Positions 1 to 64,000 of a stretch of 64,000 nucleotides of DNA are shown piece by piece. Made by a program: the position numbers and the translations under genes. The stretch spans positions 1-64,000 of IMG/VR virus record IMGVR_UViG_3300044691_000566; one strand, 5' to 3'. Each line of letters opens with the position of its first letter. Position 1 is the first letter of the stretch. The notes below the pieces were generated by a model. It did no database searches and was not told the DNA's origin. It was given only the letters and a program-made list of their open reading frames with translations. Source of the DNA: a virus.

Positions 1-35
1 GTGGGCGGCCGTCCTGATCGTGCTCGGGGGGACCC

Positions 36-3000
36 ATGCGCATCATCGAGTCGTACGCCAGTCATGGTCTCGTGATCGAGATGGACGGCCGCACGTATCC
101 GTGCCCGGCCCTCCTGGAGGACGACGAGGACGGCATCCGGTGGCTGTTCGCCCCGGGTCCCGAGGTCTATGCGCCGACGTGGGCACGGGCCTCGGCAGCG
201 GGAGCTGCGGGCATCCTCATCCTGGAGGGCGAGAAGGACCGAGCCCTTGGTCTGGATTTTAAAATTCGTGCCATGACCTCGGAGCGCTTCGCCGAGCAGC
301 GCGAGGAGCGGTCGTCGAACTATGTGGCGCCCTTGGACCGGTGGGCCCAGTTCGACCATGTTCCGAACTACGCCGAGGTCTACCAGGCCACCCCGGGCAA
401 GCTGATCATTGCGTCGTCCTCGGTGCTGACCGGTTTCGTGCACGGCCACACGCACTCGGAGTTCTCACCGATGGACGGCCTGTCCACGGTGAAGGAGATC
501 CTGGAGCAGGCCGTGGCGGACAACCAGCCCGGTCTGGCCCTGACCGACCACGGCCGGTGCTCCGGCCATCCGGCCCTCCAGGCCGAATGCGACGCGGCCG
601 GGATCAAGCCGGTCTTCGGGATCGAGGCGTACTTCCAGGACGACCGCTTCGCCCGGTCCGACCCGCAGAACACCAAGGAGCAGAACCACCAGATCCGGTA
701 CGGCTACACGCACCTGATCCTCTGGGCCATGAACGAGGAGGGGCTGCACAACCTCTGGGCCATGTCCACAGAGAGCTTCCGGGACGGCAACTACGACTCG
801 AAGCCCCGGATGGACTGGGACACCCTGCGTCGCCACAGCAAGGGCGTCATGGCCGCCTCCGGGTGCCTGCGCGGCCCCCTGAGCGTCCCGATCCTCAACG
901 ACGACGAGGAGGGCGCACGCGTCAACCTCGGCAAGCTCTTGGACATCTACGGGGACCGGTTCTACCTGGAGGTCCAGCCCAACAAGCTGGCCGAGCAGGA
1001 AAAGGTCAACAGGGCCCTGGTCGGCATGGCCAAGGACTTCGGCGTGCCGCTCATGGCCACCGTGGACTCCCACTACCCGACCAAGACCGACCACGAGGCC
1101 CACCAGGCGTGGATCGCCATCCAGACCAACAGTGACGTCAACGACGAGGGCGACCTGTTCGCGGTCAACCTGGACCTGTACATGCAGACCGAGGCCGACG
1201 TCCGGCGCGGGCTGGCGTACCTCGGGGCCGAAGCGGTCGACGAGGCAGTCCGGAACACCCTGGACCTGGTGACCCGTACGGCCGCCCGGATCGGCGGCAA
1301 GCCCGCCGCGCCGGTCTACTCCAAGAAGGGCGGCGTCGATCAGGACGCCGAGCGCCTGCTGGACCTGTGCATCGAAAACTGGGCGAAGATCGGCTTCAGG
1401 CCGAACCAGAGCGACTACATGGCCCGGTTCGAGCGGGAGTTCGCGCTGCTCAAGTCCAAGGGCTTCTGCGGCTACTACTTGATGGTGAGCGATTACTGCC
1501 GCTTCGCGAAGAACAATGGCATCCTGGTCGGCCCCGGCCGGGGGTCGGGCGCGGGATCCCTGGGGGCCTATCTCTCCGACATCACCGAGGTGGACCCGCT
1601 CGAAGCGCGGTTGCCCTTCGAGCGCTTCATTACCGAGGGCCGCACCTCCCTGCCCGACTTCGACGTGGACTTCCCCGCGTCGAAAAAGGACGTGATGCTC
1701 GGCTACCTGCGGGACAAGTACGGCGCCGACTACGTCACCCAGATCGGCACCCACCTGCGGCTGAAGTCCAAGGGCATCGTGCAGAACCTGGGCCGCGCCA
1801 TGATGTCGGTGCTCCTCCAGGACCTGTACGACGTGATCGACAACGAAGAGGGTCCGATCTTCTCGGCCGCGCGGGAAGGCGAAGAGATCGAGCTGCGCAT
1901 CAACGCCCGGGAAGCCGAGATCCGCAAGGACCTGGCCGCCGTATCGAAGATCATCGACGAGGCGGAACGGGGCACGGCCGGGCTCGGTATGCCCTGGGAC
2001 GACCTGTGGGTTCAGTTCGGTGACGAGCTGGGGATCTACCGGCAGAAGTACCCGAAGCTGTTCGACATGGCGGACAAACTCGTCGGTCGCCTGAAGTCGT
2101 ACGGCAAGCATGCTGCCGGAGTGGTGATCAGCACGGACCGGCCACTGGTCGACTGGCTGCCGCTCATGGGCGGCGAAAACGGTCAGATGGTCTCCCAGTT
2201 CGACATGGGCGCCCTGGAGGCCATGGGCCTGGTCAAGTTCGACATCTTGACCGTCCGGACCCTGGACACCATCCAGGTGGCCGTCGACCTCATCCGCGAG
2301 CAGCGTCAGGTCGACGTGGAGATCTACCAGTGGACGGACGAGTACCGGGACCCGGCCGTCTGGGACGAGATCTCTCGGGGCAACACCCTTGGCATGTTCC
2401 AGATCGAGACCCATGCGGGAACCCGACTGGCCACCCGCATGAAGCCGCAGAACATGCAGGAGCTGGCCGACATGACCACCATCGTCCGGCCCGGTCCGAT
2501 GCGTTCCGGTCTGACCGACACCTATCTCAAGCGCCGTGCCGGGGAAGAGATCGTCACGTACAACGACCCGCGCCTGGAAGCCATCACGGGCGATTCCCAG
2601 GGGTGCCCGATCTACCAGGACCACGTCCTGGAACTGCTGATGAAGCTGGCCGGGTACCGATCGGACGAGGCCGACGAGGTCCGCAAGATCCTCGGCAAGA
2701 AGAAGATCGAGAAGATCGGCCCGGCCGGTCAGGAGTTCGTCCACCGCGCCCAAGAGTGGGGTGGCATGGACCGCGATGTCGCCCAGCACCTCTGGGACCA
2801 GCTCGCCGAGTTCGCGAAGTACGGCTTCAACAAGGCCCATGCCTACACCTACAGCATGATCACGTACTGGACGGCGTGGTTGAAGATCCACTATCCGGTG
2901 GAGTTCTTCGTGGCCGCCCTGTCCACCATCGACAAGGACAAGATCCCGGCGTTCATCAAGGAGGTCCGGCGCTCGGGCTACACGGTGCTGCCGCCGGACA

Positions 3001-3962
3001 TCAACGCCTCCGGCAAGGGCTTCAAGGCCGAGCCGCTGGCGGTGCGGTACGGGCTGGACTCGATCAAGGGCATCGGCGAGGCCGCCGTGGACTACCTGAT
3101 CGCAGGCCAGTTCTACGCCGATTTCGACCAGTTCGACCAGTACGTCACCGCGAAGGGCACCAAGGCCAATGCGGGCGTCCAGATGCTCCTGGCGAGGATA
3201 GGAGCACTGGACTCCCTGGAGCCCCGCCGAGCGGGCCTGGTGGCCCTCCTGGAGGGCCGCAGCAGCGGGGAGGACTCCCGGTGCGTCTGGAAGCGCGACG
3301 ACGTCCGGTACCGCCCCGAGGGGGTGGACAAGCCGGACCGCGTACCCGGGGAATCCGACGAGGAGTGGCTGGTCCGCCAAGAGGCGTACGACGCCGAGTG
3401 GAAGGCCGCTCGGGCGTTGCTGCCGCCCGACTTCTGCACCTTCGACTGGACCACCGAGGAGCCGCCGGTCAATCCCCGCACCGGCAAGAAGCTGGCGCTG
3501 AAGGCACTCCCCAAGAAGTGCACCAAGGCGTGCCGCCAGTACACCGCGCCTCCGCCCGTCCAGGTCGGCGACCAGCCGGATTTCAGCGACGAGGCCATAC
3601 GGGCCATAGAGCACGAGCTGCTCGGCGTCTTCCTGTCCAGCACGCCGTTCGACCGGCTGGACCCCGGTGACCGCAAGCGGCTGTACGGCGACGCCGAAAG
3701 GCTGGTCGCGGGGGAGCCCGGCCTCTACACCATGGCCGCGATCCTCATGTCCGTACGCATGACCAAGACCCGGGCCTCTCAGGAGGACATGGCGTTCCTC
3801 GCCCTCGACACCGAGGTGTCGACGGTGGAGGCCGTGGCCTTCCCCAAGACGTGGATCGACATCAAGACCGGCATGCACACCGGGCAGCTCTGCCTGGTGG
3901 TCCTGGAGAAGCAGGACGGCGACCGGGGCCTCGTGATCCGCGAATACCTGCCAGTTCACTAG
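36..3962 (+). CDS. dnaE: DNA polymerase III alpha subunit (DnaE-like) with PHP domain
   Basis: HTHSEFS/TDHG PHP motifs, GPGRGSGAGSL, catalytic PDFDVDF, KFDIL, YGFNKAHA, C-terminal OB fold; ~130-aa N-terminal extension. Confidence 0.97.
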   Translation: MRIIESYASHGLVIEMDGRTYPCPALLEDDEDGIRWLFAPGPEVYAPTWARASAAGAAGILILEGEKDRALGLDFKIRAMTSERFAEQREERSSNYVAPLDRWAQFDHVPNYAEVYQATPGKLIIASSSVLTGFVHGHTHSEFSPMDGLSTVKEILEQAVADNQPGLALTDHGRCSGHPALQAECDAAGIKPVFGIEAYFQDDRFARSDPQNTKEQNHQIRYGYTHLILWAMNEEGLHNLWAMSTESFRDGNYDSKPRMDWDTLRRHSKGVMAASGCLRGPLSVPILNDDEEGARVNLGKLLDIYGDRFYLEVQPNKLAEQEKVNRALVGMAKDFGVPLMATVDSHYPTKTDHEAHQAWIAIQTNSDVNDEGDLFAVNLDLYMQTEADVRRGLAYLGAEAVDEAVRNTLDLVTRTAARIGGKPAAPVYSKKGGVDQDAERLLDLCIENWAKIGFRPNQSDYMARFEREFALLKSKGFCGYYLMVSDYCRFAKNNGILVGPGRGSGAGSLGAYLSDITEVDPLEARLPFERFITEGRTSLPDFDVDFPASKKDVMLGYLRDKYGADYVTQIGTHLRLKSKGIVQNLGRAMMSVLLQDLYDVIDNEEGPIFSAAREGEEIELRINAREAEIRKDLAAVSKIIDEAERGTAGLGMPWDDLWVQFGDELGIYRQKYPKLFDMADKLVGRLKSYGKHAAGVVISTDRPLVDWLPLMGGENGQMVSQFDMGALEAMGLVKFDILTVRTLDTIQVAVDLIREQRQVDVEIYQWTDEYRDPAVWDEISRGNTLGMFQIETHAGTRLATRMKPQNMQELADMTTIVRPGPMRSGLTDTYLKRRAGEEIVTYNDPRLEAITGDSQGCPIYQDHVLELLMKLAGYRSDEADEVRKILGKKKIEKIGPAGQEFVHRAQEWGGMDRDVAQHLWDQLAEFAKYGFNKAHAYTYSMITYWTAWLKIHYPVEFFVAALSTIDKDKIPAFIKEVRRSGYTVLPPDINASGKGFKAEPLAVRYGLDSIKGIGEAAVDYLIAGQFYADFDQFDQYVTAKGTKANAGVQMLLARIGALDSLEPRRAGLVALLEGRSSGEDSRCVWKRDDVRYRPEGVDKPDRVPGESDEEWLVRQEAYDAEWKAARALLPPDFCTFDWTTEEPPVNPRTGKKLALKALPKKCTKACRQYTAPPPVQVGDQPDFSDEAIRAIEHELLGVFLSSTPFDRLDPGDRKRLYGDAERLVAGEPGLYTMAAILMSVRMTKTRASQEDMAFLALDTEVSTVEAVAFPKTWIDIKTGMHTGQLCLVVLEKQDGDRGLVIREYLPVH

Positions 3963-3970
3963 GAGACCCC

Positions 3971-5059
3971 ATGCCGCCCAAGGTCAAGAAGACCTACACC
4001 CGTCCCGCCTCCCTGGCGTCCTACCGCAAGGCCCAGGAGAAGAAGTACGGCGACCGGATCATCCGCAAAGCCACCCGGCAGGCATTGGAGTTCATACCCA
4101 CCGGAGTGACCGGCCTGGATCTGGCGCTGGGCGGCGGCTGGGCCCGTGGCCGCTACCACCAGATCATCGGCCAGCCCAACACTTGCAAGACCTCGATGGT
4201 GCTCATCGCCATGAAGAACGCCCTGGACCGCTGGCCGGATCAGGGCGTGGTGTACCTGGACGTGGAGAAGACGGTCTCCGAGGAGCGGTTCCTGGCCCAC
4301 GGCATCGACCCCGACGACGACCGCTTGCTCTGGCGCTCGCCCGCCAGCGGCGAGGAGGTCGCGGACATGCTCCGGGACGACCTGCGGAGCGGCCTGTTCT
4401 CCATGGCCGCCATCGACTCGGTGGGGGCCATGGAGCGTGAGGACGCCCTGTACGAGAAGGCCGCGTCCGAGTCGGTCATGGGCAAGGCCGCCCAGCTCCT
4501 GACCCGCATGTCCAAGCAGGTCACCACCATCTCCCGGGAGACCAACACTGCGGCCTTCATCGTCAACCAGTACCGCAAGGACTTCGAGGGCGCCTTCGAC
4601 AAGGCGGCCGGTCCGATGATCATGGGCTACATGACCACGGACTCCGTGGCGATGCGGCGCCTGGGCGGCGCGGAGAACATCGTCGTGGTCAAGGAGGGCG
4701 GCGACGACATCGAGGTGGCCCACAAGGTGGTGGCCAAGGTGGAGCGCAGCAAGTTGCGCACCCAGGGCGCCAAGGCCGAGTTCTGGTACAACAAGGTCGC
4801 CTACGACGGCGCCGAGGTCGGGATCGACGTGGCCGCCGAGGCGTACGACATCGGGGTCAAGGCCGGGGCCATTGTGCCGGGCAAGGGGTACTACTGGATT
4901 TTCCCGGACGCCTCCACGGCCAACGGGAAGGCGCAGTCCATCGCGCACCTGCGGGACCACCCCGATCTTCTGGAGCAGGTTCGGGTCAAATCGTTGGAAA
5001 ACATCGCCAACGAGCTGACCCCCGAGGTCGACGTGGAGTTCGACCGTGTCGGCGAGTGA
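3971..5059 (+). CDS. recA: RecA/UvsX-like recombinase
   Basis: IPTG..LDLALGGG, Walker A variant GQPNTCKT, IDSV, FIVNQ; RBS AGGAG before ATG 3971. Confidence 0.9.
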   Translation: MPPKVKKTYTRPASLASYRKAQEKKYGDRIIRKATRQALEFIPTGVTGLDLALGGGWARGRYHQIIGQPNTCKTSMVLIAMKNALDRWPDQGVVYLDVEKTVSEERFLAHGIDPDDDRLLWRSPASGEEVADMLRDDLRSGLFSMAAIDSVGAMEREDALYEKAASESVMGKAAQLLTRMSKQVTTISRETNTAAFIVNQYRKDFEGAFDKAAGPMIMGYMTTDSVAMRRLGGAENIVVVKEGGDDIEVAHKVVAKVERSKLRTQGAKAEFWYNKVAYDGAEVGIDVAAEAYDIGVKAGAIVPGKGYYWIFPDASTANGKAQSIAHLRDHPDLLEQVRVKSLENIANELTPEVDVEFDRVGE

Positions 5060-5094
5060 TATTCAGAGGGGAAACGGATAGCTCGGGGACTCAC

Positions 5095-5454
5095 GTGACC
5101 AACATCATCTTCTTTCTGACCTTTTTGTCCTGGTTCTTCAACGTCACCCTCGTGCTGGTGGGGATCACGGCCGGAGTACTGGTGACCCTTTCCATGGGAC
5201 CCGGCATCTACCGGACCTCCCGGCGCCGCACCCTGCGCCGGGACTGGCGGATGGACCGTCCGCAGCGCGTCATGGAGAGCCTCACCCCGCAGTGGGAGCG
5301 GTACGACCCCGAGCTGACCGGAGTCGGCAAGCGGTGCATCTGCCACCAGAGGGCGATCCACCCCGGCGAGCGCGTCCTGCTGTGGCCCGAGACGGGCCCC
5401 ATGGGGATCCTGCACGTCGCCGTCTACTGCGAGACCGTCAAGGAGCGACTATGA
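5095..5454 (+). CDS. membrane protein with C-terminal Cys motif
   Basis: Two hydrophobic N-terminal segments, CxCH...C; GTG start inferred; stop overlaps next start (ATGA). Confidence 0.6.
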   Translation: MTNIIFFLTFLSWFFNVTLVLVGITAGVLVTLSMGPGIYRTSRRRTLRRDWRMDRPQRVMESLTPQWERYDPELTGVGKRCICHQRAIHPGERVLLWPETGPMGILHVAVYCETVKERL

Positions 5455-6116
5455 GCCGGACGTTGAACCAGCAGATGGCTGACGCCCACGAGGCCGACAT
5501 CGCCGAGTGGATCGGAGGTGCGCAGCACAAGGGCTCCGGGAACCAGTGGTCGCGGCAGATGGACGCCAGCAACGGGGAGAAGCTCGTCCCCTTCCCGCTG
5601 GCCGGAGACGGCAAGGCCACCCTGGGCAAGTCCATCTCGATCACCCGGGACATGTGGCTGAAGGCCGTTGCCCAGACCTTCAACAAGATCCCCACCATCT
5701 GGCTGCGGTTCTACAGGGACGAGAGCCTGCGGGAGGTCTCCACCGACCTGGTGGTCATCGAGCGCCGGGAGTTCCTGGAGATCCTGGAGAAGGCCCGTCT
5801 GTGCGAGGAGATCCTTCAGCAGCACCATCTCGTGGTGCCCCCATCCCAGACGCTGGCCGACACCATCCAGCAGAAGCAGGTCGAGCTGGAGGCGGTTCTG
5901 TCGAATGCGCCCCAGAGGTCGGAGCTGCTGCCGACACAGGTGTGCGAGGCGCAGGGCACCCACGACTACATCTCCACGGCGTGTCATCACGCCAAGCTGG
6001 GCCAGGGGGCGGAGTACCTGCACGCCCGGTGCCGGGACACCTGCAAGTTCTGCGGGGCGCCCTGCAAATGCCGGTGTCACGACGAACACCAGTCCGGCTG
6101 CGACTGCTGCCGGTGA
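5451..6116 (+). CDS. PD-(D/E)xK nuclease, Holliday-junction resolvase-like, with Cys/His-rich tail
   Basis: HE..IA, GSGNQW..MD, D-G-K-x-T motif; C-terminal CxxC clusters. Confidence 0.6.
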   Translation: MSRTLNQQMADAHEADIAEWIGGAQHKGSGNQWSRQMDASNGEKLVPFPLAGDGKATLGKSISITRDMWLKAVAQTFNKIPTIWLRFYRDESLREVSTDLVVIERREFLEILEKARLCEEILQQHHLVVPPSQTLADTIQQKQVELEAVLSNAPQRSELLPTQVCEAQGTHDYISTACHHAKLGQGAEYLHARCRDTCKFCGAPCKCRCHDEHQSGCDCCR

Positions 6117-6955
6117 CCGCCCTGGATGACCTGTTCGCCCGTGAGGGCGACATGGCCTCGCAGGGGGCCGTCCTGGCGCCCCTCGTCCGGCTGTACGTGG
6201 CCCAGGGGCGCTTCCCTCTCAACACCCGAATAACGCTCCCCGGTGGCAACCCCGACCGGCCGCCGGACGACTGGTTCCACCCCTCCACGCACCCGACCAT
6301 GGGAGCGCGGAAGTTGTACTACTACCTTGCACAGCCGGACCGCTGGGATCCGGAGCCCTGGAGCTACGAGGGCCGCATGTCGGTCACCATCGGCACCCTG
6401 GAGCACGCCCTCGTCCAGATGGCCCTGGAGGCCATGGGAGTGCTCAAGAGGCCCCAGGGGATCTGTCCGTGCTGTTCGCGTCCCCACGGGCTGGGAGACG
6501 ACGAATGCGGGGAACCGGGAGTCGCCGACCCGGTCCTCAAACGCCGGGGCCACATGGACGGCATCACGCTGACCCCGGCCCTGGGCATGACCGGCTTCGA
6601 CCTGAAGACGATCAACCACTTCAGCGCTGCCAAGATCCCCGACGGGCCGGACAGCCCGGAAGCCCTCGCCTGGTTGAGGGCGAAGCATCCGTACTACTTC
6701 GGCCAGATGCAGGAGTACATGGCCCTGTCGGGCCTCCGGCTGACGGTGATGCTCTTCGTCGGCATGGGCTTCCCCTGGGTGATGAAGGAGATCCACGTCG
6801 AGTACGACCCCGGGTACATCGTGGCCCTGGAGGCCAAGTACCGGCTCGTCCGCGAGGCCGTGGCCGCCGGGGTCCCGCCGGAGCCCTGCTGTGCGTTCGG
6901 GAGCAAAGAGTCCAAGGCGTGCCCGGCTGCCGGGTGCGTCCTCCGCACGTTCTGA
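6113..6955 (+). CDS. Cas4/RecB-like PD-(D/E)xK exonuclease
   Basis: HPS, GTLEH, GHMDG, DLKT, QMQEYM, C-terminal Cys cluster; GTGA coupling. Confidence 0.8.
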   Translation: MTALDDLFAREGDMASQGAVLAPLVRLYVAQGRFPLNTRITLPGGNPDRPPDDWFHPSTHPTMGARKLYYYLAQPDRWDPEPWSYEGRMSVTIGTLEHALVQMALEAMGVLKRPQGICPCCSRPHGLGDDECGEPGVADPVLKRRGHMDGITLTPALGMTGFDLKTINHFSAAKIPDGPDSPEALAWLRAKHPYYFGQMQEYMALSGLRLTVMLFVGMGFPWVMKEIHVEYDPGYIVALEAKYRLVREAVAAGVPPEPCCAFGSKESKACPAAGCVLRTF

Positions 6956-6973
6956 TCCCGCCAGGAGACGACC

Positions 6974-7597
6974 ATGAGCCAAGAGTTGGCGGAGGAGATC
7001 CTCCGCCGAATACGAGAGAAAGTCGCCGAGGGGAAACGGCCGAGGGTCCCCAAAGCATTCCGGCCGCCCGCCTTCGAGGACTTCGTCCCGGACATGCAGA
7101 TCCTCGCCTTCGATCAGTCCTTGGCCAACTGCGGTTGGGCGCTGCTGAACACCGAGAAGAAGATCACCGTTGTCGACTCCGGAACGATCCGGCCGCCCGC
7201 GCTGGGGACGGTGTCCAAGGGGTTCGAGATGACCTTCGCCAAGGCCATTGGCATCGCCAGCGAGGTCCGCACCCTGGTGGGCTCCCTGGAGGGCGGTTTC
7301 GAGCAGGTCGTGCTGGAGCTGCCCGCCGTGGTCGGCTACCGCACGGAGTCCTCCCTCGCGGCGGCCGTGGCCATCTGTATAGAGCTGGACCGCAGGAGAT
7401 TGCCCACGCCGGACTTCGTCTCCCGGCAGGCCGCCGGGTCCGTGCTGTGCGGTGACCGGCACGCCTCGAAGAACATCTCCTCGGAGCTGGTCAACAACCT
7501 CGTCGTGGACCATCCGACCGGGACCGGCCAGTGGACCGAGCACGTCCGGGATGCGGTCTTCGTCGGTCTCAAGTACCTGTATCTGGAGGAGAAGTGA
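6974..7597 (+). CDS. ruvC: RuvC-like Holliday junction resolvase
   Basis: ILAFDQSLANCGWA, VVLE, EHVRDA RNase H-fold acidic motifs. Confidence 0.8.
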   Translation: MSQELAEEILRRIREKVAEGKRPRVPKAFRPPAFEDFVPDMQILAFDQSLANCGWALLNTEKKITVVDSGTIRPPALGTVSKGFEMTFAKAIGIASEVRTLVGSLEGGFEQVVLELPAVVGYRTESSLAAAVAICIELDRRRLPTPDFVSRQAAGSVLCGDRHASKNISSELVNNLVVDHPTGTGQWTEHVRDAVFVGLKYLYLEEK

Positions 7598-8271
7598 GCG
7601 ACGAGGACGACCGGTCCGAGGACCGCGTCATACGTGACGAGTCCGAAGAGGCCGACCGCTCGATGGTGGTGGACCCCCATGACGACCGCACCCTGGAGTT
7701 CGAGCGCACGGGCCTGTCCCGGATGCGTACGACGTGGCGGCCGGAGGATGCCGAGGCCCTGGCGGGCATCCACCAGATCGTCGACAACGAGCTGCTCGTC
7801 CATTTCGCCGGGGCCTACCAGGTCATGAACGAGATCTGGGACATCGTCCGGGAGCCGGTGGTCCTGACCGGGGGGGAGGTCCAGACCGACGTGAACGGCT
7901 GGACGGTCTGGGCTCGGAACGAGCTGGGGGACTACATCGAGGATTACAGCAAGCTGAGCCACAAGGACGTTGAGCACTTCCTCTTCAAGATCACGACCCG
8001 GCTCTTCGAGTGGGAGCAGGCGTCGGCCCGCCTGTGGGGGGATTCGATGTCGGCCAAGGCGCTCTGGGAGATGGCGCTGGCCCGGGGATACCGGGACGCC
8101 AGGACCTCGGGGGCCCGCACGGTGGAGGACCGGATCCAGGCGGCACGTCTGGCGTCCGAGGACGACAGGTTCTTCGGGATCTTCCAGACGACCTTGTCCC
8201 GGCACGCGGATGCGATAGTGCGTAGCACTCAGCTTCTTGGCCAGCGGCTGAAGGACGTCCTGTCCGTGTGA
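7594..8271 (+). CDS. conserved helical phage protein in the recombination operon
   Basis: GTGA-coupled to RuvC, GGAG RBS, typical codon bias. Confidence 0.7.
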   Translation: MSDEDDRSEDRVIRDESEEADRSMVVDPHDDRTLEFERTGLSRMRTTWRPEDAEALAGIHQIVDNELLVHFAGAYQVMNEIWDIVREPVVLTGGEVQTDVNGWTVWARNELGDYIEDYSKLSHKDVEHFLFKITTRLFEWEQASARLWGDSMSAKALWEMALARGYRDARTSGARTVEDRIQAARLASEDDRFFGIFQTTLSRHADAIVRSTQLLGQRLKDVLSV

Positions 8272-8311
8272 TCAGCAGTCACACTAGGCAACAGAATATG
8301 CAGGTCAACCA

Positions 8312-8340
8312 CAAACCCTGGGGTGCTACCCCAGGGTTTG
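8312..8340. terminator. 13-bp perfect hairpin in AT-richer intergenic gap
   Basis: CAAACCCTGGGGT-GCT-ACCCCAGGGTTTG. Confidence 0.55.
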
Positions 8341-8381
8341 TTGGCAGTTGAACGTTGATCCTCTACGCTCATATTTGATGG

Positions 8382-9107
8382 TTGTCCCATCGCCCCGACT
8401 ACAGGGGCCGGTTCAGATGGTCGGAGAAGGGTCCCCGTGCGTTCTTGACGCTGACGGTCGGCGTGCTCAGATCTCTCTTCAAAAACCTGGAAGCGTTTCG
8501 CTCGCTCTACGAGGCCGAGAACGTCGATACGGTCCGTGGCCCTGACGGGGTCGCCTACTCGTTGCACGACATCGAATACCTCTACTCGGCTCGAATAAGC
8601 CTGAGTCCACGTCAGCGGCAGTCCATAGAGCTGTTCTTGGTGCAGAACATCAAGGAGAAAGACGTCGCTCTCCGCATGGGCGTCTCCGAGTCCAACCCTG
8701 TCGCCTCATACGCCGGACACGGACTCAAACGGATCCTGGAGATGATCGCCGAGGGGAAGCTTCCGCGCTTCCGCACGGAGGGGGACGGCCATGGGACAAC
8801 TGCACTCGGGCGTACACCAGCCGCTGGACGACGCGGCGACCGAGCTGATCCGCAAGGACCTGGAGGGGGTGACCTCGATGTCGGCGAAATCGGACGTCCT
8901 GACCCCCTGGAAGGAGATGGACCGGCGCCGCCGGGAGGTCTACACGGAGAGCGGAACGCCCGACGCGGCGTCGCGACGTGGCATGTACCACCGGGCGTGG
9001 AATTCGACCCACCGACACCTGAACAGCGTCGAAGGGAAAGCTCCCCTGGCCGCCGACCCCCACATTGGAGTCAGCCCCCACTTCCATCGCAGCGCAAGCC
9101 AGGTTGA
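8382..9107 (+). CDS. sigma-70 region 4-like HTH protein (candidate phage sigma/late regulator)
   Basis: LSPRQRQSIEL...KEKDVALRMGVS; start uncertain; C-terminal ~105 codons overlap next gene. Confidence 0.65.
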   Translation: MSHRPDYRGRFRWSEKGPRAFLTLTVGVLRSLFKNLEAFRSLYEAENVDTVRGPDGVAYSLHDIEYLYSARISLSPRQRQSIELFLVQNIKEKDVALRMGVSESNPVASYAGHGLKRILEMIAEGKLPRFRTEGDGHGTTALGRTPAAGRRGDRADPQGPGGGDLDVGEIGRPDPLEGDGPAPPGGLHGERNARRGVATWHVPPGVEFDPPTPEQRRRESSPGRRPPHWSQPPLPSQRKPG

Positions 9108-9288
9108 GGTCGGGGAGACCTACGACCTGCGCGTGTCCTGGGGATCCCAGGACCGCGTCAAGTGTCCGATCTGCGCCAAGTACCTCCGCCGATCGGACCT
9201 GGAAGTCGTCTGCCGCTGCGGATCGGTTTTCAGCAAGACGCATGATTCCGGCAACTACCAGGTCATAAGGATCCGCCATGGACGTTGA
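8791..9288 (+). CDS. hypothetical protein with C-terminal Zn ribbon
   Basis: CPIC...CRCG; GGAGG RBS. Confidence 0.65.
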   Translation: MGQLHSGVHQPLDDAATELIRKDLEGVTSMSAKSDVLTPWKEMDRRRREVYTESGTPDAASRRGMYHRAWNSTHRHLNSVEGKAPLAADPHIGVSPHFHRSASQVEVGETYDLRVSWGSQDRVKCPICAKYLRRSDLEVVCRCGSVFSKTHDSGNYQVIRIRHGR

Positions 9289-9961
9289 GGACACCAACCC
9301 CCCGGCCCCGCGTCCGTACAACCGACCCAGCTCCGTGGTGATGATCGACGTCGGCGGCCGTCAGTACCCCATGAAGACGGTCACCCAGTGCCGCACTTGC
9401 ATGTCTCCCCACCGCCTGGAGATCGAACAGGCCGTCCTGGAACAGCGCAGTTACCAGAAGATCGCCGACTCGATAGCCGACCGGCAGCCGGGCACGCTGC
9501 CCAACCCCGGCTCCCAGTCGATCCGTGACCACGTGAACAAGAACCACATGCCGATCGGCCCCACCGCTGAGCGGGCCCTCGTCGAGGCGCGGGCCAAGAC
9601 CATCGGCCGCGACATCGACAACCACGTGGCGGGCCTGGCCGACTACGCCACGGTCAACGAGATCGTCATCCAGCGCGGTATGGACCGCCTTGCGCGGGGC
9701 CAGCTCGAACCGTCCATGGCGGAACTGCTGACCGCGATCCGGATGCAGCACACGATCGAGTCGGTGGCCGAGGACGGCCTGGATTCTGCCGCGTGGCAGG
9801 AGGCGTTGGTGGCCTACATGGAGGTGGCCCAGCGGTTCATTCCGCAGGAACATCTCCAGGCGTACGGGCAGGCGTTGGCCAACAACCCTGTCCTTCGGGC
9901 AATGATGACGGGCGGCAAGCCGGAGCCGAAAGCCCTTGACCCTGTCAGGGGCGTGGAGTAG
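9278..9961 (+). CDS. hypothetical protein, possible terminase small subunit/DNA-binding protein
   Basis: CRTC plus HTH-like SYQKIA segment, lies upstream of TerL; function is inference. Confidence 0.5.
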   Translation: MDVEDTNPPAPRPYNRPSSVVMIDVGGRQYPMKTVTQCRTCMSPHRLEIEQAVLEQRSYQKIADSIADRQPGTLPNPGSQSIRDHVNKNHMPIGPTAERALVEARAKTIGRDIDNHVAGLADYATVNEIVIQRGMDRLARGQLEPSMAELLTAIRMQHTIESVAEDGLDSAAWQEALVAYMEVAQRFIPQEHLQAYGQALANNPVLRAMMTGGKPEPKALDPVRGVE

Positions 9962-10003
9962 GATTTTAAAAAGCATCCCGCCACCCGACCCGAGGAGCAG
10001 CCC

Positions 10004-11038
10004 ATGTACATGCGCAACTTGCCCGGCACCACCCTGGAAGAGCTGGCCACCGAGTACGACCAGCGCCTGATGAGCTGGACCGGCGTCACCAGCGACATTC
10101 GCTGCACGCTGGACGTCCGGGGAGACGACATTCCCATGATCATGGTCGGCGGCATCGAGATCCCCGCCACCAAGAGCGGCCTGAACTCCCTGGCCACGTT
10201 CTTGCAGATCCCGCCGAAGTTCTTCTCCCGGATCGACCCCGACGAGCAGCAGATCCTCCTGCGGTCGCGGTCCAACCGCGTGAAGGAGCGGGACATCACC
10301 CTCTACTACATGGAGGGCGGTCTCCACGAGGTTCGCAAGGCGGGGGAGGTCCGTGTGCGTCCGCACCGGCTCGTGGAGGCCGCCATGGCGACCTTCCCCG
10401 GCAACTCGCCGATCGTCGACCACTGGCTGGACCAGGACGAACTGCGGGTGGACGTCATCTTCCCCGAGGGCTTCGAGCGCTACATCGGCGGTGACCCCGG
10501 CGTCGGCGACATCACCCGGGGCGGCGTCCGCATCGGCCAGGACCGCAAGCACAACCACGCCCCGTGGCTCCAGCCGTTCATCTGGCGCAAGGTATGTACC
10601 AACGGCATGGAGATCCCCGACCAGGGCATCAAGGTCACCGCTACCGGCCTGGAAGCCCGCGAGATCGAGGCCATGTTCGAGGCCGAGGTCGCCCGCGCGG
10701 TGGACCGGCTGGAGAACGATATCCACGCGTTCTACGACCTGCGCAACACCCCGCTCGGCAATGACCCGACGGGCGCCCTGCGCCGGGCCGCCACCGAGCA
10801 GAACCTGCCGCTGCGGACCATCGGCCGCCTGGAGGACCTCGTCCCGGCGCTGGCCGACGACACCGACGGCCGCGAGATCACCATGTTCGACGTCGTCAAC
10901 CTCATGACCAACCAGGCCAACGACCCAGACATGGGCGTCCGCAGCAGCAGCCGCCGCAATCTCCAGCGCGGTGGCGGCAACCTCGTCAACGACCACTCGG
11001 AGCGGTGCGGTACGTGCCACTCCCGTCTCGGAAGGTAG
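10004..11038 (+). CDS. DUF932-like protein
   Basis: RKVCTNGM motif, TMFDVVNLMT; GAGGAG RBS. Confidence 0.7.
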   Translation: MYMRNLPGTTLEELATEYDQRLMSWTGVTSDIRCTLDVRGDDIPMIMVGGIEIPATKSGLNSLATFLQIPPKFFSRIDPDEQQILLRSRSNRVKERDITLYYMEGGLHEVRKAGEVRVRPHRLVEAAMATFPGNSPIVDHWLDQDELRVDVIFPEGFERYIGGDPGVGDITRGGVRIGQDRKHNHAPWLQPFIWRKVCTNGMEIPDQGIKVTATGLEAREIEAMFEAEVARAVDRLENDIHAFYDLRNTPLGNDPTGALRRAATEQNLPLRTIGRLEDLVPALADDTDGREITMFDVVNLMTNQANDPDMGVRSSSRRNLQRGGGNLVNDHSERCGTCHSRLGR

Positions 11039-11041
11039 CTG

Positions 11042-11467
11042 TTGCCCAACAACTTCTACGACCGCTACGTCACCTGGGCCATGGAGGTCCCGGGGGGCGT
11101 AGTGGTTCCACGTCTGGATCGGTGGTCCCTGCCGGTGCAGTTCCCGGACCCCGACGGCTCGTTCTTCCCCCGCGACATCGTGCCGATGTACGCGGTCTTG
11201 AACACGAATGATCTCTGGCGGGTGCGCAGCGACGACGGCATATACCAGGTCCCGGCCGGATACTGGTGGATCTTCAACTATCCGGCCACGTGGTCGTACG
11301 TCTCCGACGCCTACTTCTACGGCAGCATCGCCGACACCTCGGGCGGAACCGTCTACCCCACGGCGGCCCAACGGCCTCCGCTGCCGGTGGATCCCCCTCC
11401 GTGGGTGGGAGACCCCAACCCCCCGGGCGCCGACGGCGACCCGGCCACACCTCAGGAGATCGTGTGA
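11042..11467 (+). CDS. hypothetical protein
   Basis: ORF filling operon gap, TTG start. Confidence 0.55.
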   Translation: MPNNFYDRYVTWAMEVPGGVVVPRLDRWSLPVQFPDPDGSFFPRDIVPMYAVLNTNDLWRVRSDDGIYQVPAGYWWIFNYPATWSYVSDAYFYGSIADTSGGTVYPTAAQRPPLPVDPPPWVGDPNPPGADGDPATPQEIV

Positions 11468-11898
11468 CCACCGAGACCGGCGGCGTCAGCAGCATGATCC
11501 AGCTCTACGACTCGGAGATCATCAAGATCGAGGAGGTCCTGGGGAAGATCACCCTCCCGCATGGCCAGCGCATCAGCTACGAGAAGTACACCGAGAAGAT
11601 CAAGGACCTTTTCTCCCGGATCGGCCTGATCGTCTCGGTGCCCTGGTACGAGGCCGGAGTGGAGCGCGCGGACGGCACCATGGAGAAGCTCGACGGCGTC
11701 CTGATCCCGGAGATAGTGGTCCAGGCCCGTACCGATGCCCGGCAGTTCTCTTTCGACCACGAGCAGATGGCCCACGAGGTCCAGAGCGACCTCCTGGGTC
11801 TCGGCACGGGCGGGAAGCTCAAGGTGACCGCCGAGGACGCCAGGAAGGCCCTCCAGAGCGTCCGGGACCACAAGCACGGGAAAGGGTGCGGGCATTGA
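11464..11898 (+). CDS. hypothetical protein
   Basis: GTGA coupling, codon bias. Confidence 0.65.
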   Translation: MTTETGGVSSMIQLYDSEIIKIEEVLGKITLPHGQRISYEKYTEKIKDLFSRIGLIVSVPWYEAGVERADGTMEKLDGVLIPEIVVQARTDARQFSFDHEQMAHEVQSDLLGLGTGGKLKVTAEDARKALQSVRDHKHGKGCGH

Positions 11899-11981
11899 CG
11901 ATCCGCTGTTCTGTGCACGGACTCCAGGAAGAGCTGTGCTGCATCATCATCAAGTTCGCGGAACCCGAGGAGACCCCCGTA

Positions 11982-12185
11982 ATGCCCGAAGAGAAGATCC
12001 GCGAACACGTGAAGTGCTCCGGTGACGGCTGCAAGTCGGTCTTCTGGCGTCCCCAAGAGGCCGAAGGGGACGCGGCGCAGCCGAGCAGCGCCCTGAGCAC
12101 CATCGACCTGGCCCAGCTCCACGGCTGGAAGGTCATCGACCGCGAGAAGGGCCTTGTGCACTGCGCCTGGGGCCACGAGAGCTGA
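11982..12185 (+). CDS. small Cys-containing protein
   Basis: GAGGAG RBS, CxxxxC...C..H. Confidence 0.55.
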   Translation: MPEEKIREHVKCSGDGCKSVFWRPQEAEGDAAQPSSALSTIDLAQLHGWKVIDREKGLVHCAWGHES

Positions 12186-12188
12186 CTC

Positions 12189-14255
12189 ATGGCTGCCGCC
12201 ACTCCCATACGGTCCAAGCCGCGCACTTCCACGCTCCCGGTCGGTTTCGGCCCGGGGCAGATCTTCCAGCTCTTCACCGGCCTGCCGATTCCGGATCCGA
12301 TCACGTTCGTGCTCAGTCCGGATTACCTGGACCGTGGAACGATCATGTATCCGCGTCAGGCCACCCTGCTGAAGATCATTTTTCTGCGGTTGGACCTGCT
12401 CACCGACTATGACCACAAGGTCATCGACGAGTGGGAGGAGAGCTTCCGGGAGAGCGGCAACAATGGCATCGTGCCCGGCGTCCGCCGAAGGATGGCCAAG
12501 CTCCGCCAGAAGGGGCACAGGTGGTTCCGCGAAACCTTGCTCGTCATGGGGCGCCGGGCCGGGAAGGGCCACATATCCGGCCTGTCCATGAGCTACGTGC
12601 TCTGGAACTACATGGCCAAAGGGGATCCGCAGCGGTTCTACGGGGTGGACCGGGACAAGAAGCTCCAGGCGATGGTGTTCGCCGGGAAACGCGACCAAGC
12701 CAAGGCCACCGTGTGGCAGGACATGGTCAACTACATCACCGGTTCCGCCTGCTTCACCCCGTACATACGGGCGCCTCTCCAGGCCGAGAAGCTCAGCGTC
12801 TACGCCCCGCACGATTTCGTCCGAATGCGCCGCCGGGCCCAGCAGGGGATGAACCCCGATGACGTGAACATGGCCACCTTCGAGATCGTCCCGAAGGAAT
12901 CCACGCTGATGGCCGGACGAGGGCCGACCAGCTTCATGCAGGCGTACGACGAGATGGCCCACGTCGTGGCCTCCGGCGCCAACCGGGCCGCCGAGGAGGT
13001 CTACGGGGCCGCCAAGCCCTCCCTGGACCAGTTCGGTGCCGACGCCTTCATTATCGAGCCGTCCAGCCCCTGGCAGATGCTCGGCCAGTTCTACGTCAAC
13101 TACTGCAACGCGCTGCTCGTGGACGACGAGGGCGAGCCCGTCTACCTGGACATGCTGATGGTCCAGCTCGCGAGCTGGGACATTTACCAGGACTGGGAGA
13201 TAGCCCACGAGATAGCCGTCTTCCCCGAGGGATTCACCGGGGACCTGGGGGAGTACGAAGGCCAGCCGCCGCTGTACTTCAACCCCCTGAGGGGCGCCAT
13301 CCAGGCGTACGACGACCAGATGGCCCGCGAGGAGCAGGCCAACCCCGACACCTTCAAAGTGGAGCGCCGCAGCCACTTCGCGGTGGCCCTGGACGCCTAC
13401 CTGAACGAGGCCAAGGTCAAGGAGATCTTCGCCCCCTGGACCGGGCGCCACGAGCACTACGGGGCTCCCCAGCTCGGTATGCAGAGCCGGGGACGGCTGG
13501 ACCTCGACTACAAGGCCCACGGCGACCCGTCCAAGTCGAATGCCAACTTCGGCCTGGCCATGGCTCATGCCGAGCCGGGCCCGGACAACCGGCTGCACGT
13601 GGTGTTCGACAAGATCCACCATTTCAACCCCGGGGATTTCACCGACCACATCATCGACTACGACGAGGTCGAGGAGTGGATCTGGGGCAACATGCTCAGC
13701 CCCTTCATGCCGACGGAGATGACGTTCGACCAGTTCAACAGCGCCCAGGTGATCCAGCGGCTGGGCCGCCGGTCCCGGACCGCATCGCTGCCCAAGGTCA
13801 CCCAGGTCTATGAGAAGACCGCGACCAAGCAGCACAACTGGAAGCGCGCGGAGATCTTCAAGACCGCCGTGAACATGGGCTGGGTCCACGCTCCGTACTA
13901 CGAGCAGGCCGAACTGGAGCTGCGGTTCCTCCAGGAGAAGAACGGCGTGGTCGACCACCCGGACGCCGGGCCGGTCCAGACCAAGGACGTCGCCGACGCG
14001 ATGATGGAGTGCGTGATGGCCCTCATCGGCGACCAGATCGTCTCCATGCGCTCCGAACTGGGCTCGATGCGCCCCCGGGGCGGCATGCAGGGCGGCATCG
14101 AGCCGTTTCCGGGCATGTCCCGCAACGACGACATGAGCAACGCGCCCAAGACCCAGGAGCAGGTCTTCCAGCAGCTCGGGGGCTTCGGCAAATCTCGTGG
14201 TATGCGGGAGGACATGATGCGCAAGGGCCCCAGGACTCGCCGACCGCGTTACTGA
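12189..14255 (+). CDS. terL: terminase large subunit
   Basis: YPRQ adenine-binding motif, Walker A GRRAGKG, Walker B AYDEMAH, nuclease motifs HGDPS/TFDQFNS/KDVADA. Confidence 0.9.
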   Translation: MAAATPIRSKPRTSTLPVGFGPGQIFQLFTGLPIPDPITFVLSPDYLDRGTIMYPRQATLLKIIFLRLDLLTDYDHKVIDEWEESFRESGNNGIVPGVRRRMAKLRQKGHRWFRETLLVMGRRAGKGHISGLSMSYVLWNYMAKGDPQRFYGVDRDKKLQAMVFAGKRDQAKATVWQDMVNYITGSACFTPYIRAPLQAEKLSVYAPHDFVRMRRRAQQGMNPDDVNMATFEIVPKESTLMAGRGPTSFMQAYDEMAHVVASGANRAAEEVYGAAKPSLDQFGADAFIIEPSSPWQMLGQFYVNYCNALLVDDEGEPVYLDMLMVQLASWDIYQDWEIAHEIAVFPEGFTGDLGEYEGQPPLYFNPLRGAIQAYDDQMAREEQANPDTFKVERRSHFAVALDAYLNEAKVKEIFAPWTGRHEHYGAPQLGMQSRGRLDLDYKAHGDPSKSNANFGLAMAHAEPGPDNRLHVVFDKIHHFNPGDFTDHIIDYDEVEEWIWGNMLSPFMPTEMTFDQFNSAQVIQRLGRRSRTASLPKVTQVYEKTATKQHNWKRAEIFKTAVNMGWVHAPYYEQAELELRFLQEKNGVVDHPDAGPVQTKDVADAMMECVMALIGDQIVSMRSELGSMRPRGGMQGGIEPFPGMSRNDDMSNAPKTQEQVFQQLGGFGKSRGMREDMMRKGPRTRRPRY

Positions 14256-14383
14256 TGGGACAACCTTGCGCTGACCTCGGGGTTTGTGCTTCTATAGTGA
14301 TGAGACCAACGGTTATTTCGGGTCCTCCGGGAACCTCGGAAACGATCTCTGGCGGGATCGGCTAGGAGACTAGCCCCTTGGTC

Positions 14384-14411
14384 GAAGGCCCCCACTTCGG
14401 TGGGGGCCTTC
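14384..14411 (+). terminator. GC-rich hairpin with TTCG loop
   Basis: GAAGGCCCCCAC-TTCG-GTGGGGGCCTTC. Confidence 0.7.
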
Positions 14412-14456
14412 TGCTGTCCCCGGTGCACTCCAGACCCCGAAGGGGTGGAGGTGCGC

Positions 14457-17400
14457 GTGAAGCTCACGGAGCTGTTCGGGAAGATCGGCAACAAGACCTG
14501 CCCGTGCTGCGGCGGCGCCGGGGAGCACAAGACCGGCTTCGAGTGCTACCTGTGCGACTCCGGCGGCGACGTCCCCCGGCGCACCCCCGACGACGAGAAG
14601 TGCGACGGCTCGTACCAGGACGGCGGTCCGAGCCACCTCAACGACGACGGCAGGGCGTGGCTGAAGGGCTACCGCAAGGGCAAGACCATCACCCGGGGGC
14701 GCACGATGGCTGCTCTTGACTCCCGATGGAATCCTCCTCGCGAGGAGGGGGCTCACCGGGACGTCCACCCGCAGGTCCAGAGCATCGGGCCCGTGTATCA
14801 CGCGACTCGCGCCGAGCATTGGCCGCCGTCGGCCAAAGAGGCTCCCCACCTCCACTTCGGCACGCTCCAGGCGGCTCATGAGCGCATCGCTTCTGGAGAG
14901 CACTCCTACGGCGCGACCCCTCAGCACGAGGGGCGCTGGCGCCTGTTCGAGGCCCACCTCCAGGGTCCGGTACACCCGCACCACATCTATGACGATGAGG
15001 CCCAGGAGGTGCCGTACACCGCCGGATACGACACCTCCCGGATCTACCCGTACGAGAACGAGACCGAGGACGTCGGAAGCACTTCGTTCCTCGCGCCCCA
15101 CCACGCGGTGAAGCGGTGGAAGGAAATTCCCGTCGGCGACAGGACGGCAGCGGCCGACGATGCCGGGCTGATCCACCGTGGCGTCAGCGTTGTACTACCG
15201 GAGCACATTCACGCCTTCGTCCACGACGAGGCCCAGCCTGCTCCGGCGCGGGCCCACATGCTGCTGTCCGAGGTCCGCAAGCAACACCCGGAGATCACCT
15301 CGGAGGAGGCCCACGGGACCACGGGCGGCCTCGGGAACTTCTGGTCCCCCTCCAAGAACAAGGCCGCCGAGTACGGCGACCAGGGCGGCTGGACGGCGTA
15401 CCGCGACCACGAGCGCGAGCACCACTGCGGCGGGTACGACTCGAACATGGGCGGCTGCCCGACAACGAAGGTCGTCATGCATGCCGGGACCCCGCCGGAG
15501 AAGCACCACTGGAACGAGGTCTTCCGCTCCGGGGAGAAGTACGACCCGGAGATCTCCTGGCGCCTCCCTGTGCGCCCCGGAGCGCCCCTCATGGTGCACG
15601 GGATCTCTTGGAAGCCGGGGGAGGACAACAAGCACTACGAGGACCGCGCCGAGGAGAAGACGCCCTTCGAGCGGTACGACTTCCTGCGGCCGGTGAAGAA
15701 GCGGGCCGGAGCGAACGGCGACCTGCCGAACGACCTCCGAATGGAGTTCACGCCACACCACACGGATGAGAAATGGCTTCCCCGGCCGGACACCGGGGAG
15801 CGAGACACCTTCCATCGCGTGCAGGCATTCGCTGGCGACGATCCCGCACGCGTGGGCGAGATGTCCTGGTACCCCAAGACCGGCGAGGTGGCCCACGTAT
15901 GGGTCCGTAATGACCACCGCCGTCGGGGCATCGGGTCGGCGATGTGGAACTACGGCGTCCAGGCGGCTACCGAGCAGGGGCATAAGCTTCCCGAGCACTC
16001 TCCGAACCAGTCGGACGCCGGGAGTGCGTGGGCGCAGCGCAACGCCCGCGTGGCGATGCCGTCCAAGAAGTACCCACGCCCGGAGGGCATCCACACCGAG
16101 ATCCAGCCCATGGAGCACGGCTCCCAGGACTGGCACCAGATGGAGCGGAAGAACCCCGGCTGGGACCACCAGGTCCTGCACGGCTACCACGACGACGAGC
16201 ACGCTGGGTCGATCACCTTCTCCACCCACCCGCGCAACCCCGCACTGTCCGTGGGGATGATGGACGTGGATCCCGACCACTCCGGCAAGGGCATCGCCTC
16301 GGCCATGCAGGACGACCTGGCCGACGCCCACCCGAGCCATTTCATCGATCACGGCTCGCGCACCCGGCAGGGCAAGGACTGGTGGGACTCGTACGAGGAC
16401 CCGGCACCCCACCGGAACATTCACAACCTGCCCCAGGAGCAATGGGGCAAGGCGTTCGACGTTCCCGAGGAGAAGCCCGCGCCCAAGGGTGAGGCGTGGG
16501 GCCACCACATCATGAGGCTGTCGCCGGAGGACCACGCCTACGTGACCGGGCGGGGAATGTGGGACGGCCACGAGTCCGCCAAGCGGGTCCTCAAGACCAT
16601 CGGCGACTCCCCGGTCACCTGGCACACCGACGTGGACTCCCCGGAGTACTCCGGGCACGCCAGGATCGCGGCCGAGGAGGCGGCGGACGCCATCCACCCG
16701 GAGGGGCGCCACGAGGCCGGGCAGACCCCGCTGATGCGGGTACTGCTGCACACCAAGAACGGCAAGACGGTCGACCAGGTCTCCGTCCGGCCGCACGTGG
16801 ACTACTCGGATCTGCCCTCGGGCTACGACAACCATGGCCGGGACTTCCGTCTCTCCCGGCCGGTCAAACACCCGTCCCTGTCCCGGACGGCCAGCGCATC
16901 GGGGGAGTACACCTTCTCGCACGTCCCGGCTACAGAGGGAGACCCGCATTCCTTCGAGGCCCATGACCAGGCGGGCAAGAACGTCGGCTATGCCACGGCG
17001 GAGGAGCACCCGGACCACGTCTTCATGGATGAGGTCTACGTGCACCCCGACGCTCGGGGGAAGGGTCTCGGCCGGTCCCTGACCCAGAACGTTCTGGACC
17101 ACTTCCAGGGCCGCGAGGTGCGACTGAAGCCCGACGCGTACCAGGCCGAGCAGGACAAGGAACCGGGCCCCGACTCTGCCCGGCTGCGGCAGTTCTACCA
17201 CTCGATGGGCTTCCGGCCCGACCCCTCCGGCCGGATGGTCCGGACGGCCAGCAGCGACGACGACTACCGGATGGAGCACCGGCCACCGGATGCCGAGGGC
17301 GGCATACCGCTGCATGACCTCACGAAGAACCTGCCCTCCGACATCTACCAGACGCTGCACCATTACGATCCGACCATCGGGGACCCTGCTGACAACAGCT

Positions 17401-19277
17401 TCTCCGAGGCGCGGAGCGCGATCTACAAGGCCCGGGGAAATCCGGAGGCCAAGATCCGCATCTACCGTGCCCTGCCCGCCGAGCATGCGCACCAGGGGTT
17501 CCGGCCGGGCGACTGGGTGTCCACCAGTAAGGAGTACGCCCGAGGGCACGCGAGGCACCACGCGGACCCGAAGCACGACTGGCCGGTGATCCGGACCACG
17601 GTCCGGGCCGGAGACCTGCACACCAGCGGCGACGACTTGCGGGAGTACGGCTACAACGGCGACAAGCCCAAGATGGGCATGATCTCCTTCAAGGGCGGCT
17701 ACCACCAAGAGGTCCGGGATGCTGCCGACGGAACTATCGTGCCCGTGAAGCGGCGCCCCAAGACGGCCACCATCGCCGACGGCGGCCCGGTGCCCGAGGG
17801 CATCCAGGGCTCGGACCACGAGGGCCACGAGGTCGTGATGACCCCGCAGGACGGCTGGGCCCACGTGGACGGCTCCCACGGGCACGAGGACGGCTCCGAT
17901 ATCGGGGACCACGCGGTCTACACCATGCACCACACCTGGCTGCCGGAGGGGAAGTACTGGGGTCCCAACAGTGCCCAGAACGACCAGCGGCTGTTCGAGG
18001 GGGACCATCTGCGGCCGGAGATCCGCAAGGACGTCCTTAATCGGGTTAACACCTACATGCGGCCCCGGTACAAGGAGTGGCCGTCCTGGACGAAGGTGTA
18101 CTTCGCCGGGTCCCAGGCAGCGCAGTGGCTGGACCAGAACGGTCAGGGCAACGGGGACTTCGACATCTTGATCGGCATCGACTTCGAGCGGTTCCGGAAG
18201 GACAACCCGGAGTACGACGCCGAGGCGGACGATGCTATCGCCAAGCTGCTCACCGACGGCATGCACAAGACGATCAACGAGGACGGCGCCTGGTTCCAGT
18301 TGCAGGACGGCCGGGAGGTCGGACCCTTCGACCGGACCTACTTCGTCAATCCGCTGGCATATGACATACGCAAGATCCATCCGTATGCGGCGTACAACAT
18401 CACCGACGACACCTGGGCCGTGCACCCCCTCCAGGTCCCGGAGGACTGGGACGCCACGCATCTGCCGGAGTCCTACTGGGGCTACGCTGAGTCGCTCCTG
18501 AACGAAGTCAAGGCCATCGGCCAGCTCCCGCCGGAGGAGCGCCACCGCATGGCCGCCAACCTCTGGGAGGAGCTGCACACCCACCGCTCGGATGCGTTCG
18601 GCGACAAGGGCCACGGTCTGTTCGACCTGTCCAACATCGTCGAAAAGTACATGGATCAGCACCCCGACAAGCCCTGGGCGAAGTTGTACCAGTGGAAGAA
18701 CGAGTCCCCGTCGGGACCGCGACCCTGGGTCCCGACGACCGCCAGGAGGACCACGTTGACGACCTTGTTCGACTCCAGGACGGCTGCGGCCGGGGCAGAC
18801 TATGGCGGCATGATGATCGCCATAGTGCCGCCCAAGGGCATATGCAAGGACCTCGCCGTGGAAGACGGCGAGCCGGTGGACGCCATGCACGTGACGCTGG
18901 CATACATGGGCAGCTCCAGCGAGTACACCAAGGCGCAGCGCGAGGGCCTGCACGCCCTGGTGGAGGGCTGGGCCCGTACCCAGAAGCCCCTGACGGCCAA
19001 CGTGGGCGGTGTGGGGACCTTCGTGAACCCCGACCAGCACGTGCTGTGGGCCGCAGTGGACATTCCCGGGGGAGGGGCCTTCCGGGAGTCCCTGGTGGAG
19101 ACCCTGGAGCGCCACGGGTACAACGTGCGGAACGACCACGGGTGGACTCCTCACCTGACTCTTTCGTATGGAGAGAGCCACTTCCGCTTCATGCCCAAGG
19201 TGAAGCCCGCAAGCTGGGAGGTCGAGCAGATCCACGTCTGTGTCGGGGGGTCGTGGGAGGCCGTCGCACTCGGCTGA
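14457..19277 (+). CDS. polyvalent multi-enzyme protein: Zn finger, ART-like x3-4, GNAT x3, Pol-beta NTase, 2H phosphoesterase (Acb1-like)
   Basis: GGAGG RBS before GTG 14457; YHATR/HFGT, IHRG/NFWS, IYRA/GDWVST; RRRGIG, SGKGIA, RGKGLG..FYHSMGF; FAGS..GDFDILI; HVTL and HLTL. Confidence 0.85.
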   Translation: MKLTELFGKIGNKTCPCCGGAGEHKTGFECYLCDSGGDVPRRTPDDEKCDGSYQDGGPSHLNDDGRAWLKGYRKGKTITRGRTMAALDSRWNPPREEGAHRDVHPQVQSIGPVYHATRAEHWPPSAKEAPHLHFGTLQAAHERIASGEHSYGATPQHEGRWRLFEAHLQGPVHPHHIYDDEAQEVPYTAGYDTSRIYPYENETEDVGSTSFLAPHHAVKRWKEIPVGDRTAAADDAGLIHRGVSVVLPEHIHAFVHDEAQPAPARAHMLLSEVRKQHPEITSEEAHGTTGGLGNFWSPSKNKAAEYGDQGGWTAYRDHEREHHCGGYDSNMGGCPTTKVVMHAGTPPEKHHWNEVFRSGEKYDPEISWRLPVRPGAPLMVHGISWKPGEDNKHYEDRAEEKTPFERYDFLRPVKKRAGANGDLPNDLRMEFTPHHTDEKWLPRPDTGERDTFHRVQAFAGDDPARVGEMSWYPKTGEVAHVWVRNDHRRRGIGSAMWNYGVQAATEQGHKLPEHSPNQSDAGSAWAQRNARVAMPSKKYPRPEGIHTEIQPMEHGSQDWHQMERKNPGWDHQVLHGYHDDEHAGSITFSTHPRNPALSVGMMDVDPDHSGKGIASAMQDDLADAHPSHFIDHGSRTRQGKDWWDSYEDPAPHRNIHNLPQEQWGKAFDVPEEKPAPKGEAWGHHIMRLSPEDHAYVTGRGMWDGHESAKRVLKTIGDSPVTWHTDVDSPEYSGHARIAAEEAADAIHPEGRHEAGQTPLMRVLLHTKNGKTVDQVSVRPHVDYSDLPSGYDNHGRDFRLSRPVKHPSLSRTASASGEYTFSHVPATEGDPHSFEAHDQAGKNVGYATAEEHPDHVFMDEVYVHPDARGKGLGRSLTQNVLDHFQGREVRLKPDAYQAEQDKEPGPDSARLRQFYHSMGFRPDPSGRMVRTASSDDDYRMEHRPPDAEGGIPLHDLTKNLPSDIYQTLHHYDPTIGDPADNSFSEARSAIYKARGNPEAKIRIYRALPAEHAHQGFRPGDWVSTSKEYARGHARHHADPKHDWPVIRTTVRAGDLHTSGDDLREYGYNGDKPKMGMISFKGGYHQEVRDAADGTIVPVKRRPKTATIADGGPVPEGIQGSDHEGHEVVMTPQDGWAHVDGSHGHEDGSDIGDHAVYTMHHTWLPEGKYWGPNSAQNDQRLFEGDHLRPEIRKDVLNRVNTYMRPRYKEWPSWTKVYFAGSQAAQWLDQNGQGNGDFDILIGIDFERFRKDNPEYDAEADDAIAKLLTDGMHKTINEDGAWFQLQDGREVGPFDRTYFVNPLAYDIRKIHPYAAYNITDDTWAVHPLQVPEDWDATHLPESYWGYAESLLNEVKAIGQLPPEERHRMAANLWEELHTHRSDAFGDKGHGLFDLSNIVEKYMDQHPDKPWAKLYQWKNESPSGPRPWVPTTARRTTLTTLFDSRTAAAGADYGGMMIAIVPPKGICKDLAVEDGEPVDAMHVTLAYMGSSSEYTKAQREGLHALVEGWARTQKPLTANVGGVGTFVNPDQHVLWAAVDIPGGGAFRESLVETLERHGYNVRNDHGWTPHLTLSYGESHFRFMPKVKPASWEVEQIHVCVGGSWEAVALG

Positions 19278-19355
19278 ACGGGTGGGGTTGACTCCAGGAA
19301 TCCTTGGTAGTAGTTTCTCTCTTGCCAGAGAGAAACTGACCCAAGGAGTTCGCCG

Positions 19356-20426
19356 ATGAGCAACAAGAAGTTCCCCGACGAGGTCACAACGGCCATGGAA
19401 CTGGCCGAGGTTGCGGGCTGGCCCGTCTCCAACCGGAATCGGAAGATCATCATCACCGTGCCCGGCGGGGAGCCCCTGCCGGACGGGGAGCAGTCGATGC
19501 CCGTCGCCATCACCATCGGCCACTCCCCGAACGCGGAGTCGCTGAAGGTCTTCCGGGCCAACTGCCGCACTTACGGCCTCTACGGCCAGGGCCCGGCCCG
19601 CACCCCCGCCCAGACCATGCGGCTGCACGCTGAAGTCGAGGCACGGGGGCTGAAGGAGGCCGACGACATCAACGCCAAGCGCAAGGCGTACGAGAAGGCC
19701 GAGCAGGCCAAGCGCAACGCCATAGAGCTGACCCGGGTGAAGGCCGACGCGGCCACCCAGCAGGGAATGACCAAGCCCGAGGAGACTGTCATGTCCGAGA
19801 TCACCACTCCCGGCGGCCTCTTCCCCGCCTTCGATCCGACCCTGCTCGGCACCAAGGAGAGCGCCCCCTTCCGGCTGGGTACCGGCATGTACTACTGCAT
19901 CGAGTGCTGGCAGCACGAGAAGAAGAGCACCTTCAGGGCCCCCCAGGGCCTTGCCGCCCACCGGGGCGTCCGCCACCAGATGTACCCAGGAGACGTTCAG
20001 GTGCGGCCTGAGACCAGCCGCGTGACCCTCCCCGAAGACGTCCAGGTCGCCTTCGACATGCTGCGGTCCACCGTGGCCGAGGCCATGGGCGACGGGTCGG
20101 CCGTCGACCTGGCCGCCAAGGACACCGAGCTGGTGGCCCTGAAGCAGAAGCTCGCCGACGCGGAGGGGGAGCTGGAGCGTTCGGTCGCCCAGGTCGACAA
20201 GGACCGGGCCGACTTCGACAAGCGGTTCCTGGAGGCCCAGACCTCGGCTGACAAGAAGCTGGTCGAGCTGGAGGCCGAGCTGGCCGCGAAGCACCGGGCG
20301 GAGAAGGACGCGATGCTTCAGCGGGTCCTCGTCACGCTGAAGGAGATCCTGGGAGTCATCGAAAACTCCACCCCGATCCAGGCTGTCGGCAAGGTGGACG
20401 AGATCGTGCGGAAATTCTTGTCCTGA
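19356..20426 (+). CDS. coiled-coil protein with C2H2-type Zn finger
   Basis: CIEC...H..RH followed by long coiled coil; cassette promoter at 19288. Confidence 0.7.
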   Translation: MSNKKFPDEVTTAMELAEVAGWPVSNRNRKIIITVPGGEPLPDGEQSMPVAITIGHSPNAESLKVFRANCRTYGLYGQGPARTPAQTMRLHAEVEARGLKEADDINAKRKAYEKAEQAKRNAIELTRVKADAATQQGMTKPEETVMSEITTPGGLFPAFDPTLLGTKESAPFRLGTGMYYCIECWQHEKKSTFRAPQGLAAHRGVRHQMYPGDVQVRPETSRVTLPEDVQVAFDMLRSTVAEAMGDGSAVDLAAKDTELVALKQKLADAEGELERSVAQVDKDRADFDKRFLEAQTSADKKLVELEAELAAKHRAEKDAMLQRVLVTLKEILGVIENSTPIQAVGKVDEIVRKFLS

Positions 20427-20529
20427 CAAGGGGCGGCAGGCCCCGAAGCAGATCGGGGCCTGCCGCGCTTGTAGTACCAAGGATTCTTGGGGTAGCATTT
20501 TGCCAGGTCAAACACCTGGGAGAAGGAAA

Positions 20530-21012
20530 ATGAAGCGCAGCGATCTGATTGTGGGAGAGCGGTACGCGGGTCCTGGAGACGGGTGTTACGAGATCGTAGA
20601 CCTGTCTCCTGGATGGCGGATCGACAACCAGGGCCAGTGGGTCGAGGACGGTACCACCAGCACCCGGCACATGCCGGGCAAGGGAGACGTCCCCTACCGG
20701 TCCAACCTCGCCCTGAGGGCGCACCTCCTTGTGGACGGCACGCCCATCGGGGACCGACAGCGGACGGTGGTGGACCCCCGCAAACTGACCGGGCCCTGGT
20801 CCGAGCACGAGAGCACCCGGAATACGCACGAGACCCGGCGTGTACACGCCAATCGACTCATGACGCTGATGCGTCGGAATCTGAGGGGGTACCCCGGCTA
20901 CAAGCCCGGACCGATGACGGCCTACCAGGTGTCACAGGACGGACTCGCTGTCACCCTCCCCGTGGAGGACCTGTCCGCCCTGGTGGACATGGCCTTCCGG
21001 AGTCCCGAATAG
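20530..21012 (+). CDS. hypothetical protein
   Basis: AAGGA RBS, promoter variant at 20469. Confidence 0.65.
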   Translation: MKRSDLIVGERYAGPGDGCYEIVDLSPGWRIDNQGQWVEDGTTSTRHMPGKGDVPYRSNLALRAHLLVDGTPIGDRQRTVVDPRKLTGPWSEHESTRNTHETRRVHANRLMTLMRRNLRGYPGYKPGPMTAYQVSQDGLAVTLPVEDLSALVDMAFRSPE

Positions 21013-21027
21013 ATCCTGGAGACAACC

Positions 21028-21375
21028 ATGAAACACTTCCTCCCCTTCTTCGGGGGCCTCATCGGCTGGGCCATCGGCACCAGCGCCTTCCCGGGTTCCG
21101 CACCCGACAACCAGCTCCTGTTCGGCCTCCTGGCGGGAGGGTTCCTCTTCCTGATCCTGGGCGCGTGGATCTGGGTGCTCCCGACCATCCCTCCGCCCAC
21201 CCGGGAGGAGTTGGAGTACCGGGCCTGGGAGGCGTCCTGGACGCCTCCGCCGCCTCCGGTCTACTACCCCCAGCGTGACCTGCATGCGGAGCACCAGCAG
21301 CACTTGCAGGACCAGGCCCGGTACTTGTGGCTGGGTGGTGACCGGAACATTCCGCCCGGTGACTGGTACGCCTGA
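21028..21375 (+). CDS. small membrane protein
   Basis: Two TM segments, Pro-rich tail. Confidence 0.65.
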   Translation: MKHFLPFFGGLIGWAIGTSAFPGSAPDNQLLFGLLAGGFLFLILGAWIWVLPTIPPPTREELEYRAWEASWTPPPPPVYYPQRDLHAEHQQHLQDQARYLWLGGDRNIPPGDWYA

Positions 21376-21470
21376 CCGATTTTAAAACCCTGCCAGAGAG
21401 GGGTAGCGCTCCAAGGATTCTTGGAGTAAAGTCACCCATGTCAGAACAACCGACTCCTCAGGAGGCCACC

Positions 21471-22376
21471 ATGGCAGCAGAGTTGCAGACCTTCACCCGG
21501 CGGATGATGGAGGGGGTCCTCGCGGACCACGCCGCCACCACCGAGCACAACCCCTACTGCTGCCAGATGGCCCGTGAATACGCCGACCGCCTGGGCATGG
21601 AGACGACCCCCGCTGCGGCCCCGCAGACGGCCCCCAAGCCCTCCGAGACGCCTGCCGCCAGGGTCCCGGCGCCCCGCACGGACAAGCCCGCCGTGGACGC
21701 CTCCAAGCCCGCGTCGGACCGGCAGCTCGACTACATCGTCTCCCTCGGCCGCCGGGTGGGTCAGAGTCTGATCTCCCCCCAGCACCGCGAGCAGCTCAAG
21801 GTCGCCCGGGAGGGCGGGAGCCTGAACCGCCAGGAGGCCGCCGACCTGATCGAGGCGCTCAAGGCCCAGACCGACGAGCGCCCGCGCCCGGCGTCCGACC
21901 GGCAGATCAAGTTCATCCACTCCCTGGTCAAGACCAAGGACTGGGCCGGGACGATCGACTTCGAGAAGCTCACCTCGGCCACGGCGTCCGACCTGATAGT
22001 GGAGCTGAAGGCGGCCCCCGCGAAGCCGAAGGCCGATGACGAGGTGGACGTCGTCCACACCCCCTCCAGCCGCTATGTCCCTGACGAGGGGTACTACTTC
22101 GTGGACGGGACCTACTACAAGGTCCAGGATCCGAAGGTCAACGGCGGTGGCCGCTACGCCAGCAATTGGCACCCCGATGCCGAGAAGTGGAACTACGCCG
22201 GTCAGAAGTACTTCCGGCTGCTGACCCAGGACAAGAAGCTCACCGCCGAGCAGGCGACGGCCTTCGGGACCCTGTACGGACGCTGCATCGTCCGTGGGTG
22301 CCCGCTGACCGACGCGGAGTCGATACGGCGCGGCTACGGCCCGATCTGCGCGGAGCGCATGGGCTGGCCCCTCTGA
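21471..22376 (+). CDS. DUF6011-like protein with repeated ASDRQ helical units
   Basis: Two PASDRQ..I repeats; C-terminal C..LTDAESIRRGYGPICA. Confidence 0.7.
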   Translation: MAAELQTFTRRMMEGVLADHAATTEHNPYCCQMAREYADRLGMETTPAAAPQTAPKPSETPAARVPAPRTDKPAVDASKPASDRQLDYIVSLGRRVGQSLISPQHREQLKVAREGGSLNRQEAADLIEALKAQTDERPRPASDRQIKFIHSLVKTKDWAGTIDFEKLTSATASDLIVELKAAPAKPKADDEVDVVHTPSSRYVPDEGYYFVDGTYYKVQDPKVNGGGRYASNWHPDAEKWNYAGQKYFRLLTQDKKLTAEQATAFGTLYGRCIVRGCPLTDAESIRRGYGPICAERMGWPL

Positions 22377-22383
22377 TCCACCT

Positions 22384-22405
22384 GGCGGGGCCTTCGGGCC
22401 CCGCC
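22384..22405 (+). terminator. hairpin with TTCG tetraloop
   Basis: GGCGGGGCC-TTCG-GGCCCCGCC. Confidence 0.6.
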
Positions 22406-22452
22406 GCCCCTCCCGCCAGAATCACCTTCCCAACAGACCCCTGGAGGTCACG

Positions 22453-23175
22453 ATGACCACGAACACGAACATGGACAAGGCCCCGCTTCCCGTCCTGGAG
22501 GCCGACGGCCACGCCAACCCGCTGTACGACACCGACAGCCACGGCAACATCACCTCCGAGGTGGAGGACTTCAGCATGGGGCTGTCGTGGGAGGAGAAGG
22601 GCGCGGGCCAGAAGAAGAAGGCCGCCGACCGCGTGAAGCTCTTCATCGGCAAGCAGAAGGGCGACATCGCCACCAACCTGTCCGACCTGGACGCGGGCGC
22701 CCTGTTCTTCGTCGTGGGCAACAAGCCGACCAAGTACTTGGGCTTCGACAACTTCAACCCGTTCAAGGACGAGATGGAGCCCGGCGCCGCGCAGTCGGCC
22801 GTCCACTCCGGCGACAACCAGACCGGTGCGGGCGACGGCGACGACGAGACGATCACTCTGCGCCTGAAGCTGATCCCCCGCCGTTTCACCCGCATCCTGA
22901 TCGTGGTCGGGGCCTTCAAGAAGGGCTCCGATGTCGAGGCCACCACCGACATGAAGGCCACGATCTACGACAACACCGGGGGCACCTCCCAGGCCATGGC
23001 CGTGATCGAGCCGTCGCTCCTGGAGGACAAGCACATTCTGCCGGTCGCCCGGCTGGACCGTGTGCCCGGCACCGACCGCTGGACCCTCACCGTCTGCGAC
23101 GGCTCGTTCAACATCACCCAGGGCGACATGAAGAGCCTGCTGCGGGCCTCCATGAACGCCATGGCCGCCCACTGA
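22453..23175 (+). CDS. TerD-family protein
   Basis: MGLSW, DLDA, HSGDNQTGAGDGDDETI signature. Confidence 0.9.
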   Translation: MTTNTNMDKAPLPVLEADGHANPLYDTDSHGNITSEVEDFSMGLSWEEKGAGQKKKAADRVKLFIGKQKGDIATNLSDLDAGALFFVVGNKPTKYLGFDNFNPFKDEMEPGAAQSAVHSGDNQTGAGDGDDETITLRLKLIPRRFTRILIVVGAFKKGSDVEATTDMKATIYDNTGGTSQAMAVIEPSLLEDKHILPVARLDRVPGTDRWTLTVCDGSFNITQGDMKSLLRASMNAMAAH

Positions 23176-23233
23176 TCCACCGCACCACCGGCCGGGGCCT
23201 CCGGGTCCCGGCCGTCCTGCCAGAGACACACAG

Positions 23234-23911
23234 ATGGGGAGCATCATGAACGAGAAGAATCAGGTGGGGGTGCGCAGCAACAGCACTTCCGCCTCTGCCG
23301 TCTCCCGGCGGCTCATCGCGCTGGGCTACACGAAGTACGCCGAGAACGATCGGCACAACGGCGGCTATTGCTGCACCGGCTGGGGAGGGACCGACACCAA
23401 GGGCGGCGTCCTGGTCAAAGTCGAGTACCGGCGCCCTGGCCGGGGGATGCGGGGCAAGCCGTCCGAGGAGACCCTCAACGGGATCCGCCGCGAGAAGCTG
23501 ATCGAGATGTCGAAGGGCTTGCGGGAGGCGGCCTACTACGTCTCGTGGGGCTGGGACGAGGAGACCGGCGACCCGGACACTTCGTTCATCGTCGCCTCGG
23601 TGTCCCCGGCGCGGGACGAGACCGGCGGCGCCGCTCTGTCCCCGGAGCACCAGGTCGAGCACGTGAACACGTCTTCCGCGACCAGCTATCCGGAGGAACT
23701 GCGACGCCTGCTGATCTCCTTGCCGGAGATCGAGGAGGCCGCCGCCGAGATTTTCCGGGCCCACAACTCGGGGAAAGACGACCCGGCCCGGCGTATGGAG
23801 CACAAGCTGTACCAGCAGGTCCTGCTGGCCATCGTCGGCGGAGGAGAGGGGACTCCTCGCGAGATGGCCGCCGCCGCCCTGATCACCCAGCACCTGGGCT
23901 TCCCCCGGTGA
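23234..23911 (+). CDS. hypothetical protein
   Basis: ORF with codon bias. Confidence 0.6.
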   Translation: MGSIMNEKNQVGVRSNSTSASAVSRRLIALGYTKYAENDRHNGGYCCTGWGGTDTKGGVLVKVEYRRPGRGMRGKPSEETLNGIRREKLIEMSKGLREAAYYVSWGWDEETGDPDTSFIVASVSPARDETGGAALSPEHQVEHVNTSSATSYPEELRRLLISLPEIEEAAAEIFRAHNSGKDDPARRMEHKLYQQVLLAIVGGGEGTPREMAAAALITQHLGFPR

Positions 23912-24129
23912 AGAAGTACCTGGTGTGCCCTGGCGAAGTGCATTCGGTCAACGACGGCCAGGTCCACTTCGTCGGGGCCCGCACCTTGATGCTGCTTTAC
24001 CAGGTGAGGCCGGAGGAGTGCGTGATCCACCATCCGGACACCCCGATGCGGAGCCACCCGGCCCATCTGATCCGGCTGACCCCCCGGGAAGATGGGCAGT
24101 ACCCCCTCGTCAAGCGACCGACCCCTTAG
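23908..24129 (+). CDS. small phage protein
   Basis: GTGA coupling; KYLVCPG..S.NDGQ.H..G...L..LY pattern. Confidence 0.6.
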   Translation: MKKYLVCPGEVHSVNDGQVHFVGARTLMLLYQVRPEECVIHHPDTPMRSHPAHLIRLTPREDGQYPLVKRPTP

Positions 24130-24145
24130 GCGTAAGGACCACTCC

Positions 24146-24697
24146 ATGGGCGACACAGGAACGACCTACCAGGGCGCGCTCATCATCGAGCCTCCGCTGA
24201 ACCCGCGTGAGGTCCGGGCCCTCGCGGCCTTCTTCGACAGCCGCCGAATACAGACGGAGGGCGGTCCGCTGGACTGCCGCACCCTGCCGGGGTTCCACCC
24301 CGACATCATCGACATGAACCGGCCCCCGAAGGGCCAGCCGGGTCTGTGGTGCGACCTGCGGGTGTCGGAGGACGGCAAGACCCTGGAGTGGGACGGCACC
24401 CGCCACACGACCCCTCCGGACCTGGACAAGTGGATCGCCTACGTGATCGACCATCTGCTGAAACCCGATGCCGAGTTCGACATTCGGGAGCGGAACTTCG
24501 ACCTGAGCCAGATGTCCGACGAGGACCTCCTGCACTACTTCACCTTCGACCACTACGTCAACGGCATCCTGGAGGCCGAGGGGGACGGGGACACCTGGAA
24601 GGTCTACGTCATCGACAACGAGGTCTCGGTGGTGCGCCCCTTCTCTCCGCTGCCCATCGCCGTGCCTGCGGAGGATGACGATGACGACGAGGGGTGA
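24146..24697 (+). CDS. hypothetical protein, paralogous to 26115..26615
   Basis: Shared N-terminus MG...G...I.PPLN..E. Confidence 0.7.
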   Translation: MGDTGTTYQGALIIEPPLNPREVRALAAFFDSRRIQTEGGPLDCRTLPGFHPDIIDMNRPPKGQPGLWCDLRVSEDGKTLEWDGTRHTTPPDLDKWIAYVIDHLLKPDAEFDIRERNFDLSQMSDEDLLHYFTFDHYVNGILEAEGDGDTWKVYVIDNEVSVVRPFSPLPIAVPAEDDDDDEG

Positions 24698-25142
24698 GCT
24701 GCCGGAGGCCGAGATCTTCGATGCCGACGGGACGCTCTGGAACGTGCAGCCCATCCGGCACCTTCTTCAGAGGTCCGGTTCCAGGAATTTCCACGCCTTC
24801 CACATGGAGTCGGTGAACTGCGAGCCCAACTGGGAGGTCCTGGAGGGCCTCAACGCCGCTCACGCGGCCGGGAAGGCCGTCCTGCTGGTCACGGCCCGGT
24901 CGACGCTCTACAGGAACGTGACGGCCTTCTGGCTGGCCATGTGGGCGGCCCCCACTGACGCGATGTTCATGCGCAGGCACGGGGACCAGCGTGCGGACGT
25001 GCTGGTGAAGAAGGACATCGCCGCGAGCATCCTGGCGCGTTGGCGGGTGACCCGGGCGTGGGACGACAACCCCAACGTGTGGGGGCTCTGGGAGTCATTG
25101 GAGATCCCGGTGAGGAAAGTGCCGGGCTGGATCGACATCTAG
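24675..25142 (+). CDS. HAD-family phosphatase, PNKP phosphatase-domain-like
   Basis: FDADGTL, VTAR, FMR..GDQR.D..VK, WDDNP. Confidence 0.85.
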   Translation: MTMTTRGELPEAEIFDADGTLWNVQPIRHLLQRSGSRNFHAFHMESVNCEPNWEVLEGLNAAHAAGKAVLLVTARSTLYRNVTAFWLAMWAAPTDAMFMRRHGDQRADVLVKKDIAASILARWRVTRAWDDNPNVWGLWESLEIPVRKVPGWIDI

Positions 25143-25207
25143 CTCTCCAACAATCCTTGTGGTAACCTGCTGTAGCAGGAACTCACCCGACTCCTCAGGA
25201 GGCCACT

Positions 25208-25684
25208 GTGCGCATCTACCTCTTCACCATCGACGGGACGCCCGGAGCCCGCACCGAGCTTCACGGCGCGCAGGCCGCCCTGGAGGACCACTTCCGGAAG
25301 CGCCAGGACGTCTCCGACGTCTGGTGGGACGACGAGGACCCTTACAACCCTCGGCTGTATTTGTACGGCCCCACCCATGCCGACTGGGCGTCTTTGGCCG
25401 AGCCCTGGGATTCCGACATCAGCTTCGAGGAGATCGGCTCGGTCATCTTCCCCCTCGACCTGGCCGAGGTGCCCTCCGAACCGCCGCTTAGCATCCTGGA
25501 CCCGGCCGGGGCCCGGCTCTCCCTGTCGGTGACCACTAGAAAGGGCACCGAGACCGTCACCCGCGTCATTCCCGAGGTCGAGTGGCGGGAGGCGGCGCTG
25601 AGTCGCGGTTCCATACTGGGCAGATTCGCGATGGACACCGCCCTGGCCATGGGCATCCGATGGAGTACCCAGGAGGGGTCATGA
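25208..25684 (+). CDS. hypothetical protein
   Basis: Cassette promoter and GGAGG RBS. Confidence 0.65.
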   Translation: MRIYLFTIDGTPGARTELHGAQAALEDHFRKRQDVSDVWWDDEDPYNPRLYLYGPTHADWASLAEPWDSDISFEEIGSVIFPLDLAEVPSEPPLSILDPAGARLSLSVTTRKGTETVTRVIPEVEWREAALSRGSILGRFAMDTALAMGIRWSTQEGS

Positions 25685-26043
25685 ACAGAAACTTCCGCGA
25701 AGTATTGGCGACCAAGGGCATCCTCAGCGGTGGCGACCTGGGGGAGTACCTGGAGGCCAAGGCGGTCATCTACTTCCTGATGGCGGGCGGGGACCCCCGG
25801 GCCGAGCTGCGGCACTGGGCGGACGGCCTCCACGATGTGCTCACCTTCCGGCCCGAGCACCCGCGCACGATGAGCGTGGGGGCGATGCGGCGCAAGACCG
25901 TGGAGGCGGCCCAGGAGGAGGCCCTGAAGCTCCTGGGGATCAAAGAGTGGAGCAGGTCGCCCTTCTCCAACTGCTGGTTCCCCACGGACACGCTGACGCT
26001 CGCCTACGAGGAGTTCGGCTGGGAGCCGTCGCCGAAGGGTTGA
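25681..26043 (+). CDS. hypothetical protein
   Basis: ATGA coupling; stop lies inside the next -35 box. Confidence 0.65.
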   Translation: MNRNFREVLATKGILSGGDLGEYLEAKAVIYFLMAGGDPRAELRHWADGLHDVLTFRPEHPRTMSVGAMRRKTVEAAQEEALKLLGIKEWSRSPFSNCWFPTDTLTLAYEEFGWEPSPKG

Positions 26044-26114
26044 CACTCCAGGAATCCTCGTAGTAGTGTTGACCACGTCAAGACCGCAGCAGACCGACTC
26101 CTCGGGAGGCCACC
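26040..26114 (+). promoter_or_regulatory. cassette promoter with TTGAC-CAC-GTCAA palindrome and SD hairpin
   Basis: TTGACA-18bp-TAGTGT; TTGACCACGTCAA; GACTCC-TCG-GGAGG. Confidence 0.85.
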
Positions 26115-26615
26115 ATGGGCACCAACTACAGCTTCGACGGCGGTGTCACGATCGACCCGCCGCTGAACTACTCGGAGATCCGCACCGCCCGCAAGACCGC
26201 GCTCGACCTGGTCCGCCAGCACGAAAAGCGGTACGCCACCGAGGAGAACGTCTTCAGCACGTACATGCCGCTGGCGCTGACGCTGGACACCTTCGACAAG
26301 ACCACCGAGGAGGGCGTTCTGACGGTCACCCGGGCCATCGCCCTGAAGGCCCCCTCGTCCGAGCACTTCCTGCCCATGGACATGGACGTGCTCGTGCGGG
26401 CCCTCATCAAGGCGCTGCCGGGCCACAACTGGACGGGCAGCGTCACCGCCGTCCACGAGGACCGCCTGACCGGCTACAAGCTGACGGTGAAGGCCGACGG
26501 CAGCGGGCAGTCGGTGGACAGTCCCGAGGTGGTCCGACACATCAAGGGGTCCTCCTACATGGTGTGGTCCGACAACGGAGAGTCCGAGTCCGTCTCGCTG
26601 GTGGACCTCATCTGA
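26115..26615 (+). CDS. hypothetical protein
   Basis: Cassette-led, paralog of 24146. Confidence 0.7.
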   Translation: MGTNYSFDGGVTIDPPLNYSEIRTARKTALDLVRQHEKRYATEENVFSTYMPLALTLDTFDKTTEEGVLTVTRAIALKAPSSEHFLPMDMDVLVRALIKALPGHNWTGSVTAVHEDRLTGYKLTVKADGSGQSVDSPEVVRHIKGSSYMVWSDNGESESVSLVDLI

Positions 26616-26878
26616 GGTTGAACAACCAAGAATTCTGCGAGTAGGATGACGATCTCATAGTCCTACTGGCAGGCCGGAGGCCGGAGTTGTCAGACCTCTG
26701 GAGTCTGGGGGTCATGGAGCGCCTGGCAGCTCAGTCGCTGCTCCAGAGCGTCCCCATGACCGTCGGCAACGTCACCACCATCACCTTGCCCATGACCGCG
26801 TTCGAGTTTTCAACGATCGCGTTCGGGGCCGATCACCGGGCACCACAGCCCACCATGTCTCTCAAGGAGAACAAGCAA

Positions 26879-27343
26879 GTGGCGAACAACAGCAAGGCGT
26901 TCAAGCTCACCTTCCTCGACGGCTCCGAGCGCACGATCGAGGCGGAGAACGTCACCGAGACCGAGGAGGGCCGCCTGGTCTTCCTGGGGAAGGTCGACGG
27001 CGAGTCCTACAGCAGCAGCACGATCGCTTCCATCCTGGCCAGCCAGGTCATGGAGTACGGCGTCGTCCAGGCCAAGGACGAGGTGACCACGGGTGCCCAC
27101 ACCTACCGCGTCGTCCTCCACAACGGCGACTTCCTGGAGGTCGAGGCCGACAAGGTCATGTACACCCAGGGCAACGAGAAGGGCGCGGGCCAGTACACCC
27201 TCGTGACCAAGCCGCGCAGCGGCGATTACCGGACCGAGCTGGTCATCGGTGAGCCCGAGGTCCACTCGATCTCCCGCGTCACCGACGTGCCCACCGTCCC
27301 GGCGCCCACCAAGGGCAAGAAGGCCGACGCCGTCCACGCCTGA
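26879..27343 (+). CDS. hypothetical protein with internal two-fold repeat
   Basis: AAGGAG RBS; F..DG....IEAE and Y..HNG....VEAD repeats. Confidence 0.65.
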   Translation: MANNSKAFKLTFLDGSERTIEAENVTETEEGRLVFLGKVDGESYSSSTIASILASQVMEYGVVQAKDEVTTGAHTYRVVLHNGDFLEVEADKVMYTQGNEKGAGQYTLVTKPRSGDYRTELVIGEPEVHSISRVTDVPTVPAPTKGKKADAVHA

Positions 27344-27409
27344 TCCACCGGCATCATGGGGCCGGTCCCTCCACGGGGACCGGCCCCTGTGGCATATCTG
27401 GAGGCAGAA

Positions 27410-27631
27410 ATGGCCAAGCGCATCGAGCGTCGCACCTGTCGGGTGATCTACGCCATCCCGTCCCCGAGTCCGTTGGACGTGTTGGAGAAGGAGATCGGCT
27501 TCATCCGGAAGGAGTACCAGGAGCGGTTCGGGGAGCTGTGGGACAACGTCCCCATGATCGAGTCGCATGACGACGAGATCCACCTCTGGTACGAGGTGAA
27601 GGAGGATGCGAAGGAGGTCGCGGGGTCTTGA
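27410..27631 (+). CDS. hypothetical protein
   Basis: GGAGG RBS; stop inside next -35 box. Confidence 0.6.
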   Translation: MAKRIERRTCRVIYAIPSPSPLDVLEKEIGFIRKEYQERFGELWDNVPMIESHDDEIHLWYEVKEDAKEVAGS

Positions 27632-27697
27632 CTCTCCAACAATCCTTGGGGTAGTCTTGTCTTTGTCAGGACGACACCGACTCCACTGGAGGCCACC

Positions 27698-28717
27698 ATG
27701 GCGAACATTCAGGACATGACCCCGGTCGAGATAGACACCGAGCTGTCGAATCTCTGGAACCAGGAAGCGGCGGCCGAGGACAAGGTCCGGCGCCTGACCG
27801 CCGAGCTGCACCAGGCGGTCGGCGACAACCCGCGCCGGGTGCGTGGTGCCCGGGGGCTGATCTTCGACCTCTCCCCGGAGGAGACCCTGAAGCTGGCCGT
27901 CATCAAGGCCCGTGCCCCGCGCACCGAGCAGGAGATGTGGGCCGCCGAGTCGATCGACAAGATCCTCACCGGGTGGGCGATGACCACGCGCCTTCTGGAG
28001 GACCTGACGGCCCGGATCAAGCCCTACGTGGACGAGTACGTTCGCCGGGGCGGCTGGAACCGCGTCTTCCTGGCCACCAGCCACGACGGCCACGCCCACA
28101 ACGGCCAGAACTGCTCCACCTGCCACCACGGCGAGTACAGCACCGGGTTCGCCTGGCTGATCCGCTACTCCGGCAAGGACGAGGACGAGATCGTCGCCGA
28201 CGCCGGGGAGCGCGCCTGCACCACCTGCTACCCGACCGCCCCGGTCAACGCCAAGGGCACCAAGATGTTCACCCCGGACGAGGAGGAGGCCGCCAAGCGC
28301 CGCCAGGAGCGCGAGGAGGTCAAGGCCAAGAAGGCGGCCGATGCCGACGCTAAGAGCATCACCACCCCTGAGGGCGGAACGCTCTCCGCGAGCAAGAACA
28401 ACGAGACCTGGTCCATCTGCAAGACCCTGCGCACCGCTGAGATCGCCGCCACCGACGCCCTGGTGGACCTGATCGACGTCCAGCGTCAGGCCCGTGACCC
28501 CGAGTTCGCGTGGCTCTTCCAGAACGGCCGCACCGTTGAGAAGCGCACGCTGGAGATTGCCCGGCACGCCTGGTGCCTGATCCGCTCGATCGCCGTCAAG
28601 AAGGGCCAGACCTTCCAGGAGGTCTTCGAGATCCACGACAAGAAGGCCCAGGCCAAGGTTCGCAAGATGGACCGCGAGTGGGCCAAGGACCCCCGGAACT
28701 CCATCCGCATCAAGTAG
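27698..28717 (+). CDS. actinophage protein with His/Cys metal site
   Basis: GW.R.FL...GH.H...CSTC...CTTCYP; cassette-led. Confidence 0.75.
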   Translation: MANIQDMTPVEIDTELSNLWNQEAAAEDKVRRLTAELHQAVGDNPRRVRGARGLIFDLSPEETLKLAVIKARAPRTEQEMWAAESIDKILTGWAMTTRLLEDLTARIKPYVDEYVRRGGWNRVFLATSHDGHAHNGQNCSTCHHGEYSTGFAWLIRYSGKDEDEIVADAGERACTTCYPTAPVNAKGTKMFTPDEEEAAKRRQEREEVKAKKAADADAKSITTPEGGTLSASKNNETWSICKTLRTAEIAATDALVDLIDVQRQARDPEFAWLFQNGRTVEKRTLEIARHAWCLIRSIAVKKGQTFQEVFEIHDKKAQAKVRKMDREWAKDPRNSIRIK

Positions 28718-28724
28718 TCCGACC

Positions 28725-28746
28725 GGGAGGGCCTTCGGGCCCTCCC
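28725..28746 (+). terminator. hairpin with TTCG loop
   Basis: GGGAGGGCC-TTCG-GGCCCTCCC. Confidence 0.6.
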
Positions 28747-28777
28747 TTCCCGCCAGAGATCCCGCCAGGAGGCCGTC

Positions 28778-29065
28778 ATGATCAAGCTCGCCGACTTGCA
28801 GACCGGCTACTTCGCCCACCCGGACCAGCCGGAGGCCCCGTTCCCCTTCGTCCACGCCATGAAGCCGGTCCTCGTGGGCCGGGAGATCGAACTCCAGCCC
28901 CTGTGCGACACGGCCATCCCGGACGGACACGAGTACCAGTGGTGCTCCAAGCACATCGAGTTCACCTACGTCGACTGCCAGCCGTGCCGGAACAAGCTGG
29001 ACCTGATAGCGATGGCGGAAGGGCGCGGGCAGCTCGCGCTGTTCCGGCACCCGTCGCACGTCTGA
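28778..29065 (+). CDS. small Zn-finger protein
   Basis: H...C...CxxC; AGGAGG RBS. Confidence 0.6.
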   Translation: MIKLADLQTGYFAHPDQPEAPFPFVHAMKPVLVGREIELQPLCDTAIPDGHEYQWCSKHIEFTYVDCQPCRNKLDLIAMAEGRGQLALFRHPSHV

Positions 29066-29139
29066 CCCATTGACGCCCCAAGGATTCCTGGAGTAGTCTT
29101 GACTCTGTCAGGACGACACCGACTCCTCTGGAGGCCACA

Positions 29140-29370
29140 ATGGCGATCTACATCAGCAGGAACCCGCAGACCGTCCTCCTCGCGGCGACCGTGGGAGCCC
29201 GTACCGCCGTGGGCTCCTTCGGGAGAGACCTCTTCGAGGCCGAGGGCGAGTGCCGGGACTGCGGGCACGTCGGTGACATGTACTTCTCCGAGATCGACGC
29301 CGAGACCGCTGTCGCCGAGTGCCCGAAGTGCGGCTGGGGTGTCCGGAAGTACACCGGCCCCGACGCCTGA
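29140..29370 (+). CDS. small Zn-ribbon protein
   Basis: CRDCG...CPKCG; cassette-led. Confidence 0.7.
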   Translation: MAIYISRNPQTVLLAATVGARTAVGSFGRDLFEAEGECRDCGHVGDMYFSEIDAETAVAECPKCGWGVRKYTGPDA

Positions 29371-29408
29371 CAGATTTTAAAATCCCTGCCTAGGCCCTGG
29401 AGGCCCCC

Positions 29409-29804
29409 GTGACCGACACTCAGTACGAGGAACTCCTCGCCACCCGCCGTGCGTTCATCAACCTGGCCGAGGCCATCCGCACATCTGCGGAGGACCCGAA
29501 GGACTTCCGCACCATCCTGCGGGCGCTGGCCAATCTGCATGTCGACGAGCCGTTGCGGCACAGCCTGGTGGAGACCTACATCTACGTCGCCGACGACGAC
29601 CGTGAGGTCGTCGCGGAGAAGCTGGCCCTCCTGCTGGACGGGCAGCAGAAGTTCGACACCGCCCGCTTCATGCACCACGCGACCTCCGACCTGGACACGG
29701 AGGAGGGCAAGGGGTCATACAACCGGCTCTTCCAGATCCAGCCGCAGAAGATCACGATCGAGGGCATCGACCCTGACGGCGGGTCCACCGAGACCGTCTA
29801 CTGA
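29409..29804 (+). CDS. hypothetical protein
   Basis: GGAGG RBS. Confidence 0.65.
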   Translation: MTDTQYEELLATRRAFINLAEAIRTSAEDPKDFRTILRALANLHVDEPLRHSLVETYIYVADDDREVVAEKLALLLDGQQKFDTARFMHHATSDLDTEEGKGSYNRLFQIQPQKITIEGIDPDGGSTETVY

Positions 29805-29892
29805 TCAACTCCGGCTTCCCTGACCGCATCCCGGCCCGTACCTTGTGGTACGGGCCTGCTGCGTTGTGGGCCCCTGGGCGCTGGGAGACGAC

Positions 29893-30099
29893 ATGGAGAT
29901 ACCCAAGCTGGTATGGCCGCAGAGGACATGCCGGGATGCGGTGTGGGGCCAGTACCAGGCGCACAACTGTGAGCTGGCAGATCTTCACGAGGGGCCGTGC
30001 GCCTCCCAGTCGGTCTTCGCCTCCCTTCAGCGCCGTGAGGCGTGGGAGAAGGCCCGGCTGGACGCCCAGCAGGCGAAGCGAGAGGAACTGCGCGCATGA
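29893..30099 (+). CDS. small Cys/His protein
   Basis: C...C....H.G.C. Confidence 0.55.
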   Translation: MEIPKLVWPQRTCRDAVWGQYQAHNCELADLHEGPCASQSVFASLQRREAWEKARLDAQQAKREELRA

Positions 30100-30467
30100 C
30101 CACCCCTTTGGGCCACCAGGTGCCCGTACAGGCCACCAGCGGGGCCACCCACGACACCAGCACGGAATCCCCGGCGTTCGTCCCGGGGTTCATGACCCAC
30201 GGCGCCCCCATCGCCGACCCGGGAGTGGCCCTGCGGAACCCGCACGCCGCTGAGGTCAACAGGCTCAACACCTTCCTGATGACCCGTTTCCCGGCCGAGA
30301 TGAGCCGCACCCGGGCGGCGTCCCGGGAGACCCCGGTGGACGTGGCGATCCGGCTGTTGCAGGGTCTGGGGTCGACCGGTGCGGGGCCTCGGTGCGGTGA
30401 GGAGTACTGCAATCTGCCCGCCCTGCACGATGGTGACCACGGCTTCGTCACCTACCAGGCGCGGTAA
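30096..30467 (+). CDS. hypothetical protein
   Basis: ATGA coupling; C-terminal C...C....H.G.H. Confidence 0.6.
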   Translation: MTTPLGHQVPVQATSGATHDTSTESPAFVPGFMTHGAPIADPGVALRNPHAAEVNRLNTFLMTRFPAEMSRTRAASRETPVDVAIRLLQGLGSTGAGPRCGEEYCNLPALHDGDHGFVTYQAR

Positions 30468-30556
30468 GGAGATCCACACCCCGACCGCTTGACGCCCCAA
30501 CAATCCTTGGAGTAACCTCGGGAGGGTCCCGCCAGAGACTCTCATCGGAGGCACCC

Positions 30557-30922
30557 ATGACCGCTATGTATGGACTCCCGAACAGCCTGCTCGATCCCAT
30601 CAGGGACGGTGTGCAGCTCGCCGTGAGCAAAGTCCACCCGGACGACGGCGACCACAACGGCCGCTCGCTCTACGAGCTGTGCTGGGAGTGGGAGCGGGAG
30701 TGCCGGGTCAGCGCCCGGCACGAGGAGCGGCTCACGAGCGCCGACGCCGCCTCGTTGCTCACCGTCATGGAGCTGGCCATCGGGTACCTCGCCCACAACG
30801 ACTACGCCAAGGGCGACAACATATTCGACTTCTCGGGGGATGCCGCGTTCGCCCTGCACTCGGAGGAGATCGTGCTCACGCTCAAGGACATCGTGCACAA
30901 CGCCGTCCTGGCCACCGCGTGA
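30557..30922 (+). CDS. hypothetical protein
   Basis: Cassette-led. Confidence 0.65.
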   Translation: MTAMYGLPNSLLDPIRDGVQLAVSKVHPDDGDHNGRSLYELCWEWERECRVSARHEERLTSADAASLLTVMELAIGYLAHNDYAKGDNIFDFSGDAAFALHSEEIVLTLKDIVHNAVLATA

Positions 30923-31173
30923 CGGGTTGGTACCGCGCCCGGCGCAAGAGCCGTGCGGCGCGCAAGAACCAGAAGGCCCTGGACCGCCTGCACGGCCACG
31001 GTGCGGTATCCCGGCGGAGGGGCGGAGGGGGAGGATCCTCCGGCGACTGGGGCGACGTCCTGGGTGACGTCTTCAGCGGCCTGATCGAAGCGCTTTTCAA
31101 AATCTTCGACTGACCCTTGACGCCTCAACGATCCGGAACATCTCCTGGCGTTCGCCGAGAAGAGGATGATCGC

Positions 31174-31899
31174 ATGATCACTGCCATACCCAAGGCCCGG
31201 TCCCGGCCCGGCCGGACCCCGGGCGCACAGAGGGTCAAGACCCTGCGGGATCTGGGCACCTGCACCAACGTGAAGATGGAGTCCCTGGTCAAGGGGAACT
31301 TGCTCTTACTGTCCGGCTTCGTCTACGTCGTCCTGAGCCCCGAGGAGGACCGGAACGGCAAGGACAGTCTGGTCCTGCGGGAGCTGGAGCACGACACCCT
31401 GCGCAGTCTGCGGTACGACCCGGCCGCGTGGGTGACTCAGCTCCAGGTCTCCCCCCAGGTCGTGGAGCACGAAGGCCAGTGGGTCATCCAGAACGGGGAC
31501 ATCGTCCTGTACCCCGGGGCCACCCCGGGACAAGGCGTCGCCGTCGTACGGCACCCGCGCGGATGGATCCGTACCGCCGCCCCCTGGATGCCGTCCTCCG
31601 ACGCCGAAGTAGTCCTCCACGTCACGGAGGGCCGGGCGAAGGTGGTCCGCAGCGCTCTGCGGCGCCCCTGGATCCCGCCGTCGCCGCCCTACGGCACCGG
31701 CTGTGTCGTCGCCTGCCGGGACATCAAGCTCCCCGAGCCCACGGTCTGGATCCGCAGCGGTGACGACTACTGGATCAGCAGCACCCGGGCCACCGCGTCC
31801 GACAGCATGATCAACTACGAGATCCAGCGGGGCACCTACCACGTGGCGTGGACCCCTGAGGAAATTCGGAAGGACAACGACGATGCCCAGACGAGTTGA
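31174..31899 (+). CDS. hypothetical protein
   Basis: ORF with codon bias. Confidence 0.6.
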   Translation: MITAIPKARSRPGRTPGAQRVKTLRDLGTCTNVKMESLVKGNLLLLSGFVYVVLSPEEDRNGKDSLVLRELEHDTLRSLRYDPAAWVTQLQVSPQVVEHEGQWVIQNGDIVLYPGATPGQGVAVVRHPRGWIRTAAPWMPSSDAEVVLHVTEGRAKVVRSALRRPWIPPSPPYGTGCVVACRDIKLPEPTVWIRSGDDYWISSTRATASDSMINYEIQRGTYHVAWTPEEIRKDNDDAQTS

Positions 31900-32260
31900 C
31901 CCCGAGCTGTACCACGACACCCCTGTTTTCCGGGGGCTGCTCCGCGACCGCAAGGGCCGGTTCCCCGGTACCCCCGAGGGTGAGATGGATCTGCCGGAGA
32001 TACCCCTGTGGGTGACGGATATGCCGACTCTGGCGCCGGAGGACGCCCCCACGGTCATCCAGGCCGCATACCGGGTTCAGCCGCTGCCCGGTCTCCCCAA
32101 TGCCCTCTTGGGGTTGCCGGAGGACCTCTCGCCGATCCTGGACCGCGACCCGCCGGAGCGTGCGCGGCCGTATGCCAAGGAGTTCCTCGCGCAGGACCCG
32201 CAGGAGACGCAGCCCATGATGCTGCCCCCGCTGCCCGAGGACCACCCCTCGGCGTTGTAG
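31883..32260 (+). CDS. Pro-rich hypothetical protein
   Basis: AAGGA RBS. Confidence 0.5.
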   Translation: MPRRVDPELYHDTPVFRGLLRDRKGRFPGTPEGEMDLPEIPLWVTDMPTLAPEDAPTVIQAAYRVQPLPGLPNALLGLPEDLSPILDRDPPERARPYAKEFLAQDPQETQPMMLPPLPEDHPSAL

Positions 32261-32311
32261 TACACCTCTGATACGATCATCACCCCCGCCAGAGATCCCG
32301 AGGAGTCGCCC

Positions 32312-33160
32312 ATGACCTCGATCCTGTTCCACTTCGACGACGGGGAGACCTGTCAGGTCTCCGGCCCCGAAAGAGCCCACTTCGCCATCCTGGCGGAGCA
32401 GTTCTCCAAGGGGATCATCGGATTGGTGCCGACCTACTTCCCGTCGTCCAGGCTGCACGAGCACCTCGGCCCGTTCCTCAACCCGGAGAACAGGCTCGCC
32501 CAGCAGACCCCGGGGACCCCGGAATGGGACTCCGTCCTCGGCGGCACGCTGAACACCATGGGCTTCCGGAACGGTCCTCCCCCCTTCGCCTGGAAGGGGA
32601 AGGAGATCGGCACTCTATCCCTGATCTGCAACACCGTACTGGCCGCCGGGTCGGACCCCATGCGGCTCGCCGTGAAGATCCAGTTCACCTGCGAGCACCA
32701 CGGCTACGTCATGGGCTTCCACCGTAAGTGGCTGGCCGACCTCATCGACGAGGGCATGGAGGAGGGCATCTACCGCAAGACCATGGGCTGGCCGGACCTG
32801 GTCGCCAAGCTACGGTCGGGACGCTCCGGCCCCGTGGTGATGTCGTTCTCCGGTAGCGACCCTTTCCCGGACAGTGACATCGGGTCCTGGATGCCGCCAT
32901 GGCCTGAGGGCGTTCCCCGGAACCGGGACGAGTTGACCGAGGAGCAGCAGAAGGAGCGGGGGAGCCGTTCGCAGGAGTGGTACGACCAGTCCTTCGACAA
33001 ACAGTGGGCCATCTCGGTCAGGGGCCTGAAGGCCCAGACGTGGAACAAGCCGATCGACCCCACCACGTTGCGGGCGTACCGCTTCACCCACGAGATCTCC
33101 CTGCTCGACCTGTACAACCAGGACTTCGAGCGGGTGGAGAAGGGCCTGGCGCAGCAATGA
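32312..33160 (+). CDS. hypothetical protein
   Basis: GAGGAG RBS. Confidence 0.7.
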   Translation: MTSILFHFDDGETCQVSGPERAHFAILAEQFSKGIIGLVPTYFPSSRLHEHLGPFLNPENRLAQQTPGTPEWDSVLGGTLNTMGFRNGPPPFAWKGKEIGTLSLICNTVLAAGSDPMRLAVKIQFTCEHHGYVMGFHRKWLADLIDEGMEEGIYRKTMGWPDLVAKLRSGRSGPVVMSFSGSDPFPDSDIGSWMPPWPEGVPRNRDELTEEQQKERGSRSQEWYDQSFDKQWAISVRGLKAQTWNKPIDPTTLRAYRFTHEISLLDLYNQDFERVEKGLAQQ

Positions 33161-33540
33161 GCGAGATCGCCGAGGAGTACCAGAAGTACCAGGTGAACGT
33201 GATGGCCTATTCCTTCCCGTACATCGACACGGAGTACGAGTACCGCGATCTCAGGGTGGAGCGCCGGGGACGGCTCAGTGAAGACCGCTGGGCCATCGTG
33301 GACATGGGGTCCTGCTACCAGCCCAGGGGCCGTCGCTGGGCGTACGAACGCAGCAACTCCGGCCGGACCGACAAGTTCATGAGGGCCAGCCGGATGCCCT
33401 TGGAGCAGGCCCTGCCGCTGGCCGAGCGGCTCGCCAAGAGCAAGGCCAAGTACTGGCAGGAGCGTCTTGCCCGCATGATCCTGCGCCAGGAGGCCCAGGA
33501 GGCCGCCAGAGCCGCCGAGAAAGCCCGGGAGGGCGCATGA
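33157..33540 (+). CDS. hypothetical protein
   Basis: ATGA coupling; RWAI....CY....W.YE motif. Confidence 0.65.
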   Translation: MSEIAEEYQKYQVNVMAYSFPYIDTEYEYRDLRVERRGRLSEDRWAIVDMGSCYQPRGRRWAYERSNSGRTDKFMRASRMPLEQALPLAERLAKSKAKYWQERLARMILRQEAQEAARAAEKAREGA

Positions 33541-34235
33541 GGACCATCTTGCAGGGCATCGTCGGATCGACCGCCTACGGGCTGCACACGCCCGCCTCGG
33601 ACATCGACCGCATGGGGGTGTTCGTCGTCCCCACGCCGGAAGTGGTCGGCCTGGGCCGACCGAGGGAATCGGTCGTCACCACCAAGCCGGACATCACCCA
33701 GCACGAGATCAAGAAGTTCCTCCGGCTCGTGCTCAACGGCAACCCCTCGGTCAACGAGCTGCTGTGGTTGGAGGACTACGAAGTCGTCAGCTACGAGTGG
33801 GGCGCCGGTCTGCTCGCGCTGCGCCAGTCCTTCCTGTCGGCCAGACGCGTCAGGGACGCCTACCTCGGGTATGCCACCCAGCAGTTCAGGGACCTGGAGC
33901 GGCGCGACGGCACGTTCGGGCCGGATCTGCGGAAGCGGACGGAGAAGCACGCCCGGCATCTGCGGCGGCTGGTGGACCAGGGCTATGACCTGTACACCAC
34001 GGGTACGCTCCTGATCCGGGTGCAGGACCCCGAGGCCGTCCACGAGTTCGGCCGCCAGGTGGCCGCTGAGGTCCAGCGCGAGGACCCCGACCAGCGCTTC
34101 CGTACGGCCACCGCGTTCATGGAGGAGGCCAAGACGCGGTTCGACCTCGCCACGACGGTGCTCCCCGAGCACCCGGACACCGACCGTGTCAACCGCTGGC
34201 TCGTCCAGCTCCGCAAGGCCCACTGGGAGATCTGA
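33537..34235 (+). CDS. Pol-beta superfamily nucleotidyltransferase (RlaP/YcgL-like)
   Basis: GSTAYGL.TP.SDID.MGVF, HE..KF, GNP..ELL, YLGYA, KH..H..RL. Confidence 0.88.
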   Translation: MRTILQGIVGSTAYGLHTPASDIDRMGVFVVPTPEVVGLGRPRESVVTTKPDITQHEIKKFLRLVLNGNPSVNELLWLEDYEVVSYEWGAGLLALRQSFLSARRVRDAYLGYATQQFRDLERRDGTFGPDLRKRTEKHARHLRRLVDQGYDLYTTGTLLIRVQDPEAVHEFGRQVAAEVQREDPDQRFRTATAFMEEAKTRFDLATTVLPEHPDTDRVNRWLVQLRKAHWEI

Positions 34236-34490
34236 ATGGAACGCTACAGTTTCCGGCTGGTGCTCGACCGACCGATGACGCAGGCGGATGAGGACACTTT
34301 TGATCATTCGCCTCACTTCACCGACGGCAAGGTATCCCTGCTGATGTCGGAGGCTGGGCAGCCCACCGTGCTCGAATGTGACGACGTCCTTGCCGTCAGC
34401 AAGAACGCAGCCATGACCGACGTGATCCGGCGTATTGGTCTGATCAACAACCTGCGGGTGACCGAATGTCTGCCTGCGGAGGAGATTTAA
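34236..34490 (+). CDS. hypothetical protein
   Basis: Abuts NTase stop. Confidence 0.5.
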   Translation: MERYSFRLVLDRPMTQADEDTFDHSPHFTDGKVSLLMSEAGQPTVLECDDVLAVSKNAAMTDVIRRIGLINNLRVTECLPAEEI

Positions 34491-34739
34491 GTGCCCGAGC
34501 GTCCGACGGCCAGCACCATAACCGACGACCAGTTGGACGCTCTGTGGGACTGCCTGGACCAGGTCGATGCCCTCCACCGCGAGGCGCCCCTGTACAGCGA
34601 CCTGGGACCGCCGGACCCCTCCGGTTACTGCGTCTGCGGCGAATCGGGCCCCTGCACCACCATGAAGATCATTTCCCGCCAGAGATCGATAGCCCTGGAG
34701 TCCCCATACCTACCGGAGACCGCAGACCGAGAAGACTGA
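34491..34739 (+). CDS. small Cys protein
   Basis: TASTITDDQLDAL; LH...C.CG..PC.T. Confidence 0.55.
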   Translation: MPERPTASTITDDQLDALWDCLDQVDALHREAPLYSDLGPPDPSGYCVCGESGPCTTMKIISRQRSIALESPYLPETADRED

Positions 34740-35030
34740 CCGACCTGGAGATCAAAGTCCTGCGTGCCCTGCGCCAGTACCACGTGAACAGGTTCGGCGC
34801 CGGGGCGGTGAACGACCGCTACCTGGCCTCCCTGGCCCAGGTGGCGGTCGACACCCTGACCACCGGCTCGTTCAACGACCGCCGCCGGGTCACCGACCGG
34901 ATACAGCACTACGCCGACCCCGGCTGCACCCCGGACAGCCTCCGCAAGCTCGCCCGACACATCGAGGGCTCGTTCCATACGATGCCCAACGGCTGGGTGA
35001 GCGCCGATCCCCAGAAAGGACGGATCGCCG

Positions 35031-35585
35031 ATGAGTGAGCCGCCGACCCCGAAGAAGCCGATCACCTGGCCTGAGGTCCCCTGCGACGGGGAGTCGATGA
35101 GCCGGATGACCAGGGAGATGTTCGACAAGCGCGGCGGTCTGTACCCGGTCGTTCAGGAGAATCGCGAGGATCGCTGGCGGACCCTGGTGCTGGCCTACGA
35201 GGCCAACCCCGACTTCTACAATGCCTGGCGCTGGATCAACGAGCACCCGTTGTTCTACCGGTTCAACCGCGAGATCCACGAGCGCGGCCTCATGGAGAAC
35301 CGGGCCGTCGTGGACGGCGGCATGGGCGGCATCGAGATCATTCCCGTCATGGTCAACCCGGCCGATGACACACATTCTCAGGACCCCCGGCTGAACACCA
35401 AGCTGGCGTTCTGGGTGGAGGTCTTCCCCAGGGCCTGGGAGATCGAGCCTGCCAAATCCCTGCACGCGTACGAGCAGGACACCGGGGGCGACACGTACGA
35501 GGAGGCCATCGTCAACGTCGCGGCCGGGATCTACGAGTACTACGGCAATGACCGGGCCCGCCTGGACGAGGAGTGGAAGCAGTGA
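35031..35585 (+). CDS. hypothetical protein
   Basis: AAAGGA RBS. Confidence 0.65.
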   Translation: MSEPPTPKKPITWPEVPCDGESMSRMTREMFDKRGGLYPVVQENREDRWRTLVLAYEANPDFYNAWRWINEHPLFYRFNREIHERGLMENRAVVDGGMGGIEIIPVMVNPADDTHSQDPRLNTKLAFWVEVFPRAWEIEPAKSLHAYEQDTGGDTYEEAIVNVAAGIYEYYGNDRARLDEEWKQ

Positions 35586-35765
35586 ACGTGTCCCTGGACG
35601 ATTTCCAGCCCGTCGAGCCCCTGGTGGGCAAGACCCTGGTCCTGGAGACCACCAGGACCTATCCCTGCGGGAGTGGCCTGGGGACCATGCCGAAGCGGTC
35701 TATCACCCGCAGGGGCACACGGTGACCGAGACCGTGGAGTACAAGGTCGTCGAGGTGAAGCCGTG

Positions 35766-36059
35766 ATGCACCGCAGGCCCCACGAGATCGAGCTGACCCT
35801 GCCGTACGGCGTGCTGGTGAGCGCCCTGTCCCAGTTGGAGAAGATGGAGCTTCTCGGCTTGATCGAGGACGTGGAGGATCAGATCTGCGACTGGGACCTG
35901 ATCGTGCGGCTCAAGAAATGGGTCGACCGGCGGCACAGGCAACTGGCCAAGGAGCGGGCCGAAGAGGAGTCCCGGCGGACGCGCTGCTGTGTCCAGTCGA
36001 CCGAGTATTCCGACCTCAGGGTTCACGCCAGCCCGCACGTGAATTGCATCCTGCGGTGA
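35766..36059 (+). CDS. hypothetical protein
   Basis: TGATG coupling. Confidence 0.55.
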   Translation: MHRRPHEIELTLPYGVLVSALSQLEKMELLGLIEDVEDQICDWDLIVRLKKWVDRRHRQLAKERAEEESRRTRCCVQSTEYSDLRVHASPHVNCILR

Positions 36060-36271
36060 AGATACCCATCGAGAAGCACCTCATCGCCCGGTTCACCCAG
36101 CCGATCGAGACCCTGGAGTGGCTGCGGCAGCGGGGATACCGAGGGGTGGCCACGCTCGTGCCGGGGATCTCGGGCGGAGGGCTGATATTCAGCAAGAAGA
36201 ACGAACCGGCCTACCTGGCCAATGTGGGGGACACATTGATATGGGACGGCGAGAAGGTCGTCATCCAGTAG
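36056..36271 (+). CDS. hypothetical protein
   Basis: GTGA coupling. Confidence 0.5.
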   Translation: MKIPIEKHLIARFTQPIETLEWLRQRGYRGVATLVPGISGGGLIFSKKNEPAYLANVGDTLIWDGEKVVIQ

Positions 36272-36283
36272 TCGAGGAGCACA

Positions 36284-36823
36284 GTGTCGTCGAGCAATCT
36301 CAGTTTCCGTACCCCTGCCGAACTGATGGGCAAGTTCCGGATCCGGGACATCAAGGGCGTGAAAAACCCGGGCGCCATCGCCAAGCGGGACGTCGAGCGC
36401 TGGTACTCGATGCTGGACGCGTGCCGGAAGCAAGTGCGGCTCCAACCCGCCGAGGCCGTGGTGATGATCTATGCCGCCAACTGGTGGCTCAGCGCCATGA
36501 GCGGGGAGTCGCTCTTGGCGCTGCCCCAGCAGTTGCGCCGGGATCTGAGGATGGACCCCTTCTACCGCGACGCCCAGGACTCGCTGGGCGAGCTGGTCAC
36601 GGAGTGGCCCCTGGGGACGCGTGCGGCCATATGGGACGCCGCTGAGCGCTACGACGTCCTGGCCCACCACCACCCCGACACCACCTTCGGGGCCGCCCTG
36701 CACCAGGTGGGCCTGCACTCCTACAGGCTGGCGCCCGAGGAGCTGGCCGTGGTGGAGACCCTCTCCGCCGTAGAGGCCGACAATTTGCCTGCCGCCTATA
36801 TGCAGGCCGTAAACGAAAGGTGA
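36284..36823 (+). CDS. hypothetical protein
   Basis: GAGGAG RBS. Confidence 0.65.
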   Translation: MSSSNLSFRTPAELMGKFRIRDIKGVKNPGAIAKRDVERWYSMLDACRKQVRLQPAEAVVMIYAANWWLSAMSGESLLALPQQLRRDLRMDPFYRDAQDSLGELVTEWPLGTRAAIWDAAERYDVLAHHHPDTTFGAALHQVGLHSYRLAPEELAVVETLSAVEADNLPAAYMQAVNER

Positions 36824-36829
36824 TCCACC

Positions 36830-37573
36830 ATGGCGTTTGAAACAGAGGTCTACGACCAGTTGCACGGGGAGGGCTATCCGGAGTACAAAGACCATCTTCG
36901 GTCCCTTTACCAAGGTTACGGCGGACGGGAGCAGCGCCTGAGCACCTATGTCTCATCCACCTCCTCCCCCGTCACGAAGCAGTATTACTTCCAGCTTGCC
37001 CTCATGGGCTACCCGGCGAACGCCCAGCAGATTTCTATGGATCTGGAGATCCCGGCAGACCGCGTTATGGACAACGTGCTGGTACGTATCTATCGGGAGG
37101 TGCAGGAGCAGTTCACCTTCAGACTGAGCCCGTACGGGCCGCAGACGATTGAGCACGTGGTCCACTATGAGGTGCTGGTGAGGCTTAGGCAGCGCCTGCT
37201 GGGTGCGGTGAGAGTATCTGTACCCGAGGAGTACGAGGGGGTCGCCGAGGGGAACTTCTCCATGGCGAGCTGCAACAACCTCATCTTCAAGAGGTACCTC
37301 CAGGGCGTCCTGGAGAAGAACACCATGATCGTGGTCTCGCCCGCCCGGCCGGATGAGGCATTGCTGCGCATGGGAGGGCCGTGGACGTTCGGTGCCGACC
37401 CTTCTCGTGCCGACGGCTACGTTTCGAAGCTCATCGGGCGCGCTCCGTCCGAGAAGGGTTCGCAGCTCCAGGACGTGGCCCAGCGCAGCCCGCTGAGCGC
37501 CCAGGACGTGGCGACCAGGAGGCCGACTGCCGCCCGAGAGGTCTTCGAGGGTGCCACGGAGCTGGACCTGTGA
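36830..37573 (+). CDS. hypothetical protein with visibly lower GC3
   Basis: ORF containing many T/A-ending codons. Confidence 0.6.
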   Translation: MAFETEVYDQLHGEGYPEYKDHLRSLYQGYGGREQRLSTYVSSTSSPVTKQYYFQLALMGYPANAQQISMDLEIPADRVMDNVLVRIYREVQEQFTFRLSPYGPQTIEHVVHYEVLVRLRQRLLGAVRVSVPEEYEGVAEGNFSMASCNNLIFKRYLQGVLEKNTMIVVSPARPDEALLRMGGPWTFGADPSRADGYVSKLIGRAPSEKGSQLQDVAQRSPLSAQDVATRRPTAAREVFEGATELDL

Positions 37574-37897
37574 GCGAAGAGCTGGAGGGCTTCTTCGACC
37601 TGGAGGACGACGACGTCCCGATCCGCTGGTTCGACGCGGCGTACGAGTCGGAGTGCCCCGGCTGCGGGGCGACGATCTTCCCCGGGGATCGGGCCGGGTA
37701 CGTCGGCCACGACGACCAGGCCAGTTGTGCGGGGTGCTGTCTCCAGGCGTCGTAGCTGGCGTACAGTGCTGTCGAGAGTTGGACGAGGAAGAGGCCCCAG
37801 GATTTTAAAATCCTGGGGCTTCCCGTCTTACCGCTCCAAGGATCCTTGGTGTAGAGTCGAGATGTCCCGCCAGCGACACCGACTCCACGGAGGCACC

Positions 37898-38197
37898 ATG
37901 AAGCACCAGGTCGCCCGATACGAGGCCCACCGTCCCGCAGGGATGGAGACGAACGACTTCATACTCCTCTTGATGAGCCCCGAAGAGCGCGAGATCTACA
38001 CCGAAGCCATGGTCCGCGCCGGTACCAGCGGCCCCATCCTGGTCAACGGCAAGATCGTCCTCATCTCCGGAGTCCGCATGGACGAGATCTTCCGGGTGGC
38101 CAAGGACAAGGGCGGGCGCCCTTGCTATGAGGACGAGGAGACCGGCTACGTCCACGTGGGCCACTTCGTCTTCGTTCCGGCCCCTGAGGAGAGCTGA
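37898..38197 (+). CDS. hypothetical protein
   Basis: Cassette-led; shares HRP and DE.TG.V..G.F motifs with next gene. Confidence 0.65.
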   Translation: MKHQVARYEAHRPAGMETNDFILLLMSPEEREIYTEAMVRAGTSGPILVNGKIVLISGVRMDEIFRVAKDKGGRPCYEDEETGYVHVGHFVFVPAPEES

Positions 38198-38487
38198 TGC
38201 GCTTCCAGCACGTCGTCTACGAGATACACAGGCCCGTCCACCGGCAGATGCCCCAGGCCATGGACGAACTGAGCCCTTACCAGGCCAAACTCTATGTGCA
38301 GGCCAAGGACCGTGCGGTGACGGGCGGTCCGCTCATGGTGGACGGCCGAGTGGCCACGGTGATGCAGGGGGACCTGGACCGCATCATGCGCGGCGTGTTC
38401 CGGAGTCATATCCAGCCGTGCTGGAAGGACGAGGCCACGGGCCACGTCTACGCGGGGGCCTTCATCTACGTACCGCGAAGGGGTTGA
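38197..38487 (+). CDS. hypothetical protein, tandem paralog of 37898
   Basis: TGATG coupling; stop inside next -35 box. Confidence 0.65.
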   Translation: MRFQHVVYEIHRPVHRQMPQAMDELSPYQAKLYVQAKDRAVTGGPLMVDGRVATVMQGDLDRIMRGVFRSHIQPCWKDEATGHVYAGAFIYVPRRG

Positions 38488-38553
38488 CTCTCCAACAATC
38501 CTTGGAGTAATGTTGACCACGTCAAGGCGACACCGACTCCCCTGGAGGGTCAC

Positions 38554-39474
38554 ATGACCGAAGCCAAGAAGATCTCCGCCCCCGTCATCTCCCGCATCCT
38601 CAACAACGCGGGCCTCAAGAGGGCCCTCACCGGGACGAACTCCTGGAGCAGAGGCTTCGCGGTCACCGACTTCGGCCGCTACGTGAAGGTCGCCTACACC
38701 GCCGTCAACACGGAGCAGGCGGTCGAGATCCTCGGCGAGATCGCTGAAATCATCAACAACCGGGCCGACAAGAAGTACTTCGCCACGCTGGTCCGCGAGA
38801 CCTACGGCTTCGAAGTCCAGGTCGTCGCCCACGACGAGACGGACCCCGAGCAGAACGAGGCCCGCAGGGCCATCGAGCTGGAGAAGCTGGCCGCCCTCCA
38901 CCCGGCCGCGCCGGAGATCAAGGACGTCCGCAAGGCGCTCCTCGGCTACGGCGGCAGCGAGTTCGTGCCGAACCAGGTCTCGGGCTTCCACATCGAGCGC
39001 AAGTCCGACGACACCCGGCTGGTGCGCGTCACCTGGCGCGAGACCTCCTTCACCTCCTACGGGAAGAACAACACCCCGGAGGAGAAGGAGAGCATCATCC
39101 ACGACACCCTGGAGAACTTCGGTCACCGGCTGGTGAAGGCGGGCTTCGACGTTCAGGTGGACTACGACGACGACTGGTGCCTGATCGTGGGCATGCCGGG
39201 GGAGTTCACCCCGGTCGAGGAGGAGACCCCGGAGGAGGTCCGCGAGGCCCTGCTGAAGCTGCGGGAGGCCGTGGAGGACGACGACTCGCTCTACAGCACC
39301 CGCCGGGCCGGGGACTACTCGGTCTTCGTCCGCAGGGGCATCCAGCGCCTGGAGGTCTTCTACGGCCAGGGCGAGTACCGCTCCAAGGGGTTTCTGGGCC
39401 GGGGGGAGACCGTCCGCTTCACCAAGCTGGACGCGAAGCTCCTGAACTTCATCCGGGACGAACTGATCGGCTGA
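38554..39474 (+). CDS. hypothetical protein
   Basis: Cassette-led; N-terminus (ISR.L...G.KR) resembles 41310. Confidence 0.7.
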   Translation: MTEAKKISAPVISRILNNAGLKRALTGTNSWSRGFAVTDFGRYVKVAYTAVNTEQAVEILGEIAEIINNRADKKYFATLVRETYGFEVQVVAHDETDPEQNEARRAIELEKLAALHPAAPEIKDVRKALLGYGGSEFVPNQVSGFHIERKSDDTRLVRVTWRETSFTSYGKNNTPEEKESIIHDTLENFGHRLVKAGFDVQVDYDDDWCLIVGMPGEFTPVEEETPEEVREALLKLREAVEDDDSLYSTRRAGDYSVFVRRGIQRLEVFYGQGEYRSKGFLGRGETVRFTKLDAKLLNFIRDELIG

Positions 39475-39585
39475 CCCGAACCATTTCGGCCGCCCTCTTC
39501 GGAGGGCGGCCCTGGGGTTGCACTCCAACAATCCTTGTAGTAATGTCTTCTTTGTCAGCAGGAATCGACTCCCCAGGAGGCCACT

Positions 39586-40626
39586 ATGGCGCTCTCCCCG
39601 CAGGCCCGCAGCGAAGCCGTCTCCCTGATGTCCAGCGAGAGCAACTTCGAGCGCAGCGGCATCTCCGGCCAGCGAGCCAGCAAGTCCTCGCTTCCCCCTC
39701 GTCAGGGCGAGCTGCCCGAGGACGTCTATCGCGACCTGGTGGAGACCATCAGCCGGGACGACGTGTCCTACGTGATCTTCTCCTACCAGACCCCGATCGC
39801 CTGGGTGCACCGCAACGGCGCCGTGACGATGCCGGAGATCGGGTACTCCGCGACCACGAGCCAGCACCGGAAGATGGTCCGCGAGGCGTTCCCCGACCTG
39901 GTGAACGTGCGCGACATGCTGGCGGAGAGCCGGGCCGCCGCGTCGGTCACGGCCCCCTCGGCCAGCCAGTACGCCGAGCTGGGTGAGGACGACCTGATCG
40001 AGCTGGCCTCGGGGCTGGGTTCGCGGCTGAGCGAGATTCGTAGCGAGATGATCCGCCAGGACACCACGCTGGAACTGGTAGCCGTGGTCGAGGCCCTGAA
40101 GGCCCGGCGTGACGCCACCGCCAAGGCCCGGCACCGGATCGGCGAGTACCTGCGCCACCAGGGCCTCCTGGAGGCCAAGTACCAGGCGGCCCAGGCCAGT
40201 ACCTCGGACCACGCCAAGCGCACGGACAAGCAGCCCGATGAGGTTGTGAGCGAGGTCCGGGCCGATGAGTACACGGTTGCGGCCAAGCTCCTGCTGAGCG
40301 ACCTGAACCGCGTGGTGGGCCTGACCGTCCGCGACTCCAAGGCGGAGTTCTACGCTGAGCAGGAGGCCCGGCTGGCGCACTACCTGGAGCACCAGGGCAC
40401 CAAGCTGCCGGAGAAGCAGCGGGTGCTGCTGGCGTGCATCGCCAAGGGACACATCACCGCGTACAGCACCGAAGGCTACCGCCAGGCCTACGACACGAAG
40501 TGCGACACCTGCCAGCGCCCCGACGGCCGCACCGTGGGCGCCTTGGAGCGGAAGGGCTTCCTGGGGTCTCGCAGGGGTCTGGGCTGGAACTCCGGCTCCA
40601 CGCTGTGCCTGAAGAAGCCCAGTTGA
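39586..40626 (+). CDS. hypothetical protein
   Basis: YVIFSYQTPIAW...YS.TTS.H motif; cassette-led. Confidence 0.7.
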   Translation: MALSPQARSEAVSLMSSESNFERSGISGQRASKSSLPPRQGELPEDVYRDLVETISRDDVSYVIFSYQTPIAWVHRNGAVTMPEIGYSATTSQHRKMVREAFPDLVNVRDMLAESRAAASVTAPSASQYAELGEDDLIELASGLGSRLSEIRSEMIRQDTTLELVAVVEALKARRDATAKARHRIGEYLRHQGLLEAKYQAAQASTSDHAKRTDKQPDEVVSEVRADEYTVAAKLLLSDLNRVVGLTVRDSKAEFYAEQEARLAHYLEHQGTKLPEKQRVLLACIAKGHITAYSTEGYRQAYDTKCDTCQRPDGRTVGALERKGFLGSRRGLGWNSGSTLCLKKPS

Positions 40627-40791
40627 TAATCCCCGACCGGCTGGCGGAGATCCAGGAGGATCTCCGCCGGTTAGCCGTCGATCCGACCAGCGAGGGCATT
40701 CAGCAGGTCCTGGAGGACTGGGACGAGCGCCAGCAGATGTACGACAACACCACAACCGGCTGGAGCCGGGCCTCAAGCCAAGGAGACACCC

Positions 40792-41175
40792 ATGCAGGAT
40801 GAGCTGGACCAGACCCCCGAGTCGGCATTCAAGGTCGAGGTCAATGCCGAGGGGTTCGTGGAGGTGACGATGCCCCGCGATGTGTTTTTCGCCGGGGAGT
40901 CGCTTCCCGGGGACAACACGGTCCGGCTGTTCCTCAATGAGAAGCAGGCGAAGGAGCTGTCCCGCGCGCAGTCGGACTACTTCCTGACCACCGTGGTGGA
41001 GGCGGCCGAGAAGGCCGTCAGGAACCTCCCCAAGGACAGCGTGCGCCGGGATCTGGGCCGCGCCGGGATCAAGCTCCTGCGGCGCTTCCACGAGGGTTTC
41101 ACGGACCGGGCGAAGATGGCCGAGCACCTGGGGCACGCCCAGGAGGTCTTCGACAAGCACGTCCCGAAGAGCTGA
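40792..41175 (+). CDS. hypothetical protein
   Basis: AAGGAG RBS. Confidence 0.6.
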   Translation: MQDELDQTPESAFKVEVNAEGFVEVTMPRDVFFAGESLPGDNTVRLFLNEKQAKELSRAQSDYFLTTVVEAAEKAVRNLPKDSVRRDLGRAGIKLLRRFHEGFTDRAKMAEHLGHAQEVFDKHVPKS

Positions 41176-41309
41176 CTCCGTCATGAGCGTGTGAGGCTCC
41201 GCAGATCCACGGCGGGGCCTCACGACTTTTTAAAATCCCCCCTTGACGCTCCAACAATCCTGGGTGTAGAGTTGACTTTGTCAAGACGACGACTCCTCGG
41301 GAGGCCCAC

Positions 41310-41624
41310 ATGGCCGCTACTGCCACCGCGAACGTGATCAGCCGGTTCCTCGGCAAGCAGGGCTTCAAGCGCAGCGCGTACTCCACCACCCGCGTGCGGG
41401 GTTGGGGCCGCTGGAGCGAGGGCTACGAGGTCAGGACCATCAACGACCAGGTCCGGGTGGAGTGGAACCTGTCGAGCAGCCACCGGTTCGGCAACGAGAA
41501 TCCGACCGAGGCCAAGTTGGACGCCATGGAGAAGGCCCTCAACGAGCGCTACACGGTCACCCGCGACAAGGTCGGCATCTCGGACCGCGTGGTCCTGATC
41601 GTCACCCCGAAGGAGGCGCTGTGA
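41310..41624 (+). CDS. hypothetical protein
   Basis: Cassette-led. Confidence 0.7.
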   Translation: MAATATANVISRFLGKQGFKRSAYSTTRVRGWGRWSEGYEVRTINDQVRVEWNLSSSHRFGNENPTEAKLDAMEKALNERYTVTRDKVGISDRVVLIVTPKEAL

Positions 41625-42079
41625 CCACTCGACTCGGCAAAGGCCAGCGCTGGGTGCTGGAGGAACTGGACAGCGGCGACGGCTGCTGGACCCGCAAGTC
41701 GCGCTGGGTGCTGCACACCTGTGGCGGCACGATCCGTACGCTGGACGCTCTCGCCGCACGCGGCCTGGTGACCTGCCTCGACCGTCGTGCGGGCACGGAG
41801 AGGTACGAGATCACCGACGCGGGCCGGGCGATAAACCAGCAGCCCACCTCGGCCCAACTGGACTCGCTCCTGGTCATGATGGCCGAGGAGGACTTCGAGT
41901 GGCGCGACGCCGAGGGCGGCTGGTGGTGGCGCAGCCGGGACTTCACCCGTACGTGCATGGAGCTGCTGGTCCGGCAGGGCCTGGTCGGCAAGCACGGCAA
42001 GATCTACGGCCTGGGCCACAAGGGCCTGGAGCGCGCCAAGGCCAAGGGCTATGACCCCAGCGTCATTTACGAGGACTGA
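41621..42079 (+). CDS. tandem winged-helix-like protein
   Basis: Two copies of T...L..RGLV....Y.IT..G. Confidence 0.6.
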   Translation: MTTRLGKGQRWVLEELDSGDGCWTRKSRWVLHTCGGTIRTLDALAARGLVTCLDRRAGTERYEITDAGRAINQQPTSAQLDSLLVMMAEEDFEWRDAEGGWWWRSRDFTRTCMELLVRQGLVGKHGKIYGLGHKGLERAKAKGYDPSVIYED

Positions 42080-42106
42080 GCTGCGACAACGCCTGAGGAG
42101 GCCGCC

Positions 42107-42427
42107 ATGACCAAGATCGATGCCGCCGAGAACACCACCGCCCAGAACGAGTTCGCTGCCGGTCTGCTCACCCAGTGGATCGCTCAGCAGGCCGAGGTGA
42201 ACGCGGGTACGCGGCCCGAGTTCGAGTTCCGTGGCCTGACGGGCATGGACTACAACGGCTGGATCGAGCACCGCCACGGCTGGCCGCTCACGCCCGAGGG
42301 GCTGTGCGGGGTCTCCCTCAGCTCGTGGTGCTGTGACGAGCACGACGACGGTGAGGAGGTGCCGTGGCAGGAGTGCCCGACGTGCTCGGTCATCGTGAAG
42401 TGGTTCGAGGAGGAGCAGGGCAAGTAG
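42107..42427 (+). CDS. hypothetical protein
   Basis: GAGGAGG RBS. Confidence 0.65.
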   Translation: MTKIDAAENTTAQNEFAAGLLTQWIAQQAEVNAGTRPEFEFRGLTGMDYNGWIEHRHGWPLTPEGLCGVSLSSWCCDEHDDGEEVPWQECPTCSVIVKWFEEEQGK

Positions 42428-42534
42428 GGCGCCAAATGGCCGGAGATTCCGGCCATTTGGCAGTTGACGCTCCAACAATCCTTAGAGTAGTCTTGACTCT
42501 GTCAGGACGGAACACCGACTCCCCGGAGGCCCAC

Positions 42535-42960
42535 ATGGCGAAGCGGAACTACACGCGGGAACTGCTCCAGAAGCGCGCGAAGGGCATGACCATCGTGATC
42601 TCCCTTCAGCCCCATGAGGGCATCGAGGCCCGCTACGAGCCCCGCACCTCCCGGGACCCGATGCCCTGGACCGCCGACCTGCCCTACCGCTTCTCCGGCC
42701 GTGAGTGCCACGCCGTCCAGGACAAGCCGGTGGGCCGGTACAACCAGGACCGCGTCCTGGTGCTGATGGCGCGCAACGAGGCCCCCTACAGCTACGAGGC
42801 CGGGCAGCACGACTTCGGTTTCGACTACACCGACGCGGAACTGACCGCCATACTGCGCGCCATGGTGCGGGACGGCCTGGTGACACTGGAGGGCGCCTGC
42901 TTCACGCTCACCGTGGACGGCCTGGCCCGCCTGAAGGACACCCTCGGCGAGGCGGCCTGA
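42535..42960 (+). CDS. hypothetical protein with C-terminal winged-helix-like segment
   Basis: LRAMVRDGLV....FTLT.DG; cassette-led. Confidence 0.6.
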   Translation: MAKRNYTRELLQKRAKGMTIVISLQPHEGIEARYEPRTSRDPMPWTADLPYRFSGRECHAVQDKPVGRYNQDRVLVLMARNEAPYSYEAGQHDFGFDYTDAELTAILRAMVRDGLVTLEGACFTLTVDGLARLKDTLGEAA

Positions 42961-43655
42961 TGAGCACAGCGTTCTGGATCGCAGACGGTCTGACGTTGTG
43001 GCTGAGCGGGCGCTCGATCACCGGCGCTTTCCTGAACTGGCGCGGCATCCAGAGGGAGCTGTGGCCCGTGACCCTCGTGGTCCGGGCCGCAGTCCGTGAC
43101 CCCTTCAAGGACCCCGAGCCGGTCAAGCCCGACTACGACAGGATCTTCGAGCTGGAGCGGAAGCTGGGGATCGCGCCCCTCAGCCAGGTGGCCTCCGATG
43201 AGCGCCTCCAGGACGACGAGGAGCCCGATCAGCCCTCTTATCTGATAATCACCGAGGCGGACGTCATCAACTCGCTCGTGTGGTGTTCGGCGGCCTTGGC
43301 GTACCAGTACCGCACGGTCCCCCAGATGGTGGGCTGGGGCCGCGATGTGTACATGCTTACGCCCCACTCCCCGAAGACCGCGTGGGCCGTCCTGCGGGAC
43401 ATGCAGGTGTATGCGGGCCTGCACAATCCCCGGGGCTTTGAGGACTTCCAGTCCGAGCACGAGCTGTACGAGCGCTACGACGAGCTGCGGGCGGCCGTGT
43501 GGCTGTCCCAGGAGCGCGGCGACGCCCTGATGCTCGCCAACGCCCTCAGCCGCCTTACGGATTACTGCGCACGCCACCACAACATGCCGATGGGCCGGAA
43601 CTTCCCGTACCCCGGCGCCCCCAACTACGTCCCCTGGAAACCTGGGAGCCGCTGA
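42960..43655 (+). CDS. hypothetical protein
   Basis: TGATG coupling. Confidence 0.6.
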   Translation: MSTAFWIADGLTLWLSGRSITGAFLNWRGIQRELWPVTLVVRAAVRDPFKDPEPVKPDYDRIFELERKLGIAPLSQVASDERLQDDEEPDQPSYLIITEADVINSLVWCSAALAYQYRTVPQMVGWGRDVYMLTPHSPKTAWAVLRDMQVYAGLHNPRGFEDFQSEHELYERYDELRAAVWLSQERGDALMLANALSRLTDYCARHHNMPMGRNFPYPGAPNYVPWKPGSR

Positions 43656-43657
43656 CT

Positions 43658-43981
43658 ATGATCCCGCCAGAGATCCCGCCAGAGCCCGACCAGCCCGATG
43701 ACCTCCACGGTGACCACGACCCCTTCGTCACCGCCGCCCGGGTGTGGGCCGACCTGGAGGAGCTGCGCAAGGAGGGCTTCCCCGAGGAGTACATAGCCCA
43801 GGTCCGCACGACGCTGGACGATTTGATGTGCCGACATCGCCGGGTGCTCGTTAAGCAGTACATGCTGTCCCCCCTCCCGGCCCATCAGGACCCTCCGGCA
43901 CTGTCCCGGCGACTGGGCCTGTCCCATTGGGAGGACGGGGAGCGGCTGGCGGCCAACGACCCTGACAGGAGAAGCACATGA
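43658..43981 (+). CDS. hypothetical protein
   Basis: Operonic ORF. Confidence 0.5.
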   Translation: MIPPEIPPEPDQPDDLHGDHDPFVTAARVWADLEELRKEGFPEEYIAQVRTTLDDLMCRHRRVLVKQYMLSPLPAHQDPPALSRRLGLSHWEDGERLAANDPDRRST

Positions 43982-44307
43982 CCGATACGAAGGCGCTGAT
44001 CACTCCCGTGGAACGGGTGGATGCCGAGCTGAAGGAAGGCCTCACGGACGTGTTGAGCGATCTGGCCCAGGCCACTGTCCTCAGCGAGGAGGAGTGGGCG
44101 GAGCTGAACGGCAACCTGGTGAAGGTGGTCGAGGCGGCACAGGCCGTGATCATCGCCCGGCTCAAGACCCGGGCGTACGCGGTGAGCGAGAGCTACCGCA
44201 ACTCCGGCGCCGACGACACCCCGGACCAGGACGCCTGGGAGGACGCCGTGCAGGTGGCCGACCCCGCAGCTTACGACCCCATGTGGGTGCGGGGGTGGGG
44301 TCGGTGA
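43978..44307 (+). CDS. hypothetical protein
   Basis: AGGAG RBS, ATGA coupling. Confidence 0.6.
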   Translation: MTDTKALITPVERVDAELKEGLTDVLSDLAQATVLSEEEWAELNGNLVKVVEAAQAVIIARLKTRAYAVSESYRNSGADDTPDQDAWEDAVQVADPAAYDPMWVRGWGR

Positions 44308-44729
44308 GCGAGCCGGATCCCGGGCCCCCGCTGGTGCTGCCACCGGAGCAGCAGGACCTGTACGACCATCTGGTGCGGGTGCTGGAGATGTACCAGTCGT
44401 ATCTGCGGAGGAATGTGCCGACCGGTGATCTGGTGGAGGAGGCCGGTCAGGCGTTTCTCGCACTGGACGAGCTGGTGGCGCCGCTGAGGATGCCGGAGTT
44501 CGACACGGACACGGCGCAGGGTCGGCTGATGGCTGCGGTGGCCCGGATCAACCGGGAGATGCCGGGGGTGGCGCTGCGGACCCTGTGGAGGGTGCACGAG
44601 TATCTGAGCACCAGTGACGACGACGGCGTGGTGACCCGGGAGCGGGCGCTGGGCATCATTCAGGATCTGGGGCTGAAGGGGGACGGGGTGTCGTCCACCC
44701 GGCTGCCGGTGTTCCCTCCGCTGCCGTAG
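44304..44729 (+). CDS. hypothetical protein
   Basis: GTGA coupling; G/T-skewed codons. Confidence 0.55.
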   Translation: MSEPDPGPPLVLPPEQQDLYDHLVRVLEMYQSYLRRNVPTGDLVEEAGQAFLALDELVAPLRMPEFDTDTAQGRLMAAVARINREMPGVALRTLWRVHEYLSTSDDDGVVTRERALGIIQDLGLKGDGVSSTRLPVFPPLP

Positions 44730-44857
44730 GTGCCGTAGGTGTATGCCCCCTTGTGAATTGACTCCCCAGGAATCCTTTGAGTAGGGTCTTGATGGAGTCA
44801 ATGGCATGGGGCGTGTCCCGTGTTCCGTCCCCATTAATCCCTCCGAGAGGAGTCCGG

Positions 44858-44956
44858 ATGGCCGAGGAGAAGAAGCCCCCGCCCGTACCGCCCAAGAGCC
44901 CCACCAAGTGCTCGTGCACGCTCAAGGGCCAGTCGTGCCCTGCCTGCACCCCCTGA
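44858..44956 (+). CDS. 32-aa Pro/Cys microprotein
   Basis: GAGGAG RBS; MAEEKKPPPVPPKSPTKCSCTLKGQSCPACTP; below ORF-track cutoff. Confidence 0.55.
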   Translation: MAEEKKPPPVPPKSPTKCSCTLKGQSCPACTP

Positions 44957-44996
44957 CCAGCACCACACACAACCCTGTGAGACCGAGGAGAGACCC

Positions 44997-45128
44997 GTGG
45001 CCCTGAGAGGCGACGAGCACGAGCCCGTACTGGACGACCAGAGCAGTGACGAGGACGCGTCGGCCGGTACCCAGCCCGACCATCAGGACCCTGCCCCGTC
45101 CACGGATGAGACCCCGAGGCGGCACTGA
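44997..45128 (+). CDS. 43-aa acidic microprotein
   Basis: GAGGAG RBS, GTG start. Confidence 0.45.
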   Translation: MALRGDEHEPVLDDQSSDEDASAGTQPDHQDPAPSTDETPRRH

Positions 45129-45223
45129 TGACCCAGGAGCCCGAGCCGGAGCACGGTGAGACGGATGACCAGGCTCCGCCCCAGTGGGACGCTGAGCCCC
45201 ATCGGGAGGGATCTCACGGCTAG
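45128..45223 (+). CDS. 31-aa acidic microprotein
   Basis: TGATG coupling to previous microprotein. Confidence 0.4.
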   Translation: MTQEPEPEHGETDDQAPPQWDAEPHREGSHG

Positions 45224-45364
45224 TTGAGCTGCTGCTCACACCGAGCCCTCTGTACGACGTGAATGCCCCGGCCCTCGGTAGGGTCGGGGCATTCTCCTTG
45301 ACACTCCAACAATCCTATGAGTAGTCTTGACTCTGTCAGGACGAACCGACCCCTGGAGGCCCAC

Positions 45365-45730
45365 ATGGCGGAAGAGATCAGCGACAAGGACCGCATGGAG
45401 AAGGGCTACGACGAGCTGCGGGCGCAGGCGGTAGAGAGCCCGACCGAGGCGCGGAACCCGGTCGAGGAGTACCAGGCCAACCTGGAGCGCCGGGAGACCC
45501 AGGCCATGGACCTCACGTTCCGCATGAAGGCCCTGGAGGCCGCCGCGCACTTCGCCACCAACCCCACCTGGACGGGCGCCATGCACGGCAAGGTGGACCA
45601 CCTGGACGCCCTCAACGTGATCGCCATGGCCGACGTCTTCGAGGACTACCTCCGCAACGGCCGGAAGGGGCCCAACCCCCTGGAGGCCGCAGCCCGCAAG
45701 CGTCAGCCGTCGCTGTTCCAGGAACTCTGA
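45365..45730 (+). CDS. hypothetical protein
   Basis: Cassette-led. Confidence 0.65.
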   Translation: MAEEISDKDRMEKGYDELRAQAVESPTEARNPVEEYQANLERRETQAMDLTFRMKALEAAAHFATNPTWTGAMHGKVDHLDALNVIAMADVFEDYLRNGRKGPNPLEAAARKRQPSLFQEL

Positions 45731-45740
45731 GGAGACCGAG

Positions 45741-46193
45741 ATGAACAAGACCGCACTGACCATTGCCGCCACCCTGGCGTCCACGCTGGGCGGCATAGCT
45801 CTGGCGCCCCAGGCGCACGCCATGACCACCACGCTGGAGTCCAGGGCTTTCGGCGTGGCCCTGAGCAAACAGGGCGACCCGTACGTCTACGGGGCTGCGG
45901 GACCCAACGCCTTCGACTGCTCGGGCCTGACCTCGTACTCCTACAAGCGGGCGGGCAAGGCCATCCTGCGTACGGCGCAGGCCCAGTTCAACCACGTGCG
46001 GCACATCTTCTACAACCAGATGCGGCCGGGGGACCTGGTGTTCTTCGGGGGCGTGCGCTCGATATACCACGTGGGCCTCTACGCGGGCGGTGGCAAGATC
46101 ATCAACGCCAACACCGGCCACTACCGGGGGCGCAGGGTCGTGATCGCCCCCATCTCCGAGTACACCGGCACCCGCCACTACGGCCGGGTCTGA
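45741..46193 (+). CDS. secreted NlpC/P60 peptidoglycan endopeptidase
   Basis: Signal peptide (AQAHA); G.PYVYGA.GP..FDCSGL, PGDLVFF, HVGLY. Confidence 0.93.
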   Translation: MNKTALTIAATLASTLGGIALAPQAHAMTTTLESRAFGVALSKQGDPYVYGAAGPNAFDCSGLTSYSYKRAGKAILRTAQAQFNHVRHIFYNQMRPGDLVFFGGVRSIYHVGLYAGGGKIINANTGHYRGRRVVIAPISEYTGTRHYGRV

Positions 46194-46214
46194 CAAGAAG
46201 GACGGTCCTGCCAG

Positions 46215-46508
46215 ATGAATCAGAAGAAGACGAGTGCGGCGGAGCAACTCGCCAAGCTCTTCCACGACTCCTACGAGGAGCTGGCGCCCTCCCACGGTTA
46301 CGAGACCCGCGAGGCGTCCCGCAAGCCGTGGGAGGGCGTCCCCGAGAACAACAGGTCCCTGATGGTCGCGGTGGCCCAGAAGATCCTGGACTCCCAGGAG
46401 GACTCCGAGGACCTCCGCAAGCTCCGGGCCCTGGAGACCGCCGGGGTGGACAACTGGGACGGCTACGCGTACGCCATGTCGATCATGGACGGGGATGACG
46501 AGTTCTGA
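46215..46508 (+). CDS. hypothetical phage protein
   Basis: C-terminal LE.AGVDNW.GY motif. Confidence 0.65.
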   Translation: MNQKKTSAAEQLAKLFHDSYEELAPSHGYETREASRKPWEGVPENNRSLMVAVAQKILDSQEDSEDLRKLRALETAGVDNWDGYAYAMSIMDGDDEF

Positions 46509-46689
46509 TGGCGACGCCCAACATGCCCGCCGAGGAGTGGCCCGACCTGTCCGGCGACGAGCTGCGGCAGGTCGGGGAGGTCCTGAGGGGCGCCGACTAC
46601 ATGCAGGCCCACGAGGACGACGGGACGCCGGTCCCCGATCCCCCCCAAGTAGCCCACAACCCGCCAGAGATCACCCGGGAGGGTGCCGT

Positions 46690-47466
46690 ATGACGATCAT
46701 GGACAAGTTCGTGGAGCTGAACTCCGCCACCAAGTACCCGAGCATCGAGACGTACCACGTGCTGGGGGAGCGGGGCGCCCTGACCGAGGACGTGGGCCCG
46801 TTCGCCGGATACGAGGGCGATGCGCTCTTCACCGAGAAGGTGAACGGCACCAACGGCCGCATAGTCCTCTTCCCCGACGGTGATTTCCTCATCGGCTCCC
46901 GCGAGGAGCTGTGGTACGCCGACGGCGACCGGATCATCAATCCCTCGTTCCGTCTCGTGGAGACGCTCAAGCCGGTGGCCGAGGGTCTGACGGGTGACGG
47001 CACTCAGCACATCTCCGTGTTCTTCTTCGAGGTCTACGGCCACCAGATCGGCTCGGCCGCCAAGCAGTACACGGGCGAGGGCAACGTGGGCTACCGCCTG
47101 TTCGACCTGGCGTACGTGCCCCTGGAGGTCCTGGAGCTGGACCGCGCGAGGATCGCCTCATGGCGGCAGCACGGCGGTCAGCAGTGGGCCACGGAGCCGG
47201 TGCTCCAGCGGGTGGTCCAGGCGGAGGGCCTGACCCTTGCGCCGCGTCTGGGGACTGTACAGGCCGATTCCCTGCCGACCTCCGTGGCGGGCATGTCCAA
47301 GTGGCTGGAGCAGGTGTCCCAGTCCCTGGTGGGCCTGGACGCCAAGGCGAAGGGTCGTTCGGAGGGCGTGGTGCTGCGGTCCCCGCAGCGCACGGTCATC
47401 GCCAAGGCCCGCTTCGAGGACTACGAGCGCACCCTGAACCCCCAGCCGCAGCGCAAGCAGCGGTAG
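46690..47466 (+). CDS. RNA ligase (Rnl2-like adenylyltransferase domain)
   Basis: TKYPSI, motif I EKVNGTN, FEVYG, LFD, EGVVLR, IAK. Confidence 0.85.
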   Translation: MTIMDKFVELNSATKYPSIETYHVLGERGALTEDVGPFAGYEGDALFTEKVNGTNGRIVLFPDGDFLIGSREELWYADGDRIINPSFRLVETLKPVAEGLTGDGTQHISVFFFEVYGHQIGSAAKQYTGEGNVGYRLFDLAYVPLEVLELDRARIASWRQHGGQQWATEPVLQRVVQAEGLTLAPRLGTVQADSLPTSVAGMSKWLEQVSQSLVGLDAKAKGRSEGVVLRSPQRTVIAKARFEDYERTLNPQPQRKQR

Positions 47467-47591
47467 CCGTCCCCGCCCCACAGAGCCCCCAAGGGATTTT
47501 TAAATCCTTGGGGGCTCTGGTCTTGCGCTCCAACAATCCTGTGAGTAGTGTTGACTCTGTCAGCACGGCAACGACTCCCCCGGAGGCCACC

Positions 47592-47849
47592 ATGGCGATT
47601 GAACTCGCGCACAAGCCCGAGAACTCCAACCCCCAGAACCCGTACATCGTGATCAAGCACGTGGGGTCGGAGCTTCCCGAGTACATCGCGAGGGCGCCGT
47701 ACGGCATCTGGATCCGCACCGGCCGGGAGACCGCTCGTCCCCTCGGCTCCGGCCGGGGCATTGCGGACCTGGAGAGCGCCATCCGTGACGCCCAGTACCG
47801 CAACGCGAACTTCAACGCCCCCTCGGAGTCCGGCCAGATGTACGCCTGA
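47592..47849 (+). CDS. hypothetical protein
   Basis: Cassette-led. Confidence 0.65.
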   Translation: MAIELAHKPENSNPQNPYIVIKHVGSELPEYIARAPYGIWIRTGRETARPLGSGRGIADLESAIRDAQYRNANFNAPSESGQMYA

Positions 47850-47920
47850 TCCTCCCGAGCCCCCGGCGAACAACCGGGGGCCGCTCCTGCTCCGCCCAAC
47901 TGACTCCCCAGGAGGCCCAC

Positions 47921-48106
47921 ATGGCCGGTACCGCTCGCTCCACGGTCAAGTCCCAGCGCGGCAAGCTCGCCCGCTTCTCCGCCAACAAGGTCTTCATGTC
48001 GGCCAAGCCGTCCAGCAAGAAGATCTACATGCCGCCGCCGTCGGCCAGGGTGAGCGTCTTCCCCAGTGGCGTCGTGCGTGCCGGATCCTGCCTGGTGAAC
48101 CGATGA
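47921..48106 (+). CDS. small basic protein
   Basis: GACTCC..GGAGG leader. Confidence 0.55.
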   Translation: MAGTARSTVKSQRGKLARFSANKVFMSAKPSSKKIYMPPPSARVSVFPSGVVRAGSCLVNR

Positions 48107-48549
48107 CCGTCTACCGCGTCGTCCTGACGGCCATAACGGCCGCTGGCCGCCCTCTGCCGGACGAGTACCCCTTCGAGGTGGAAGTCGAGCAGTCCCCGCG
48201 ACACTGGCGCGAGGGGGACATGGTGACCGAGGCCATCACCCAGGCCGACAAGCTCTTCTACGCCCGTACCTCGTTCGTGTGCGGCGTGAAGCTGGGCGTG
48301 CGCCGGGTGGAGCGCCAGTGGGAGTCCGGCAAGGGCTGGACCGAGCTGGTCACCGCCTACCGGGCCACGCCGGGCACCTGGATCAAGCTGGAGTCCGTCT
48401 ACGACGGCCAGCCCTGGTGGGGATGGCGCTGTGTGGCCCGCTGGGAGCCCACGGGCGACGGCACGTGCCGTCTGATCACCACCCACGCCAGGAACCCGCA
48501 GGGGGGCGTCTACGGGCGTGACGACGTTTTCGAGAAGAGGAGGGTCTGA
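48103..48549 (+). CDS. hypothetical protein
   Basis: ATGA coupling. Confidence 0.55.
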   Translation: MTVYRVVLTAITAAGRPLPDEYPFEVEVEQSPRHWREGDMVTEAITQADKLFYARTSFVCGVKLGVRRVERQWESGKGWTELVTAYRATPGTWIKLESVYDGQPWWGWRCVARWEPTGDGTCRLITTHARNPQGGVYGRDDVFEKRRV

Positions 48550-48551
48550 CC

Positions 48552-48788
48552 ATGGTGGACACGATGTGGCTGGGCAACGCCGACGGTGAATACGTCGGCG
48601 TCGGCGAAGACCTGGACACGGTGATGGACGTGCTCAAGGCGGCCTTCGCCGAGGAGAAGGAGATGACGGACGAGGAGGCCGAGAAGCGCCTGGGCCAGGA
48701 CCTGAAGCTCCAGGACTATTTCGTCACCCTGGACGGGGTCCGGCAGCGCGACTACAGCGCAATTCGGGTGAACGTGCTGGGGAGTTGA
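48552..48788 (+). CDS. small acidic protein
   Basis: GAGGAGG RBS. Confidence 0.6.
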   Translation: MVDTMWLGNADGEYVGVGEDLDTVMDVLKAAFAEEKEMTDEEAEKRLGQDLKLQDYFVTLDGVRQRDYSAIRVNVLGS

Positions 48789-49043
48789 CACTTCAAGGAT
48801 TGGAGAATGCAGTGAAGAAGCCCAAGCATGCGGCCGACCGCTGCTACCGCATCTACGACCGCGACAATTCCGCGCCCCAGCACTGCTCCGAGCCCGAGGG
48901 CCATGACGGCCTGTGCGGGACCAACTGGGAGTGGTGCGACCGGTACAACGACGGTTCGTGTTTGCTGTAGGGGGTTGACGCTCCAACAATCCTTGTAGTA
49001 GTCTTGACCCTGTCAGCACCGAACGACTCCCCTGGAGGCCCAT

Positions 49044-49361
49044 ATGGCGCTCAAGCCCCTCTCCCGCAAGCTCGCCGAGCAGGCCCTCACCGCCGTCAAG
49101 GGCCAGTACAAGAGCTACATGGCGGACGGCGAGGAGTACGGCCCGAAGCTGGTCGAGGCGTGGGACGGCACCCACTGGGCGATCTGCTGGGACGAGGGCC
49201 CGTTCGAGTGGACGCTCAGCAGCCCCGAGGGCGGCATCGACAAGGACCTGTCGGCGATGATGGACCAGCTCGTGGAGACCCCCGCCGCTGAGGGCTTCCC
49301 CGAGGAGGTCTTCGCGGAGCCCTACTGTGGCTCGGTGCTGTGCCTGTACCCCAGCTCCTGA
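49044..49361 (+). CDS. acidic hypothetical protein
   Basis: W.I.W.EGP.EW...FAEP....VL.LYP; cassette-led. Confidence 0.7.
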   Translation: MALKPLSRKLAEQALTAVKGQYKSYMADGEEYGPKLVEAWDGTHWAICWDEGPFEWTLSSPEGGIDKDLSAMMDQLVETPAAEGFPEEVFAEPYCGSVLCLYPSS

Positions 49362-49373
49362 GCACCACAGCCC

Positions 49374-49485
49374 GCCGGAGCTGCGATCCCGGCACCCAAT
49401 TCCCGGTCGTCTACTTGGTGAAGACGCTCCGTCGGGCCGCACCCGGGGGAGGGACGCTGGTTCGACTCCGGCACGGGAAGCGCCA
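49374..49485 (+). ncRNA. mini-hairpin plus tRNA-like RNA without anticodon loop
   Basis: Acceptor TTCCCG/CGGGAA, D arm CGTC/GACG, T arm GCTGG-TTCGACT-CCGGC; anticodon arm replaced by extended hairpin. Confidence 0.75.
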
Positions 49486-49512
49486 GAGAACACCCGAGCA
49501 CAGGGAGCCCAT

Positions 49513-64000: not shown

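Follow-up and report, generated by a model that had tools for sequence, protein, structure and literature searches.

Polyvalent proteins are encoded by phages and conjugative elements, and hypotheses on their processing have been proposed (Iyer, Burroughs, Anand, de Souza and Aravind 2017; PMC5512222), in a text in which the word "linker" does not occur. Those of phages are thought to be injected anti-defence toolkits, and their loading and the separation of their parts are largely conjecture. The packaged effectors of phage T4, namely the ADP-ribosyltransferase (ART) Alt and the internal proteins IPI-III, are single effectors with short N-terminal propeptides that are cut by gp21; the capsid-targeting propeptides of T4 comprise 7-65 residues and are removed by the same protease (PMC9026906). 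A gp21-type protease also processes large head-borne proteins of the giant phages SPN3US and phiKZ; its recognition motif is short, and the sites, which were mapped by mass spectrometry, end in glutamate (PMC10052503, PMC7411985).

In this study, we analyse a large gene in a window of 64,000 nucleotides (positions 1 to 64,000 of the IMG/VR virus record IMGVR_UViG_3300044691_000566). The initial annotation had described its product as a polyvalent effector polyprotein of about ten domains, separated by an (R/K)-T-A linker at which a phage maturation protease might cut.

Genomic context of the gene

The phage genome comprises 159.7 kb and is that of an actinophage with genes for the large terminase (terL), portal, prohead protease and major capsid protein, the last being about 60% identical to the capsid proteins of cluster C mycobacteriophages. 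The gene is part of a single open reading frame on the plus strand (14400-19277, 1625 codons from stop to stop) and extends from a GTG start at 14457 to 19277 (+; 1606 codons plus stop, GC3 0.90). This GTG is regarded as the true start: a putative ribosome-binding site, GGTGGAGG, is located at 14444-14451, the homologues begin with MKLTELFGK, which matches the start at 14457, and the database protein of the window, P0003, begins at the same position. Three residue numberings are in use, those of the 1625-codon frame, of P0003 and of the AlphaFold2 model.

The upstream gene, terL (12189..14255, +), encodes a protein of 688 residues with the Walker A motif GRRAGKG, which in tblastn searches aligns over 87-98% of its length with annotated terminases of phages E3 and I3 and of cluster C, at 32-35% identity. 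It is found immediately 5' of the polyvalent gene in 9/9 related loci with upstream DNA, and this synteny persists across terL identities of 50-84%; the position directly after terL is conserved in a clade of roughly 155-160-kb actinophages. In phage E3, terL is followed by small genes, mostly annotated as hypothetical or membrane proteins. The location "directly after terL" given initially is thus right as a position, but adjacency to terL does not mean membership of the head module, because 60-85 kb separate the gene from those for portal, protease and capsid. A GC-rich, terminator-like hairpin with a TTCG loop and without a T run is present between terL and the polyvalent gene (14384..14411, +), and its core is repeated at genome position 111147. 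A promoter scan yielded a weak sigma-70-like site at 14271-14298, whereas the 16 "cassette" promoters lie at 26-66 kb and 108 kb and none of them is near the gene.

Relatives of the gene were recovered by an alignment-based scan of viral contigs (7 loci), whereas a single-sequence scan of viral contigs and a megablast search of phage records gave no matches.

Modules of the polyvalent chain

Eight of the about ten domains proposed initially were recovered: three GNAT domains, an ART-fold domain, a nucleotidyltransferase (NTase), a 2H phosphoesterase and a pair of related domains, designated d3 and d5. A polyvalent protein is defined as a single polypeptide that unites two to 15 mutually unrelated domains with enzymatic or effector roles; this is what was found here, and the chain is, by its predicted activities, a polyvalent effector protein, as the initial annotation had held.

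The C-terminal half contains the conserved core of the family. The putative Pol-beta-type NTase module (17772..18749, +) has the conserved motif FAGS..GDFD (G-S...D-F-D) and is 60-75% identical in 38 homologues. Pfam and PDB sequence searches gave no matches for it, and its assignment comes from the motif and from Atlas features (0.94 for "nucleotidyltransferase", 189 shared features, PF01909 in 48% of one cluster). The 2H phosphoesterase (18789..19277, +, including the stop codon), with its motifs HVTL and HLTL, matches PF13563 with 42.6 bits against a cut-off of 27 and LigT-type or 2',3'-cyclic phosphodiesterase structures in the PDB (2fyh, 1vdx, 1iuh). The NTase module is preceded by domain X (17253..17759, +; residues 952-1120; YR..DWVSTS..EYGY), for which an ART fold of the R-S-E type was found; across 16 sequences, no variation is seen at Y83-R84, at D99-W100-V101 with its following S/T, or at E143. 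The three GNAT domains are located at 15807..16040, 16059..16364 and 16896..17240 (all +), the third with its best stretch at residues 848-941 (PF00583/PF13508), and are matched by Pfam models above the curated cut-off as well as by the GNAT fold.

The N-terminal part departs from the initial annotation. The supposed zinc finger (CPCCGGAGEH..ECYLCDSGG, 14499..14567, +) stood as a motif, since the pattern CxCCxGxGEH..CxxC is kept in homologues, but not as a fold, its pLDDT being only about 50; it has no Pfam family. The following segment d2 (14700..15140, +; residues 101-247 in the 1625-codon numbering), which opens with RTMAA and had been taken for an ART-like domain (YHATR..HFGT), did not bear out this assignment: its pLDDT is about 30, which is consistent with disorder, only three homologous copies are present, Pfam gave no match, and an ART-PolyVal profile built from the homologues matched neither this segment nor any other part of the window protein.

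Domain d3 (15153..15710, +), which ends with PVKKRAG, is predicted as a confident fold (pLDDT 80-96). Its description as an ART ("IHRG..NFWS") had its basis in the motif, with no Pfam match and weak leads among the Atlas features, where a PARP-bearing cluster reached just 0.84. Domain d5 (16479..16883, +; pLDDT 70-92), described initially as a degenerate copy of d3, turned out to be a real, shorter paralogue: hhalign gave a probability of 56% and an E value of 1.2e-4, and both domains have the secondary-structure order beta-alpha-alpha-beta-alpha-beta-beta-beta. When the N-terminal model of 809 residues was compared with known folds (Foldseek pdb, VIA wide, Atlas), GNAT domains were the only matches, and d3 and d5 therefore stay unassigned.

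The 43 full-length copies of d3 share an invariant arginine and a conserved HExxH-x-C-x9-C pattern, the HExxH itself being present in 38-41 of them. Since d3 is also the most widespread module after NTase-2H among the homologues and zincin peptidases have been proposed to process polyvalent proteins (Iyer et al. 2017; PMC5512222), the chain might be cut by an enzyme other than the prohead protease. This could be a zincin-type module or d3, in the protein itself or in a homologue, or else a protease of the host, and it would act either in the cytoplasm or once the protein has been injected. We consider this improbable. No peptidase domain was matched by Pfam in the chain, sister-subfamily proteins without d3 still carry the joint peptide described below, and the two histidines and two cysteines of d3 are lost together in three copies, as would be the case for a structural zinc site. 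Because the HExxH co-varies with the two cysteines, d3 was rejected as a zincin peptidase, and the HExxH is more likely to be part of a structural H-H-C-C zinc site.

The joint peptide

The strict motif [RK]TA[AST] is present in five copies in the chain, compared to 0.15 expected from composition and 0.55 at the rate found elsewhere in the proteome (P = 2.7e-4). The motif could conceivably have arisen by chance from linkers with much Ala, Thr and Arg in a genome of high GC content, inasmuch as A, T, P, G and R abound in the linkers of high-GC phages and the loose form [RK]xA occurs 17 times, in some cases within domains. This explanation is effectively refuted, as 0/20,000 shuffles reach the observed count and conservation of the motif extends to 72 homologues, to the termini of chains and to other genera.

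All eight motif coordinates of the initial annotation (14700, 15141, about 15696, 16047, 16884, 17241, 17760 and 18777) are exact. In the AlphaFold2 models, every copy of the motif is located in a low-pLDDT linker between confident domains, and edges of homology blocks coincide with motif residues; the initial statement that the motif marks nearly every boundary holds to this extent, but the GNAT2/d5 boundary is without a strict motif. The first joint, RTAA (15141..15152, +), has low pLDDT up to model residue 231 and coincides with a block edge at 229 (P0003 numbering). A variant, RVAM (16047..16058, +), separates two GNAT domains by residues of low pLDDT (529-533) with block edges at 527-532. 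RTAS is found twice, at 16884..16895 (+; block edges 797-810) and at 17241..17252 (+; pLDDT <50), where it is homologous to the end of a leader in phage Phabba (gp212). KTAT (17760..17771, +; block edges 1100-1105) follows the basic run PVKRRP. The joint between NTase and 2H (18750..18788, +) contains the full peptide TTLTTLFDSRTAA, with RTAAA at 18777.

The motif is wider than (R/K)-T-A, comprising roughly 12 residues that copy the N-terminal leader of the protein, (M)KLTELFGK (14457..14483, +), the prototype of the joint peptide. The joint can be written as hydrophobic-x-x-hydrophobic-F-x(1-3)-[KRM]-[TA]-A-[AS] or, in a basic variant, as PVK[KR]..[KR]TA. The extended leader pattern occurs in this genome only at 18750..18788 and in a head protein of 1700 residues. 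An [L/F]SSG tag was not enriched here.

Leaders, chain ends and module exchange among homologues

The homologues begin with M-x-LTELF-G-KTAA, and two sister subfamilies with MLEYFTAA and MGFNFRAAA, so that, by comparison of the sequences, the internal joint is a copy of the family's own N-terminal leader, an aspect not contained in the initial annotation. The same peptide is found at the other end of the chain: 15 sister-subfamily proteins terminate with ...YFG[MVEK][AT]A (e.g. DYFGMAA-stop). In two loci (L019 and L020), the DNA has a stop codon after the peptide and a separate 2H gene overlapping by ATGA. As the peptide is the exact C-terminus of sister proteins, natural chain ends match the predicted cut. 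The motif also marks true module boundaries at which homologues swap modules, as had been predicted: across 72 homologues, 69 clusters of block starts lie near a motif compared to 26.5±4.6 for random placement, the strict motif being present at only 69/758 block edges. A derivation of the joint from a "fossil start codon" (ATG to ACG/AGG) was rejected, because the split genes keep the peptide upstream and the downstream 2H gene has no leader.

Conservation both as a free C-terminus and as an N-terminus would also be expected of a docking tag that is never cut, consisting of a short helix and a tail of small residues and binding to the procapsid interior, the portal or a chaperone, or of an A-A-COOH degradation or recognition tag. 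AlphaFold2 predicts a short helix at leader residues 3-7, KTAA is less well conserved than L[TS]xLF, T4 Alt has a start (MELITELFDE) similar to the leader, and several copies per chain would raise avidity. On the other hand, the leader and the joints have low model confidence, and the likeness to ssrA-type tails and to encapsulin peptides is tentative. We rate this candidate reading as quite unlikely.

A more serious competitor, though one we still doubt, is that the joint is an evolutionary seam or cassette boundary, in part kept at the DNA level, where recombination would add, remove or duplicate modules or split them off as separate genes, within a protein that is made in the infected cell and stays one uncut multi-enzyme chain, packaged or not. 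The 72 homologues share the NTase-2H core and combine it with NUDIX, ParB, ART-PolyVal, cupin and GNAT modules in varying order and number, and fusion and fission occur exactly at the joint. The joint threonine codon is ACG in 19/25 cases versus a background of 30-41%, which suggests some nucleotide-level constraint; avoidance of a restriction site, ACGGC, was rejected, as this word is not under-represented. At the orthologous NTase|2H joint of the close relatives L007 and L009, KTAA is gone while L[TS]xLF is kept and the protein is intact. The distance of the gene from the head module also fits a seam, and we know of no protease with a specificity matching [KR]-T-A-[AS]. Against a seam, neighbouring synonymous sites are not conserved, homologous recombination would need more than the core of about 9 nucleotides, and the amino acids of the joint persist through synonymous and K/R changes. 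In addition, chains retain the peptide at their very N- and C-termini, where a seam would have no partner, and stand-alone homologues encoded in the structural modules of Phabba (gp212) and Skog (gp173), phages of other genera, bear it as a 16-residue leader ending with W-RTAS before the same domain.

The head module and a candidate protease

The strict motif was expected to be enriched in head proteins. This is the case for the head module as a whole, with 1.1 versus 0.34 copies per 1000 residues (about 3-fold, P = 0.002), but not for the major capsid protein and the portal, which have no strict motif. Four copies are present in the 1700-residue head protein, whose orthologues share modules with the polyvalent family, and further copies in two other head-module proteins. 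Three small genes of the structural module (genome positions 112389-114369), one of which encodes an Arr-type ART, begin with MSLLYA, MSTLWAQAA and MSLLWRTAMVRTAS.

The prohead protease is of the gp21/phiKZ type (genome positions 94169-97864; PHROG 18299). Its protease domain comprises the N-terminal residues 16-217 and matches gp77 of phage E3, annotated as prohead protease, as well as head maturation proteases of Erwinia and Achromobacter giant phages. The gene has a leader-like start, MLKYASAQ, and one KTAA right after the protease domain, which is not kept in phages I3 and E3. The proteases of this type that have been studied cleave after glutamate (PMC10052503). Sites of this kind were sought in the joint peptide and rejected: for a T4-type L/I-x-E site, the glutamate of the leader is not conserved, and for an A-x-D/E site, there is no acidic residue at a fixed offset, and acidic residues are only diffusely enriched over positions +5 to +7. 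A complex prediction for protease residues 1-250 and the NTase|2H joint (residues 1436-1475) gave a score of 0.01, which is evidence neither way. The literature search yielded no cleavage or virion data for this clade or for cluster C proteases, and no proteomic or expression data for the clade.

Proposed function of the joint peptide

Given its recurrence at chain starts, joints and chain ends, the joint peptide probably serves as a tag for cutting or loading. The fuller reading that we prefer, tentatively and with a chance just short of even, is that it serves both processing, which is plausible, and loading, and that the enzymes are packaged and injected. A phage protease would cleave just after T-A-(A/S), the likeliest enzyme being the gp21-type prohead protease, whose gene itself bears the peptide. 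Cleavage would strip the short N-terminal leader and free the individual enzymes, with the tag as their common C-terminus. The procapsid would take up this set, injection would occur together with the DNA, and host proteins and nucleotides would be modified by acetylation, ADP-ribosylation, nucleotidyl transfer and cleavage of cyclic phosphodiester signals. A more far-reaching version, which we regard as unlikely, is a universal "cut-and-keep" cargo tag that would dock each module to the procapsid or protease, be cut after T-A-A and remain as a tail on every enzyme, identical to the natural end of the 15 sister proteins, where it could act as a loading peptide or a timed-degradation signal.

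The clade offers a testable rule: the chain starts with one peptide, is jointed by it and, in sister phages, also ends with it, and genes are naturally split exactly there. If the peptide is a cleavage or loading tag, it would represent a new specificity for a gp21-type or other phage protease, would explain module swapping without loss of function and could be used as a portable tag to pack foreign proteins into actinophage capsids, comparable to the T4 capsid-targeting sequence. Should the tag be retained after cutting, new effector modules might be plugged in frame into any joint, and the loading of proteins would be programmable by a simple rule of sequence. Even if it is only a recombination seam, the family would be a clear case of in-frame domain shuffling at a conserved boundary.

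Comparison with known systems

Like the polyvalent proteins described previously, the protein is phage-encoded and joins numerous effector domains of unrelated families (GNAT and ART in this chain, NUDIX and ParB in those of homologues), its architecture varies among relatives, and in both cases the proposal is that the chain is processed and delivered along with the DNA. It differs from them in that a zincin- or assemblin-like peptidase domain, which is common but not obligatory there, was not detected in this chain, in its fixed position after terL and in a defined joint peptide that serves repeatedly as leader at the N-terminus, as linker within the chain and as its C-terminal end. With T4, the phage shares a gp21-type prohead protease and, between Alt and the homologues, a similar protein start (MELITELFDE and MKLTELFGK). 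The T4 effectors are single, whereas here one multi-enzyme chain is present whose packaging is a proposal, and the T4 site is L/I-x-E, compared to a core of [KR]-T-A-[AS] and a leader without conserved glutamate. With SPN3US and phiKZ, the phage shares the gp21-type protease, its protease domain matching head maturation proteases of giant phages; unlike in SPN3US and phiKZ, the candidate motif lacks a terminal glutamate, and the gene is located outside the head module. Two further systems resemble the joint peptide in single features. The sites of herpesvirus assemblin have the form (V/L/I)-x-A|S, and an assemblin-fold protease, cutting after alanine and before serine or alanine, would fit T-A|A/S. 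In encapsulins, a short terminal peptide loads cargo into an HK97-fold shell, and a cargo-loading peptide of this kind would fit the conserved C-terminal tag.

Genome context and linkage to terL

The polyvalent gene (14457-19277, plus strand) lies in the first 64 kb, the window, of a genome of 159,746 bp in one contig, with a G+C content of 66% and nearly all genes on the plus strand. The major capsid protein shows about 60% identity to those of cluster C mycobacteriophages, Rhodococcus phage E3, and Gordonia phages, and terL (12189-14255) shares 32-35% identity with annotated terminases of cluster C/E3/Gordonia-type phages; judged from these identities, the genome is that of an uncultured phage distantly related to the Bxz1/Myrna/E3 myovirus group. 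The gene is a single ORF (14400-19277) whose true start is the GTG at 14457, preceded by GGTGGAGG; homologues begin with MKLTELFGK. Unless noted otherwise, residue numbers follow a 1625-residue stop-to-stop scheme, from which 19 is subtracted for the real protein.

Nine related loci include the DNA upstream of the polyvalent gene, and in every one terL directly precedes it, at terL identities from 84% to about 50%; module content is fluid, whereas this link to a packaging gene is fixed. terL is split in three of the nine, where genes called at the break match intein and homing-endonuclease Pfam families weakly or faintly. The genes called at the interrupted terL of two more distant relatives, L017 (4493-7738) and L020 (1861-5613), weakly or faintly match intein/Hint, GIY-YIG, and LAGLIDADG families, and the flanking terL pieces are 51-67% identical to the terL of the window. 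Unlike this clade, E3 has small genes after terL, most of them with hypothetical or membrane protein as their annotation.

A 1308-aa DnaE-type DNA polymerase III alpha subunit and a RecA/UvsX-like recombinase are encoded at the opening of the window, and a DUF6011 zinc-ribbon protein and a TerD-domain protein, both syntenic in relatives, 3' of the polyvalent gene (recorded together under 36-5059 and 21438-23175). A promoter-like cassette of about 45 nt (TTGAC[AG]CTCCAACAATCCTTGGRGTAGTCTTGAC..GTCA), which precedes blocks of small genes, occurs in at least 16 copies, all on the plus strand, spread over 26040-62258 and genome positions 65536 and 107929; none was found in 0-26 kb, the home of the polymerase, RecA, terL, and polyvalent genes. 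The hairpin core GGCCCCCAC-TTCG-GTGGGGGCC, a probable terminator that lacks a T run, recurs after terL (14384-14411) and after a structural gene (genome position 111147); spurious 'GAFCCPG' N-terminal extensions on several database homologues are the translated hairpin.

Domain composition

The three GNAT modules and the 2H phosphoesterase proposed in the initial annotation were recovered by Pfam, the 2H domain having PDB LigT matches in addition, and the proposed NTase is supported by its G-S...D-F-D motif and Atlas features (0.94). The AlphaFold2 model of residues 20-828 contains four confident domains, namely d3 (the 'IHRG..NFWS' unit, 251-437), GNAT1 (470-547), GNAT2 (553-655), and d5 (694-828). 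Residues 1-250 (model residues 1-231), including a Cys-rich motif and the first 'ART-like' unit, are of low confidence, and this 'YHATR' unit (residues 101-247) found no support as any fold or family. The proposal that d5 is a degenerate copy of d3 holds, given an identical order of secondary-structure elements and an hhalign E value of 1.2e-4. Fold searches covering d3 and d5 returned lists filled by GNATs, and the putative ART label of both has motifs as its sole basis. In d3, an Arg is invariant and a conserved H-E-x-x-H-x-C-x9-C pattern fits a candidate structural zinc site, because its residues vanish together in 3 of 43 copies. With this composition the protein belongs to the polyvalent effector proteins as Iyer et al. 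(PMC5512222) use the term.

The joint peptide and module exchange

All eight basic motifs noted initially are present (RTMAA, 14700; RTAAA, 15141; KKRAG, ~15696; RVAM, 16047; RTASA, 16884; RTASS, 17241; KTAT, 17760; RTAAA, 18777), and each maps to a linker of low pLDDT that separates confidently modelled domains. The first condition set to refute the initial proposal, motifs inside folded domains, therefore does not hold. The strict core [RK]TA[AST] occurs five times, against 0.15 expected from composition, a count reached by none of 20,000 shuffles. Members of the family start with M-x-L-T-E-L-F-G-K-T-A-A, those of sister subfamilies with MLEYFTAA or MGFNFRAAA, and the NTase/2H joint (TTLTTLFDSRTAAAGAD) is a complete internal copy of this leader, whereas d3, d5, and the ART-fold domain X end in a basic variant, RPVK[KRH]..[KR][TR]A.

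A search of 5.8 billion proteins yielded 72 relatives of 930-2800 residues. In 37 of them, the C-terminal NTase-2H pair is shared at 58-75% identity behind differing sets of NUDIX, ParB, ART-PolyVal, GNAT, and d3 modules, and a second group has the same modules arranged in different orders. Domain swapping at the motif, as expected initially, is thus seen among homologues: local-alignment edges cluster at 229, 417-428, 527-532, 797-810, 925-931, 1100-1105, and 1414-1453 (real-protein numbering), which are the motif sites. Block-start clusters no more than about 12 residues from a motif number 69, versus 26.5±4.6 for random placement (72 related sequences, so not a clean probability); the strict motif is absent at 689 of 758 block edges. 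Six genes supply 25 joints (window 15144, 16887, 17244, 17763, 18780; also in L007 and L017-L020), and 19 of these encode the Thr by ACG, for which the background is 30-41%, although the genes otherwise use ACC more often for Thr; this bias hints at some nucleotide-level constraint. The codon bias would suit a joint that is purely a recombination seam, a reading that we consider rather unlikely given the variable synonymous sites beside the Thr codon, where adjacent third positions are not conserved.

One relative, P0078 (558 aa; 152-kb contig recorded at NCBI under Streptomyces albidoflavus), combines a RelE/ParE-like toxin N-terminus with d3 and 2H through the joints LTAFFRQAA and SLTDHFRKTS; its record hints that the clade infects Streptomyces.

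The tag at chain ends

Fifteen proteins of the MLEYFTAA subfamily terminate exactly in ...s-L-x-D-Y-F-G-[MVEK]-[AT]-A (13 of the 15 from protein sequence only). In the relatives L019 and L020, the stop codon directly after the tag was read in the DNA, and 2H is a separate gene without leader (6736-7293 and 14235-14789, 184-185 aa). Its ATG and the terminal TGA of the polyvalent gene share bases (GCATGA; ATGA overlap). From leader, joints, C-terminal ends, and these stops, one and the same peptide is found at chain starts, between modules, and at chain ends; the conserved joint doubles as a terminal tag. The natural chain breaks lie at most one residue from the predicted cut. In the alignment of the NTase/2H joint, L[TS]xLF is conserved more than KTAA, which would accord with an uncut docking or degradation tag, an alternative that we regard as quite improbable. 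Replacement of KTAA at the orthologous joint of close relatives, by SQASGT in L007 and AKAKEP in L009, speaks against cleavage.

Head module and stand-alone homologues

The head module is far from the polyvalent gene. It encodes the portal (genome 79320-81425), two proteins of 1094 and 1700 aa, the latter (84769-89871) two genes after the portal gene, a protein of 1231 aa whose N-terminus is a prohead-protease domain (94169-97864), and the capsid protein (100032-101021). The 1700-aa protein carries four [RK]TA[AS] copies, one being a full GKLFARKTAA joint. It is a second polyvalent protein: among its orthologues (P0067, P0068, and P0070), which are polyvalent too, modules of the ParE toxin, Arr-type ART, and domain X kinds occur.

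The protease domain (residues 16-217) is of the gp21/phiKZ type and is followed by about 1000 residues with DUF7178 and a weak GNAT match. The protein starts with MLKYASAQ and has one KTAA immediately after the protease domain (FFYASTQKTAAQ), a site not kept in I3 or E3. As to the motif enrichment in capsid and scaffold proteins that was initially set out as a check, strict motifs are more frequent in head-module proteins (1.1 versus 0.34 per 1000 aa elsewhere, P = 0.002), and capsid protein and portal have no strict copy. Studied gp21-type proteases cleave after Glu, and no acidic residue stands at a fixed offset from the motif. Cutting by another protease is a reading that we hold to be improbable.

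In E3, stand-alone domain X homologues adjoin genes annotated 'structural' or 'minor tail', and those of Phabba and Skog are placed by record coordinates at 15-50 kb downstream of the gene for the capsid protein. The 16-residue leader of Phabba gp212 ends in W-RTAS, directly followed by DDDYRM, where the polyvalent protein reads V-RTAS-SDDDYRM; Skog gp173 has two copies of the motif and E3 gp206 has RKAA and RQAAA. Three adjacent small genes of the structural region (genome 112389-114369) start with MSLLYA.., MSTLWAQAA.., and MSLLWRTAMVRTAS..., respectively. The first gives a weak ParB-like nuclease match, and the third encodes a domain of the Arr-ms rifampin-ADP-ribosyltransferase type (PF12120, 5.8e-7).

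Comparison with known systems

Polyvalent, possibly processed, and possibly injected proteins are a published concept (PMC5512222), and the literature consulted yielded neither cleavage nor virion data on this clade. Four points are new: joint and leader are the same peptide, the C-terminal tag is conserved and gene fission falls exactly on it, the position next to terL is fixed, and modules are exchanged between the polyvalent protein family and the giant head-module protein. How the tag works we infer: our tentative preference, held at somewhat less than even chances, is a processing and loading signal: cleavage would follow T-A-(A/S), with the prohead protease as the likeliest enzyme, and the joint would besides direct loading. 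T4 packages Alt, an ADP-ribosyltransferase that carries a short propeptide at its N-terminus. Its start, MELITELFDE (L023, the T4 locus, 7384-7503, minus strand), resembles the leader MKLTELFGK, which may be coincidence. The preferred reading draws on the analogy with the capsid-targeting propeptides of T4 (PMC9026906).
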